Shown here: positions 1 to 64,000 of the stretch, piece after piece
Position numbering within the stretch: the stretch's first letter is position 1
How the letters are laid out: every line of letters starts with the position of its first letter
From: Trichoplax adhaerens
Lineage: Eukaryota; Animalia; Placozoa
Direction: 5' to 3'
Length of the DNA stretch: 64,000 bases
Assembly: GCF_000150275.1 (NCBI RefSeq)
Contig: NW_002060952.1
Coordinates: 2,165,128 to 2,229,127 of the forward strand
Made by a program: the position numbers and the translations under genes
The notes under the pieces: model-generated
Told to the model about the DNA's origin: nothing
What the model saw: only the letters and a program-made list of their open reading frames with translations
The model's database searches: none

Positions 1-325
1 TTGGTTACACGATGGCCAATAAGAGCATGAAGTCCATTTTATCAATAAAGTGGACTTGGTACTGTAGGCAATATTGCAGGCATATATTGGTGACATTATT
101 TTTGCTAGTGATGGTAATGCAAGCAATGAAACTATTAGCAATGCTAAAAGACATTGTAGAGTACTAGACGCATGACTAGCAAAAGTAATGTCTCTATTAA
201 ATGCCGACAGAAAAGAGCAATGAAGACAAGACTTGTACCGTGTACAGTCTAGCTACTGTGAATTGTACTGTAAGCACGAATCTGGCGCCAAATGTAGACC
301 AGGTGACCAAAGTCAGGAATTACAG

Positions 326-759
326 TACCAGATAGCAAAGTAGGTCCCGCCTCAGTACTCATTTCTTCTCTATCATCGACTAACTGACTTCTTCGTAGGC
401 CATGACTGTACAGTATCTGGTAATGTAGAACCTATACGGTCTATATTATATTAGTATATTAGTAGTACCAGATTCCAAAGTAGGTCCCGCCTCGTTACTC
501 ATTTCTTCTGCATCATCGACTACTTACTTATTTCTTGGTAGTCCATCACTCTATCTAGTAATGTAGAACCTATACGGTCTATATTATATTAGTATATTAG
601 TAGTACCAGATTCCAAAGTAGGTCCCGCCTCGTTACTCATTTCTTCTGCATCATCGACTACTTACTTATTTCTTCGTAGTCCATCACTCTATCTAGTAAT
701 GTATAACATATACGGTCTATATTATATTAGTATACTAGTACCAGATTCCAAAGTAGGTC
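326..759. repeat. Tandem repeat, ~135-140 bp unit, 3 copies plus a partial copy, ending at an N
   Basis: The unit start 'taccagat..caaagtaggtc' recurs at 326, 466, 604 and 739. The array stops at the N at 760, so it may be collapsed or truncated in the assembly. Confidence 0.9.
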
Positions 760-1924
760 NCATTATAAGGTATTATAATCTTGCTTGCTACACAGTAGTT
801 TAGCCAAGCTTCACATCAAAACTTAGAAGGTGAAGCAGTTTACTGCCTACTGTACCCAGTCAATAGGACATAACTATTCTCTGGGGGAAATTAAATGACG
901 TGAATTCATTGCTATGCGGGATTTTACATCCTTATAAAGCAATGCCCTCTAGTAAATACGATTGTAAATAGGGCTATATATAAAGTTGATTCTCCCTGAT
1001 GGGCTGGGATAGTTGGTTGCAAATCTCAACACTCCATATTTCGCTCCTTAATCACACTGTAATATCTCTTTATTGCTGGTAGGCGAAAGATGGAAAAAAT
1101 CATGCCATTGATCTAGATTGATAAACAATGAACGTTTACAAGAGTAAGCGCGATTCGGTAACACTATTTTACTACTTTGCAGCTCGGTAGCAAAATATGG
1201 AAAAAAAATAAATGATACCGTTAATTTGGATTGACAATCAGTACATCTTTACAAAAGCCACCGCCATACATGAATAGTACAGTTAGGTTTACAGTATTAC
1301 AAGTATATCCTTTAGATTAACAAACTAATATTCATGGTGACTGCTCGAAGCACTGTACCATGGACTAATAAAATAAAAGAAAATCTAGTGCTGCAGTCCA
1401 CGAGTGTACAGTAGTACAATACTCCTCACCAGGTCCATACAGTGCAAATACTACACTAATGTACAAGTTGTGGTAAATAATCCATTTACAATAGAAATTA
1501 GACAAATAAAAATGAAACTTACGACTTTCAGTTACAGTTAAATCTATTCGCAGACCGCGAAAACTATTCAATATTCTCCGTAAAAAATAGATAATCAACA
1601 GTCATAAATGGATCGATATACAAGTCGATTCTACTCTTTCAAAGTAATCATCAAACGACGTCGGATACACACTACTGTAAAACATATCCAACAAAGTCTC
1701 GTCCTATTCAAATTAATTTCTTCCAGGCTTTAATTCATCATATACGATAATCGATAACTTTATATTTTTAGTTTAACATTTCGATGTTTACTTCTGTATC
1801 ATAAAAATAAATCTGCTGAAGATAAGAACACATGCTCAAGATAAAATCAATTGCGATACCGTCAATAAAAACGATACCATAGGTAAAATCGATAACGCGG
1901 TACCACAATCAAAGTCGAGAAAAT

Positions 1925-4900
1925 TTATGGCTCAATTAGAGCTTCATATCCACTCCCCTTGTCCCTATTTTTATACAGAACGTAATGCTGAAATATAAAA
2001 AGAATATCGAAGCAAACAGAAAATAATCCTAATCCAAATTTTGTTGGATCTCCAAAGATTGATCCCCAATCATCTAAATTTAAGAGTAACAAATAAAATG
2101 AAAGCAAAAATCAATCATCACTATTTTGCAACAATGAATTTTAATTTTAAATGGTAAATATAGAAAAATGAAGCAAACAATTTCTGTTGTACCGTACCAC
2201 TGTTGTAGGCCAATAAAAACATCTGCAGTAAACTAAAGCTACCGCCAGTAAAGTCCAATAAGACATTTCCAATACTCCATCCAACCGTACTTTTACGCCT
2301 GTAATTCATGTAGGCCTAAAGGATGATTAATACTAGTCAGACCAAGTAGTAATTAATGCACATACCAAGTCAAGTGCTCTCAACTTATTTGCATACAAAC
2401 CTGAGGCACGTATTTAATCAGGGTTATTCCTAACTTTACATATGACAAAAAGTATAGATAAGTTAACCAGCTAAGCTTGCCAGCAATAGCTACGATCAAG
2501 GATATAATAGCAAATAGCCACGATCCAGAGACAAGGGCAGTCGCTGTCCAAGAAAGTTTTTGGTCACCACGCTACAAGAATGGATAGTAATAAAATAAAA
2601 TTGCCTCAAAAAGAAAATTAACGGAAACAGGGACAAATGTAAAATAAATAGTAACCTCGTAAATAAAACACTGAAATATCGTGAAACCGGTAATTACGGC
2701 AGCGTGGATAGCGAAGAAAACATCATTTCCTCGAACTGGAATTATACCGTAAGGGTGCAATTTCTCGTATTCCATCTATGATAGAATTATTTCATGATTA
2801 TAAATTTGTAATTTCAATCAAGGCGAGTTTCAATATGTCATTCACCAGTATTTTTCCTACCTTAATTTCGTCTACCCAGAATATGCCAATGTTGAAAATA
2901 GAATAGGCAATAAACCCGGTAATATTCAACGCAAGATAGTCGAAATTTAATCCAATCACACTATCAATCAAACATTGTTAATGCTACTTTATTAGATTGT
3001 AAATACTTGTATCGCATACTTTCACGGTAAGATAGCGATAAATTTAATATCTGTAGCTAATATCAACAGCATTGTACCTTTTCCTCCTCCAGTTCTCGTA
3101 AACCTACATTAAGAAAGTATTTGACGTAAAATAGTTAATATATCTAAAATTTACATCACCAAGGGGTAAGTAGTACTAATTTCATCTAAATGCCTAGCAC
3201 AGCGAAAATTATCTATAGAAATAAGGTACTATATAATCGACAGTGTGACAAGAAGACGTTTAACCTGAGGATAGAACGAAATTGTCCACGCGGCAAAGTA
3301 AATCCAGCCAATGACTGCGTTAATTGTTACCAAAGCTAAGGAATGTACGATGTGGACTTTGATAAAGGCACGACTTACGCTATTATGACAATAGTTATAT
3401 TAGTACTTACAACTAAGCTATACTAGTAAGACACAAAATTTTGGTCAATATCCTCTATCACTTCAATATTTCGTAACCTTCTGTAAATATAGAAGCAGCC
3501 TTACTTAACAATTTCGTCTGAAGTTGTGTTCATAACAATTTCTGTTTCTCCGGGTCCGACAGCGGAAATGGAAAAATTAACCCTGCTGCAATCACCAGAT
3601 AATATTTTCACCTGAAATGATCAATAGTAGAGTTAAAAATCGTAGCATGATAACGTCATAATATCTCAAAAATTTAAGCTCAATTGCTGCATCGTAAGTC
3701 ATAAAATACTTCTTGCTCACCTGATCATCAGAACTGGATACTATACCATCGTTCCGACTGTAAAGATTAATAGTAGCATCGGTAGCTAACTGCGAACTAA
3801 AAGTTAAAATAATAAAGGTAACCGTGATCATTAGAGCCGTTATCGAAAAATACTTTCTACTGCAAGTTATAATGACGTAGAACGAAGAAGAATTTTACAG
3901 CTGCCTACGTTGATTTCGAACAAGGCATGATAAGTTTCGAAGTATGTCATAGGTAACATTTAAAACTCCCAATATTTTATTAATAGTACTATAACTTCTT
4001 TTAGATAAGTTAGCAACTCCCAATATTTTATTAACAGTAGTATAACTTCTTTTAGATAAGTTAAACATCTTGTAGCATATCTACGTAGCCAAGGTGGCGA
4101 AATACTATTTGACACTATCAGAATCAAATTATTTACACAGTTAAGTACTAAGTCTTAATCAAGATAAACTTTGACTTCTATCGTCGTATACGACATACAG
4201 TGCAGTTCGTATGCCTAACACGAAACAGTTTACTACAGATTTCATAGTTAATGATTGCTAACCGAAAATTGAAAAAAAGTAGCTAGCGTGTAGCAGAGTA
4301 AATTCATAATATTACCTATTTCAAATACGAGAGATATAAATGTATAATTTTACGGAAATGACTACAAAAAACCTAATCAATATCACATAGTTATCTATAT
4401 ACAATTAAATGTAAATACCCTAACATTTCCTTAAATGAATAAATTCGTATCCATCAAGTTAAATCGCCTACCTTGGCTTTATGAATGCTATAGATTTTGT
4501 ATGCAGCTGAAGTGTTTGAGCTGGACTAGTAGTAATGGTAACATTTCTCTTTCGATCTATAGCGATAACCAAATGAAATACAGTCAACCACTAGGCTAAG
4601 ATTAACTATATGCTGTACCTAACTTATGCCGCTTAATTATAATCCACATATTTGTAACCAAGGCAAGTAATTGTTTACCGACAGTCAAAGTTTTACGTAA
4701 TTTACTGTGGTAATGCGACTACGCACTCACAACTAATATACGTCTATGTACACGGTGGAGTTTAAAGTAGGCTTAAAGACTTCTCTAACTATTAACTTAT
4801 TAAAAGATTTTATAAATCTATCAGTAAACTCTTAAAGTAATAAATACGTACCTGTGCTGTTCGAATCAAAATCGATGTCGATAAATTGCGTCTCAGCAAG

Positions 4901-4969
4901 AGTGATCGTGGTCAAACAAGACCATAAACCTACTATATACAAGGTAATTAAAATAGATCTTGCAGCCAT
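1925..4969 (-). CDS. CTNS: Cystinosin (lysosomal cystine/H+ exporter, PQ-loop family), multi-exon
   Basis: Spliced GT-AG exons: signal-peptide exon [25 protein letters not shown] (4852-4969); luminal exons near 3721-3797 and 3507-3611; [16 protein letters not shown] (PQ loop 1, ~3265-3380); VYENWRRKS; [16 protein letters not shown]; NDVFFAIHA; LIKYVPQ (PQ loop 2); [25 protein letters not shown]; final exon [16 protein letters not shown]...[13 protein letters not shown] corresponds to the GYDQL lysosomal sorting motif. One or two luminal exons between 3800 and 4850 are unresolved. Confidence 0.95.
3964..4063. repeat. Short tandem duplication (~51 bp x2) in a CTNS intron
   Basis: 'aactcccaatattttattaa.agta.tataacttcttttagataagtta' occurs twice in succession. 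Confidence 0.85.
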
Positions 4970-7269
4970 ACCCTTTTCTCTTTAGAATTCTAGAAGGTAA
5001 TAAATTCATTTCAGTTCATGTATTGCATAATTTCGTTAGTTTGATTGATAATATTGCCCAGTATTAGAGTATCGATTTGTTAAGTTGATATAGATTGTAA
5101 AATGGCTACAGCGCCGCATAACTCAAGAAAGGTGATCTTAGTTGTAATAATATCATCATTGTCGTGCATCGCTATACAGGATACACTCGTTTTACTTCTA
5201 TGCTACTGTATATGATTATGTATTACGAATCAATAGTGATATGAGGCAGTCAAAATACCGAATCATTCTTTCCAATCAACCTACATGTACGGTTATAACA
5301 AGGTATAACTCTCAAGATAATTTTCATTCATTATATTAACTTTACTTAGTATGTACTGTATTGTTAACACCCTCATAAGTAGATATTAATGCTAAACTGT
5401 ACACTTTGTAACAAGATTAAGAAGAAACTGAGAGATCGATCGCAGCTAAATCCTAGACCAATCCGTAACTGTTTTGAGATTCATTTTTTACCACCAAGAC
5501 CTGACACTTACAACTGACACAAAATCGATAACCTTTATACAGTACTAAGCGTCAATAGATTTAAAATTATCGTAGTAAATTTGTAGCTCGATCTAGTGCA
5601 AGAATATAACATCTAGAATCTTAACGAATATATATTTTCAAGGTGTACTATTGATGCCAGCCAATCTTAAAACATACAATTATACCATGAATTATTACTC
5701 GTATTTAGCTTGTAATGATTCTTAGGCAGAATTTTCAAGTAGGATATAATATAATTTAAGTGTTCCAATTTCACTTCAAAGGGATACAGCTACTGCTACA
5801 AAGGCTTCGTTACATATGAATTAGAGTACTACTTCAGCCGGTCAGATTTAACGTTACTTCTAGTCATGTCTTTAGATTAATTAAACTAATCGATCAGTGT
5901 TTGTAAACTTTGTTTATTAAGTAAGGAATAGGTTAAACAATTTACATTTACTAATGAACTAGGTCGAATTATCTCCGGACTTATTGGTACTTGTAATGAA
6001 ATTATTGATGTATCTCATTGATGAAGGGTATCGAGCAATGCTGGATAGACGATCAGGGCTGAAATATTATGAAATAAAATGTGTGAGAATTGATTGTTCC
6101 ATAGGGTGTGAACGATCATCTAGCAATGAAAGAAGAGAATTAACACTTTCAGTTCATTGACTAGTTCGTTTAGCTTCAATATGTGTACATGAGGGTATTT
6201 AATATATTGATGCTTCTATGTGTAGCTTCGGAAGTGGTTTCTTTACCAGCATTCTAGTACTTTTGACGTCGGGTGCATGTTTTGGTGCGGCTTGTCTGTA
6301 GCGTGATCCTTTTGCAAAACTCTGTTTCCTACTCTCTTTAAAACAGTTGATATAATCAGCAGACGCAACGCCAATGAGGAATAATTAGGGATGATCTCCA
6401 TTCTGCACTCCTGTCAGTTTATACAGCAATTGCTGCTGTAGCTGTATGTTAAACTCATACCAGGTAAACGATATCGACTATAGTAGACTTTTTCAAGGAC
6501 GACTGACAAAAAGAGAGAGAATCATTTTTTTCCAGTACTGCAGTCCCAGACAGTGTCAGAGTATGAATTTATCACATTTTTTTTGTTTTGCGTCACTAGT
6601 GTATATGTTATAGTATAGATAAAGAAGAAACGAAGACAGCCCCTGAAATAGACAATATTGTAGTCCGTTTGTACAGTAGTCTACACCAACTATCGTTTGG
6701 ACGTCAATATCTAGTGCGATCACTGCATTCAAGACAACTTTACCTATTTCAGCAAAGAAAGACAATATCACTTACCAATACAGTAAGAATAATTTTAAAT
6801 TACTACGGCCACGAAGACTTAACCCAACATTATCGAAGAACCCAGACGAGGGAGGAACTGATTGACCAACTGGAATTTAGTTCCAACATCGATCGAATCG
6901 TCAAAACGATCGCCACCCAGACGATGGTACCGTGCAGGACTACAGTACAGGACTGTACTGTAGTCCGTACACTAGCACCCAGTACAGTACTGCACACTCT
7001 GGTGAAATATTACAAAGTCATCCTTACGTGGCCAATCCTGGCTGATGTTGACTACAGTCCTTAGTACTGAGTGTCTAGTACTGTAAGGTACAGTACTAGA
7101 CTGACGAATGGCGAGTAAAATCGCGAGGCTGAGTCTCGTGACTTTGGCCTGAGCCCCATTATGGGATTTGAGGGCAGTTGTAAAACAGACCACTCCAGTA
7201 CGGTACAGTACTGTACAGTGTACAGTACATGGGTACTCCGGTATGTACTGTACATTGTAGACCTAATCT

Positions 7270-8100
7270 ACAAGACAACGCCATTCACTTCGATGGCAAG
7301 ATGGAGTCGAAAATTGAAAGTTACAATTTATGAAAGACTCCTGTTCAAAATCGATATGTACAGGGGCATACTTTGGGCTTGATTTAGCCTCGACAGCTTA
7401 TTTTCCTTAGTGCCAACCAAGTTAATCGCGCTGTACAGTACAGGGTATACTGGACTGCACCTGTAGTCGGTTCGTCTTGTTTACCAGATAGGCATCGATG
7501 TGCTCTGCTTCAACACCAATATCACTCCCCAATCCCCATGCTTCCTTGGAACTGACGGCCCTGCTTTCCATATTAAGTCATAACCTGTAAAATTACTAGC
7601 CATAAATCATTTGTTGGAGAAATTAAGATATCGAAGGCATATACAGTAGGGTTGTCGCTATACTACCGTCGTAGAAGAATAATATCCACTCCAGCTTTCA
7701 TGAGATACCTGAATGAACGCCCCTCCATAAATAACCGATACCTAGTAATTTTAGTTAGTCGCTGAAGGTAGATATTGAAGACAGGCATTAAACCTAGCCA
7801 AACCGAACTATGGGCAGGTCTGACTCTCCAAAGGATGACTATAAATGAAGATCCTGGAGGTCTAATAGCCTCTAGAACATACTGCTAACGTCTAATATAG
7901 TGTAGTGTCGCCTAATGGATCGCAATCCAACGCCAATGCGATATCTTGTTATAGTGTATTGTGAATGAAAATTACTTAAAACCTACTCCGACACGTAGCA
8001 AACCCTAGCAAACCACTTTCACAGTCTACACTCACGATTATACTAGGAAATGATCTTAAAATCCATTTTTAACTCTGATAGAAGATAGCAACCTTGCCTT
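7270..8100 (-). pseudogene. Probable degenerate DEAD-box RNA helicase pseudogene (N-terminal RecA-like domain remnants)
   Basis: Minus-strand fragments in DEAD-box order: LLSSIRVKNGF*DHFLV* (Q-motif-like, ~8037-8095); IALALDCDPLG (~7910-7945); VSVIYGGAFIQ / KAGVDII (GG doublet and pre-motif Ib, 7667-7741); MESRAVSSKEAWGLGSDIGVEAEHIDAYL (motif II region without EAD, 7486-7571); F..ILPSK*MALS (motif III-like, ~7275-7320). There are several stops and frameshifts, and residual splice sites. Confidence 0.45.
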
Positions 8101-8749
8101 TCATATCGGTATTGAATAGAATAGAATAGAAAATTATACAGTACGGTGAATTTTAAATCAGCCCTTCTTCAAGTACCCAGATTGAATTAGGATTATTACC
8201 GGCATATCAACATAGACTACCTCCCCCACTCTAAAATCATTGACAACATTTCCTTACTTTGGAGTGCAAAAACTTTAAAGTTTACACGTTAACCGGTATT
8301 GAAAATATATTATCAAACGATCATGTCAATAATTAAAATTTTAATCAACTGTGCTTTCTGATGAAATCAGAACTTGAAGATACGCGTATATTCGTCATAT
8401 GAGCTGGAGATACCATCATATAAGACAGAACTTGCATGCCCATTGCTATCTAGATTATGATGATATACACAATACACACACCTGGTTTCATCATAATTAC
8501 TTATTAATTATCACTATATCTATGCAAATGGTGTATAGCCGAAGGCGTGTTAATTTATGGTATTCGTACGTTGATAACGACAGATTATTTCATGATATAT
8601 ATAATTATAATTAAATCCATCCAGGTTGGACATCCAAATATTGAATTTAAATAATTACATATAAACTAGAATAAAAATTCCTAGAAATGATGAAGTTAAC
8701 TATCGCACAGTCTAAAGTTTACAATCAATCATCACAATTTACGAGATAG

Positions 8750-9292
8750 TTATATCTTGCCAGGCGTGCTTCTGTACTTTTGAGCAAGGCGCTCACGACG
8801 TGCTTTCCGATCAAAATTACGTAATTCAGCGTTATGTTGGCGCCTTGCTAATTCACTTTCATGTCTCTCATTCTCATAAAACCACATCTTGCGATAGCTA
8901 TTGCGGCAACAACAACAATATAATCCACACGTTAGAACAATGATGAGGATACTGCTGGCGATTGGAACAAGAATAATTAACGTTAATCCATTAATACTGC
9001 ATTGACCAATTTGCCAATTGTTATTATTGCATTGCCACTGAGGTGGTAGAAAATTAGTTATACTGGTTCCACGATATTTCCAACAAACCCTGTTTGAGTT
9101 GCAAAAAAAACAATGAAAAGTTTGTACACAATCAACGCAAGAACCGTTACTGGCAAAACAATCCTTATCCGTAATCCTAGTTGCTCTTTTCGCTTTAGCC
9201 AAGCTACTAAGAGAATGACAAGTAATCATCGGCATTAATACTGCCGATGTTATAAATATGAACAGATAGATTGATCGTAGAGATAGCCACAT
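8750..9292 (-). CDS. PTTG1IP: PTTG1IP-like PSI-domain single-pass membrane protein (paralog 1), intronless CDS
   Basis: Signal peptide; PSI-type cysteine pattern (CFASNGSCVDCVQTFHCFFCNSNRVC...C...GQC); TM helix followed by a CCCC cluster; basic coiled-coil tail ending ...LAQKYRS. Confidence 0.88.
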   Translation of the reverse strand: MWLSLRSIYLFIFITSAVLMPMITCHSLSSLAKAKRATRITDKDCFASNGSCVDCVQTFHCFFCNSNRVCWKYRGTSITNFLPPQWQCNNNNWQIGQCSINGLTLIILVPIASSILIIVLTCGLYCCCCRNSYRKMWFYENERHESELARRQHNAELRNFDRKARRERLAQKYRSTPGKI

Positions 9293-11611
9293 GTTTGATT
9301 GCCGGATCGATGCTTAAAATGGGCTGCTTTGGTAATTTGAGTAGATAATAATACTTGCTATATTCTAACTGTTATCATCTTTCTATTAATTGACTTGGTT
9401 GAATCGATATCAAGCAATAGTTTAAGCAACTTCAAGAAATACTCGTATTTTATAACCGCTTCGCTCTTATCTTTCTTACCGTCTTTAGGTTCAACGATTT
9501 TCACTGATTTACTATATGGATATGCTCTACTTAAGTATCAGGATGCATTGATCTCCAACAATATGGTAAAAACGGCATTAAACAAAAGAAAATGATGGAA
9601 TTATTGTAGATTGATTGGCTAGATCTCTAATTCAATTTCTTTAACAAAACTGTCGGTCTCGGCTAATTTTACATGTTGATGTAATTTATTTGTCCAATTG
9701 AAAGTTCGAATTTACGTTACAGTTTAAAATTATTTCAATTACCTAGTAATATGGTAGTACTATTCAGCAGTTCATGTTTATATAAGTTAGTTGATACTTT
9801 TAGGCGAAGTAGCATATTTGTTACATTATCTCTACTATAAATCCTCTAACAGCAGCTGCTCATATGCAATCCTATAGGTTGGCTCAGAAAATTCTTTGAA
9901 ATAACTTAGCAAAGTTACCATTGGATATCTGACTTCTAATTTCACTCTTTCCTGTGCGATGGCAAAATATTCATGATGAGCATATTGTAGTATCGTCACG
10001 AACTTGACTGTTTTAAACAAAACATATTAAATTAACTGTTTTAGTCGAAGAAATGGTTTATAAAGTAGTTTCAGATTAACACAAACACCTATTACAAATT
10101 TAGGTTTAATTAATCAGCAAATAATTTTATTAAACACATGTGATTGACATAAAAAAAAGGCAATAGCATAATATTAGGAATAAACAAGCTTTAAGAGCCA
10201 TCATGATTTCAGCCAGGAACAGTAGTTATATGATAGCGAATACACAGGTAGTATGCAGTGTAGAACTACGTATAAATGTCTGAATAAAGTAAGTGTTGAT
10301 TGTAAGATTAAAAATCTACCCACTACAAGCGGCACCAAGCTGTAATACTTTGGATAGACCATTGAACTTTTAAGCCATCTCAATCATCTTTACTAGCAGA
10401 GTTAAGCATTCCTACATGATACTACATTAGCCAAATTAGCGTGATAGAAAACGTCATAAAAATGACTGCATGTTCATAATGATATTGTGGTTAAGCTATG
10501 TCACATTGCTATTACTAAATCATCCGATTTTGTGTATTTTTCAAAGTATCTATTTATTAAAACCAATAACCAGGCCCATACTCATCATCAGCTATCCGAT
10601 TAAAATCCAATTATCAGATGCATAAAATATTATAGCAGAAATACTTTGATTTAGAGAGAAAACGAGAGATAAGAACTTTCAAGGCACCGTTAAACGATTC
10701 TATATTGTGATTTATATTTGTTATATAACTTATACCGTGCACGTAAAATGGATATTTATAACATCATTATTTACATGAGTTTAGAATGAATAGATTAATG
10801 CCATTACCTCGACAGTAAAAGCCTTACAAGATGCTTCCAGTCTACATCATTATTCAAAAGATTTAAATCATTAACAGCGAATTGATCATAAACAAATGCA
10901 AACGAACTGAAGTAATATTTTGGAGTAACTTATCTGCAAACCTAAAGACCCAATGTAACGCTAAGGATAAAGAGAGCATGAATATAACAAGGGATAAAAT
11001 ATTCAATTTAGATTGAGATTAAAATTGTAAAATCCGAAGCTTCTGTATTTTTAAATTAAGATTTATTCCAAATTTGATGATAAACTATAAATTGACAAAA
11101 AGAAAGCAATAACAACTGATTCGAAATCACGGGAATTCTCTCAGCTACATCATTGCATGCATATTACAATGACACGCTATCATTATATTATAGATTTACA
11201 GAGAACTTATCCTATATACGTTCATGTTAGACCTTAAGCATGCTTTACGAAAGCGAGATGATTACTGCATATGCTATGATTTAGATTATTTCTTAAGATA
11301 AACAAGTATCATTACTAAAAACCGCTAATTCGCAATGAAGTTAGCTCAATTCTTCCACAAAAATGTTAGCGTCCATTTTAAATTAATTAGTAATTTATAT
11401 TAGCCCTTAGCATACGTTTAGCAAATTAATGACTAACCATTACCAGATTTGCTTCGACGATATTGAAAGCAAATATGTCGCAGAAGAATTACAATACGCG
11501 AAAGCAATGCAGTTGCTAAAATTACTGTATCGCAAAAAAAATTGGTGCATCTTGATGCCTCCGGCTGAACTACCATTATTATTGTAATTATTTCTGACAT
11601 GTATACATGAA

Positions 11612-12034
11612 TTAATACTTCTCAACCCTACCATATTTATTTTTAATTTTACTGATTAACTTTTGACGAGAATATTGTACTGAAACTGGCATATAGCCTC
11701 TCTTTCGACGATAGTTAAAGATTTTAAATCGAGTATTTTGATCTCTATTGTAGTAATAAAAGCATATAGTGCCAAGTAATATCAATGATATTATAGTCAC
11801 ACAAGGCAAAGTAATAACAAATATCTTCCTAGGAAGGAGACATTGTCCAGTATACCATCCTAAATTGTCGCATACTTTATCTGGTAAACTCCATAAAGTT
11901 GTATTAACAGGAAGATGAAGGCAAATCGAAGTAGATTGGCAAAAATAGCAATAATTCAATGTTGTACACTGATGACAAGAATGATTAAATGCTTGACATG
12001 GTATTCCTTGATTTTTATTTATCTGATTACCCAT
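11612..12034 (-). CDS. PTTG1IP: Divergent PTTG1IP-like PSI-domain membrane protein (paralog 2), no evident signal peptide
   Basis: CQAFNHSCHQCTTLNYCYFCQSTSIC...LPDKVC...WYTGQC; TM helix IFVITLPCVTIISLILLGTICFYYY; basic tail ending KIKNKYG. Confidence 0.75.
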   Translation of the reverse strand: MGNQINKNQGIPCQAFNHSCHQCTTLNYCYFCQSTSICLHLPVNTTLWSLPDKVCDNLGWYTGQCLLPRKIFVITLPCVTIISLILLGTICFYYYNRDQNTRFKIFNYRRKRGYMPVSVQYSRQKLISKIKNKYGRVEKY

Positions 12035-15000
12035 GGAGATCTTGGTTAAGCCAAATTTGTCAGCAGCGATGAAAATGGAAGTAGAGAAACAGCGGGAGAG
12101 AAAAAAAATGAAAACTTACTTACTGTTAAGAAATCTAATCTAAGCAAGTTAATGCAAAAGTATAGATGTTAAATACATCTCTACCAATCAAAGGACAACC
12201 TGACAAACCATAGCCTCTCTTCGTCAATGTTGTTTAAACTAATAAAAGCTGTCAATAATTAAGACGTAGGATATAATAGAACCAATGAATCAGAACGGTG
12301 TGGTGACTAATAAACTGATACCACGCGCTAACAACATCATTAATTGATGCTTTTGTTTCTGCATTTTTTCAATGAAATTCCCCTTAGTTAAATCTGTACC
12401 CATTCATTTTATGGAGCGTTATTGATTCTTAACTATACTGATAGACAAAATTGCGTAATTTTGCTTATATTCATTCTCAATTTTTAGCCAATATAATCAT
12501 CGAATAACTAAGTACAGCCGACTAAAAAATTTTATTTAATGATCTATCCAATGGAAAGTGAAATTAGTATTTCTGCCGATTACACAGATAGTTCATGATA
12601 TTACGTAAATCAAATGAGGATTGAAACGAAACTATTGAATTTGAACTTTCGTAACACATGTTTAGCAGTGCCAGCATGATAACATATCATAAATCAATCT
12701 ATATTCACCTTCACCTGGTAGTGTTTTCGCAAGTAATCTAAAAACTATCCTCTTACATTCATCAACCACCTTCATTTACACATGATCATTATTCAAATAA
12801 GACAATTGAAAATGATGAATTATTCTCTTTTTGACATTTGCTGAGCAAATTATAGTCTGCAATTTTTGACTAACGTATTATGTAATCAATTTACCAAAGC
12901 CTTCGGATAGTCATTAAGTCATTGTACAATTTATGATAGTGAGAAATATTGACAGCAACAATATTGTTCATCGTTAGAGAAAGAGATGGCTATTGGTTGC
13001 TTTGACAGTAGGACGCGATTAATTTAATTCAATGAATAGAATTTTAGTATGATTGCATCACTATAAGCATTTATTGTCTGACTTTAAACGGAAAATTTTT
13101 TCTGGAACAGGATTTGGGGCATTATGATTCTTTCACAACCATAGGCTACCACATTGCTAAATGAAAAATAATAGTAATTCAAATATGGTATGAATGTGTC
13201 AATAGAGATATCCGATTATCAATTTTCATATTACAGAATGTAAATTACATCATTTCTGATATCTATTTTACTCTATTGGATTCATAGTTAATGCCAGGGA
13301 CTTTATAAATTAGCCTTAAATATTGATATTGCGGCTATAGTAAAATGACTGGATTACGATTCCAAGGTATTGAAGCGTTTACTTTCGTAGTACTGTAGTT
13401 TGATAACTACTCAAAATGTTGAAGTAAACCTTATAACTGACGAAATCAACATTGCTATGATTTTGAATAAGAATTCATATTTATTTCTTGATCATTTCCC
13501 TTATGATAAAGTGTAAACATATACATACATGTTTGCGAGTATCTTAATCTAAAAGAATAGTATAAAAATACGAGTATATTCGTACATCCCTCAAAAATCT
13601 ATCCACTTACTCTCTTACGAATCTCCTTTTGCATATAATCAATGATATTGGACATAGCTTCTAGCAAGAAGTAATGTAATACCACATCGATTACAATTTT
13701 TGAAGTTTAATATTAATGTTTTGAGTCGATTTTACGATTATATTTAATAGTGAGATTATTACCGTCACCGTATTCGATTCTCACATACATGGAATATAGT
13801 ATAGCAATACAGTATATATTATGCTTTTAGCATACATGCTAAATTACATAAGCTAATATTCTAATAGCTATATTGGAAACATTAATAAAGATAAAGGTCC
13901 AATTTTTCATTAAAAGAATTAATGGAAAGATTACGCTAGAAATAGCGAGACTGTAATGTCAGCTACTACTTTATAGAATATCGGTACCCCTATTTATTCA
14001 GATTAAAGAAATCGTACCCGCGCAATCAGTTCCATTTCAGTTCACTCATTAGTTATTCCTTTTGTATTGCTATGAGAGAAGTAATCAAGCGTTGTCAGAT
14101 ATAGCTACGAAAAGCTAGCTAATAAATGGCTGTAGAGATATTTCTTACAGTCTGATACTGTACTTTTAATTGCCTAACTAATTTATGAAACATTGATGCC
14201 TTGTATAAATATTTTAATTTATTAAACAATTGCAAAAGATAAATAATTATTTTAGTTGCTGAAAAAATTTAGAAAGGGTTTACTTAATTCAGTAGATTAC
14301 TCAGTTGGAATTTGTCGAATTATTATTTAGCATGTTATTCCTTTCAAGAATTGTAATTTGATATCATATTTGAAGATAATCTTGGTTTGGTGTACGTACG
14401 TATATACTAAGGATAGTGTAAATATCCGGTGAGCATGATTTTATTTTCAACCACCTTTATTTTTGTGCAGTGAAGCATGTTTATGCCTACTTGCTTATGA
14501 TGTAATACTGGCTTTAAAATTCATGTTAGAAACTTCCTACTGGCGGTGATTGAACTAGAATCTTTGCAGAATTTGCGACTTATTCAATTTCATCTCGCTG
14601 TAGCTTTTGCATTACTGCTGTATTTGGAATTGACAGCAACTGTAATTTGCTATCAATCATTTCTGTTTCTACTACCAGTCTTGTCAGTCCATATTTTAAA
14701 ATCTGCAGCACCATGATGAATATTGATACCTCTCATTCAATCTACTAAACATATCAAAGCTCAATTTTAGTATAATACCTTCAGCTAAAGTAGTATAGAA
14801 GCGAAAATGAATAAAATTGATGAGCGTTTACTAGACCTAATCACTTTGTACGGATCTATTAATGAGTATGATTCATTTCAAGGTAAAATTAATATCTCAA
14901 ATTGTATCTTATAAATTTTTAATCAAAATCAACTAAGTGATTCAACTATTAGTAAATATTAGAATTAATGACATATTTTAACTTTAGATAGTGATTAGTA

Positions 15001-17304
15001 AAGCGTGACTGAACAGTATTCACCAAATAATATACTTGTAGTTAAGTATTTCCTTACCAATATGTATTAGATATTAAAATTGAAGATTTAAAAATGTTGT
15101 AATGGCGACAAACTATTCGCAACTGGATTCTAATACTAAAATTTCGGCTTCTGTCTTTATTATTGCTCTTTGCATTTAGTAAAGATTGAATATGTAGCTA
15201 TATACTGTACGCTCGTATAGATTAATTCCTAACCCGAACCCTATATTGCAACACTGACATTTGACACTAAATTGTTAGAAAGGTTATCGCCGACATTCAG
15301 TCTCATGTACTGGCGCGAACATGATTGTCGTAAATTAAATTCGGCCCTGACAATTGATTTTGTAAAGAATATTCGATCAATGGAATTAAACTCTTAATCA
15401 CATAGTAGCGATGAAGCAATACGGTACACTAACCACATGTCTGTAGCAAAAATGAGGCACAACTGTTAGTGGCTTTGCTGATCATATGAGTATTTTTGCT
15501 TTAATTAGTAAAACTACGATTCATGGATAGCATAGCGGTCTTGTTCAATTTCCCATCATTCATACTTAGGATAACGTTGCGAAATACTGCCCATCAGCTT
15601 GCAAAGCGTAGAGCAATCTTCCTAAACTTAAAGTTGAGGGCAACTAGTCATAACACTATATTAGTCCTGCAGTTAATTAATTATTGGCTTCTTTATTATA
15701 TTATCTCATTCATGAATAAAACTGTTAATGGTTCAAGGCAGTGCAATAGTGAACTTGGTTAATTCTTTCTTTGAAATCTTACAGTGCTCAATACTGGCAT
15801 ACGCATTGAGTCATTTGATTTACAGTTATTGAATGCGTAGAATAGACTCAACTTTAGTGAGACTTGATTGCAAGATTATTACTAATTCAATCCGGCGTAC
15901 ATGTCTATTATCGCTGCACTACTTTACGTGAAGAAATAGTACATTACAAATCAGACTTTCCATTTTTGTTACTTTTTGATCGCTATTATTACTCTTGGTA
16001 AATCATACTGAAAGCTTTGTATAAGCTATTCAATACTAGGATATAAACAGATAGAGAATAGAGTGCAATTTGCTATTGAACCAGTGTTATTAGTTGAGCT
16101 TGAATAAAAAAAAAAAAATAGTAAACGATTAAAGGATTAAATTAGAATCGATCCGTATTCAATTTTTGCATTGCTAAACTAACAGCTAGCTTATAGTAGC
16201 ATTGTCAATAAAACTTTATCGGTATATCCTTGATCTAGGACACTTATGGATTGATTATTACGCTTTCTAGCTCTCATCATCATAGAGGATCGGCTTTACT
16301 GAGCTGTATTAAGGTACGTTCACATGATGAATTTTTTTCAGGACTACCACCAGGACTCTAGTTCAATCATGTATTTTTGTTTTCGGCAAAGATACTCCAG
16401 GGCATGGGCTAAACAATATCTTTCCTATTGTCTCAACCCTAAGTCGTTTAATTTCTTAACAGAATAATGAAATCGAAACGTAATAAACTCATTGTTATTT
16501 AAAACATGGAAAAAAAAATATGGAAAGGATACTTGTACACGTCTCTATCTTTCAAATAATAAAATTTTCGGCTTCCAATCAAGTGGAAAATAACAATAGT
16601 TGCAACTGTATTTTGCAAATTGCTATTATCTTTTATCATTAATTTGACCGGAAAAAGGCAGCAATTAACTAAACGTATTCATAGTATTATTGTTGAATCT
16701 TGATGAATTCATCGATTGTGTAGATACGCTAGCAGACGCTTATAATTATATGATATTCTTCTAAGCTTTTCAGTAAATTTCGACATGAATCCATTTTAGA
16801 ATGGAAGGATTTCAGCCCACTGCCATTTAAGCGAATAGAGGAAAGGTCAAAGGTCTGATATGAAAGCATAACGCTACATGCTACAGTAAACTCTTTTTAA
16901 TCCCTCCCTATCCTAGTCCATATTCCTATGTTTTCGATTGGTTGCAACCATTGCTAAACTAAAAAAAAAATCTTGTGTATGACTTTCTTTTATCTTAGAC
17001 ATTTTTCTTGGGCAGGTCCAGTTATAATTTTATGACCATTAAATACTAAAGACGTTAGTATTTTATACTACTGTATATCACATTTTAATACTATGTCTTT
17101 CAAACTGAATGTATCGATAGCTAGTTTTATTGTCTGATATATATTTACAGTGCGGAGATTAAGGGAAATTTGAAGTTTTTCAACATCGACTTAATATACA
17201 AAGTACTATAGCATCAAGTCGTCATTTATCTCCTTATTTATACCAAATTTCTTTGAATGAAACTTACTTAGGCCGAGTAATATCGCCTTTCCTTGACGGA
17301 GAAT

Positions 17305-17672
17305 AATGATCAATGACGAACGATAGTCAAATTCTGCAAAGCCTGTAGTAAAGCCCTGTACTGTACGTAGTATTTGTTATAAGAAGGAATAAAGTAAACC
17401 ACTAAATCTTCATTTGACCATTTTACAATGTTAAGCAAGCATCGCGTTTAATCTCTAAAGTTTGCTATTATTCTCATTCTAGGGGAAAATGATCAGTGAC
17501 GAACGATAGTAAAATTCTGCAGAGTTTGTAGTAAAGTCTTATACTGTATTTAGTATTTGGTATAAGAAGGAATAAAGTAAATCATTCAATCTTCATTAGA
17601 TCACTTTACAATGTCCAGCAAGTACAGTATCGCGTTTGATCTCGAAAAAATTTGCTTCTATTCTCATTCTAG
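17305..17672. repeat. Tandem duplication, ~183 bp x2
   Basis: 'aatgatca.tgacgaacgatagt.aaattctgc...attctcattctag' starts at 17305 and again at 17488. Confidence 0.85.
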
Positions 17673-19343
17673 ATGCAGTACTTTTATTAGAGGTTTTATC
17701 GTGGATCCTTGTTTCACGTTACAGGCACTCCTATTTACAGTCTACTGTCTAGTAGTTGCTGATTTTTTATTTTTTGGTAGTAGTCCTTGATCATGGCTAA
17801 TCTTTTCGTTAACTTTCTGTACCGCAATTATGAATATCAACATTAGGTTTGAAAGCGGTAAAATGTCCTCTAGGGTACAACAATTTTCCCTTGTAGAGGT
17901 GTTAATTTTTACCTATCGATAATCCAATCTTGACTGATGATGATGACAAATGGTTATCAACTATCAAGCAAAACACCTTGTGATTTGCAACCATGTTGCC
18001 ATATGTATTGTACTGAGCAAAGCCATAATGTTTAATGAAGTTATCCAATCGATCAAGCATCGTCCATTTGAATGGATCGTTTAAGCAATTTGATCTTCAA
18101 CAATAGTATCAGACTCATTAATAATAATAATAATACACTACAGTATATCGACGTCATGATCACCTGTATCTTAACTGGTTATTTCTAGCGTAGTCCTTGC
18201 TACAGAGGCAAACATGGCCAACATTCCTGCGTTACGCAGCACAAGTTTCGTTAATTACTGAGAAAGTAAAAAATCGATTTATTATCGATTTTATTCTTTT
18301 GAATATATAATGTCTAGGTAAATTGCATTGTTTCGAGTAACTGAGCATAAACAAGCATGCAAATAAAGTAAAAATAGTCGAGTCATGTTGAATGAGATTG
18401 GTACTGGTACAGACATCTTCAGCGAGAATTTCAAGTGATCATTTTTCATTTCAACTGATGATCTAACGTTATCAATATTGAAATCCAACTACTCTCTTCA
18501 CTTATTTTCGTATTAGTTCATTATTACACCACATGATCTTTTACATTTCGATATTTCAAGTTGTTGGGCTGCTGTATCGTCCATATTGGATTGTATTGTG
18601 CAATCCTATCAAGGTTAATGTAATCGATACTTTCTAGCGTACGATATTCCCGAGGATGGAAACAAATCATCGCTCAAAATATATTTTTAAAGTAAACGAT
18701 TGAAAGAATGACATACAAGTACAATCTATTTATTTTACTTATTTTACTACAGCACTGCACTGTATGATGAGATATTGATAAAAATGAATGGAAAGTCAAA
18801 TTAAGTTTCTGGAGATGGTATATATAATTACCAAGAAAATGATCCGATCACGTTATAATTTAGTAATAATAACATACATGTTAGTTTTGAAGGAAAGATG
18901 GGCAAAAAATAATGCAATAAAACAGTGAAAATACTTATGGATAGGGTCATTGGTTTGTTCATTATTATCATCTTCCGTTTAGGATAAAATGCAAACAGGA
19001 GATTGTATAGTACACACGTACAGTAGTTGGAGTTGGCTAGTTTCATAACATTTGGTCTATTGAAATTGAAGTAATATACTAGTAGATATTGGTTGATATT
19101 ATTATGATGGGCTACAGACAAGTTGATCTATTAAGACGAACAGATCATTACTTTACACTGTTATCCAGTAGCCTGTACTTATCACATCCAAGAGAATTGG
19201 TCAAATATTGATTGATTCATCATTATAATTACAGTTTTTCTAGTTTGAAAAGGGAAAAACTATTTTCATTTCCTGTAGCCTGAGATAGTAATCGACTAAG
19301 CCAAGCGAGTTTATTCATGTTTTCCCTATTCTGCTTGCCTTCA

Positions 19344-19856
19344 TTACGATAAACGATTGTATCCAGCATCCTCTTCATCTTTCAGTAGGCCATACTTTCG
19401 ACGAATATCATCTCGCTTGGCTTGGCGTTCAACTTTACGTTGTTCATTTCGAGTGCGACGGCTCTCGATTTCAGCCAGATGACGTTGTTCTTCTTTCAGA
19501 TACTTTTTCTTATTCTTCCGACAACAACAACAATAAATAGTACACGAAATGGCAATAATCAAGACACCAGCGCCACTTGAAATAGCAATAATCAAGACAG
19601 TGGTAGAGAATAAGCATTGGCCTTGAAATGCATCCGCTTTAGGACATTCCGAATCTGGAGGGATAAAATGTTGAAAGGTTGGATTATAATACCAACATAC
19701 ATCCGTTTTACTGCAATAGTAGCAATGCTTGATGGCAACACAGTCACCACAGGTATTATTATGCGGGAAACAGTCGGCCTTGGATGGTTTTGTAGATTTA
19801 CCCTGGATAGGTAGTAAACTGCAAGCGAGTAAAACGATCCCAACTAGTCGCCACAT
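19344..19856 (-). CDS. PTTG1IP: PTTG1IP (paralog 3, the most canonical copy), intronless CDS
   Basis: Signal peptide, PSI domain, TM helix, CCCCRK, and tail DDIRRKYGLLKDEEDAGYNRLS. The tail matches vertebrate DEIRKKYGLFKEENPYARF, including the C-terminal YxxPhi motif. Confidence 0.93.
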   Translation of the reverse strand: MWRLVGIVLLACSLLPIQGKSTKPSKADCFPHNNTCGDCVAIKHCYYCSKTDVCWYYNPTFQHFIPPDSECPKADAFQGQCLFSTTVLIIAISSGAGVLIIAISCTIYCCCCRKNKKKYLKEEQRHLAEIESRRTRNEQRKVERQAKRDDIRRKYGLLKDEEDAGYNRLS

Positions 19857-20162
19857 ACTGTACTGTTATCAATAGCAATCTGAACTGTAGAATAAATCTT
19901 CTTTCCTTCCTTTCTTTCCTACTTTCTTTGCTTTCTTTCTTGTTCTTGTTGCCTTTTCCCCTTTCCAAGTGATCGTCAAGAAAGAATATCAAGCAGAAAG
20001 GTGTTGAGTCTTAAATACTGTCCAGTACAGTACATTAGCTGCAATACTGGATTGTTATGCAGGGATGACTCAAGCAATACTGTATTGTACAGTGTACAGT
20101 GTACAGTGTACAGTATACAGTACTGTACTCTTGATGAACCAGGTCGGAAAGGGAAATTCAGT

Positions 20163-20411
20163 CATTTTGCAAAATGGCCTCTTTTGAAAGACTTTTTCCT
20201 TCCGTTTGCTTTCGCTTTCTCTTACTATAATCTCGGGGATTACTGTTTATGAACGAGGTCGGATGCGAAATCTGTCCTTTTGCAGAATGGCTGACTATTT
20301 TGCAAAATGACTATACAGCATGGCATTTTGCAAACTACCCGTTTTTGAAAGGCTTTTTCCGTCCGTTTGCCTTCGCTTTCTCTTACTATAATCTCGGGGA
20401 TTACTGTATAT
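20163..20411. repeat. ~90 bp direct repeat with palindromic TTTTGCAAAA motifs upstream of PTTG1IP paralog 3
   Basis: 'cattttgcaaa...ttttgaaag.ctttttcc.tccgtttgc.ttcgctttctcttactataatctcggggattactgt.tatg' occurs at ~20163 and ~20323. Confidence 0.8.
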
Positions 20412-23400
20412 GGTAAGAGAAAGAGACGGTGGAAAGAATAAGGTAGAAATAAGGCAACATTATTTTAGTTGAGTAGTCCCTAACTGCTGTCAATCGACGG
20501 TAGATTTGCAGTAGATTGAGTAGTCCATGTATAGTACTGAAGGGCAGAGACTACAAAGTCCATGGAATAGAGGGTAGATTTTCAATGTCATTCACCATCA
20601 CATTAGTGTATCCTCCTAGTAGACTATCCTATTCGTTATGCCATTTCTGTGAGCCAATCTTCATCGGCATATGAACATACCATAAATACTGATACCATTG
20701 CTATGAGTGTATTTTGATAGACTATCCCATGACTGATGTCCTTGATATTCGTGGATTCTCATAGACTATCGCGTTACTTACTCGCATCTTATTTATACCA
20801 GTGGGTCCTCATAGACTATTGACTTCATGGGGATCGACCATAATAACTACAAGAGTCCATTTCCTTTTATAGAAAGACATTATTGTTAGGATCCTCCTTA
20901 GGAAATTCAACGGTATATCTATCATTCATATGGTCACAGTGATTAAAGTGCGAAAACGAAAGCGACAGCCACTCGGGCCTCGCTAGTCTCGCAATCATCC
21001 GTTGAAATCCAGGAAAGAAAAGCCTTAAAACTGGCCTTCTTTCTCCGGCACGAAATTGAGTTCAGTGACATGATACTGGACAAGCAACATTACTAGCTCC
21101 ACTAGGATAGTTGTCTTAATTAAAATAGAATGCCTTTAGCATTGAGGATACTAGAATGGATAATATGTTGTTCTTGTATGCTGGTAAGATAGTGCCTACT
21201 GAAAATTCAATATACCGTAAAATGACAGGATGAAATTGCTTTAGCATTGATTGAATTATGTCTGGCTATAGGCAACAGTTACTTCATTCCTCTGAATAGA
21301 TCATACAGCTCTTAATCATTCGCTTTCCAATACAATAATGTACATCAATTATGTCGATAGTAAGAAGCTTTGCCGATGATTCGCATATTGCAGGTTACAG
21401 TATTCCAAACCAATCTCGATTTGAAGGATTAAATGATTTTGGTAAGCTATTACTATTGCTTACTTGTAATACCACCGATATCTTAACTTTAACTACCGGC
21501 ATAATAAAGATATATCCTTTAGTCTAACTACAAATGTAGTCAACACGAATGGATGATAATTTCAGGAAAGATGCAAAAGGTGATAAACATTTAATACCGG
21601 AAATAGCTATGCATCCAATGAATACAGCTAAAGATCTAATAACGAGTGCATACAGTAAAATATATAAAGATATTCATGGATCTCCTTCACCGAGAGAGGT
21701 TCTCATCTTATCACATACTCCAAAATCGACGAGATACGATAAAAAAAAGATAAACGTAGTTTTCTGAATAATTATGATCTGCATCGAATACGACTATCGC
21801 GAGATAAACTTAGAGTAGACTGGAATTCTATGAAGATAAATCAGAATGCCTTACGAGCAAGATACGACAGCATTCAAAACAGCGGAGTTATTGGAATGAG
21901 TTATGCGTATGATATGGATGAAGATCACAACCTTTTTGTGGCATCAAAGATGATTTTATACTAGTGCAAATAAACGCATTGGCATTTGCAGTTAATAGAA
22001 TTATGAAGTTTGCGATACATAGATAAAATTAAATATTCAAACAATATCTATATCATCAATCTAAAGATAGACAGAACAAGAAATGCTATAATTAATTAAA
22101 TTTTATAAATGAATGCAATCCTATGAACGAATAAGAAAAATCGAGTAAACAATTCAAATTTTTATCTAAAAGTTTGCATTATTAAAAGAGTCATTCGGGT
22201 TAGGGTTATCTAGTCACTTTTAGTCGACAAGCAGTTTATAATTGTTTTCACAAGATAAATCAATCGATCAAGGCTAGATTGACAATTGTAATATCGACAA
22301 GAAAGGGACGTATAATCACAAACTGATGTGGCTACAACTATATCACTGCATGGAAACCATAATAGAAAGCTAGAATAGCAGTAATGCTTCAATGTCTAGC
22401 TTGTTAATTTAACATATCTTCTTTTTCTGTCTTACAGTATCGTATTCCCCCCCCCCCCCAACACCGCATAACAGAGATTCACCATGGATAATAAATATAA
22501 TCGATACTTTATACCTATCACTGAGCCATACTAAGTCTATACATATTGTACAGCTGTAGTGCTACTTGAATGATTTTATTGAGTTTTAAAGACTCACTAA
22601 TATGAGCTAGCAAATGGTAGACTCTATCTGAATACAGATTTAACCTTATCATCCTATTTCTGAAATCCATCGCGATCATGTTGTTGTAATACTGACATTA
22701 TTACTACTAGTCAACTACCCGTTGGAATGAACGGGAACCTATACTACACAAAACACATTACACTCAAATAAAATTCAGAGCTAGGCTATCATACTACGTA
22801 TGAATTCCTTCTTAGTGTGAAATAGCTAGCTTACAATTTTATGTAGTTATTATATGACAACGTAGTAAGAAATACTAAAAGTGTAATCAAATTTTTAAAG
22901 CATATTATCTAACATGGTTAGAATCATTTAACAAACTTCTAAATTTATCAATATCCAACCTAAGCAACTTTTGATATGAAGGTAAAGTTGCATTTCTTAA
23001 TTATAGATAGTATAGGGTAACGTCGCAGATACAACTAAAAGAACCCATATCAAGAAACTACCTTTCAATAAATAGAGGAGATAGCATAGCAGCTTGAGAA
23101 AAAATATGAGATTTCAACTACGGAAGTACAATGACTTTATTCATCAGCTTAATAACACCAATCTAGCTAACAAAAATTCGAATTGTTTTTATTCACTGTG
23201 TAACTTTCGTGTACAATGGTGTAATAGTTACACCTAGAATTAAAATGAAATATAATCCAATAATCAATAATAAAGCGACCAATTAACTGATACAATTGCA
23301 TCAGAGACATGTCTAGCACAAGATAGACAAATATGCGTATCCATATTAATTAAGCGATAGCAGACTGATAGCTAAATGCTAGCCGGAATTACTTAAAGCG

Positions 23401-25468
23401 TTAGTATACTTCCAATAACATAAGATAGTATTTATATCAATACTAAACGTAGAGAGATTTTAAGACAAAGTTGGACTATTTAGTCAGCTACAGTATCCAT
23501 TCCAATCAAGCTATGCCTCTACTGCATGGCATTGAAGACTAATATCAACAAATCATTAACATAATGTAGGAATGAATCAGCCAATGTTTAATAAACGCTT
23601 TGTGGATGCATCAGGTTAATTAACGTAACAATTGCATTTCCAAAATAATGACTGTTTATGGTAATAAAGTCATAATAATGTCAACTTGATTAATGAGATT
23701 AAGGTTATAATCGTTTAATACTTTTGATTAACCAATTAAATTATTTTCCGTAGTCCTAACTTAATCTACGTAGAAGAAAAAATTTTATAAAGTGAATGCC
23801 AATTCAGGATTTTAAGCGGTTTCAATTAGATCTATTTTTCTGATTATAATTATACATGATTTAACAATATTGATGATAATAAAGGTAAAGTAGTATGAGC
23901 TTGAAGTTAATATGGATAGTTATCAATGCAATAGTAATGATGTTTGAAATGAAAACATAATGGACGAGTACTAACGGATCGGTAAATGATAAAAGGACCT
24001 AATTAGCAATATTTGCAATAGCAGCGAAGAACTATAGCCTGTTGTTATTATCTATTATTTTTTACGTATCAACAGCGGCATGTGCTTCTAGTTTACCACA
24101 TAAAACAAAATTCTATTTAACAACTTGGAAAAAAATAATTTTAATGTCTAGAAATTTCAATTTTACAAGTAACTCCATCTGTTGACTATAGAAGCATCAA
24201 TAACGGCTTGAAATAAGAGTAATGACCGAAATGCTTTAGATTAATAGGAGTTAAAATATACAGCGTAACAAGTGATATTAGCCCTGGAAAGATCATTTTT
24301 CAAAATATAACGGAAATACGTCACTACAATAGCGTATCCAAAGTGATATATACGATACAAGTAATTAGATATCCATCATGCTGAAATAAGTGCATCCATG
24401 AGCATTTTATCCTGTTTCTTTAAGCCAAGATTATAGCAAACGATAAGCAATCTTGTTAATATAGTTTTCATGTATTTTGAGCGTAAAGCGAGAGATATCA
24501 ATAGATAAAAATGCATGGAAAGAACATGGACTACATTATACTTATTCGATGTAATCTTATATCCTAACGTTACGCTTAAAAATAAACTTAACTCCATCCT
24601 AGCGATACTAATATGAACATCTTTGCAAAAGACAAGTATAAAAAAGGAATTTGACTTACTAAATTATCTTAATTTTTGTGCATGTTACATTTACTTTACA
24701 ATTTTGGATTAAGTTATGTTACGATGGCCGATGCATTAGTTATAAATTAAGAATGGAATAAAGAAATAGAATAAATTATTTCTAAATTCCTGTATTTCAA
24801 GCTATAATAAAAATACAAAATCAAGCTGTTGACAAAGGAAAATCTTAGAGTAATCGGATTTAAATACTTTTACCGCAACGGCATATTTTTCTATCTTTTT
24901 TTACTACGTATCCGTTATGATTCATATGTAATATCATCATCAATTAATTTTTTCGTTACTGAAGCATTCATAACATGACAATAATATTTCATTTACAGAA
25001 AGTACACATCTTAATCCTTTGAGTCATGAATTATTGATATATGAATTACATGCGACTGCTGTAAGCTATATTACTTATGAATTACTCAAGGAATTATGAT
25101 CAAAACTCTTACATCAAAGCATGATAAGTTTTATCAAACATTACTATATATAAGTCTAGTATCATGATTAATATTAATCGATACAGATGTAATATCTACG
25201 CTTTGAAGCAGATAAAAAAACTAGCAACATGTTGATTTAAGGTTTATAGTATGCAGGTTAAATTATATGATTTTTTCAGTATGAAAGATTGCCACAGTTA
25301 CTTCATAATTAACTTTAAGGCAGGATCATCTACCCAACGAAGAAAAACTAATCTATATACTGTACAATTCTGATCTTCATGCAATATCCTTGAGAATAAA
25401 GGAGGAAATAAAATTTTCTTGTACATACAAGCAGATGATGAAATCCTATTCTACCTAGAGAACCATTC

Positions 25469-26077
25469 TTAATGTTTGCATGATTGTCGACGATCTTTAG
25501 TTAATCCATATTTTTGACGTATTGTAGATCGCATCTCCTCACGATATTTCCTTTGCCGATCTTGCCTTTCTTTTTTCTTCTCAAATTCGAAAAGAAGAGA
25601 CTCATTATCGCGTTTCAAACTTAACTTTTGCCGCCGTTTAATGCAATAACATCCTACACAGGTGATAATAGCAACCACTAAAACAACAGATGAGCCCATA
25701 GCGATAAAGATAATTGTTGCTTCAGATATCAAACATTGATAAATATAAACGCTGCCTTTGGTACATTGCTCTCTAGCATTCACTAGAGACTGCCGATTGG
25801 AATGACGATATCGTTCACATACTTGAGATTGGCCGCAGTAGAAGCAATAACTGATTCTGAGACAATCATGACAATTTCCGTTGTAGAGATAACAATTAAC
25901 ATGATCATCTCCAGTTTCTACTGAAGAATTTTTCTTAGTTAACTCCATCATTTTTTCATCAAGCCCTTCATTCAGTTGTTCATCAATTGCACTCGACTTT
26001 AGTGATAGTGAGCTAATAACCAGTACCATAAAAATGATTAACTTTAATATTGATTGATTCAGATGAAAACCTTCCAT
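25469..26077 (-). CDS. PTTG1IP: PTTG1IP-like PSI-domain membrane protein (paralog 4), intronless CDS
   Basis: ATG at 26077 (the ORF-track start at 26089 is TTG). Signal peptide, acidic spacer, CYLYNGNCHDCLRISYCFYCGQSQVC...C...YQC, TM helix, basic tail STIRQKYGL. Confidence 0.88.
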   Translation of the reverse strand: MEGFHLNQSILKLIIFMVLVISSLSLKSSAIDEQLNEGLDEKMMELTKKNSSVETGDDHVNCYLYNGNCHDCLRISYCFYCGQSQVCERYRHSNRQSLVNAREQCTKGSVYIYQCLISEATIIFIAMGSSVVLVVAIITCVGCYCIKRRQKLSLKRDNESLLFEFEKKKERQDRQRKYREEMRSTIRQKYGLTKDRRQSCKH

Positions 26078-27684
26078 CTTTATTTCCAATCACAAAAATG
26101 GATGCTAAATCAGTTGTAGCTTCCTGGGTGATGAGGTAATAATGACAATCAACATAAAATTATATTCTATTAATAAAAAAGATAATGATGATCAAGTTTT
26201 ATCATGTTTACTTTGAAAAAATAATATTAAACGATAGCAAAGGGTAATCGGACAATAGGTTATATATAAATATCAGTAGTTCAAATCATTCTTGATCATG
26301 TGATTTAGAAGAGCTTCCTCAATTATAATTTATGCGGTATCCTTATCGTACAGTCAGAAGGAAAATTATCATTCGCATGGCAGATAGATTCAAATCATCT
26401 GTTCGTTATTGCATAGCGAATGTACTTTGAAAACTATACTATTACCAACAGGCGATATCCTACTCACTTGCTCTGAAGTTTACTTAATATTAAGTCAAGC
26501 TCAAATAAAATACTTGCAAAGCGATTCATTTATTTTTTAAATAAAATTTGATGAAGAATAATGTTGCAATTTACTACTACACAAGAGCTCCAATCATATT
26601 AGAGCACAGGGAAATAACATACTAGACTACAGAATACGTAATATTGTAGTCGGTGATAATTGTATCCTAGTATAAGTACAGTTTAGATGCGATATTATCA
26701 GTATGATAAATGAGGATAATTTAGGATGGTGAATAGTGTAATTAAGTAAGCAATCATAAGCATCTTAACTCTGTCAGCAGAAGACGCAAAGACAAATAGG
26801 CCATTTAAATATCATACAAATAGACTGTAAATGAAAGTGATCTAATATATCAGCAGATCTATAGTCGCAACGTACTGCTATAATTTGATAATTCATGCAA
26901 CAATAATTTTAGCACTTATAGTCGCTTCCATAGAAGTAATCAAAGATCCCTCATAACAGTCACAGTGATACACGTACATGTTTTAGTACTTAATTATGTA
27001 CTTATCAATAGTTATAATTAGATATCGACAGTAATACTGTATATAGCGGTGCCAAAATAATCAGTTACCTTTATCACAGAACCAGGTTAAATAGGATATC
27101 AATAAATATGCTCATAGGACAGAGATTTATTTCCCATAGGAAATCAAGAATATGTACGGCATTAAGATATCAAAACTTAAAGCTTAATGTGTATACCTGT
27201 ATCTTTAAGTGTCAAGAATAGCCGATCTTAAAGCTGACAAAAATTGAAATAATTACGTTAAAGTTATGTTATTGGGATGCACAATAATAGAAAGCAATCA
27301 GTATAACGTAATAGGTGCATTTCAATAAATAAAAGTTAAAGACCATTCAGCGTTACTTCCGGCTGATTGCGTTCAAGGAACTATCAATGCAATAGCAAAT
27401 TCTCACTTTGCTTTACAATACACGTATGTATACAGTATAGAATTTCATTTAGTAAAGTAAGTACTCATATAAAATTTGATTACAGAATAGATAAATATGC
27501 GTTAGGCCATCTGCAATTTAGGTTAAAATTCTTTAGATATAAATAATTTATTTTTAAAATCAAGAATCACATGTAAGATTGTTCATATAATCAATGGATG
27601 TAACTTTTTATCGTGCGCTGCTATCATACAATAGTACTAATACGTAGCATTACATAGATCATAAAATCGAGCAAATAATGTTTT

Positions 27685-30600
27685 TTAGTTTATAATAAAT
27701 TGTGCAATGCAATTCGAAAGGCCAAATACTATAAGGTATATATATGATAGAACGCTGATAACAGTTAAACGATTTTCTTTCTTCCGTATTGCAAACTGCA
27801 CAGCGCAGGGTAAAAGTAGACAATAAAATAAGCCACCACATGCGCCAACAAACCTATGCAGAAATTAAATGAAATAAAAGATTACCAGCTCTGTTTGCCT
27901 ATTCATAACGAGCGACAAGTTGTGCTTTCTTAGGAAAGAATGTACGGTATGGAGTAAGATACTAAGTAGTAGTATTACATTGTGCAGTGAAATTATACTA
28001 ACCTTAATATAGTTCCAACATTAGGAAAAAACATCGCACCAAGAACGCATATCGTGGTTACCATAATATTAAATATAAGAACATGTTTCCAACTAAAAAT
28101 TCAATAAATAGTCATTAAATTTATTCCCTTGTTGAAAAAAGATAAAATAGATAAAGTTAATACAATAGTACAGTATATTACCTTGGATATTTCTCTCCAT
28201 AGAGAGTACTCATGATTTTAATACGAGCAGCAAATGCTATAATTGGATAAGTAACAATATTCTGGATCAATAAAGTTAATCTACCAAGAAACGACATTAT
28301 ATCGTCGGGTCCAAAATTATCCAGGAAAACCTATAACAATTTCAATGTAATACTTAAATCTCCCAAATAAACGCTATTCTAATTTATAACAAATTGTAAA
28401 GCTATCAAAATATTGAACAAATTCGTTACACTTACAGACTGAATACATTGTACAGATAACGGAAATTTAATAAAAAATAACATTCCGACCAGTAGGTACG
28501 TCGCACAGCTACATCCATACGCGATTGTTAGATCTCTAACCTATTATCACAATCGTAATTTGTAAAGGTTAATCACGATTGCAGCTATTTCGGCAATGTC
28601 AGTTCGTAAACTCGTAATTGACATATTTACAGTATTTTGGGGATTACGATTGCATTGAGTTACGGGTAAGAGATTGGCATGGATAGAAAATGCTGTAGAA
28701 ACTACACCAGTCACGACCGGAAAAGTTGGTGAGGCCACTAAAATAAAAATAATAGGCTACGTTAGTACCAGGGCGCAATACAGTAGTCGTAAAAAATAAT
28801 AATGACTAATCCACATAAGTAATTTATTCATTGGATCTAGAATTGACCACATTCTGAGCTTACGTATATTACATTACAAATACACTAATAGTAGATTTTC
28901 AGTTATTGATATAATATAAATGGTAGAAATCAGTAATATGAGAAATTAATAACAGAAAATTAAATATATATATATCTATAGCGTACATTCGAAATTCGTG
29001 TCAATGGTTGATGTCCAGAAACTGCTCTTGATAATGACGAAAATTATTAAATAGAGAGATGATAGTATACCTGCGAATTATACAAATTACAGAGACATTG
29101 TTATTTTAAAAATATTTATCGTAAGCAATGATCATTAAATATCCTATTCTAAGAAAGCTAACTACAACAACCTCTTATAAACTTGATGTAGATTAATTGA
29201 TACTTTACAATATAATAAGAATGGTTTTACAACTTATTTTAAGATAATAAATAATGACTAATACTTGAAAACATTAAATACTTGCTAAGTTAATTTTTTA
29301 GGTTGTCTGTGTAAAATTATAGATATAACAGCCATCGATTACGTATTGTAAAGAATTAGTAGCTGACATGAAATGAGTACATCTAAACATGCACTCTGCA
29401 TTACTTAGTATGCAGTTCGTCCTTTAGCCTTGGTTATGCTTCGAATATTCCCATATAATTAGTAATCAACTAGCAAACAGTCAACTACTTACCTATCGAA
29501 CTTAGTTTATTGAAAATTACGGGCGATGGAAGATTCATTAACGGAAATAGAACTACTATTAAATATAATGGAACGGTCTTTGTTTGATGCCAATATTGAT
29601 CGAATAACCGATCGTTACCAGTTTCTGTCTTATTGCTTTCAAAATCAGTACCATTGATAGCTCCGATTACAGGGCATACAACTTCTGCTATTTATGAAAT
29701 AAGAGTCTAATTTTATTAAAGTCGTAACTATAGCTTCTTTATATTAATAGTGGCTTATCCATTTTTATATTTGTTTTAAGAAACTATACTTAAGCAAATT
29801 ATAATACAAATAATTAAGCAACCTGTATTTACTTTAAATTTACAGAAGTTATACAATTATAAATTATATATCCAATAAATATGAAAAAATATTTACCATT
29901 CATATGGACAGAATTGTTAGAATTGCCATGGACATTTCTAATTATTCGATCTTAGTCAGGAGATAATAATTATTATTATTATTTAATTTATTTATTTTAT
30001 ATTAATTTATTTTATACTATGGAGCTCGAAGTAATCTAAATACATCAAGCTATATTTTGCGATACATAACTACCCAAAATGTGCCTGTACAAAACTGTAA
30101 AGAGAACACGATTTCTATAAATTCATACAATCCCATATGAAATAATTATTTGATTCAAGTAGAGGATAAATATACTACCTATGTGACAGTTTTGTAACTA
30201 TTTATGTTAACCCTTATGAGCAATATCAATACCAATGCTATATAAAGTTACTGGTAGAGTGCTCATACCTCGTACAAAGTATACTGTTGTATACATAAAA
30301 TTACTAGCCAAAATCCAAAATATGAGACAAACACCAATTAACACAATTGAAACGATTACACAGCTGATTTTTTCACTGATCGGGCCAAGGAAATGTCTTA
30401 TAAGATCATTGAAGTCTTTGTATCCATCCTTGCTCTCTAAGGAAAAAATTAAACAATGCACACTTGAATTGAGATCAAAAGCATTTATACTACACGGAAT
30501 GATAGAACAAAGTACCGTTGGATCATCAAGTTGAACTAATATCAGTACAAAGTTTTAAATGGTGCTAAAGAAAAGAGATTAAAAGATCACGCTTCACGTG

Positions 30601-33488
30601 ATAGCACCAAGGGATAGATTTTTAATAAATAATTGATTACACCACGGAATGATAATCTATCTTTCAGTGATATTTAATATCATTTCTACTATTTGCTAAT
30701 TAGGCTTCAAAATTGCAAATACTTTCGTATATGATGGCGTAAAAGAAGTACATTGCCCATATAGTAATACTAACCGAAATGTCGCGCGCCTTCCACTATC
30801 AAATAGCAAGAGTAGAGAAGGGTAAGATTGACCAATATTATAAATAGTGGACCTAAAATTAAACCAGCCTGAAAAAGAAATGGCATATTCGTCATTTGCG
30901 TTTATTAATACAGTACAATGAATTATAGTAAAAAAGGAAAGCAGAAAATAGGCTCTATGCAAGCTTCGAGTGATATAAACTATGCTTTGATCATTAATTT
31001 ATACAGAAGTAATTTATTAGTAGCCATGCTATCTGCGAAATGTATTTGTGTATATATATAACACATTATCTGTTATACTGTATAATGAAACTGATAAATG
31101 TAAAAATACTCCAACGTAAACTTTCCTAATTTCATAGTAATATCTAGTTTAATTTAGTATAACCATTGCCTGCGAAAAATAATACTTATCCATTGACAGC
31201 ATATAATGACGTTTAATAGCGAGCAAGAAATACCTTTCCAATAGCCCAAGGTATAGATAGGAGAGATGTTCCTACAGTTAGGTTCCAAATGGAAAATCTA
31301 ATCCAATAAATCACATGAGCGTTAGAAGGGCTCGTAAGAGTGAAGTACAAAATATACTGTACTATTTGAGAGAATCTAAAAACTGGCTATTGCTATTGGT
31401 GCTATATTAACTACTGTAATTGGCTACTGTAGTGCCTATAGGAAAGAAGTATTGTTGAAGCCAAAGAGATATACTGTGGGTATCATTATTAAAGATCTTT
31501 GAATCTGTACGCAATCTTTTAACGTTGCTAACCAACATGCAATGCAATAATAAAATACAAGCAAAAATGTTATTATCGTCCAATACTAATATACAGTAGT
31601 ATACCTGTAGCAATAATGATCATTTAAAATTTTCACAACTGCACACATTAATAGATAGATCTATAAGGTTATGCCGATTCGTATCATAACAGTCCCTACA
31701 ATAGTACTGCAAGACTATTTATTACTGAATTTATTTATTCAAGATTATATTATCATCAATCTATTACTGTGTAAATATCATATTCTTTGCCATGATACTA
31801 TTTGGTTTCTGATCAACTTGGATCACCTGGAACTATAATCCAAGCACGCAATCACTCCATGATTCTAGCAACATCAGGTGCAGTACATTAATGGAATGGA
31901 TACTATTCTAAGCATCGTTTCCCTAGTCCAGCAAAGATTAGTGTACCCATGTCAAAGGTTAGTACTAGCTGAAAGAGAGGGACATCCAGTGGCCCTCCAA
32001 TGCCAAAAAATGAGGAGGTTTGCCATTCTACTCTACTCTACTACTCGACCCCTATACTGTACTGCATAAAATCAATCTGTTTAACTTATCCGGATGAGAA
32101 TCGTCGGCAGTATAGCTGAAATGAGCCAGTAAACTAGTCCGTCTGCTCATTGTTAGGATATTGAACGACCATTTTGGGGTCCTCTCTCTTTCCTTCCTTG
32201 TACTGTAGCAGTCACTGTCTGTAGCAATGATGAGTTATTTTTATAGTTTTCAAGTATAAAGTTGAACTAATGTACAGGACAGTATAGGAGAACTTTCACT
32301 ACGGTACTTCTTCATAGCTGGATATTGTAATCATAACTGATGATACGCGTTCGATTTGGATGGAAAGTTGTGAAATTGATCGGGTGAAGGAGAGAAATTT
32401 TAGTCGTGTAATCCCTGACTTGATAACTAGTTTCTGTGTTTTAGTCTATTAAAGAAACTCTTGTACTGTATAACATGCTGTCGACTTGCCGACTCATAGA
32501 ATCGTTGTAATATCATCAAGGGATAATAATAACATTCTCAATATTCTCTTTGGCATTAACTCATCATGCTACTGTACTTACATGGTAACCAAACTACTCT
32601 GTTTGCCATCCTTTCCTTTCTTAATAGAAACTTGATCCCCTTGAAATTCTTTCATATAAAAGTTACCCATTCTATCTTCAGTCCGCAAGGTATCCTAGAA
32701 ATTAGATAGAATAGAAATACGAGATGGATAGACGTAAGTGAATGATTTCAAGTTTTGATGCGTAGATTATTCTTTATTTTACACTATTTATACCCTATCT
32801 ATACAGCTTAAGGCATGAATCACATTGAGTTGTGTTCAATTAGTATAATTGAAGATTGCATAACATTTCTGTCTGACTATCTCGTATGTATTTGCGATCT
32901 TCAAGACCCTGTATTGGGATGCAAAGTATGAACAGGCTGGATGAATGAATCCCTTACAGGGATTCTTTTTCAATTAGCAGACTCACGGTAGAGTTGAATT
33001 GAATCTCCATTCAAAGAGCAACAGACCATAGGAAACAAGGCAATCTATTTGTTAGCAGCATGATGGTAGGCTGGTGAATGATGTCTTGGATAGAGAAAAA
33101 TAGAATCCATTAAAATAGATCCATTGGTTATTTCCTCCCATTGACATTGATGTCCATTTTTTTATTCAGTATTGAATCGCCGATGTTGTACTGGTGCTAT
33201 ACTGTTCATTGTGTACAGCACTTATGAAACAGTAGCGATAGTGAATGATTGCATCATTTCGGAATATATGATAGAATACTAATATACGATCAAAGATTGA
33301 CCATGAATGTATTGTAGCCGGCATAGGGAAATGGAGAAGTTTATTGCATTACATCCACTTGAAAATAGAACTAATCGTCATTACACATTATAAAATCATC
33401 AGTAAGAACTTACCGTTCGTCTCCATGTGAACCTGGTGTCGTCCAGTAGATCGTGAACGCCATTTGCCTGCATCTTGATGTCATTCAT
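27685..33488 (-). CDS. SLC38A9: SLC38A9-like lysosomal amino-acid transporter, tandem copy 1
   Basis: Exons: MNDIKMQANGVHDLLDDTRFTWRRT (33414-33488); DTLRTEDRMGNF...KQSSLVTI (32582-32694); FSIWNLTVGTSLLSIPWAIGK (31234-31297); AGLILG...; ILASNFMY; EVVCP...YWHQTKTVPLYL; FPVVTGVVSTAFSIHANLL; VRDLTIAY; FLDNFGPDD; last exon RFVGACGGLFYCLLLP...SNCIAQFIIN*. These segments are colinear with human SLC38A9. The first exon is less certain; an alternative ATG lies at 32670. Confidence 0.9.
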
Positions 33489-34115
33489 CGTGCTGCATCC
33501 AGCTTTACGATCGATGACGATCTCAGTCTAAAACGTATTTTGGCACTTTCTTCTTATCCAGTCCGAAATCCAAAGTCAATATTAGGTAATCGAGGGGTTA
33601 ATCAGGGGCTTTTAAGAGAAGTTCAAGAGAAATCCTTAGGGTCAACTCTAGTGTTATAGAGGTCGATTCGATCCAGCTGTTAAAACATACACAACTTGAG
33701 CTGGCTACTTTTAAAAGTATCAAGTACAGTATGGTGAAACTTGTAAAAAAAGCCCAAGTTTTTCTGGTGTATTTTTAGTAAATGCAATCGGCCAATAGGA
33801 TAAAGTTCCAATCAAAAATCGCAGCACGGCGTTATTGTAGATAGACATGACGTAGGCAATTTGTAGAATAGAATCAGCTGAACAGAATATTCTATTTTGA
33901 TCTTATGTCAATAGTGTTTGCATTGTATCAAGTAACTTCTTATCCATGTTAACCAATCAATGCAGCGCCCATACTAGCCCAGAGATAGGTTAAGATTTGT
34001 TTGTTTCGAAATGGCTTACTGTTGCTTGTAGATGTGTAGACATGAACTACTCAATATATCTGATAGTCCATGTCTGGATTATTAGTGTTATGAAATGAAG
34101 CAAGTAACGGTATAC

Positions 34116-34668
34116 CAAATGTAACTAGTATTACGATTGTAGACTGTTAGCCATGTTTAGTAAAAAATAAGGTAGATATTTATCCTAAGAGATATTTGGT
34201 AGCCATAACTATAGACTGTAGTGGTAGAGACTCTATGCTAGAGTACAGATAACTATATACAGTAAGGTGTTGAGTTACTAATAAGGCTATAGGTAAAAGT
34301 AGAACTGTAAATCATATATTAGGATATGGTTAATTCATTGTACTTTGGCTAGTGTGAATAATGTCTACGTAAGTACTGTAGTTGTATCCATATTGGATTA
34401 ATGATGGTCCGCAGTAGAATAGTCTTACTAAGAATAATTTAACTAAGTGTAAAATAAGGTAAAAGGTTGCCATGCGGATTGTAGCTGCGAATGCTACGGA
34501 AAGTATAAAAGCATGCAACTGTAGATTATTCTGTTAGTTCGTTCTAGAAGTCTTTAGTAGTAGTATTCGGCTAAAAGTAGAGCTGTGTGTAGTTAATCTT
34601 TGTATAAGATTGAATAAAGCCCTTATTTTTCTAAAATTTGGAATTTCGTGATTGGTATATATCACAAC
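34116..34668. mobile_element. ~550 bp dispersed-repeat insertion (second copy at ~54130-54660)
   Basis: The segment is absent at the homologous site near 43050 and from the homologous 238-bp repeat unit. It is flanked by ACCA on both sides and aligns along its length with 54130-54660. No terminal inverted repeats or ORF were recognised. Confidence 0.55.
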
Positions 34669-36129
34669 CATAAAAAAGAAGCATGTTATCAGCTGCAGTT
34701 TTGACACTCTGCGACAGTAAAAATGGTTTCCTAGACTTCAAATTAGCTGACAAAGTACAGAAAACACGGAAATTTTTCTCATTTAGGTGTACATTGTTAT
34801 AGTGAGTAGGCCTATGCTTACTCAGTTACACATTTTACAACTGGTCCGTAGGTGAAAGTGATCCAATAGATCAGTAGATATACAGTAGCAATCTACTTTT
34901 TATCATTGGATAATTGATTCAATAATAATAAATATAATTTTAGTACTTACTCGTAGGACGAGTTACATCAAAGTAATCAGAAACTCCTCATAGCAGTCAC
35001 GGTGATGCATACTTTATTACTAAATCGTTAAAACCAATGTGTGCCTATCTGTAATTGGATATTTATAGTAATATATATATATATATATATACAAGGGTAA
35101 TCAGTTACCTTTACGATAGAAGCAGGTTAAACAAGATATCAATAAATATGCAGATAGAACAGAGATTTATTTGCCATAGGGAATAACAGACACATACGGC
35201 ATCGAGATATTGAAATTTATGGCTTGAAGTGTAGTGTATACCTGTTTCTTTAAGAATTAAGAATAGCCGATCTCAAAATCGATAAAAATTGAAACAATTA
35301 AGGTAAAGTTAGATTATTAAGATGTTCATTGTACAATAATAGAAAGTAATTAGTATAACTTAGTACATTTCAATAAATAAGAGCTAAAGACAATTTAATG
35401 TTATTTCCGACTGATAAAGTTTAAGGAACTATTCTCAATTCTCACTTTGCTTTACAATAGGTATATGCTATACAGTTGTAATAAATGTTTCTTACAAATA
35501 ACTGTCTTAGTCAAAGGAAATTTTCTGAAAGGCTTTTATTACAAAGTTTAGGAATAGTAGAGTAAAAATTAGTTATTACAAGAATCTAGTCTAATGTATT
35601 CCGAGCTCAGAGTGAAGTGTAGTCTCTAATGTGAGCTCATCTCCGCAGTTCTTAAACACATTTCGTTAAATCCATTTCTGATAGCATAATTAACTACAAT
35701 CAGATTTGGGTCATCAAACAGAATACTTTTCTTTAAATAGATCATCATTAACTTTTACAATCCCAATCATTCAACTTAAAATATCTCTACTCTTCTATTA
35801 ATGTTCATCACCTTTCGATGTTGGGCATCTTCACAATTACAGCATATCAAGTCACATAATCTTGTACCATAATATACTAGTGCAAACTCCCGTCGCTTTG
35901 CTGACGGTTTACGATAATGTACTCATGTAACAGATAGTATTACCATTTGATAGACCTGTCAGAACTATATCAAATATAGCTATCATTATAATCAAATATG
36001 GGGTGCACCATGAAGACCTTATATGACCTTTCATGCAAACACAGTTTCGTTTATCATGTACTGATATAAAATTTGATTACGGTATAGATAAACAAGCGTT
36101 GAGGATAAACTCCAGTAAATAATGTTTTT

Positions 36130-39100
36130 TTAGTTTACAAGAATTTGTGCAATGCAATTCGCAACGCCAAATACTATAACATAAATATATGATAAAACAC
36201 TGATAATAGTCAAACGATTTCTTTCTTTCGTATTACAAACTGTACAGCGCAGGGTAAAAATAAGCAATACAATAAGCCACCAAATGCGCCAAAATACCTA
36301 TGGAAGAATTAAATAGAATAAAACATTACCATCTTTGCTTGCCTATTCATAACGAGTAACAAGTTGCGTTTTCTTAGGAGTGAATGTACGATATACGAGT
36401 ATAGTGAGATTATTAATTAACTTACAAATTATATTGCATAGTGAAATTATGCTAACCTTAATATAGTTCCAACATTAGGAAAAAACATCGCACCAAGAAC
36501 GCATACCGTGGTTACCATAATATTAAATATAAGAACATGTTTCCAACTAAAAATTCAATAAATAGTCATTAAATTTATTCCCTTGTTGAAAAAGATAAAA
36601 TAGATAAAGTTAATACAATAGTACAGTATATTACCTTGGATATTTCTCTCCATAGAGAGTACTCATGATTTTAATACGAGCAGCAAATGCTATAATTGGA
36701 TAAGTAACAATATTCTGGATCAATAAAGTTAATCTACCAAGAAACGACATTATATCGTCGGGTCCAAAATTATCCAGGAAAACCTATAACAATTTCAATG
36801 TAATACTTAAATCTCCCAAATAAACGCTATTCTAATTTATAACAAATTGTAAAGCTATCAAAATATTGAAGTAATTCGTTATACTTACAGACTGAATACA
36901 CTGTACAGATAACGGAAATTTAATAAAAAATAACATTCCGACCAGTAGGTACGTCGCACAGCTACATCCATACGCGATTGTTAGATCTCTAACCTATTAT
37001 CACAATCGTAATTTGTAAAGGTTAATCACGAATGCAGCTATTTCGGCAATGTCAGTTCGTAAACTCGTAATTGATATACTCCTATTTACAGTATTTTGGG
37101 GATTACGATTGCACTGAGTTATGGGCAAGAGAATGCCGTGGGTAGAAAACGCATTAGAAACTACACCAGTCACGATCGGAAAAGTTGGTAAAGCTACTAA
37201 AAATAGAAATAATAGGCTACATTATCATCAGAGCGCAATACAGTAGTCGTAAAAAAATAATAATGACTAATCCATATAAGTAATATATTTATTGCATCCA
37301 GTATTGACTACATTCTGAGCTTACATCGTATTATAAACACACTAATAGTAGATTTTCAATTATTGATATAATATAAATAGTAGAGGTCAGTAATAAGAGA
37401 AATTAATAATAGAAAATTTATATATATCTATAGTATACATTCGAAATTCGTATCATCGGTTGATGTCCAGAAACTGCTCTGATAATGACGAANATTATCA
37501 TATAGACAGATGAAAGTATACCTATAAATCAAAAATTACAGAGACATTGTTATTGTAAAAGTATTTATCGTATTTTGCTCTAAGGAAGTTATCTACTACA
37601 ATCTCTTATAAACTTGATGTGGATTAGTTGATACTTTACAGCATAATAAAAAATTGTTTTATCTTATTATAAAACAATTATTATTTAATAATAAATAACG
37701 ATTAATGCTTAGTAGTATACAGTATATTAATTGCTTGCTAACTTAATTCTTAAAATTATCTATGCGAAATTGTAGATATAACAGCCATCGATTACGTTTC
37801 TTATAGAATTAGTAGCCGACATGAAATGAGTATCTAAACGTGCACTCTGCATTATTTAGTATTAATGAGTTCGTATTTTAACTCTGGTTATACATCGAAT
37901 ATTTTCTTATAATTAGTTATCAAATAGCATATAGTTAAGCTACTTACCTATTGAACTTAATTTATTGAAAACTACAGGCGATTGAAGATTCATTAATGGA
38001 AACAGAATTACTATTAAATATAATGGAACGGTCTGTGTTTGATTCCAATATTGATCAAATAACCAATTGTCACCGGTTTCTGTCCAATTACTTCCAAAAT
38101 TGCTATCATTGACAATCCCAACCACAGGACATACAACTTCTGTTATTTTATTAAATAAAAGAGTCCAACTTTTATTTATATCGTAATTATAACCATTTTA
38201 CATTAACAGTGGCTTATCAATTTTGTATTTGTTATAAGAATACTATACTTAAATAAATTATAATACATAATACTGCTTACTTCACGACATCATAGCTAGT
38301 ACGTTTTAGTAATCTGTTATTACTTTAAATTTATAGAAGCTATACAATTATAAATTATATTTCCAATAGATATGAAAAAGTACTTACCATTCATGTTAAC
38401 AGAATTGCTAGAATTGTCGTGGATATTTCTAATTATTTGATCTTAGTCAGGAGATAATAATTACTGTTATTATTAGTTTTATTACTTCATTTATTTTGTA
38501 TTAATTTCTATTACACTATTGAGCTCGAAATAATCTAAATACATTAAGGTATATTTATTGGGATACATGACTACTCAAATGTGCTAGTATAAAACTGTAA
38601 AGAGGACACGAGCTCTACAAATTCCATGCATTGCCATACGAAATAATTTGATTAAAGCATGAAACAAGTATGCTACTAAGTAAGTGACAGTTTTATAACT
38701 ATTTATGTTAACCCTTATGAGCAATATCGATAGTATACCAATGCTACGTAAGGTTACTTGTAATAATAGTATACCTCGTATAAAGTATACTGTTGTATAC
38801 AAAAAATTACTAGCCAAAATCCAATATATGAGACAAGCGCCAATTAAAACAATTGAAATGATTAAACAACTGATTTTTTCCCCGATCGGGCCAAGGAAAT
38901 ATCTTATAACATCGTTGAAGTCTTTATATCCTTCATTGCTCTCTGTGTGATTGAATTTAACAATGTAGACTTGAATTGAGATCAAATCATTTTATACCAT
39001 ACAGAATGATAGAACAAAGTAATATCGGATCATCAAGTTGAACTAAAATTGATACAAAGTTTTAAATAGCACTGAAGGAGAAAGATTAAAAGATCGCTGT

Positions 39101-41620
39101 TCAAGTGGTAACACCAAAGGATAGATTTTAATAAATAATGAAGTAAATAATTGATTGTACCACTAAATCGCAATGTATCTGTCAGTAGTATTCAATATTA
39201 CACCTTATATTTAATAATTAGGTTTCAAGAGTGCTAATACATTCGTATAGCATAACGTGAAAGAAGTACATTACCTATATAGTAACACTAACCGTAATGC
39301 CGCGCACTTTCGACTACCAAATAGCAAGAGTAGAGAAAGGTGAGATTAACCCATATTACCAATAATGGACCTGAAATTAAACCAGCCTGAAAAGAAAATG
39401 GCATATTTGTCGTTTACTTTTATGGATATAATAATTTATAATAAACAAGAATAGCAGAAAATAGACTCTAAGCAAGCTTCAAGATATACAAGTATCATCA
39501 ATTATATATTATGCTTGTCTAATTTATACTGAAGTAATTATAAGTAACAATGTTATCAGTAAAATATATCTCATTTAAATATTATCTCTTATGTTGTATC
39601 GTGAAATTAGCAAATGTAAAAATACTCCAGGGTAAGCTTCTCTAATTTCTTAGTAACATTTAATTTATAAAATTCAGTATAAGAAATTGTCTGCTAAAGA
39701 TAATACTTATCCATTGGCTGAGTATAATCACCCATGATAACAAGCGCAAGAAATACCTTTCCAATAGCCCAAGGTATAGATAGGAGAGATGTTCCTAAAG
39801 TTATATTCCAAATTGTGAATCTAATTCAATAAATTACATGAGCGTGAGAATGGATATTAGGAGTGAAGTAAGAATACTATTCAAGTGAATCTAAGTGCTG
39901 GTTATTGCGATAGATATTATTGGCGCTATATTAACTACTGTGATTGGCTACCGTAGTGAATAGGGAAGAAGTATTATTGGAGTTAGAAAGAGTATTAAGT
40001 ATCATTAATCTTTGAATAGTGTACTACGAAAGTTTATTACAGAAGTTATTAAGGATTATACGATACGCCGAATGTGTCTCTATTACAATGTGTCTATATT
40101 ATTTACTATTATACTATCTTATTTTCAAGTGACCTGGATGATCTGAAGTACATAATCCAAGTACACAACCTTTCAATTAAGATACTAACTACTCTAGTAT
40201 AATAATGAAATAAAAGTAATTGCTAATATCGTCCGACATTAATATGGTATACTACTAGTAATAAAGATCATTTTGAAATTTTGAAATCATTAAAGAATTG
40301 TTGACAACTGTACGCACTCATAGCTAGATCTATCACGTTATGTTTGTTAGTATCATAAAAGGTCCTGTAATATTACTATACTGCTATTACTGCATTCGTT
40401 TTAATCAAGATTATTGATCTATTGCTGTATACGTGCCCATATTGTTTGCTATGATACTATCGGGTTTCTAATCGAATTGGATTACCTACAGTTGTATGAT
40501 TCTAAGTACGCAATTATCAAACTATGGTCACAACGTACGGTAGAATAATGAAATACAAGCAATTGTGATATCGTCCAACATTAATATAGTATACCCATAC
40601 CAATAATGATGACATTTTAAAGACTTTCATAACTGTACACAGCAATAGCTAGATCTATAAGGTTATGCTTGTTAGTATCATGGAAGGTCCTGCTAAATAG
40701 TACTGTACGATTGTTTATTGCTGAATTTATTCATCTAACATTATCGATTTATTACGGTATAAGTGTTCATATTATTATCCACGATTAATCACTTAAAGAA
40801 TAACATCAGGATGCAGCACAATAATGAAATACACGTACATGTACTGTAATTCTAAATATCGATTCTCCTGTCCAGCAAAAATGGAGTGTACCCATGTCCT
40901 GGACAGGGACTAGTACTAACTGAAAGAGAGGAGCATCAAGCGGCCGTTCAATGCCCTTACTATGTGGAGGCTTGTCCTGTTTCTAGTCATTCTACTCTAC
41001 TCTACCTCTCGAACCTTATACCGCATTGTATAAAATCATTCTGCCAGCTTATCCGGATGAGAATCGTAGAGAATATAGCTGGAATGAACTAGAAAAATGG
41101 TCAGTACTGCCCGTTTTTAGTATACTGAATGACCATTTCCAGATGCTCTCTCTTTCCCTTTAGTATACCCGTAGCAATGATGAGTTACTTTTCGTTCAAG
41201 CATAAAATTGAACTATGTACCCGTATAGTAATGAGAAAACTGTCATAATTGTACCTATTCACAGCTGGTTATTGTAATCATGACTGATAAATTGATGATA
41301 CGCGTTAGATTTGGATGGAAAGTTGTGAAATTGATCGGGTGAAGGAGAGAAATTTTAATGGTGTAGTCCCTGGCTGGACAGCTGGTTTCTGTGTTTTATT
41401 CTATTGGAGAATCTCTTGTATAACATGCTATAAAATTGTCTACTTATAGAAGCCTTGCTGCATCATCGAGGGATAGTAATCGTGTTGTCAATATTCTTCT
41501 TGGAATCGTCTCCTCATATTAATGTACTTACATGGTAACCAAACTACTCTGTTTGCCGTCCTTTCCTTTCTTGATAGAAACTTGATCAGCTTGAAATTCT
41601 TTCATAGAAAAGTCACCCAT
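36130..41620 (-). CDS. SLC38A9: SLC38A9-like transporter, tandem copy 2 (possible frameshift or sequencing error; upstream exon decayed)
   Basis: Same exon set as copy 1: MGDFSMKEFQADQVSIKKGKDGKQSSLVTI / FTIWNITLGTSLLSIPW ... SNAFSTHGILL ... NCIAQILVN*. There is a 1-nt deletion at ~37480 close to an N at 37493. Confidence 0.8.
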
Positions 41621-44084
41621 TATATCTTCAATCTGCAAGGTATTCTAGAATAGAAATAGATGGATAGACGCAAGTGGATGATTTCAACTTTTGATGCCTA
41701 GATTATTGTTTATTTTACACTATTTATGCATTATCTACACAGCTTATGGCAAGGATGGCATGAATTATGTTCAATTAGTATGATCGAAGATTGCATAGCA
41801 TCTCAGTCTGATTATATAGTATGTACTTGCTATCATCAAGATCCAGTATTGGGATCATTGGTATGCATAATCATCGACAGACTGGATGAATGAATCCCTG
41901 CAGGGATTCTTCTTAGTTGATGCACTCACGGCATAGTTCAATCAAATCTCCATTCAAAGAGTAATATACTGTAGGAAACAGTATAGTCTTGTTAGTAGTA
42001 TTAAGCTAGTAAATAATGTCTTGGATAGAGTAAAATTAGGATCCATTATTAGATCCGTTTGTCATTTACCCCCTACTGACATCAACATCCATATTTTATT
42101 GAAGATTGAATCAGCGACTTCGTACCTGTGCTGTACTATATACTATGCACAGCACTTGTGAAACAGTACCGATTAACGATGTTTGCATCATTTTCGACTC
42201 TAATGATCAAAGATTGAGAATGAATGTATCGTGTTCGATGTAGGGAATTAGAGAAGTTCACTATATTATATCATCAACTTGAAAATGGAACTAATGGTCA
42301 TTGTATATCATAAAATCATCCATGCGATTCTACCCTTCGGCTCTATGTGAATTTGGTATCGTCTAGCTGATAGTGAACGCTATTCGTCTGTATCTTGATC
42401 ACATTCGTAGTGCTGCATTAAGCTTACTGTCGATGATCTCAGCCTAAAACGAGCAGTATTTTGCCACTTTCTTCTCATCCAATCCGAAATCCAAAGTCAA
42501 TACCAGGTAAATAGCTAGGGGTCAACCGCAGACTTCTAAGAGAAGTTCAAGAGAAATCATAGTGTCGTAGAGCTTGATTAGATACTACTCTCAAAACAAG
42601 CACAGCTTGACTTTGATACTATTGAAAACTGCAAATAAGGTCAAACCTGTTCAGGAAGCCCAATTATGCTGGTGTATATTTAATAAATGCATTCGGCCAA
42701 TAAGATAAAGTTTCAATAAAAAATCGCAGTAAGCGGCATTGCAGTAGGTATACGATCATATGACGTAGGCAATCTGTACTATAGAATCCGCTCCATAGAA
42801 TACTGTACTTTGATATCCTATAAACCAATGTAAACAGTACATTGTAGAGACTATCAAGTATCAAGTAATCCAGTATCCATCTTAACTATAGCTGTTAATG
42901 CAAAATTCATGCTATTCCAGAAATAGGTTGAGAAACGAGATTTGCCTCTATAGATCTGTAGACACGGACTACTCAATGTATCTGATAGTCCATGTCTGTA
43001 AAAACCATCATTATGGTTAACGTTATGAAATGAAGCAAGTTAACGGCATACTATAAAAAAGAAGCATGTTATCAATTGCAGTTATGACATTCTACTATAG
43101 TAAGAATGCTTTCGTAGACATAGAACAGAAAACATGGGAATTTTCTCAATTTGGTGTACGGTGTTATAGTGAGTAGGCATATTCTTGCTCAGTTACACAT
43201 TATACAAATAGACCGTAGATGAAAGTGATTCAATATATCAGTAAATATACAGTAGCAATCTACTTTTTATTCAAGCAACAATAATAAAAATATAATTTTA
43301 CTACTTACCCCTATGATGAGTTACATAAAGGTAATCATAAACTTCTCATAGCAGTCACAGTGATACATGTTTTATTACTTAATCGTTAAAACCGATATGT
43401 ACCTATCAGTAATTGTATATCTATAGTAAAATATACCAAGGTAATCGGTTACCTTTATGATAGAAGGAGGCTAAACAAGATATCAATAAATCTACTAATA
43501 GGACAGAGATTTATTTGCCATAGAAAATAAAAGACACGTATGGCATCGAGATATCGAAACTTATAGTTTAAAGGGTATACCTATTTCTTACGTGCTAAGT
43601 ATAACCGATCTCAAATTCGATAGGAATTGAAAACATTACGTTAAAGTTAGATTACGACATTAAGATGTCCGGTACATTGTACAATAATAGAAAGTAATTA
43701 GTATAACGTAGTATATTTTGACCGATAAAAGTTGAAGATAATTCAACGCTACTTCTGACTGATAATGTTTAAGGAACTATTCACAATTCTCACTTTGCTT
43801 TAGAATAGTTATATGTTATATTGTATACGCCTGTTCATATAAACACACAATGTACTCAAATAAAATTTGATTATGGTATAGAGAAACAAGCATTCGGGCC
43901 ATCTGCAACTTGGATTAAAATTCTTGAAGATATGAATAATTTAAATATAAAATCAGGTATCACATTTAAGATTGTTCATATAATCAATGGCTGTAACTTT
44001 CTATCGCGCGTTGCTATCGTATAATCATTCAGGTATTAACAAATACCATTACATAGATCATAGAATCCAGTATATAATGTTTTC

Positions 44085-47000
44085 TTAATTCATAAAAAAT
44101 TGTGCAATGCAATTCGCAAGGCCAAATACTATAACGTATGTATACGATAGAACGTTGATAACAGTTAAACGATTTTCTTTCTTCCGTATTGCAAATTGTA
44201 CAGCGCAGGGTAAAAATAAACAATAAAATAAGCCACCAAATGCGCCAACATACCTATGTGGAAATAAAATAGAACATTATCATCTCTTCCTGCCTATTCA
44301 TAACGAGCAACAAGTTATGTTTTCTTAGGGGTGAATGTACGGTGTATAATGAGATTTTACAAATCATAAGGATTAAAAAGTGTAAAATGCATTCTAAATA
44401 GTAGTATTATATTGCATAGTGAAATTATGCTAACCTTACTATAGTTCCAACATTAGGAAAAAACATCGCACCAAGAACGCATACCGTGGTTAACAAAATA
44501 TTAAATACAAGAACGTGTTTCCAACTAAAAATTGAATAAGTAATCATTAAGTTCATTCCCTTACTGGAAAAGATAAAATATATAAATTAATACAATAGTA
44601 CAGAATATCACCTTGGATATTTCTCTCCATAGAGAGTACTCATTATTTTAATGCGAGCAGCAAATGCTATAATTGGGCACGTAACGATATTCTGGATCAA
44701 TAAAGTTAATCTACCAAGAAACGACATTATATCATCGGGTCCAAAATTATCCAGGAAAACCTATAACAATTTCAATGTAATACTTAAATCTCCCAACTAA
44801 ACGCCATTCTGATTTACAATAAATTGTAAAGCTACCAAAACATTGAACAAATTCGTTACACTTACAGACTGAATACACTGTGCAGATAACGGAAATTTAA
44901 TGATAAATAACATTCCGACCAGTAGGTACGTCACACAGCTACATCCATACGCGATTGTCAGATCTCTAACCTATTATCAAAATCATAATTTGCAAAGGTT
45001 AATCACGAATGTGGCTATTTCGGTAATTTCAGTTCGTAAACTCGTAATTGAGATACTACTATTTACAGTATTTTGGGGATTACGATTGCACTGAGTTACG
45101 GGCAAGAGGTTGGCATGAATAGAAAACGCTGTAGAAACAACACCCGTCACGATCGGAAAAGTTGGTAAGGCTACTAAAAATAAAAATAATAGGCTACAGT
45201 TAGTATCAGAGCGCAATACAGTTGTCGCAAAAATAACAATAACTAATTCATACAAGTAATATATTCATTGCATCCAGTATTGACTACATTCTGAGTTTAC
45301 ATTATAAATACACTAATAGTAGATTTTCAATTATTGATATAATTTAAATAGTAGAGGTCAGTAATACGAGAAAATAATGTCGGAAAATTAAATAAACATC
45401 TGTAACCTACATTCGAAATTCGCGTCAACAGTTGATGTCCAGAAACTGCTCTTGATAATAACGAAAATTACCATATAGATAGATGATAGTATACCTACGA
45501 ATCATCAAATTACAGAAACATTGTTATTGTAAAGTATTTATCGTAAGTAATGATCATTAAATATCCTCTTTTAAGGGGGCTGACTATTACAACCTCTTAT
45601 AAACTTGATGCAGATTAATTGATATTTTACAATATAATAAAAATCGTTCTATAACTTATTTTAAGATAATCAATAATGACTAATAGCTAAAAGTATGTAT
45701 TAATTGCTTGCTAACTTAATTCTTAAAGTTATCTATGTGAAATTGTAGATCGAACAGCTATCGATTACGTATTGCATAAAATTAACAGCTGATATGAAAT
45801 GAATAAATCTAAATCTAAACGTGCACTCTGTATTACTTAGTACGCAGTTTGTCCTTTAGCCTTAGCTATGCATCGAATACTGTCTTATAATTTGCAATCA
45901 AATAGCAAATAGTTAAACTTCTTACCTATCGAACTTAATTTATTGAAAATTACGGGCGATGGAAGATTCAATATCGGAAATAGAATTAATATTAAATATA
46001 ATGGAACGGTCTGTGTTTGATTCCAATATTGATTAAATAACAGATCGTCATCAGTTTCTGTCCAATTACTCCCAAAATTGCTACTATTGACAGTCCCAAC
46101 CGCAGGACATACAACTTCTGTTGTTTTATTAAATTAAAAGAGTCCAATCATTATTTAGGTTGCAATTATAACTATTTTACATTAACTGTGGCTTATCAAT
46201 TTTTATGTTGCATTGTAAGAATATTATACATTGCATAAATAAATTATAATATATAAGACTGCTTACTCCACGGTATCATAGACAGCGCATTAAGCAACCT
46301 GTATTTACTTTAAAATTTACAAAAGCTATACGATTATAAATTATATTTCCAATAAATATGAAAATATACTTACCATTCATGTTGATAGAATTGCTAGAAT
46401 TGCCATGGATATTTCTAATTATTCGATCTTAGTCAGGAAATAATAATTATTGTTATTATTATTATTTATTTATTTTATATTAATTTATATTATACTATGG
46501 AGTTTGAAATAATCTAAATGCATTAAGGTATATTTTTACGATACATAACTACCCAAATGTGCTAGTACAAAACTGTAAAGAGGACACGAGCTCTATAAAT
46601 TCCATACAATCTTATGTGAAATAATTGTTTGATTAACGTAGAGGATAAAATACACTGCCGAAGTGACAGTTTTACAGCTATTGATGTTAACCTTTACGGG
46701 CAATATCAATACTAATGCTACGTAAAGTTACTGGTAAAAGCAGCGAACCTCGTATAAAGTATACCGTTGTATACAAAAAATTACTAGCCAAAATCCAATA
46801 TATGAGACAGACACCAATTAAAACAATTGAAATGATTATACAACTGATTTTTTCACCGGTAGAACCAAGGAAATATCTTATAACATCATTGAAGTCTTTG
46901 TATCCATCCTTGCTCTCTGTGTTATTAAATTCAACAATGTAAATTTGAATTGAGATCAAAAGTATTTTCTACTATACAGAATGATAGAATAAAGTACCGT

Positions 47001-49574
47001 CGGATCATCAAGTTCAATCAAAATTAGTACATAGTTTTAAATTACGTTGAAGAACACAGACTAAAAGATCGCTCTTCAAGTGATAACACCAAGGGATAAA
47101 TCTTTTATAAATAATTGATTACACCACTGAATCACAATCGATCTTTTAATGGTATTCAATATCACTTTTACTATTTGCTAATTAGGCTTCAAAATTGCTA
47201 ATACATTCGTATATGATAACGTGAAAGAAAGAAGTCCATTGCTCATATAGTAATGCTAACCGAAATGTCGCGCGCCTTCAACTACCAAATAGCAAGAGTA
47301 GAGAAGGGTAAGATTGACCAATACTATCAATAATGGACCTAAAATTAAACCAGCCTGAATAAAGAAAGAAATGGCGTCTTCATCATTTACGTTTATCAAC
47401 ACAATAATTATAATTTATAGTAAACGACTATAGTAGAAAATAGCTACTATACAAGCTTCAAGGTATACAAGTGCCATAAATTATACTTTGACAATTTATA
47501 CTGAAGTAAATGCTAGTAACAATGCTATCAGTGGAATGTATCTCATCAACATATTATCTGTTATACTGTATCATGAAACCAACAACTGTAAAAATTGACC
47601 TGCGTAAGCTTCTCGAATTTCTTAATAACATTTAATTTAATTCAGTATAACAAATTGTTCACTAAAAATTATACTTATCCATTGACAGAGTATAATCATC
47701 CATGATAACAAGCGCAAGAAATACCTTTCCAATAGCCCAAGGTATAGATAGGAGAGATGTCCCTAAAGTTAGGTTCCAAATTGTGAATCTAAATTACATG
47801 AGTGGAAGACTGAATATTAATTAAGAGTGAAGTAAGTATACTATTTAAGTGAATCTAGGAGCTGATTATTGCTATAGATATTATTGGCGCTATATTAACT
47901 ACCGTGATTGTGGTTACTGTAGTGCCTACAGGAAAGAAGTATTGTTGAAGCCAAGCGAGTTATACGTATCATTAAAGGCCTTTGAATTGTGTAGTACGAA
48001 AGTTTATTACAGAAGTTATTAATCTACTCCCAAGTGATCTGCATCACTTTTGAGTATATGATTCAAGTGCGTCCTCTTTTCAAGATGCTAACAACATACT
48101 CGTATAGTACAAGAATGAAATACAAGCCATCGTCTGACATTAAGATAGTATCTTCCTAGTAATAAAGATTATTTTCAAGTTTTCAAGTCATTGAAAATAA
48201 TGTTGATAACTGTACGTACTCAGAGCTAGATCGACTCGTATAACGTTATATTTGTTAGTATCATAAAAGGTCCTGCAACATTACTCTGCGACTATTTGTT
48301 GCTGAATTCATTTTATTCAAGAGTATCGATCCAATACGGCATACGTGTTCCTATTATTTGCCGCGATACTATCGGGTTTCTAATCGATCTAGATCAGATA
48401 GTACTGTACGACTGATTATTGCTGAATTTCATTGACTCCAGATTATCGATCCATGCCTGTACATGTATCCATACTATTTTCCATGATCAAATTACTTGAT
48501 GATACCAACAACATCGGCTGGAGTACAATAATGAAATGCATGCTATGCTAAGCATCGATTCTCTCATCCAGCAAAGATTTGCATACCCATGTCAGGAAGG
48601 AGTGCTAGTTGAAAGAGAGGAACGTCCAATGGCTGTTCAATGCCCCAAAATGGCAAGGCTTGTCATTTTGGGGGTCATTCTACTCTACTCTATTACCAGA
48701 ATTTTACACCGCACTGTACAAAACCAATCTGGCAATTTATGTGGATAAGAATTGTGGAGAGCTGAAATGGCCAGTAAAAATAGTCGGTCTGGCCATTTCA
48801 GTAGACTGAGCTAGGGACCAGTAAAACAGTAGTCCCTGAAGTGAACGATCATTTCCGTGATGAGTTATTTTTATGGTTCAAGTATGAATATGAACTTTTG
48901 CAAAGGGAAAATTTTCACAATTGTACCTATTGATAGCTAGCTTGATATTGTCATCATGACTGATCAATGGATGATAGACGTTGTAAAGTTGATGACGGAA
49001 GGAGGGAAATATTGGTGGTGTAGTCGCTGACTCGACACGAGTTTTTGGGTTTTACTCCATTAGAGTATCTCTTGTACAACATACTATAAAATTGTCTTTT
49101 CATCCCATCTGAATGATACGGTCAAGGGATAACAATCATACTAATAGTATTGTTGATGTTCTCCTTGGCATGGACTCATCCTATTACTGTACATACATGG
49201 TGACCAAGCTACTCTGTTTGCCATCCTTTCCTTTCTTAGCAGGAACTTGATTTGCTTGAAATTCTTTCAGGTGACCGTCAGCCATTGTATCCTTGATCTG
49301 CAAAGTATTTTAGAATAGAAATACGCGTGGATCGATTAGAATTTTGAGTCGATGATTGCTCGATTAATCTCTTCGTCGTCATACAGTATTGTAGCCATAT
49401 GGATCACTGCCTTGCATGATATCATCCACTTGGAAATGCAATTGATCGTCCTTTGCCTATCATGAAATCATCAATATACAACCTTACCGTTCGGCTCCCT
49501 GTGCTTTTGCTGTCTTCCGGTAGACCGTCAACGCCATTTTCCTCTAACTTGATCTCAATCATTTTGCTCGCCAT
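44085..49574 (-). CDS. SLC38A9: SLC38A9-like transporter, tandem copy 3
   Basis: Exon 1 MASKMIEIKLEENGVDGLPEDSKSTGSRT (49488-49574) splices in frame to IKDTMADGHLKEFQANQVPAKKGKDGKQSSLVTI, then FTIWNLTLGTSLLSIPW ... NCIAQFFMN*. Confidence 0.9.
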
Positions 49575-49632
49575 CTCATCTCGCTCGCTCGGCTTGCGTG
49601 GCTTTCCCTATCGACTGGTGGCCCTGCTGGCA

Positions 49633-49965
49633 ATATTCTCTCATACGATGTCGTCTACAGTATATCGATCCACAAGTCCAACATGGGTAACCGGACTGAG
49701 GGCCCATTACGGTCACCAGGGTGGGCCTTGTATGGACTTGTACGATGTCGCCTATTTCTACCCATGGGTAACGGAATGAGGGCCCACTACGGTCACCAAT
49801 GTGGGCCTTGTATGACATGTACTAGTACATGGACTTGTAGAAATATTCTCATACGATGTCGTCTATTTCTACCCATGGGTAACCGGAATGAGGGCCCACT
49901 ATGGTCACCAGTGTGGGCCTTGTATGACATACGTCATGGACTTGTAGAAAAATTCTCATAGGATG
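49633..49965. repeat. GC-rich imperfect tandem repeat (3 units) with an internal inverted repeat, immediately upstream of SLC38A9 copy 3
   Basis: The core 'catgggtaaccgga.tgagggccca.ta.ggtcacca..gtgggccttgtatg' occurs at ~49682, ~49763 and ~49874. Confidence 0.85.
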
Positions 49966-50142
49966 CTATTTCGCCTACTGGGCTAAGCCATGGGCATCGA
50001 GAACTGCTCTAAAATTAATTGTTCTATACTATGTCGTCTATTCCCACAAGTCCATTGCCTGTCGGGCCCGGTATGGGGGGATCAACCGGTACCAGGACTG
50101 TAATGAGAACATGGAAATGATCAAGAGACCCTCTATGATAGA

Positions 50143-50860
50143 GGGTCTGTAGTCCTGTCCATCTGTAGACCACCATCCTGGTCCTGTTGTGAAATGATGC
50201 CATCAACAATATACCATAGAAAAGTATAGTATCCACTACAGTCATGATTACAACAGCCAGAATGTCTTCCTTGATCTATAATTAGCTCCCAAAGTACAGA
50301 AAACATGGAGATTTTTCAATGGGGTTAAAGCGTTGCAATGAGTAGACTAGAACGGAAAGCAGCGCCTAACAGCTTTCAATGGGTCTCTAGTCCTGTCCAT
50401 CTGTAGACCGCCATCCTGGTCCTGTTGTGAAATGATGCCATCAACAATATACCATAGAAAAGTATAGTATCCACTACAGTCATGATTACAACAGCCAGAA
50501 TGTCTTCCTTGATCTATAATTAGCTCCCAAAGTACAGAAAACATGGAGATTTTTCAATGGGGTTAAAGCGTTGCAATGAGTAAACTAGAACGGAAAGCAG
50601 CGCCTAACAACTTTCAATGGGTCTCTAGTCCTGTCCATCTGTAGACCGCCATCCTGGTTCTATTCTGAAATGATGCCATCAACAATATACCATAGAAAAG
50701 TATAGTATCCACTACAGTCATGATTACAACAGCAAGAATGTCTTCCTTGATCTACTGTACAATAAGCTCCCAAAGTACAGAAAACGTGAAGATTTTTTCA
50801 ATGGGTTAAAGCGTTGCAATGAGTAGACTAAAACGGAAAGCAGCGCCTAACAGCTTTCAA
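50143..50860. repeat. 238-bp tandem repeat, 3 near-identical copies
   Basis: Units start 'gggtct.tagtcctgtccatctgtagac' at 50143, 50381 and 50619. Confidence 0.95.
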
Positions 50861-52091
50861 CCAAGGAAAGACGGACGGAAAGGACCGGGCTTGAGCAAAA
50901 AGGAGAGGGCCCATTCTCTTACTGGTCATTTGACTAGACCAGCTCACTGCAATCGTACACTGTACTGTCAAAAGTGACCTCACTTGGCTGCTTACGAGCG
51001 CTCACTTAACAGTACAGTGTGCGCTTTTAGAGTTAGAGTAGAGTTGAAATGACTGTCCACTTGTACACTTAATGGACAGTACAGTAGACTAGGAATTGGC
51101 TACCTGGGTAGTTTAGCCAATCCACGGGCGTTTCTCGTCCAGGCCAACGTGGAGAGGAGTGGAAAAGCATACTAGCTCAATATCCATCCCCAATGATTGA
51201 TCATTCTTGACTCTAATTTGCAATATTGAACCTTCTATCTCTGCAATTTCTTTCCAAACAAGTAGTATACAAGGCAATAGGCAGAATTGATGGCTTCCTT
51301 GGGTAATCTAAGCCACAAGTAAGAGATTGTAAAAGCATGCTATCAATAGATCGATTGTAGCAGCGTGTAACGAGTCGCGATTGGCATTTTGCAATCATGC
51401 TCAAGCATCATCAATTTAATTCCATCGTCAACGCTAGATAGGCATCCAACTCACTGTATTCCGTAGAAAAGATTTTTATTCCATCTCATAATGGATTAGA
51501 CTGCTGTACATTTGCTCGATAAACGGCCAATAGGCAATACGCTTCTACCTGTCAATCATGCACTATGAATATGCAACATAGTGTGCGAGCTTCATAGACA
51601 GCTGAACTTGATTCCTTTCCAATCGATGTCGTTTGAAGATCGGTGCTAAGAATACATACTGATGTGTTTAGACTTTACAGATATACACAGGACAAAGAAA
51701 AAAGGTTACTCTAAACTAGTAACAACTAATTGAAAAGCCTCTACTATGGGCACTCTCTATAGTCGAGACTGCACTTACCTGGCTGAGCAACTTCAAGTTG
51801 ATTCTTGACACATAGACCTGCAACTACGGGATAGCATTTTTTGTTTCACTCGAATGTTCTCCCCATCAACGCAACGTCAAAGTTACTAGCTCTAAATGAA
51901 CAACTAGCTGAGATGTAGAATCCTATGCTATGTTGCACTCTCCATAGCTGTCATGTACAATTCATCTCTTGATCATTCATCATCGATCGCCATTGATACA
52001 CAATCGTAGACTATACTGCAACTTTTGAATCAAACATTTCTTCTATACTTTCTGACTTATTCGTGTAACATGTATAATTTGTTCCTGCTAG

Positions 52092-52843
52092 GATATGGCA
52101 TCAATCAGTTACAAATGTGTTACATCGCTATCCTTTTATTATACCTGCAATCAATTCGGTAAGTCTATTCTACATCAATAAGAGCTCTTACTTTGTCAGA
52201 ATTATGTACAACACAGCGTATTCGATGATTATCTTTGCAAACCTATTTACTATGGATAGGCTATCACTTCGGCTGTATCTCCTTGCTGTCAATTAAAAAG
52301 ATCATATTGTAGGTAAGGTATCTTTCTGCTTAAAATTGTTCCAAGTAGTCATTGCTGTCATCTATCGTAGCCATCATGGATTGGATGAAAACCTTCACCT
52401 GCCAAAAAATAGAAATAATACTACTCTCGATAGCAGTTTACATAGGATAATGCCCATGAAATCGATTGATATAATACACTTTGGACTAATGAACACAAAT
52501 ATTGCCCCGAACATCACGCTGAACGATTTCTTGACTTCATTTTTTTTGTAGTAATACCAAACTTGTAAATAAAATCAACCACCGTATTTATCCTCGTATG
52601 TATAAAGGAATCATTGTCAACAGTGATGGTTCAACGATTCGAAGTAGACTAGTCAAGCCCTTTCATGTAGTTCAACTTCCTTTAGATCTCAATCAATTAA
52701 GCGAGAAAGAACGACTGCAACGACTTAAAAAGTTTCAAGATCAGAAAGAAATTATATACGAAGACATACTAAGTGGCGAAGAATTTGACCATGAAGCTGT
52801 CACCAAGTTGATTACTAAAAATACACGTAAAAGCAAAAAGTAA
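52092..52843 (+). CDS. MRPL55: Mitochondrial ribosomal protein bL31m / MRPL55 (5' end uncertain)
   Basis: The main exon 52552-52843 encodes NTKLVNKINHRIYPRMYKGIIVNSDGSTIRSRLVKPFHVVQLPLDLNQLSEKERLQRL, matching the MRPL55 signature (Y.R.Y...V..DGSTI....P......P.DL..LS.EER..RL). Phase-compatible small exons lie at 52260-52312 and 52092-52158. The initiator exon was not identified. Confidence 0.8.
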
Positions 52844-54129
52844 AGAAGAAATTGAGCATAGGTAAAAGTCGTTCAACATCACCTAATCTTGTCACAAAAG
52901 TAGCACAACTTGATTCAATGAGCGACAACGGTAGTATGAGACATCGACTTGTAAATTGTCGTATATCGTATGTGTGATTCGATGCTCATCTTCTTATAAT
53001 GTCCTAGACTGACTGAATTTCTCTGTCATTTTAGGGGCGAGATCTTGCTACTAGTCTGGCTTAAGCTGATTATTCTTATTAATACCTATTGAATCTCTTT
53101 GCATAAGAAATTAATTGATATCTGTTGCTTTTAATGGAATAAGAAAAGATATAAATTCACTTTTAAGAAAAATAACTCTAATCTTATGAAGAGTTCGTTA
53201 CCATCAAAGGTACAATGTACCTGATACATGCAATCGATAAATAAAGTTCATCTATAAAAGCATTATTATTAAACCATGACTGCTTGGATCCAATAAAAAT
53301 CATCTTGCGGGTTCACAAGAATGTTCTCTTTAATACTTGATTTGTCTGGCTTCAGCCAGACAAATCAAAAATTTGAAGGAAATGGTAAGCGATGGCTATT
53401 ATGGGTTAGCGAATGAAGACAAAATGATCAAGAATTGATTTTGAGTAATAAGTTGGCCTATCCAAAAATGGCAGCACCTATTGACTGTCTAACCCTATAG
53501 AGTATAGCGATACCGACAGTTTACTACTAATGCTTTGCTTCAAGAAAGCGTACAGTTCTTCCTAATAAAATTCACGATTACTATAGAAAACGATAAATTA
53601 CCCTGATTCTAATTGACGGTAGAGATAGATAATGTTGACAAGTACAGTAGTGAGTGATTTATACTTTGCGTATGTTGTAAGAGTTTCCTTTTATTGCTAC
53701 CTTAATATTCCCGTGTAACTTTGAAATCAGCAATGAAAAAAGGTCGCTGAAGAACCTTAAGCAGCAAATATGGCTAGAAAATGATGCCTTCTATAGTTAT
53801 TTAGCTGTATATTGAAATAGGATGGAACGATCTACTAAATCATGGTTCATATTCGCCTTCAAGTCTACAAGATATTTGATAGTTTTAGGTCTGTGTTGCG
53901 AGGCAATAAAGGATTTTTACGACTTACGGTATAATTAAGTACTGGTAAACTACCCACTTGATAGGATGGAGGGTATCCGATCGCAAGAAATACTAGGGAC
54001 TACTCAAGAGAAGAGAAGTTCGGTAGTCCCTGGAATACGTACAGTATATTTGAAATCAATATTATAGCAAGAGAATTAATTGCCCTCTAGCATGTGATGA
54101 TTTTTTGGAGATCCATTTGAATATCTGTA

Positions 54130-54660
54130 AAGCAACTTCGTACAGTATTGTGATTGTAGACTACTGTATTAGCCATCTTTACTATGATATACGGTAGTGT
54201 CGTTTCTATATGTATCTTATGATATATTTAGTAGCCTACAATTATACACTGCACTGGTAGACTCTATACTAGAATACAAATGATTATGCACAGAAAGATG
54301 TTGAGCTACTAATCAGTTTTGAGGTAAAAATAGAACTATAAATCATATATTAGGATATGGTTAGTCATTGCACTTTGAGTGCTAGGAATAATGCCTGCGC
54401 AAATACTGTAATCGTTTCCAATTTGGATTAATTATGGTCCGATGTAAAATAAGGTAAAATGTTATTATGCAGATTGTAACTGCGAAGGCTACGGAGAGTA
54501 TAAAAGCAGGCGACATTAGATTATCTGATTGTTCTTTCTAGAAATCTTTCAGGTATTCGGCTAGAGTCGAGTGTGTGTGTAGCTAATCTTTGTATTAGAT
54601 CTAATAAAGTTGTCATTTCTACCAATTTAAATTTTCGTGATCGGATTTTATCACGATATC
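54130..54660. repeat. Dispersed repeat homologous to 34116-34668
   Basis: Colinear shared segments, e.g. 'aaatcatatattaggatatggtta.tcattg.actttg' and 'ggattaat.atggtccg'. Confidence 0.75.
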
Positions 54661-55122
54661 TTACAACGTCAAATGCGCTAAGGTTATGGTACAAATCGAT
54701 CATTAAAGTAGAGCATCGCCATAATCTATTATATATTTATTATTATTGCCGTACAGAAATTAATTCATTCTATGCCAATCTAGTACAGTCTTGAAGAAAT
54801 GATATGGACAAGAATTTTCATTTCTTGACAACTTACAAGAATAGCCTATTTTAGACGCAATATTGCGATATCATAACTATTCATCCATAATTACTAATAC
54901 CACTACTTAAAGCCAACACACGATATACTGTAATAGCAGAATCGAAATGACAATGCGCTAACTGATTCTAAATTACGGCTAAGCTTAGAAGAAGATCGAT
55001 TCGGCACTGTTTATTTAATATTTAAGAAGAAAGAATCGTATGCAATGCTCTACTAAGCTTTCCAATCTGGCTAGATTATCCTTGAGAAAAGGCTCCCAGA
55101 TGTCCTAATATCAGTCGTGAAT

Positions 55123-55750
55123 TTAAGGCGTTGGAGCCAAAAATAAAGCAGCACATACCGACATACAGTATCCTTGGCCAGAATTACAAGCCAAAAGCGT
55201 CCCTGGAGTACCCACACCAGCGGTTACAGTACCTGCAACAAGTAAAATCGGATATTAGAGCAAAAGTATTCATTTTATGTGAACGTTATAATGGCTTTAG
55301 ACTGAAATTTTAAATTTTAATCCACAAATGGCCTTGGCTATTAAAAATATAACGTACTTTAATTTAAATATTCCTAAATGTCGTTCAAAAACAATGACTT
55401 ATGAAAACGCTTGACGTTATCCCAGCGGGTAAAATATCTCGACTATATTATTATTACGGTATCTACGCCAAGCTTGCAAGATATTGATATTTTCCACTCC
55501 AATAAAATGTAATTTTTGATGCCTTTTCTATCCGATAGGTATCATTCCATTCTACGAGTATGCTATCGATGCATTGCAAAATAAATAGCAATCAACCTGC
55601 AACGGATCCAAAAAATGCATAGCATGTCACCCAGCCACCATTGCAAGCGGTTTGGCAAAGCCCATATGTCAGTAAACCCGCTTCTGAAATGGAAATTTGC
55701 ATCTGCAATATAAGGATAAGGACAATTATAGTTTGAGCTCGAAATTTCAT
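55123..55750 (-). CDS. Small secreted six-cysteine peptide, 87 aa, two exons (55597-55750 and 55123-55232); absent from the ORF track
   Basis: The joined translation is MKFRAQTIIVLILILQMQISISEA|GLLTYGLCQTACNGGWVTCYAFFGSVAGTVTAGVGTPGTLLACNSGQGYCMSVCAALFLAPTP*. It has a phase-1 GT-AG intron, a signal peptide ending S-E-A, a mirrored CX3CX6C...CX6CX3C pattern and a C-terminal LAPTP. Confidence 0.88.
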
Positions 55751-57256
55751 TTTCTTTCTTTGCTACGAGAGGATTTCCAGATGATAATGTAGAAATGGTT
55801 ATGAAAGTGTTGTTATGCTTGAAACTTCAGTGCACCCCAAGGAGAGATGAAGGAAATTTTTTTCTGTCCTCTCTTTTTCCTAGACACTCAACAGCGAAAC
55901 TATTTTCCAAATCGCATCGTCAGCAGTTTTATTGTACTGTACTGTACTACTCTAACTGTACACAAAGTGTAGTACGGTACAGTAAAGCTGCTGACTGCGT
56001 TTTGGAAAAGAGCTTCTATAGCTTGGCTGTTTAAAACTGTAAATAACACTTTAACAACCAATAAACTGTAGCTTAAATACCGCAAGCTCAGACTCCACCC
56101 ATTTTCCACGTTAGCAAACTTAACTGGTCCTTGCTTTTGAACGTTTTTCAATCACGAACTACGCTAAAATGAAGCAGAATTTTGAAAAATCTGTCTTCAT
56201 TTCCATCTTCCATACAATGGAAGTAAGTCTCTTACCGTAGTCCGCTTTGCACTCCGCCAGTTCAAACGACTTTATACTGCTAAAAAATGACGAAAGTAGG
56301 AAAAAAAAAATGCACCCTTTCCAATGTTTACGCATTACTACGAAAGTATTTTTCCTTTTGTCTAAGTGTAGAATGATGTTGTCAATAAACAATGAGATTC
56401 TCAATTTTTTCTTGATATTGTTCCGCATCATAGTCAATTAAACTGGCAATACGGTAATTTAAATTTTCGATTATATTCTGCTAGCGTATTGTTGATTGTT
56501 ATATTACTTCCGGTAGTTAACAGCATCTAATTCTGCTAGAGGGTAGAGAGAGAAATGGGACAAATTCAATTTTCTCGTCTTGATGAAAACAAGACTTTTT
56601 CAAGCACAGTCTTATTTTGTCTGGTACTCGAGATTCGTTGCATAAACTTCTAAAAAATGGACTATAAAATGAAAAAGGTTAAAAAAAAAAATGAATTATT
56701 CAAGCTATCAATTGTGTCTGGTATTTGGGATTCATTAAAGGTCCAATAAACCAATGCATAAGAGGCGATAATTAAAATAGTGAAAAAATCGTTCTATTCG
56801 TCTCATCAGCATTATCTGGCGTTTTATCCTCATTCATAAATACAGACAGTAGTGATCATGAAGTAAGCTGTAATTAATCAAGTATTAAAGTTATCAAAGG
56901 TGGCCTATTAAGGCTTGACGGTGTAAAATCTAAATTGACAGACCTGTTAAAGGTCAAGATCTAATAAGAGCTACGTGAGTACAAATTATTCCAAATTATC
57001 GTCGCGAAATCGTATAAAAATTGCAGTTAATGGAGTAAGATTGAATAGTGTAATGTGTAAATTAATTAATTTATCATGGTTATTTATTAATAAATAATAA
57101 ATGAGCTATAATCGTTTAGAAATATTGTAGGAACTTGTTATCTTCCTTTCTAGTTCATCTGTTAAGACTTCACGTTCTAAATTCTCGATGGATTGATCAC
57201 AGATAAAAGGGATACTCCATACGCGGATAATATTTACCAATTGCTGACTTTTTCAT

Positions 57257-57670
57257 CAAGATTATCTGTGACTAATACTGGCGCATTTTGCATAGTGGCC
57301 ATGATGGCTTGTTTTCGCTGAAATCCTTTGCAAGTGAAAGGCTGAATGATAACAGATTTATTTTATCATAGTGAAACTACCAAGAATTACTGACTAAACT
57401 ACAGTATATTTATTCATTAAATGCCAATAAACAAGCTGTAATCAAAATTATCATTTCTCACATATCGCCAAGACTATCTGTGTCTAATGCTCACAAGTCT
57501 TGCATAGTGGCCACGATGTTTTGTTTTTGCTGAAATTTTTTGCAAAAACAGAAAAACTGAATGATAACACATCTTTTTATCGTAGTTAACGTAACAAGAA
57601 TCGCTGACTAACCAATACCATAATTATCCCTTTAAAAGCCAAGAAACGAGCTGTAATTACAATAAACACT
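57257..57670. repeat. Diverged tandem duplication, ~212 bp x2
   Basis: 'caaga.tatctgtg.ctaat.ct...ttgcatagtggcca.gatg' starts at 57257 and again at 57469. Confidence 0.8.
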
Positions 57671-60226
57671 TATTCAATACAATTTCATGTAAAAGAAAGC
57701 ATTTAAATTAATAGCCGTACTGGCTCCATTAGCAATTATTTTTATTCGAGCTGTAGAGATCTAGCCTACAATGTAGTCTGAGATTGCAAGATATGATATA
57801 AAGTACCGTACGATATACGTAAAGTCTTACATTACATTGCATTACATCTCAATGCTAATCGACAAGGAAGAGGTTCGCAAAATAACATACTAAACACATC
57901 ACATTCTTGTTTCTGAGCTGCGACTAAAGCAATAAGGAAATGTTACCAGTTATAGTTGCGAAGAACCTATCACATATCTTATCAAAAAAATGCTCTAAAT
58001 GTCGTAACATCAACAATTTTATGAGTATAACCTAGAAAAAAATCCTACACATACCATCATACATGCTGCGCTTAACTAATTATCATATATCACCAAGTTT
58101 TTATACTAAAGAGTATGACGACGGGTAAAGGAACTTTAGTTGATAAAAATGAACAGTATTAAAAAGATTAAAAAGATACAAGATTTTCGAAGTTTGACTA
58201 ATGCTTTAGCAATAGCTCTTTTATATTGGTTCCTAATTTAATATAGATTGATAGAACAATATTAAAAAGATCTCTATACTATTAAAGAAAACTTCCGATT
58301 TCTGTATGTTTATCCGTAAACTCCAAAAGCTGAGAGTGAATAGTTGTGTTTGCAGAGGAAACTGTCAGGTACATATACAACATACGGTCTATATGGAGAG
58401 AAAATATATTATTGTAGGCGTTAGTTTCAGCGAGGGCTTATAGAATCGAGCATCCATAACTATTGTAATAATAATACAATTCATTTTAAAAGATATTGAT
58501 ATTTTTATGATGCTACACATTGAAGGAAAATACCGTGATGAGAATCATTTAATTAAGCTCCTATTATAATCTTGAATTTATTTACATCGTTTTATAGAAT
58601 ATTTTAAAGTATTTTTGCAAGCTCTTTCGAGCTAGCGTTGTGATCCTATGTAAGCTGAGATAATACTGAATGTATCAGTATCCTATATGAAAGCAAGCGA
58701 TTTGAAATCATATTAGTTAGCTGGGATATTAACAATATAATAATCACTGGTGTGATGATATGGATCTAGATCTTCATAAAAGCGATTGTTACAATAATTA
58801 GAAATTTATGGATGAAATTTCGCGTAGATTTTTTATATGTGCTACGTATTTATTCACTCTTACATAATTAGTGATTTAGTACCCATCCTACACAATACTG
58901 TATATTGTACACATGGTGGGATGATGGTAAGCCCAGCAAGTAGAGTAAGACATCTTCCGAATATGAAAGCATTCCCCGTTTTATGTTGTTCCAAAATGTT
59001 GCTCTTCAACATTTATATATATTTATTATATTTATATGTAATTAGTCTTTGATCAGAAGCTGTAGTATACCGAAGTATTGGAAATAGATTCTTAGCTATG
59101 AATAGTATAACGTTCCACGGACTGTAAATTTTAACGTATGAAGATGCTGGACTGGAGAACAGATGACTATGTACAATTGCACATGGCATGATCAGCAAGA
59201 ATCTACTAAAGCGTAGCTCAGGTAGGCTGTAAATCAGAGCAGTAGCGGTTTCGAAAAGAGATTAGAAAACTAGACTGTATTCGATTGTGACCAGGTAGTG
59301 CTAGGTCTTGATATACATGCTAAAAATTATATCCTGAAAGGCTAAAATTAATCACAGTGACCTAACGGCAAAATTCGATCAAAATTATTCCTTTATTCTC
59401 TAAATGAAAGAAACACATGTCAAGATAATTTATTAAAATATTGAATACTTCGATTTAAAAAATTAAAGAATTTCTTTTCAGATACCTTCTACAAAGTACA
59501 CGATGTGAATATCACAGTAACATACGCCATGATCAATAATAACTGTATGGTTTAGTGATACTGAGCTGTAAAAGCATCGAAGTTAACACCACTTCGAGTT
59601 CGTATGGTAAAGTTTTTATGATAATAGATATAACACCTGGTTTTTACTCCTATCATGTATAGCATTAAAATGTATAATTTTCCAATAATATCGATAATCT
59701 CGTCTAAATATTTTCAAGTAAGAAACTGAATATTTTTACTATATTACATTTACAGGAAAGGAAAAGTTACAAAACTAAATTTGACTATCAATATCATTAT
59801 GTTCATATTTCATTGCACATTAAATAAATGAGATAGTCAATTAATTGAATATCGTTACATAGAGTATCACAGTATGCTGACCCTAACAAAGAAATACATA
59901 CAGTCAAGTCAAGCAAGTCAAAGTATTTAGATAAATTAGAGTACATCCGTTCTGAACAATGGTTTAGTAATGCATCGGCGTAAAGATATTTTTCTTGCTG
60001 TGTAACATGAGCCATAAATATCCCGGATGTCTTTGTTACATGCCGTACTAAATAATTGCATTAACAGACTGATGCAGTATGATACAGAATATATTACAAG
60101 ATCAAAGTTTAAACAGTGTGATAGATCTGATTTTAATTTTATGCCCTTAAATATAATGGCATAAATCACCAATATTTAAATAATTTTTCCTTTAGTGGCT
60201 AACCCTTGAGATATCGTACAGTAGTA

Positions 60227-63168
60227 TTATTCAATAAAAATTTGAGAAATAAAATTGCTTAAGCCTAGAACCATAATCAATCCCAAAAAAGTAGTCATTG
60301 GCCAAAATAATCGATCTTCTTTCTTCATGATATAATATGTCACTACGCATGGCAGTGTAAAGCAATAGAAAAGGCTACCGAAGGCTCCAGAATATCTATC
60401 AGAATACGACATTAAGATTTAAATAAATTGCAACGTCTTGTTCAAGAAAAATATTATCAATAACGCCTAGATATTAAACAGATACATCAAACTTCTCAAA
60501 TTTATCCTACCTCATAATAGTTCCAACTTCAGGAAAGAATACAGCAAATAAAACGCATACAGCCGTTACGAAGCAATTCCAAATGAAAATATGTCTAAAA
60601 CTGAATAGTACAAAATTTTAAATTAACCGTCATATGCAACTAATCTCACATAATAAGAAAAATTTACCTCGGATAAAATGCACCAAAGATCACAAGCATA
60701 ACCTGAGCCCTCATGATGTACAGTAACAAAGGGAATATTGTAATAATTTGTAACATTAATCCGAATCGACCCAAAAAGGATAAAATGTCATCTGCAGGAA
60801 AATTATCCAGAAATATCTAAAGTAATAAAAGTTATTGCTATAATTGAATAACGAACGTGACGAGAGTAATAACATTGGGTAATCTTATATTTTTTCCTCT
60901 CTGGTCGATGATAACTGCCTACACTTCATATCATACAGTATCAGTTTTAAAAATTGAACTTACAGATTCAATACATTTATCTTTCGGTAATGGAAAGCAC
61001 AAATAAAATGTTAACCCAATTGTCACGTAAGTTATGCAGGAGCATACATAGGCAATTGTTAGATCTCTGACCTTTAACATGGAGATTGAAATCAATTTGA
61101 GATCTTTATCAGTTAGTTTTTAACATGAATGAGCAAAAACTTACATTATTCTCAGGGTGTTTCTGACAACGAAGCACTGATAACACGCCATTGTGTGTAA
61201 AAAAAGCCAATGACATCATCCCTGTTACAGATGGGAAACCAGCTTCGGCTACTAAATTATTACAGATAGCTTATCAGTAAGATTTTAAATTAGATATCGA
61301 CAGTATTCATTTATTAACTATACTAAAACCTACGCGATGTCCCAGGAACATTCCAATGAATACCCCAACCAATAGATTTCCAAATTACAAATGCAAGCAT
61401 GTATATTGATACTACTGTACCTAAAGATTTATACGAGTGTATAGATTATATTATCACATATCGATAATTTTAATACATAGCATTGGTATAGTTTCCGCTA
61501 TAAAATAGCAATAGAGATTTAATTACCTAAGGAGTTAAATTTAGTAAAAAATGTAGGAGAGCGAAAGCAAGATATGGGCAAAATGATTAAAATTGCAAAG
61601 AGAGGCACGGTGGCCGTCTTATTCCATATCCTGTGAAATAGTCGGTCCTGCTCTGACGTTGAAGCTTGATCAGTAAGTGAATAATTGCTAAGCGAGGGAC
61701 ATAGCAATCCTGTATTCAATAAGAGTATACAGTTAACGAACTCAATCTCATATCATTATGTAATTTCGCAAAGTGGTTCTTTAATTGAAGAAGTTAGAAA
61801 CTGTTAACTGAAGATAAAATAACAGCTTGCTTGGCGTCAACTAGCAGCTACTTTTAGCTATGATAGTAAAGACTTACAATTATCAGAATTACCTACCTTT
61901 ATAAGTATAAGTATAATTGTTACCACCCTGGATAGCCTTAATCACGGTTGTATTCCTTGGCTGTTGCATTTCTTTATGAAATGATTTCCATTTATAACAT
62001 CAGTAATAAGATAAAATCATTTGATTAATTTGTTTTACCAGTAGATTTTTTTATAAATAAAACGATCTCATAGATTGTAGCTACTTCCACATACCATAAA
62101 TATAAAATACGGTACTATACAAAAAATTTGATAGTAAGATCCATATCACAATTGATACACAGAACAGCGTTACAATAGAAAATAAAATACTGATGCGGGA
62201 ACCCCATTGGCCAAGGAATTCACGACACACGTCTGAAAAATCGTTTACTTTACGAGGCTCTTCTATAATATCAATACAATTTACGTTATGATGCTGTAAT
62301 ATTAAACAGGAAATTGTGATATCTACCATAAATTAAAATGCACTCAAAGCAGCATTATTAGCAATAAAGAACTTTTAATGTATCTAAGGCATACAATATA
62401 TACATATATATGTAAGTATTTATTCTTTACCACAGTGATTAACACTACGGACAATCAAGCAGCAAGTAAATAGCATAAGAGCATTCATGCCAACAATTGA
62501 AATGATACCCGCAAGGAGCCCTGACTGTATTTGAAGAAAAATAGTTAAAGAGCAGTTATAAAATGTATTCGCTTGATTGTGAGGCTTTAATCTACTCCAA
62601 CTAACGTGTCTGTTAGCGTTTTCTTAATTGCAATTAATCAAATATGCTTGCAATAATAGCCATACCTTGCTAAGTGCCCAAGGGGTACTTAATAAAGATG
62701 TTCCCATTGTGATATTCCAGATAGAGAAACTGAGTGTGTTTTAATAGTAAAATAGATACCTTCTTAATATCGCTATTTTATCATCATAGTAATCAATAAA
62801 AACCGTGTTAATCCAATCAATCACTATTAGATATAATATTAGGCGTCATCTATGCCAGTAGTTGTCTGCATTTGAAGATCAAGTAATGTCGTACTATTAT
62901 TTACGCGTATGGTACTACAAAAATCTTATCCCATGAAAGACGTTCCTTTATACACTAAACAAAACTTTTTTGAAAATTTAAGAATCACTTCTGTAACACT
63001 AGTATAATCCAAAATACTTTTAGATCAAAACTACTGATATTTGAACACACCATGATACAGGTCCTTGCTTACTTACATAGTGATAAAGCTACTTTGGGTC
63101 TTTGTCCTCTTCTGTAGATAAAATATATTTGTAGGAACAATCTGAATCTCCAGATCTTCATTGACTTC
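60227..63168 (-). CDS. SLC38A9: SLC38A9-like transporter, divergent copy 4 (5' exons unresolved, may extend beyond 63168)
   Basis: Exons: EVNEDLEIQIVPTNIFYLQKRTKTQSSFITI (63077-63168); FSIWNITMGTSLLSTPWALSK; FSDVCREFLGQWG...LLSNFLY; WNKTATVPLF...FRSPTFFTKFNSLG; GMMSLAFFTHNGV; VRDL; IFLDNFPADD; RYSGAFGSLFYCFTLP...NFISQIFIE*. Intron positions match copies 1-3. Confidence 0.92.
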
Positions 63169-64000
63169 CTACGTTGCAAAATACAAATAATTGTTGTAGC
63201 ACTGTAATATCAACATAACAATCATTAAATTATCTTATCTTTCAATAATGTAAAAAATTTTTAGTAACTTCAATTCTGGACAAGTTATATCATCACTAGC
63301 TACATATTAGGCTGCTGTTAATACGAATAACATTATGAGTTTAAGCACGGCCTATTAGTAGGGAGCCATATCACGTTGTAATTATTCAAGATTATTACAA
63401 GGCTAGAGCGGTCGATGATTTGATGGCCTGTCGAGACAATACGTCCATAAGTGACGACATTTACAATATTGATGTTTTTACGCAGCAATGTAACATAAAG
63501 AGTTATAGTGAGTGATATGACTCGACGGTGATTTATATCTACAACAGAACTGAAGAGGATTTTAGGCGTGATAGCTTATGATTGATCCACAGGATATATC
63601 ACTGTTTATACACAATTAGCAAATACTGTGGATATACGAATAAACGTTTTCATTCGATTTGTAGTCTGACATCATGAGGAGTGAAAAATTGAATTTATGG
63701 TGCACTACAGAACCTGTAATAAATATTGAGTAATATATCTATCATTTGTAAAACCAGGAACGAATATTTAAGAAAATTAAAATCTCGCTAATTATAATTT
63801 CTTTGGAGTTAAAAAAACCTAACATGCACAGTATTACTATAGTTATTCCTTTGGTTTGCTAGCATTCACGTACGCGTACAAGGATGTTCTGTCTAATGTT
63901 AACTCAGTATGTGCAAGTGATATGAATTAGGAGTCGATCGCACATGTACTCCGTAAATAATGGTAAATTAATTATCGATCATTTATCGGCTACTGCAATT

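What the first reader, a model, noticed from the sequence alone, without database searches (positions are those of the whole stretch)
55123..55750. Hidden two-exon secreted disulfide-ladder peptide of a family known mainly from non-animals
Seen: a clean 87-aa spliced ORF with a signal peptide. The ~63-aa mature part has mirrored cysteines (CX3CX6C ... CX6CX3C) around a hydrophobic Gly/Ala/Thr-rich segment and ends in LAPTP. It has no charged residues. Recalled, not searched: this pattern (Y..CQ..C......CY...G...GTV.AG.G.P..LLACN...G.C...CA....APTP) matches small 'cysteine-rich' or 'zygote-specific class V-like' proteins of unknown function in fungi, oomycetes and green algae. Inference: it may fold as a helical hairpin stapled by three disulfides with a membrane-inserting loop, making it a candidate lytic or antimicrobial effector. 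It could have arrived by ancient horizontal transfer or been patchily retained. If the host is a placozoan, which lyses algae externally, its position between lysosomal amino-acid exporters is suggestive.
Basis: partly seen in the sequence, partly recalled or inferred. Interest (0 to 1): 0.82.

Follow-up and report, generated by a model that had tools for sequence, protein, structure and literature searches.

The report
Conserved six-cysteine hairpin mini-protein gene
This is a real two-exon Trichoplax gene for a small, uncharged, six-cysteine helical-hairpin protein with a signal peptide; it belongs to a large uncharacterised family found across eukaryotes, other animals included, so neither gene transfer nor a lytic role is supported.

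Summary
On the minus strand, exon 1 (55750-55597), a GT..AG intron (55596-55233) and exon 2 (55232-55123) give an 87-codon frame. It has a signal-peptide-like start and a mature part with no charged residue. Its cysteines are spaced CX3CX6C-X23-CX6CX3C, and it ends in APTP.

The gene is not new. Trichoplax sp. H2 already carries the same model as hypothetical protein TrispH2_006804, which differs at 2 residues.

It is not a non-animal family. Members lie on chromosome-scale contigs of Nematostella, a coral, Daphnia and Chironomus, and also occur in nematodes and a centipede.

Trichoplax cannot be placed robustly on the tree. A placozoan+cnidarian clade is not rejected (p-AU 0.32), so transfer is unsupported.

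AlphaFold2 predicts a confident helical hairpin, and the mirrored cysteines fit three cross-braces.

Zero charge and 80-90% identity between arthropods, fungi and algae argue against a fast-evolving antimicrobial effector. The function remains unknown. My best guess is a translocated, disulfide-stapled hairpin that acts at membranes or surfaces.

The parts
55597..55750 (-). Coding exon 1: start codon at 55750-55748, residues 1-51 plus the first base of codon 52
   Evidence: 98% identical to residues 1-51 of TrispH2_006804. Donor CAG|GTTGAT.
55679..55750 (-). Signal-peptide-like N-terminus (residues 1-24: MKFR, hydrophobic core, then SEA|G with small residues at -3 and -1)
   Evidence: Read from the sequence, no predictor was run. 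The family alignment shows a conserved small-x-A|G-P junction just before the domain. The N-terminal segment is much more hydrophobic than the mature part. Modelled as helix 3-23.
55613..55675 (-). Helix 1 of the hairpin (residues 26-46), with C32, C36, C43 and invariant Q33, N37
   Evidence: AlphaFold2 model, pLDDT about 94-95 in this block. Invariant columns.
55233..55596 (-). Intron, 364 nt, GT..AG, phase 1, inside the codon of Gly52 in the conserved loop
   Evidence: Same boundaries in the H2 gene model. The coding region is uninterrupted in the Nematostella, Desmophyllum and Daphnia homologues, and the intron lies elsewhere in Chironomus and Ascaris.
55123..55232 (-). Coding exon 2: last two bases of codon 52, residues 53-87, TAA stop at 55125-55123
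   Evidence: Own-genome search matches residues 50-87 of the H2 protein at 97%.
55141..55203 (-). Helix 2 of the hairpin (residues 62-82), with C67, C74, C78 and invariant N68, G72
   Evidence: AlphaFold2 model. Invariant columns.
55010..55015 (-). AATAAA, a candidate polyadenylation signal 108 nt after the stop (weak evidence in an AT-rich genome)
   Evidence: Read. Identical in H2. By my estimate the chance of one in 200 nt is roughly one in four.

Best explanation
This is a genuine single-copy protein-coding gene of Trichoplax and the orthologue of TrispH2_006804. It encodes an 87-residue precursor. Shown: it belongs to a large, unnamed, eukaryote-wide family of about 63-residue domains with six invariant cysteines (CX3CX6C-X23-CX6CX3C), invariant Gln, Asn and Gly positions, almost no charged residues and a C-terminal PTP. 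Inferred: the N-terminal signal peptide takes the precursor into the ER and is cut after Ala24. The mature 63-residue chain folds as an antiparallel helical hairpin. Three disulfides brace it: C32-C78, C36-C74 and C43-C67. In each helix the three cysteines lie on one face, and the residue numbers of each pair add up to 110. The resulting uncharged, Ala/Gly/Thr/Val-rich rod is released into the secretory pathway or outside the cell. There it most likely acts by sticking to or packing against a membrane or other apolar surface, or against copies of itself. This would be a conserved structural or housekeeping-type role rather than a fast-evolving weapon. The gene was most likely inherited within animals from an old eukaryotic family, with many losses, rather than recently transferred.
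For: Gene and splice. Family: phmmer finds 297 clusters at E<=1e-3 and 42 at E<=1e-10; the profile search finds 886 proteins, and P0001 scores 4.2e-29 against the profile. The six Cys are invariant in 82 members, and Trichoplax keeps all 16 invariant columns of a gapless 63-column alignment. Fold: AlphaFold2 mean pLDDT 84.3, with helices 26-46 and 62-82 at pLDDT above 90. Charge and solubility: 168 of 201 domains hold no D, E, K, R or H. The summed membrane-insertion cost of the best 19-mer is median +5.9 for helix 1 and +3.4 kcal/mol for helix 2, and more in Trichoplax, against -2.0 for the best 12-residue stretch of the signal peptides. This favours translocation over membrane integration (scale values recalled). 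Slow evolution: Daphnia is 91% identical to Trametes and 83% to the green alga Gonium over 64 residues. Animal members in genuine animal loci: Daphnia is flanked by chitinase and homeodomain genes, and there are tandem pairs on a 22-Mb Nematostella and a 6.6-Mb coral contig. A Trichoplax+Cnidaria clade is not rejected, p-AU 0.32. Only one hit turned up in 185,579 prokaryotic genomes, on an AT-rich 3.3-kb contig that looks like eukaryotic contamination of a MAG.
Against: No expression data for this genome were available. Signal-peptide cleavage and disulfide pairing are inferred, not measured, and I could not read the model's coordinates. A protein with no charge at all and GRAVY about +0.85 (family +1.16) could still be membrane-embedded. 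A subgroup that includes a dinoflagellate member carries the domain at the extreme N-terminus without a signal peptide, which fits a membrane hairpin more easily. An all-animal clade is rejected (p-AU 0.004), so either old paralogues or some transfer exist in the family. In the smaller tree Trichoplax grouped with Glomeromycota (95/89). H1 and H2 are too alike (about 99% everywhere, intron included) to show purifying selection on this copy.
Confidence: 0.55

Rival explanations
1. It is an integral membrane mini-protein, like a proteolipid. The two Ala/Gly/Cys-rich helices form a transmembrane hairpin, with the N-terminal segment either cleaved or serving as a third helix. The cysteines and small residues form the tight helix-helix interface, and the protein works as a subunit or oligomer in a membrane.
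For: 168 of 201 domains have no charged residue, and domain GRAVY is +1.16. Very slow evolution at nearly all positions, as in small membrane subunits. The weak structural neighbours are mostly small membrane hairpins such as ATP synthase subunit c, GtrA, PsaK and HCV p7. Variants of the subgroup that includes a dinoflagellate member have the domain at the very N-terminus without a signal peptide, followed by further hydrophobic segments.
Against: Invariant Gln and Asn inside both helices and many Gly/Thr/Ser give a high summed insertion cost: median +5.9 and +3.4 kcal/mol, and about +6 to +10 in Trichoplax. Kyte-Doolittle 19-mers of the Trichoplax mature part stay below 1.3. There are no flanking positive charges to set a topology. 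Six invariant cysteines in mirrored register behind a signal peptide fit disulfides in an oxidising compartment. All structural matches are statistically insignificant.
Confidence: 0.22
2. It is a secreted membrane-inserting lytic or antimicrobial effector that Trichoplax uses for external digestion or defence, acquired by horizontal transfer from a fungus, oomycete or alga, or patchily retained.
For: A signal peptide and a hydrophobic disulfide-braced hairpin are compatible with membrane activity. The Trichoplax copy is the most divergent of the named members, at 48-66% identity. The smaller tree put it next to Glomeromycota. One IMG/VR contig of a probable RNA virus carries a family member, which recalls virus-borne fungal killer toxins. 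The family tree does not follow the species tree.
Against: There is no net positive charge, unlike most membrane-lytic antimicrobial peptides. Family members are 80-90% identical across kingdoms, the opposite of arms-race evolution. The gene is single-copy. Cnidarian, arthropod and nematode homologues exist in genuine animal loci. A placozoan+cnidarian clade is not rejected, and the fungal affinity vanishes with more sampling. The flanking transporter genes are no evidence in a eukaryote. Only one of the six related viral contigs found carries the gene, so that contig may be a chimeric assembly.
Confidence: 0.1
3. It is a surface or wall-building protein that self-assembles at interfaces, like a hydrophobin or a zygote or cyst-wall component, in line with the 'zygote-specific' label of the algal relatives.
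For: Source names for relatives include 'Zygote-specific protein' (Gonium, Trametes pubescens) and 'Hydrophobin' (Ganoderma). It is small, secreted, cysteine-rich and hydrophobic. Many lineages holding the family make resistant resting stages; this last point is my own knowledge and was not tested.
Against: The names are automatic or transferred labels with no experiment behind them that I could find. Pfam hydrophobin models do not match, and the eight-cysteine hydrophobin pattern is absent. Trichoplax has no wall, and resting stages are not established for it. The homo-oligomer prediction gave no verdict.
Confidence: 0.1

Closest known systems
TrispH2_006804, hypothetical protein of Trichoplax sp. 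H2 (P0001)
   Same: Orthologue: same two-exon model, 87 residues, 85 of 87 identical. The DNA is about 99% identical including the intron and flanks. The neighbours are the same: Aa_trans, Mitoc_L55, Aa_trans.
   Different: Two substitutions: S20F in the signal peptide and L82W near the C-terminus. The window's own assembly has no protein on record for this gene.
Unnamed eukaryotic family labelled 'Cysteine-rich protein' or 'Zygote-specific protein' in sequence databases (for example Daphnia DAPPUDRAFT_309423, Nematostella LOC116601956/7, Gonium GPECTOR_9g533, Gigaspora C2G38_1982239, and a Phytophthora aleatoria protein)
   Same: Signal peptide, the 47-residue six-Cys span, all 16 invariant columns, a charge-free domain, a PTP end, and a length of about 85 residues.
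   Different: The Trichoplax copy is the most divergent named member, at 48-66% identity against 70-91% among most others. It has Phe-Phe and Ser/Gln/Tyr replacements that lower hydrophobicity, and an intron at a position not shared with the other animal genes examined.
Plant alpha-hairpinins (CX3C-Xn-CX3C helix-loop-helix defence peptides)
   Same: Works alike in architecture: two antiparallel helices cross-braced by disulfides between CX3C-type motifs. This comparison rests on my knowledge of that family.
   Different: No sequence relationship was detected. Alpha-hairpinins have four cysteines, are charged and are usually cut from larger precursors. This family has six cysteines, no charge and a long conserved Gly-rich loop.
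Fungal hydrophobins (Pfam PF01185, PF06766)
   Same: Small, secreted, cysteine-rich, hydrophobic. One relative is even labelled 'Hydrophobin' by a source.
   Different: No Pfam match in any of 82 members. Hydrophobins have eight cysteines in a different pattern and a beta-barrel core, not a helical hairpin.
Twin CX3C / CX9C helical-hairpin proteins of the mitochondrial intermembrane space (small Tims, CHCH domain)
   Same: A mirrored cysteine ladder pins an antiparallel helical hairpin.
   Different: Those proteins have no signal peptide, four cysteines, many charges and are imported by Mia40. Here there is an ER-type signal peptide, six cysteines, no charge and no sequence similarity.

Membership tests
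Eukaryotic six-Cys hairpin family ('Cysteine-rich protein' / 'Zygote-specific protein', no Pfam entry) | Significant sequence similarity to family members across both helices | tested here: met
   phmmer with the H2 orthologue: best other hits E 2.8e-15 to 1e-10, covering residues about 6-87. P0001 scores E 4.2e-29 against the family profile. The window's exons match P0001 at 98% and 97%.
Eukaryotic six-Cys hairpin family | Six cysteines spaced CX3CX6C-X23-CX6CX3C (47-residue span) | tested here: met
   C32, C36, C43, C67, C74, C78 are invariant in 82 aligned members. 201 of 271 retrieved proteins have the exact span.
Eukaryotic six-Cys hairpin family | Invariant non-cysteine positions (mature numbering G1, Q9, N13, V17, G24, G28, G33, N44, G48, P61) | tested here: met
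   Trichoplax keeps all of them in the gapless 25-sequence alignment A3.
Eukaryotic six-Cys hairpin family | Mature domain essentially free of charged residues | tested here: met
   0 D/E/K/R/H in both exon-encoded mature parts. 168 of 201 family domains also have none.
Eukaryotic six-Cys hairpin family | N-terminal signal peptide with a small-x-Ala|Gly junction, and a chain ending about 9 residues after the last Cys in PTP | tested here: met
   By inspection and alignment only, no signal-peptide predictor was available: MKFR plus a hydrophobic core plus SEA|G. It ends in APTP. 146 of 201 domains end within 10 residues of the C-terminus.
Eukaryotic six-Cys hairpin family | Helical-hairpin fold with three inter-helix disulfides | tested here: inconclusive
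   The hairpin is predicted with pLDDT above 90 in both helices. The disulfide map is inferred from the mirrored register only. No solved relative exists.
Hydrophobins (PF01185 / PF06766) | Match to the Pfam models and the eight-cysteine pattern | tested here: not met
   No Pfam hit for P0001 or any of 82 relatives. It has six cysteines, not eight.
Sea anemone neurotoxin (PF00706 Toxin_4) | Score above the Pfam gathering threshold | tested here: not met
   E 7.6 and 7.5 bits against a cut-off of 27: a chance match.
Cationic membrane-lytic antimicrobial peptides (functional class) | Net positive charge and amphipathic helices | tested here: not met
   The mature part has no charged residue. Lytic activity itself cannot be tested with these tools.
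Horizontally transferred gene (claim, not a family) | Robust nesting of the recipient's gene inside a donor clade, and absence from the recipient's relatives | tested here: not met
   Cnidarian, arthropod and nematode homologues exist. A Trichoplax+Cnidaria clade is not rejected, p-AU 0.32. With 56 rows no supported clade holds Trichoplax. Only 64 columns are available, so resolution is poor.

The most novel reading that the evidence does not exclude
The family is an ancient membrane-active secreted factor that has moved between kingdoms more than once. This would explain near-identical copies in arthropods, fungi and algae, the rejected all-animal clade, and a copy on a probable RNA-virus contig. 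On this reading the fast-evolving Trichoplax copy has been recruited as a pore-forming or lytic agent for external digestion.
Probability: 0.1. Interest if true: 0.7.

Novelty: new member of a known kind. Interest (0 to 1): 0.35.

Why it matters
For Trichoplax this adds one small secreted-type gene that appears to be missing from this assembly's protein set and is already predicted in strain H2. The family is the more interesting object. It has at least 886 sequence clusters across animals, fungi, algae, oomycetes, diatoms, dinoflagellates and foraminifera. It has no Pfam entry, no solved structure and no experiment that I could find. Its 63-residue charge-free six-cysteine domain stays 80-90% identical between kingdoms. 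Constraint that strong on so small a secreted-type protein points to a conserved and still unknown partner or material property. Trichoplax, Nematostella and Daphnia would be tractable animals in which to find it.

Tried and rejected
- Pfam on both exon peptides, on the H2 orthologue and on 82 relatives found no family.
- The word-index search with exon 1 and with P0001 found only P0001 itself. Relatives appeared only with full HMMER or the profile.
- PDB was negative by sequence profile, by Foldseek (nothing at E<=1e-3) and by VIA-align wide (generic hairpins with Z<=6.6).
- The Atlas search restricted to named clusters, using the mature part, gave no usable hit.
- The homo-tetramer prediction of residues 25-87 gave no verdict (score 0.00, controls not run). 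It counts neither for nor against self-assembly.
- Intron-position conservation was tried as a test of common descent. The coding region is uninterrupted in Nematostella, Desmophyllum and Daphnia, and the intron lies at different loop positions in Chironomus and Ascaris. The test is therefore uninformative.
- The H1/H2 comparison for selection failed: about 99% identity everywhere, with two non-synonymous and no synonymous differences, which is too few.
- Literature searches for the Chlamydomonas 'class V zygote-specific' gene and for locus tags of the family found nothing. That link stays a recollection plus database labels.
- Earlier findings of this scan held nothing for this place or these words.
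The exons were searched by reference, and all full-length work used the database protein P0001.

Full report
**What is in the sequence**

The feature lies on the minus strand. Reading down from 55750, an ATG opens a frame of 51 codons plus one base (MKFRAQTIIVLILILQMQISISEAGLLTYGLCQTACNGGWVTCYAFFGSVA). It ends at a donor, CAG|GTTGAT, at 55597/55596. Read through without splicing, the frame stops at a TGA one codon later.

An acceptor, TTGTTGCAG|GT, at 55233/55232 opens a second exon. After the two bases that complete Gly52, it reads TVTAGVGTPGTLLACNSGQGYCMSVCAALFLAPTP and then TAA at 55125-55123. The exons are 154 and 110 nt, 264 nt in all, which gives 87 codons and a stop. The intron is 364 nt, in phase 1.

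- The cysteines are C32-x3-C36-x6-C43 and C67-x6-C74-x3-C78.
- There is no charged residue after the presumed cleavage site SEA|G.
- The chain ends in LAPTP.
- An AATAAA lies 108 nt past the stop at 55015-55010. This is weak support in a genome of about 32% G+C.

The exons were searched by reference. All full-length analyses used the database protein P0001.

**Whose genome, and is the gene known**

A word-index search with exon 1 returned a single protein, P0001. It is 'hypothetical protein TrispH2_006804 [Trichoplax sp. H2]', 87 residues, 98% identical. It has exactly the splice model proposed here and differs only at S20F and L82W.

The H2 locus aligns to the window at about 99% identity through exons, intron and flanks alike. 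The window's assembly has 105.6 Mb in 1414 contigs. From memory, that fits the Trichoplax adhaerens reference.

The gene is single-copy in this genome. No protein from this assembly is on record for it, so 'hidden' is fair for this assembly, but the gene is already predicted in the sister strain. H1 and H2 are too close to say anything about selection: two non-synonymous and no synonymous differences, and similar divergence in the intron.

**The family is real and large**

Pfam has nothing for either exon, for P0001 or for any of 82 relatives. The only flicker, an anemone toxin model at E 7.6, is noise.

A full HMMER scan of 1.84 billion cluster representatives with P0001 found 297 clusters at E<=1e-3 and 42 at E<=1e-10. 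A profile of 82 of them then found 886 proteins.

The six cysteines are invariant. The six-Cys span is exactly 47 residues in 201 of 271 retrieved proteins. A gapless 63-column alignment of 25 named members has 79% mean column identity and 16 invariant columns: G1, C8, Q9, C12, N13, V17, C19, G24, G28, G33, C43, N44, G48, C50, C54, P61. Trichoplax keeps all of them.

The splice junction falls inside the conserved 'G-TVTAG' loop and restores it exactly. This confirms the intron independently.

Sources name the relatives 'Cysteine-rich protein', 'Zygote-specific protein' and, once, 'Hydrophobin'. I found no paper behind these labels.

**It is not a non-animal family**

Named members come from these non-animal groups:
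- Mucoromycota, Mortierellomycota and Glomeromycota
- Polyporales and other Basidiomycota
- Phytophthora
- the green algae Gonium and Chlorella
- a diatom, a foraminiferan and a dinoflagellate

They also come from animals:
- Nematostella vectensis has two tandem genes on a 22-Mb contig.
- The coral Desmophyllum pertusum has two genes on a 6.6-Mb contig.
- Daphnia pulex and D. sinensis each have one.
- The midges Clunio and Chironomus each have one.
- So do the nematode Heterodera trifolii, the centipede Strigamia and Ascaris.

The Daphnia gene sits between a GH18 chitinase, hydrolase genes and a homeodomain gene. The Chironomus and Ascaris genes contain introns. These loci are genuine animal loci and not contamination.

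Only one hit turned up among 185,579 prokaryotic genomes. It lies on a 3.3-kb AT-rich contig of a metagenome-assembled genome, with a splice-acceptor-like site just upstream of the ORF, and looks like a eukaryotic stray.

**Horizontal transfer**

I built trees from the 64 alignable columns. With 41 named rows, Trichoplax grouped with Glomeromycota (95/89) and then with the cnidarians (98/91). All of these share a 'W-V-x-C ... VAG' variant of helix 1.

The AU test does not reject a Trichoplax+Cnidaria clade (p 0.32). It does reject a clade of all animals (p 0.004), because the arthropod copies belong to the ultra-conserved 'FTFGTVTAG' type.

With 56 rows, including more Glomeromycota, a nematode, dinoflagellate-type members and unnamed close hits, no supported clade holds Trichoplax at all. 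Intron positions do not help. The coding region is uninterrupted in Nematostella, the coral and Daphnia, and the introns of Chironomus, Ascaris and Trichoplax lie at three different places in the loop.

There is therefore no positive evidence of transfer into placozoans. Descent from a placozoan-cnidarian ancestor is compatible with the data. The family tree as a whole departs from the species tree. With so few columns this may reflect old paralogues, saturation of a tiny conserved domain, or some transfer.

**Structure**

AlphaFold2 with the 82-row alignment gives mean pLDDT 84.3. It models helices at 3-23 (signal peptide), 26-46 and 62-82, and a 15-residue loop, with both hairpin helices above 90.

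Within each helix the cysteines sit at i, i+4, i+11 and at i, i+7, i+11, which places them on one face. The residue numbers of mirrored cysteines all sum to 110 (32+78, 36+74, 43+67). That is the register expected for an antiparallel hairpin pinned by three disulfides. The pairing is inferred, since I could not inspect coordinates.

No solved structure is related by sequence or significantly by fold.

**How it probably works**

Most members start with a typical signal peptide. The junction small-x-Ala|Gly-Pro is conserved, which points to cleavage that leaves Gly as the first mature residue.

The mature domain is remarkable for having no charge: 168 of 201 domains have none, and GRAVY is +1.16 (+0.85 in Trichoplax). 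That raises the question of whether it is a transmembrane hairpin. I summed a biological insertion scale over the best 19-residue stretch; the values are recalled from Hessa et al. 2005, so this is approximate. The medians are +5.9 kcal/mol for helix 1 and +3.4 for helix 2. In Trichoplax the mature-part stretches sampled cost about +4 to +11. The best 12-residue stretch of the signal peptides gives -2.0. The cost comes from the invariant Gln and Asn and the many Gly/Thr/Ser residues.

I therefore favour full translocation and disulfide formation in the ER. The product would be a secreted or luminal apolar rod that acts on membranes, on surfaces or on copies of itself. An integral-membrane reading keeps about one chance in five. 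It is helped by a subgroup, which includes a dinoflagellate member, that has the domain at the extreme N-terminus without a signal peptide, followed by 'KFLAEGSAET', Ala/Gly-rich stretches, a membrane anchor and a charged tail.

**The lytic or antimicrobial idea**

Nothing here tests activity, but two facts argue against it. First, the peptide has no positive charge. Second, the family evolves extremely slowly: Daphnia is 91% identical to Trametes, 83% to Gonium and 83% to Linnemannia over 64 residues. That is the pattern of a constrained structural or housekeeping component, not of an arms-race effector.

The Trichoplax copy is the most divergent named member (48-66%), so a change of role in this lineage cannot be excluded. 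The flanking Aa_trans genes and the mitochondrial L55 gene give no functional information in a eukaryotic genome. I did not test whether those transporters are lysosomal. A homo-tetramer prediction returned no verdict.

**Verdict**

The gene is a new member, for this assembly, of a database-known but uncharacterised kind. Interest in the Trichoplax gene itself is modest. The family as a whole deserves a description and an experiment, being pan-eukaryotic, absent from Pfam, charge-free and ultra-conserved.

Noticed in passing
L008:2446-2697 (+), IMG/VR contig IMGVR_UViG_3300031002_000002, 3279 nt: A complete 83-residue family member (signal peptide, six-Cys hairpin, APTP end, Polyporales-like) lies downstream of a 759-residue ORF (43-2322) on a contig filed as viral. 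That ORF has no Pfam or phage match. It contains 'STDYQEATDRL' and 'RGVLMGDPMTKVVL', which I recall as resembling motifs A and B of narna/mito/ourmia-like RNA polymerases, with no GDD after them. Four full-length related IMG/VR contigs (52-57% identical protein) are only 2.3-2.5 kb and lack the small ORF; a fifth is a 1-kb fragment. L008 is therefore either a virus that captured a host mRNA or a chimeric assembly.
   Followed up: partly
L009:445-703 (+), contig JAVBJR010000013.1 of a 'Dysgonomonas sp.' MAG: This is the only hit in 185,579 prokaryotic genomes. It is an uninterrupted 85-residue family member on an AT-rich 3.3-kb contig, with a splice-acceptor-like 'atatgcag' just upstream of the ATG. 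It looks like a eukaryotic contig mis-binned into a bacterial MAG.
   Followed up: partly
P0011, P0015, P0034, P0044, P0055, P0072 (database proteins, not in the window): A second architecture of the family. The hairpin sits at the extreme N-terminus (MASLVSYGxCQ...) without a signal peptide. A conserved 'KFLAEGSAETAA(S/T)GGVMGP' follows, then long Ala/Gly/Ser/Thr-rich stretches, a membrane-anchor-like segment and a charged tail. One member is from the dinoflagellate Gymnodinium smaydae, and others are MMETSP transcripts.
   Followed up: partly
L004:15177-15428 and L004:18893-19144 (Nematostella vectensis, OW051985.1): The two tandem Nematostella genes are annotated as 153- and 126-residue proteins. 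The family-like part is a single 84-codon exon that starts at an internal Met (MAARKM... / MATRKM...). The N-terminal extensions come from upstream exons and may be untranslated leader wrongly read as coding.
   Followed up: partly
P0157 (Ascaris lumbricoides, UniRef name 'Transmembrane 9 superfamily member', 208 aa): The name looks wrong. The sequence is two copies of a first exon of this family, read through into intron-like sequence after 'TVTAGAG', plus one second exon. That is a mis-modelled tandem or spliced gene of this family, with an intron a few codons downstream of the Trichoplax position.
   Followed up: no
window 52598-52840 (+) and 46690-46959 (-): The nearest downstream neighbour is a mitochondrial ribosomal protein L55 exon (Pfam E 3.8e-11). 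An Aa_trans amino-acid transporter exon lies further on. In strain H2, Aa_trans genes flank the locus on both sides, which suggests a tandem pair of transporter paralogues split by two small genes.
   Followed up: partly
window 48001-52000 and 6001-8000: G+C rises to about 0.41 in these stretches against about 0.30-0.35 elsewhere. They are probably exon-dense segments and were not examined.
   Followed up: no
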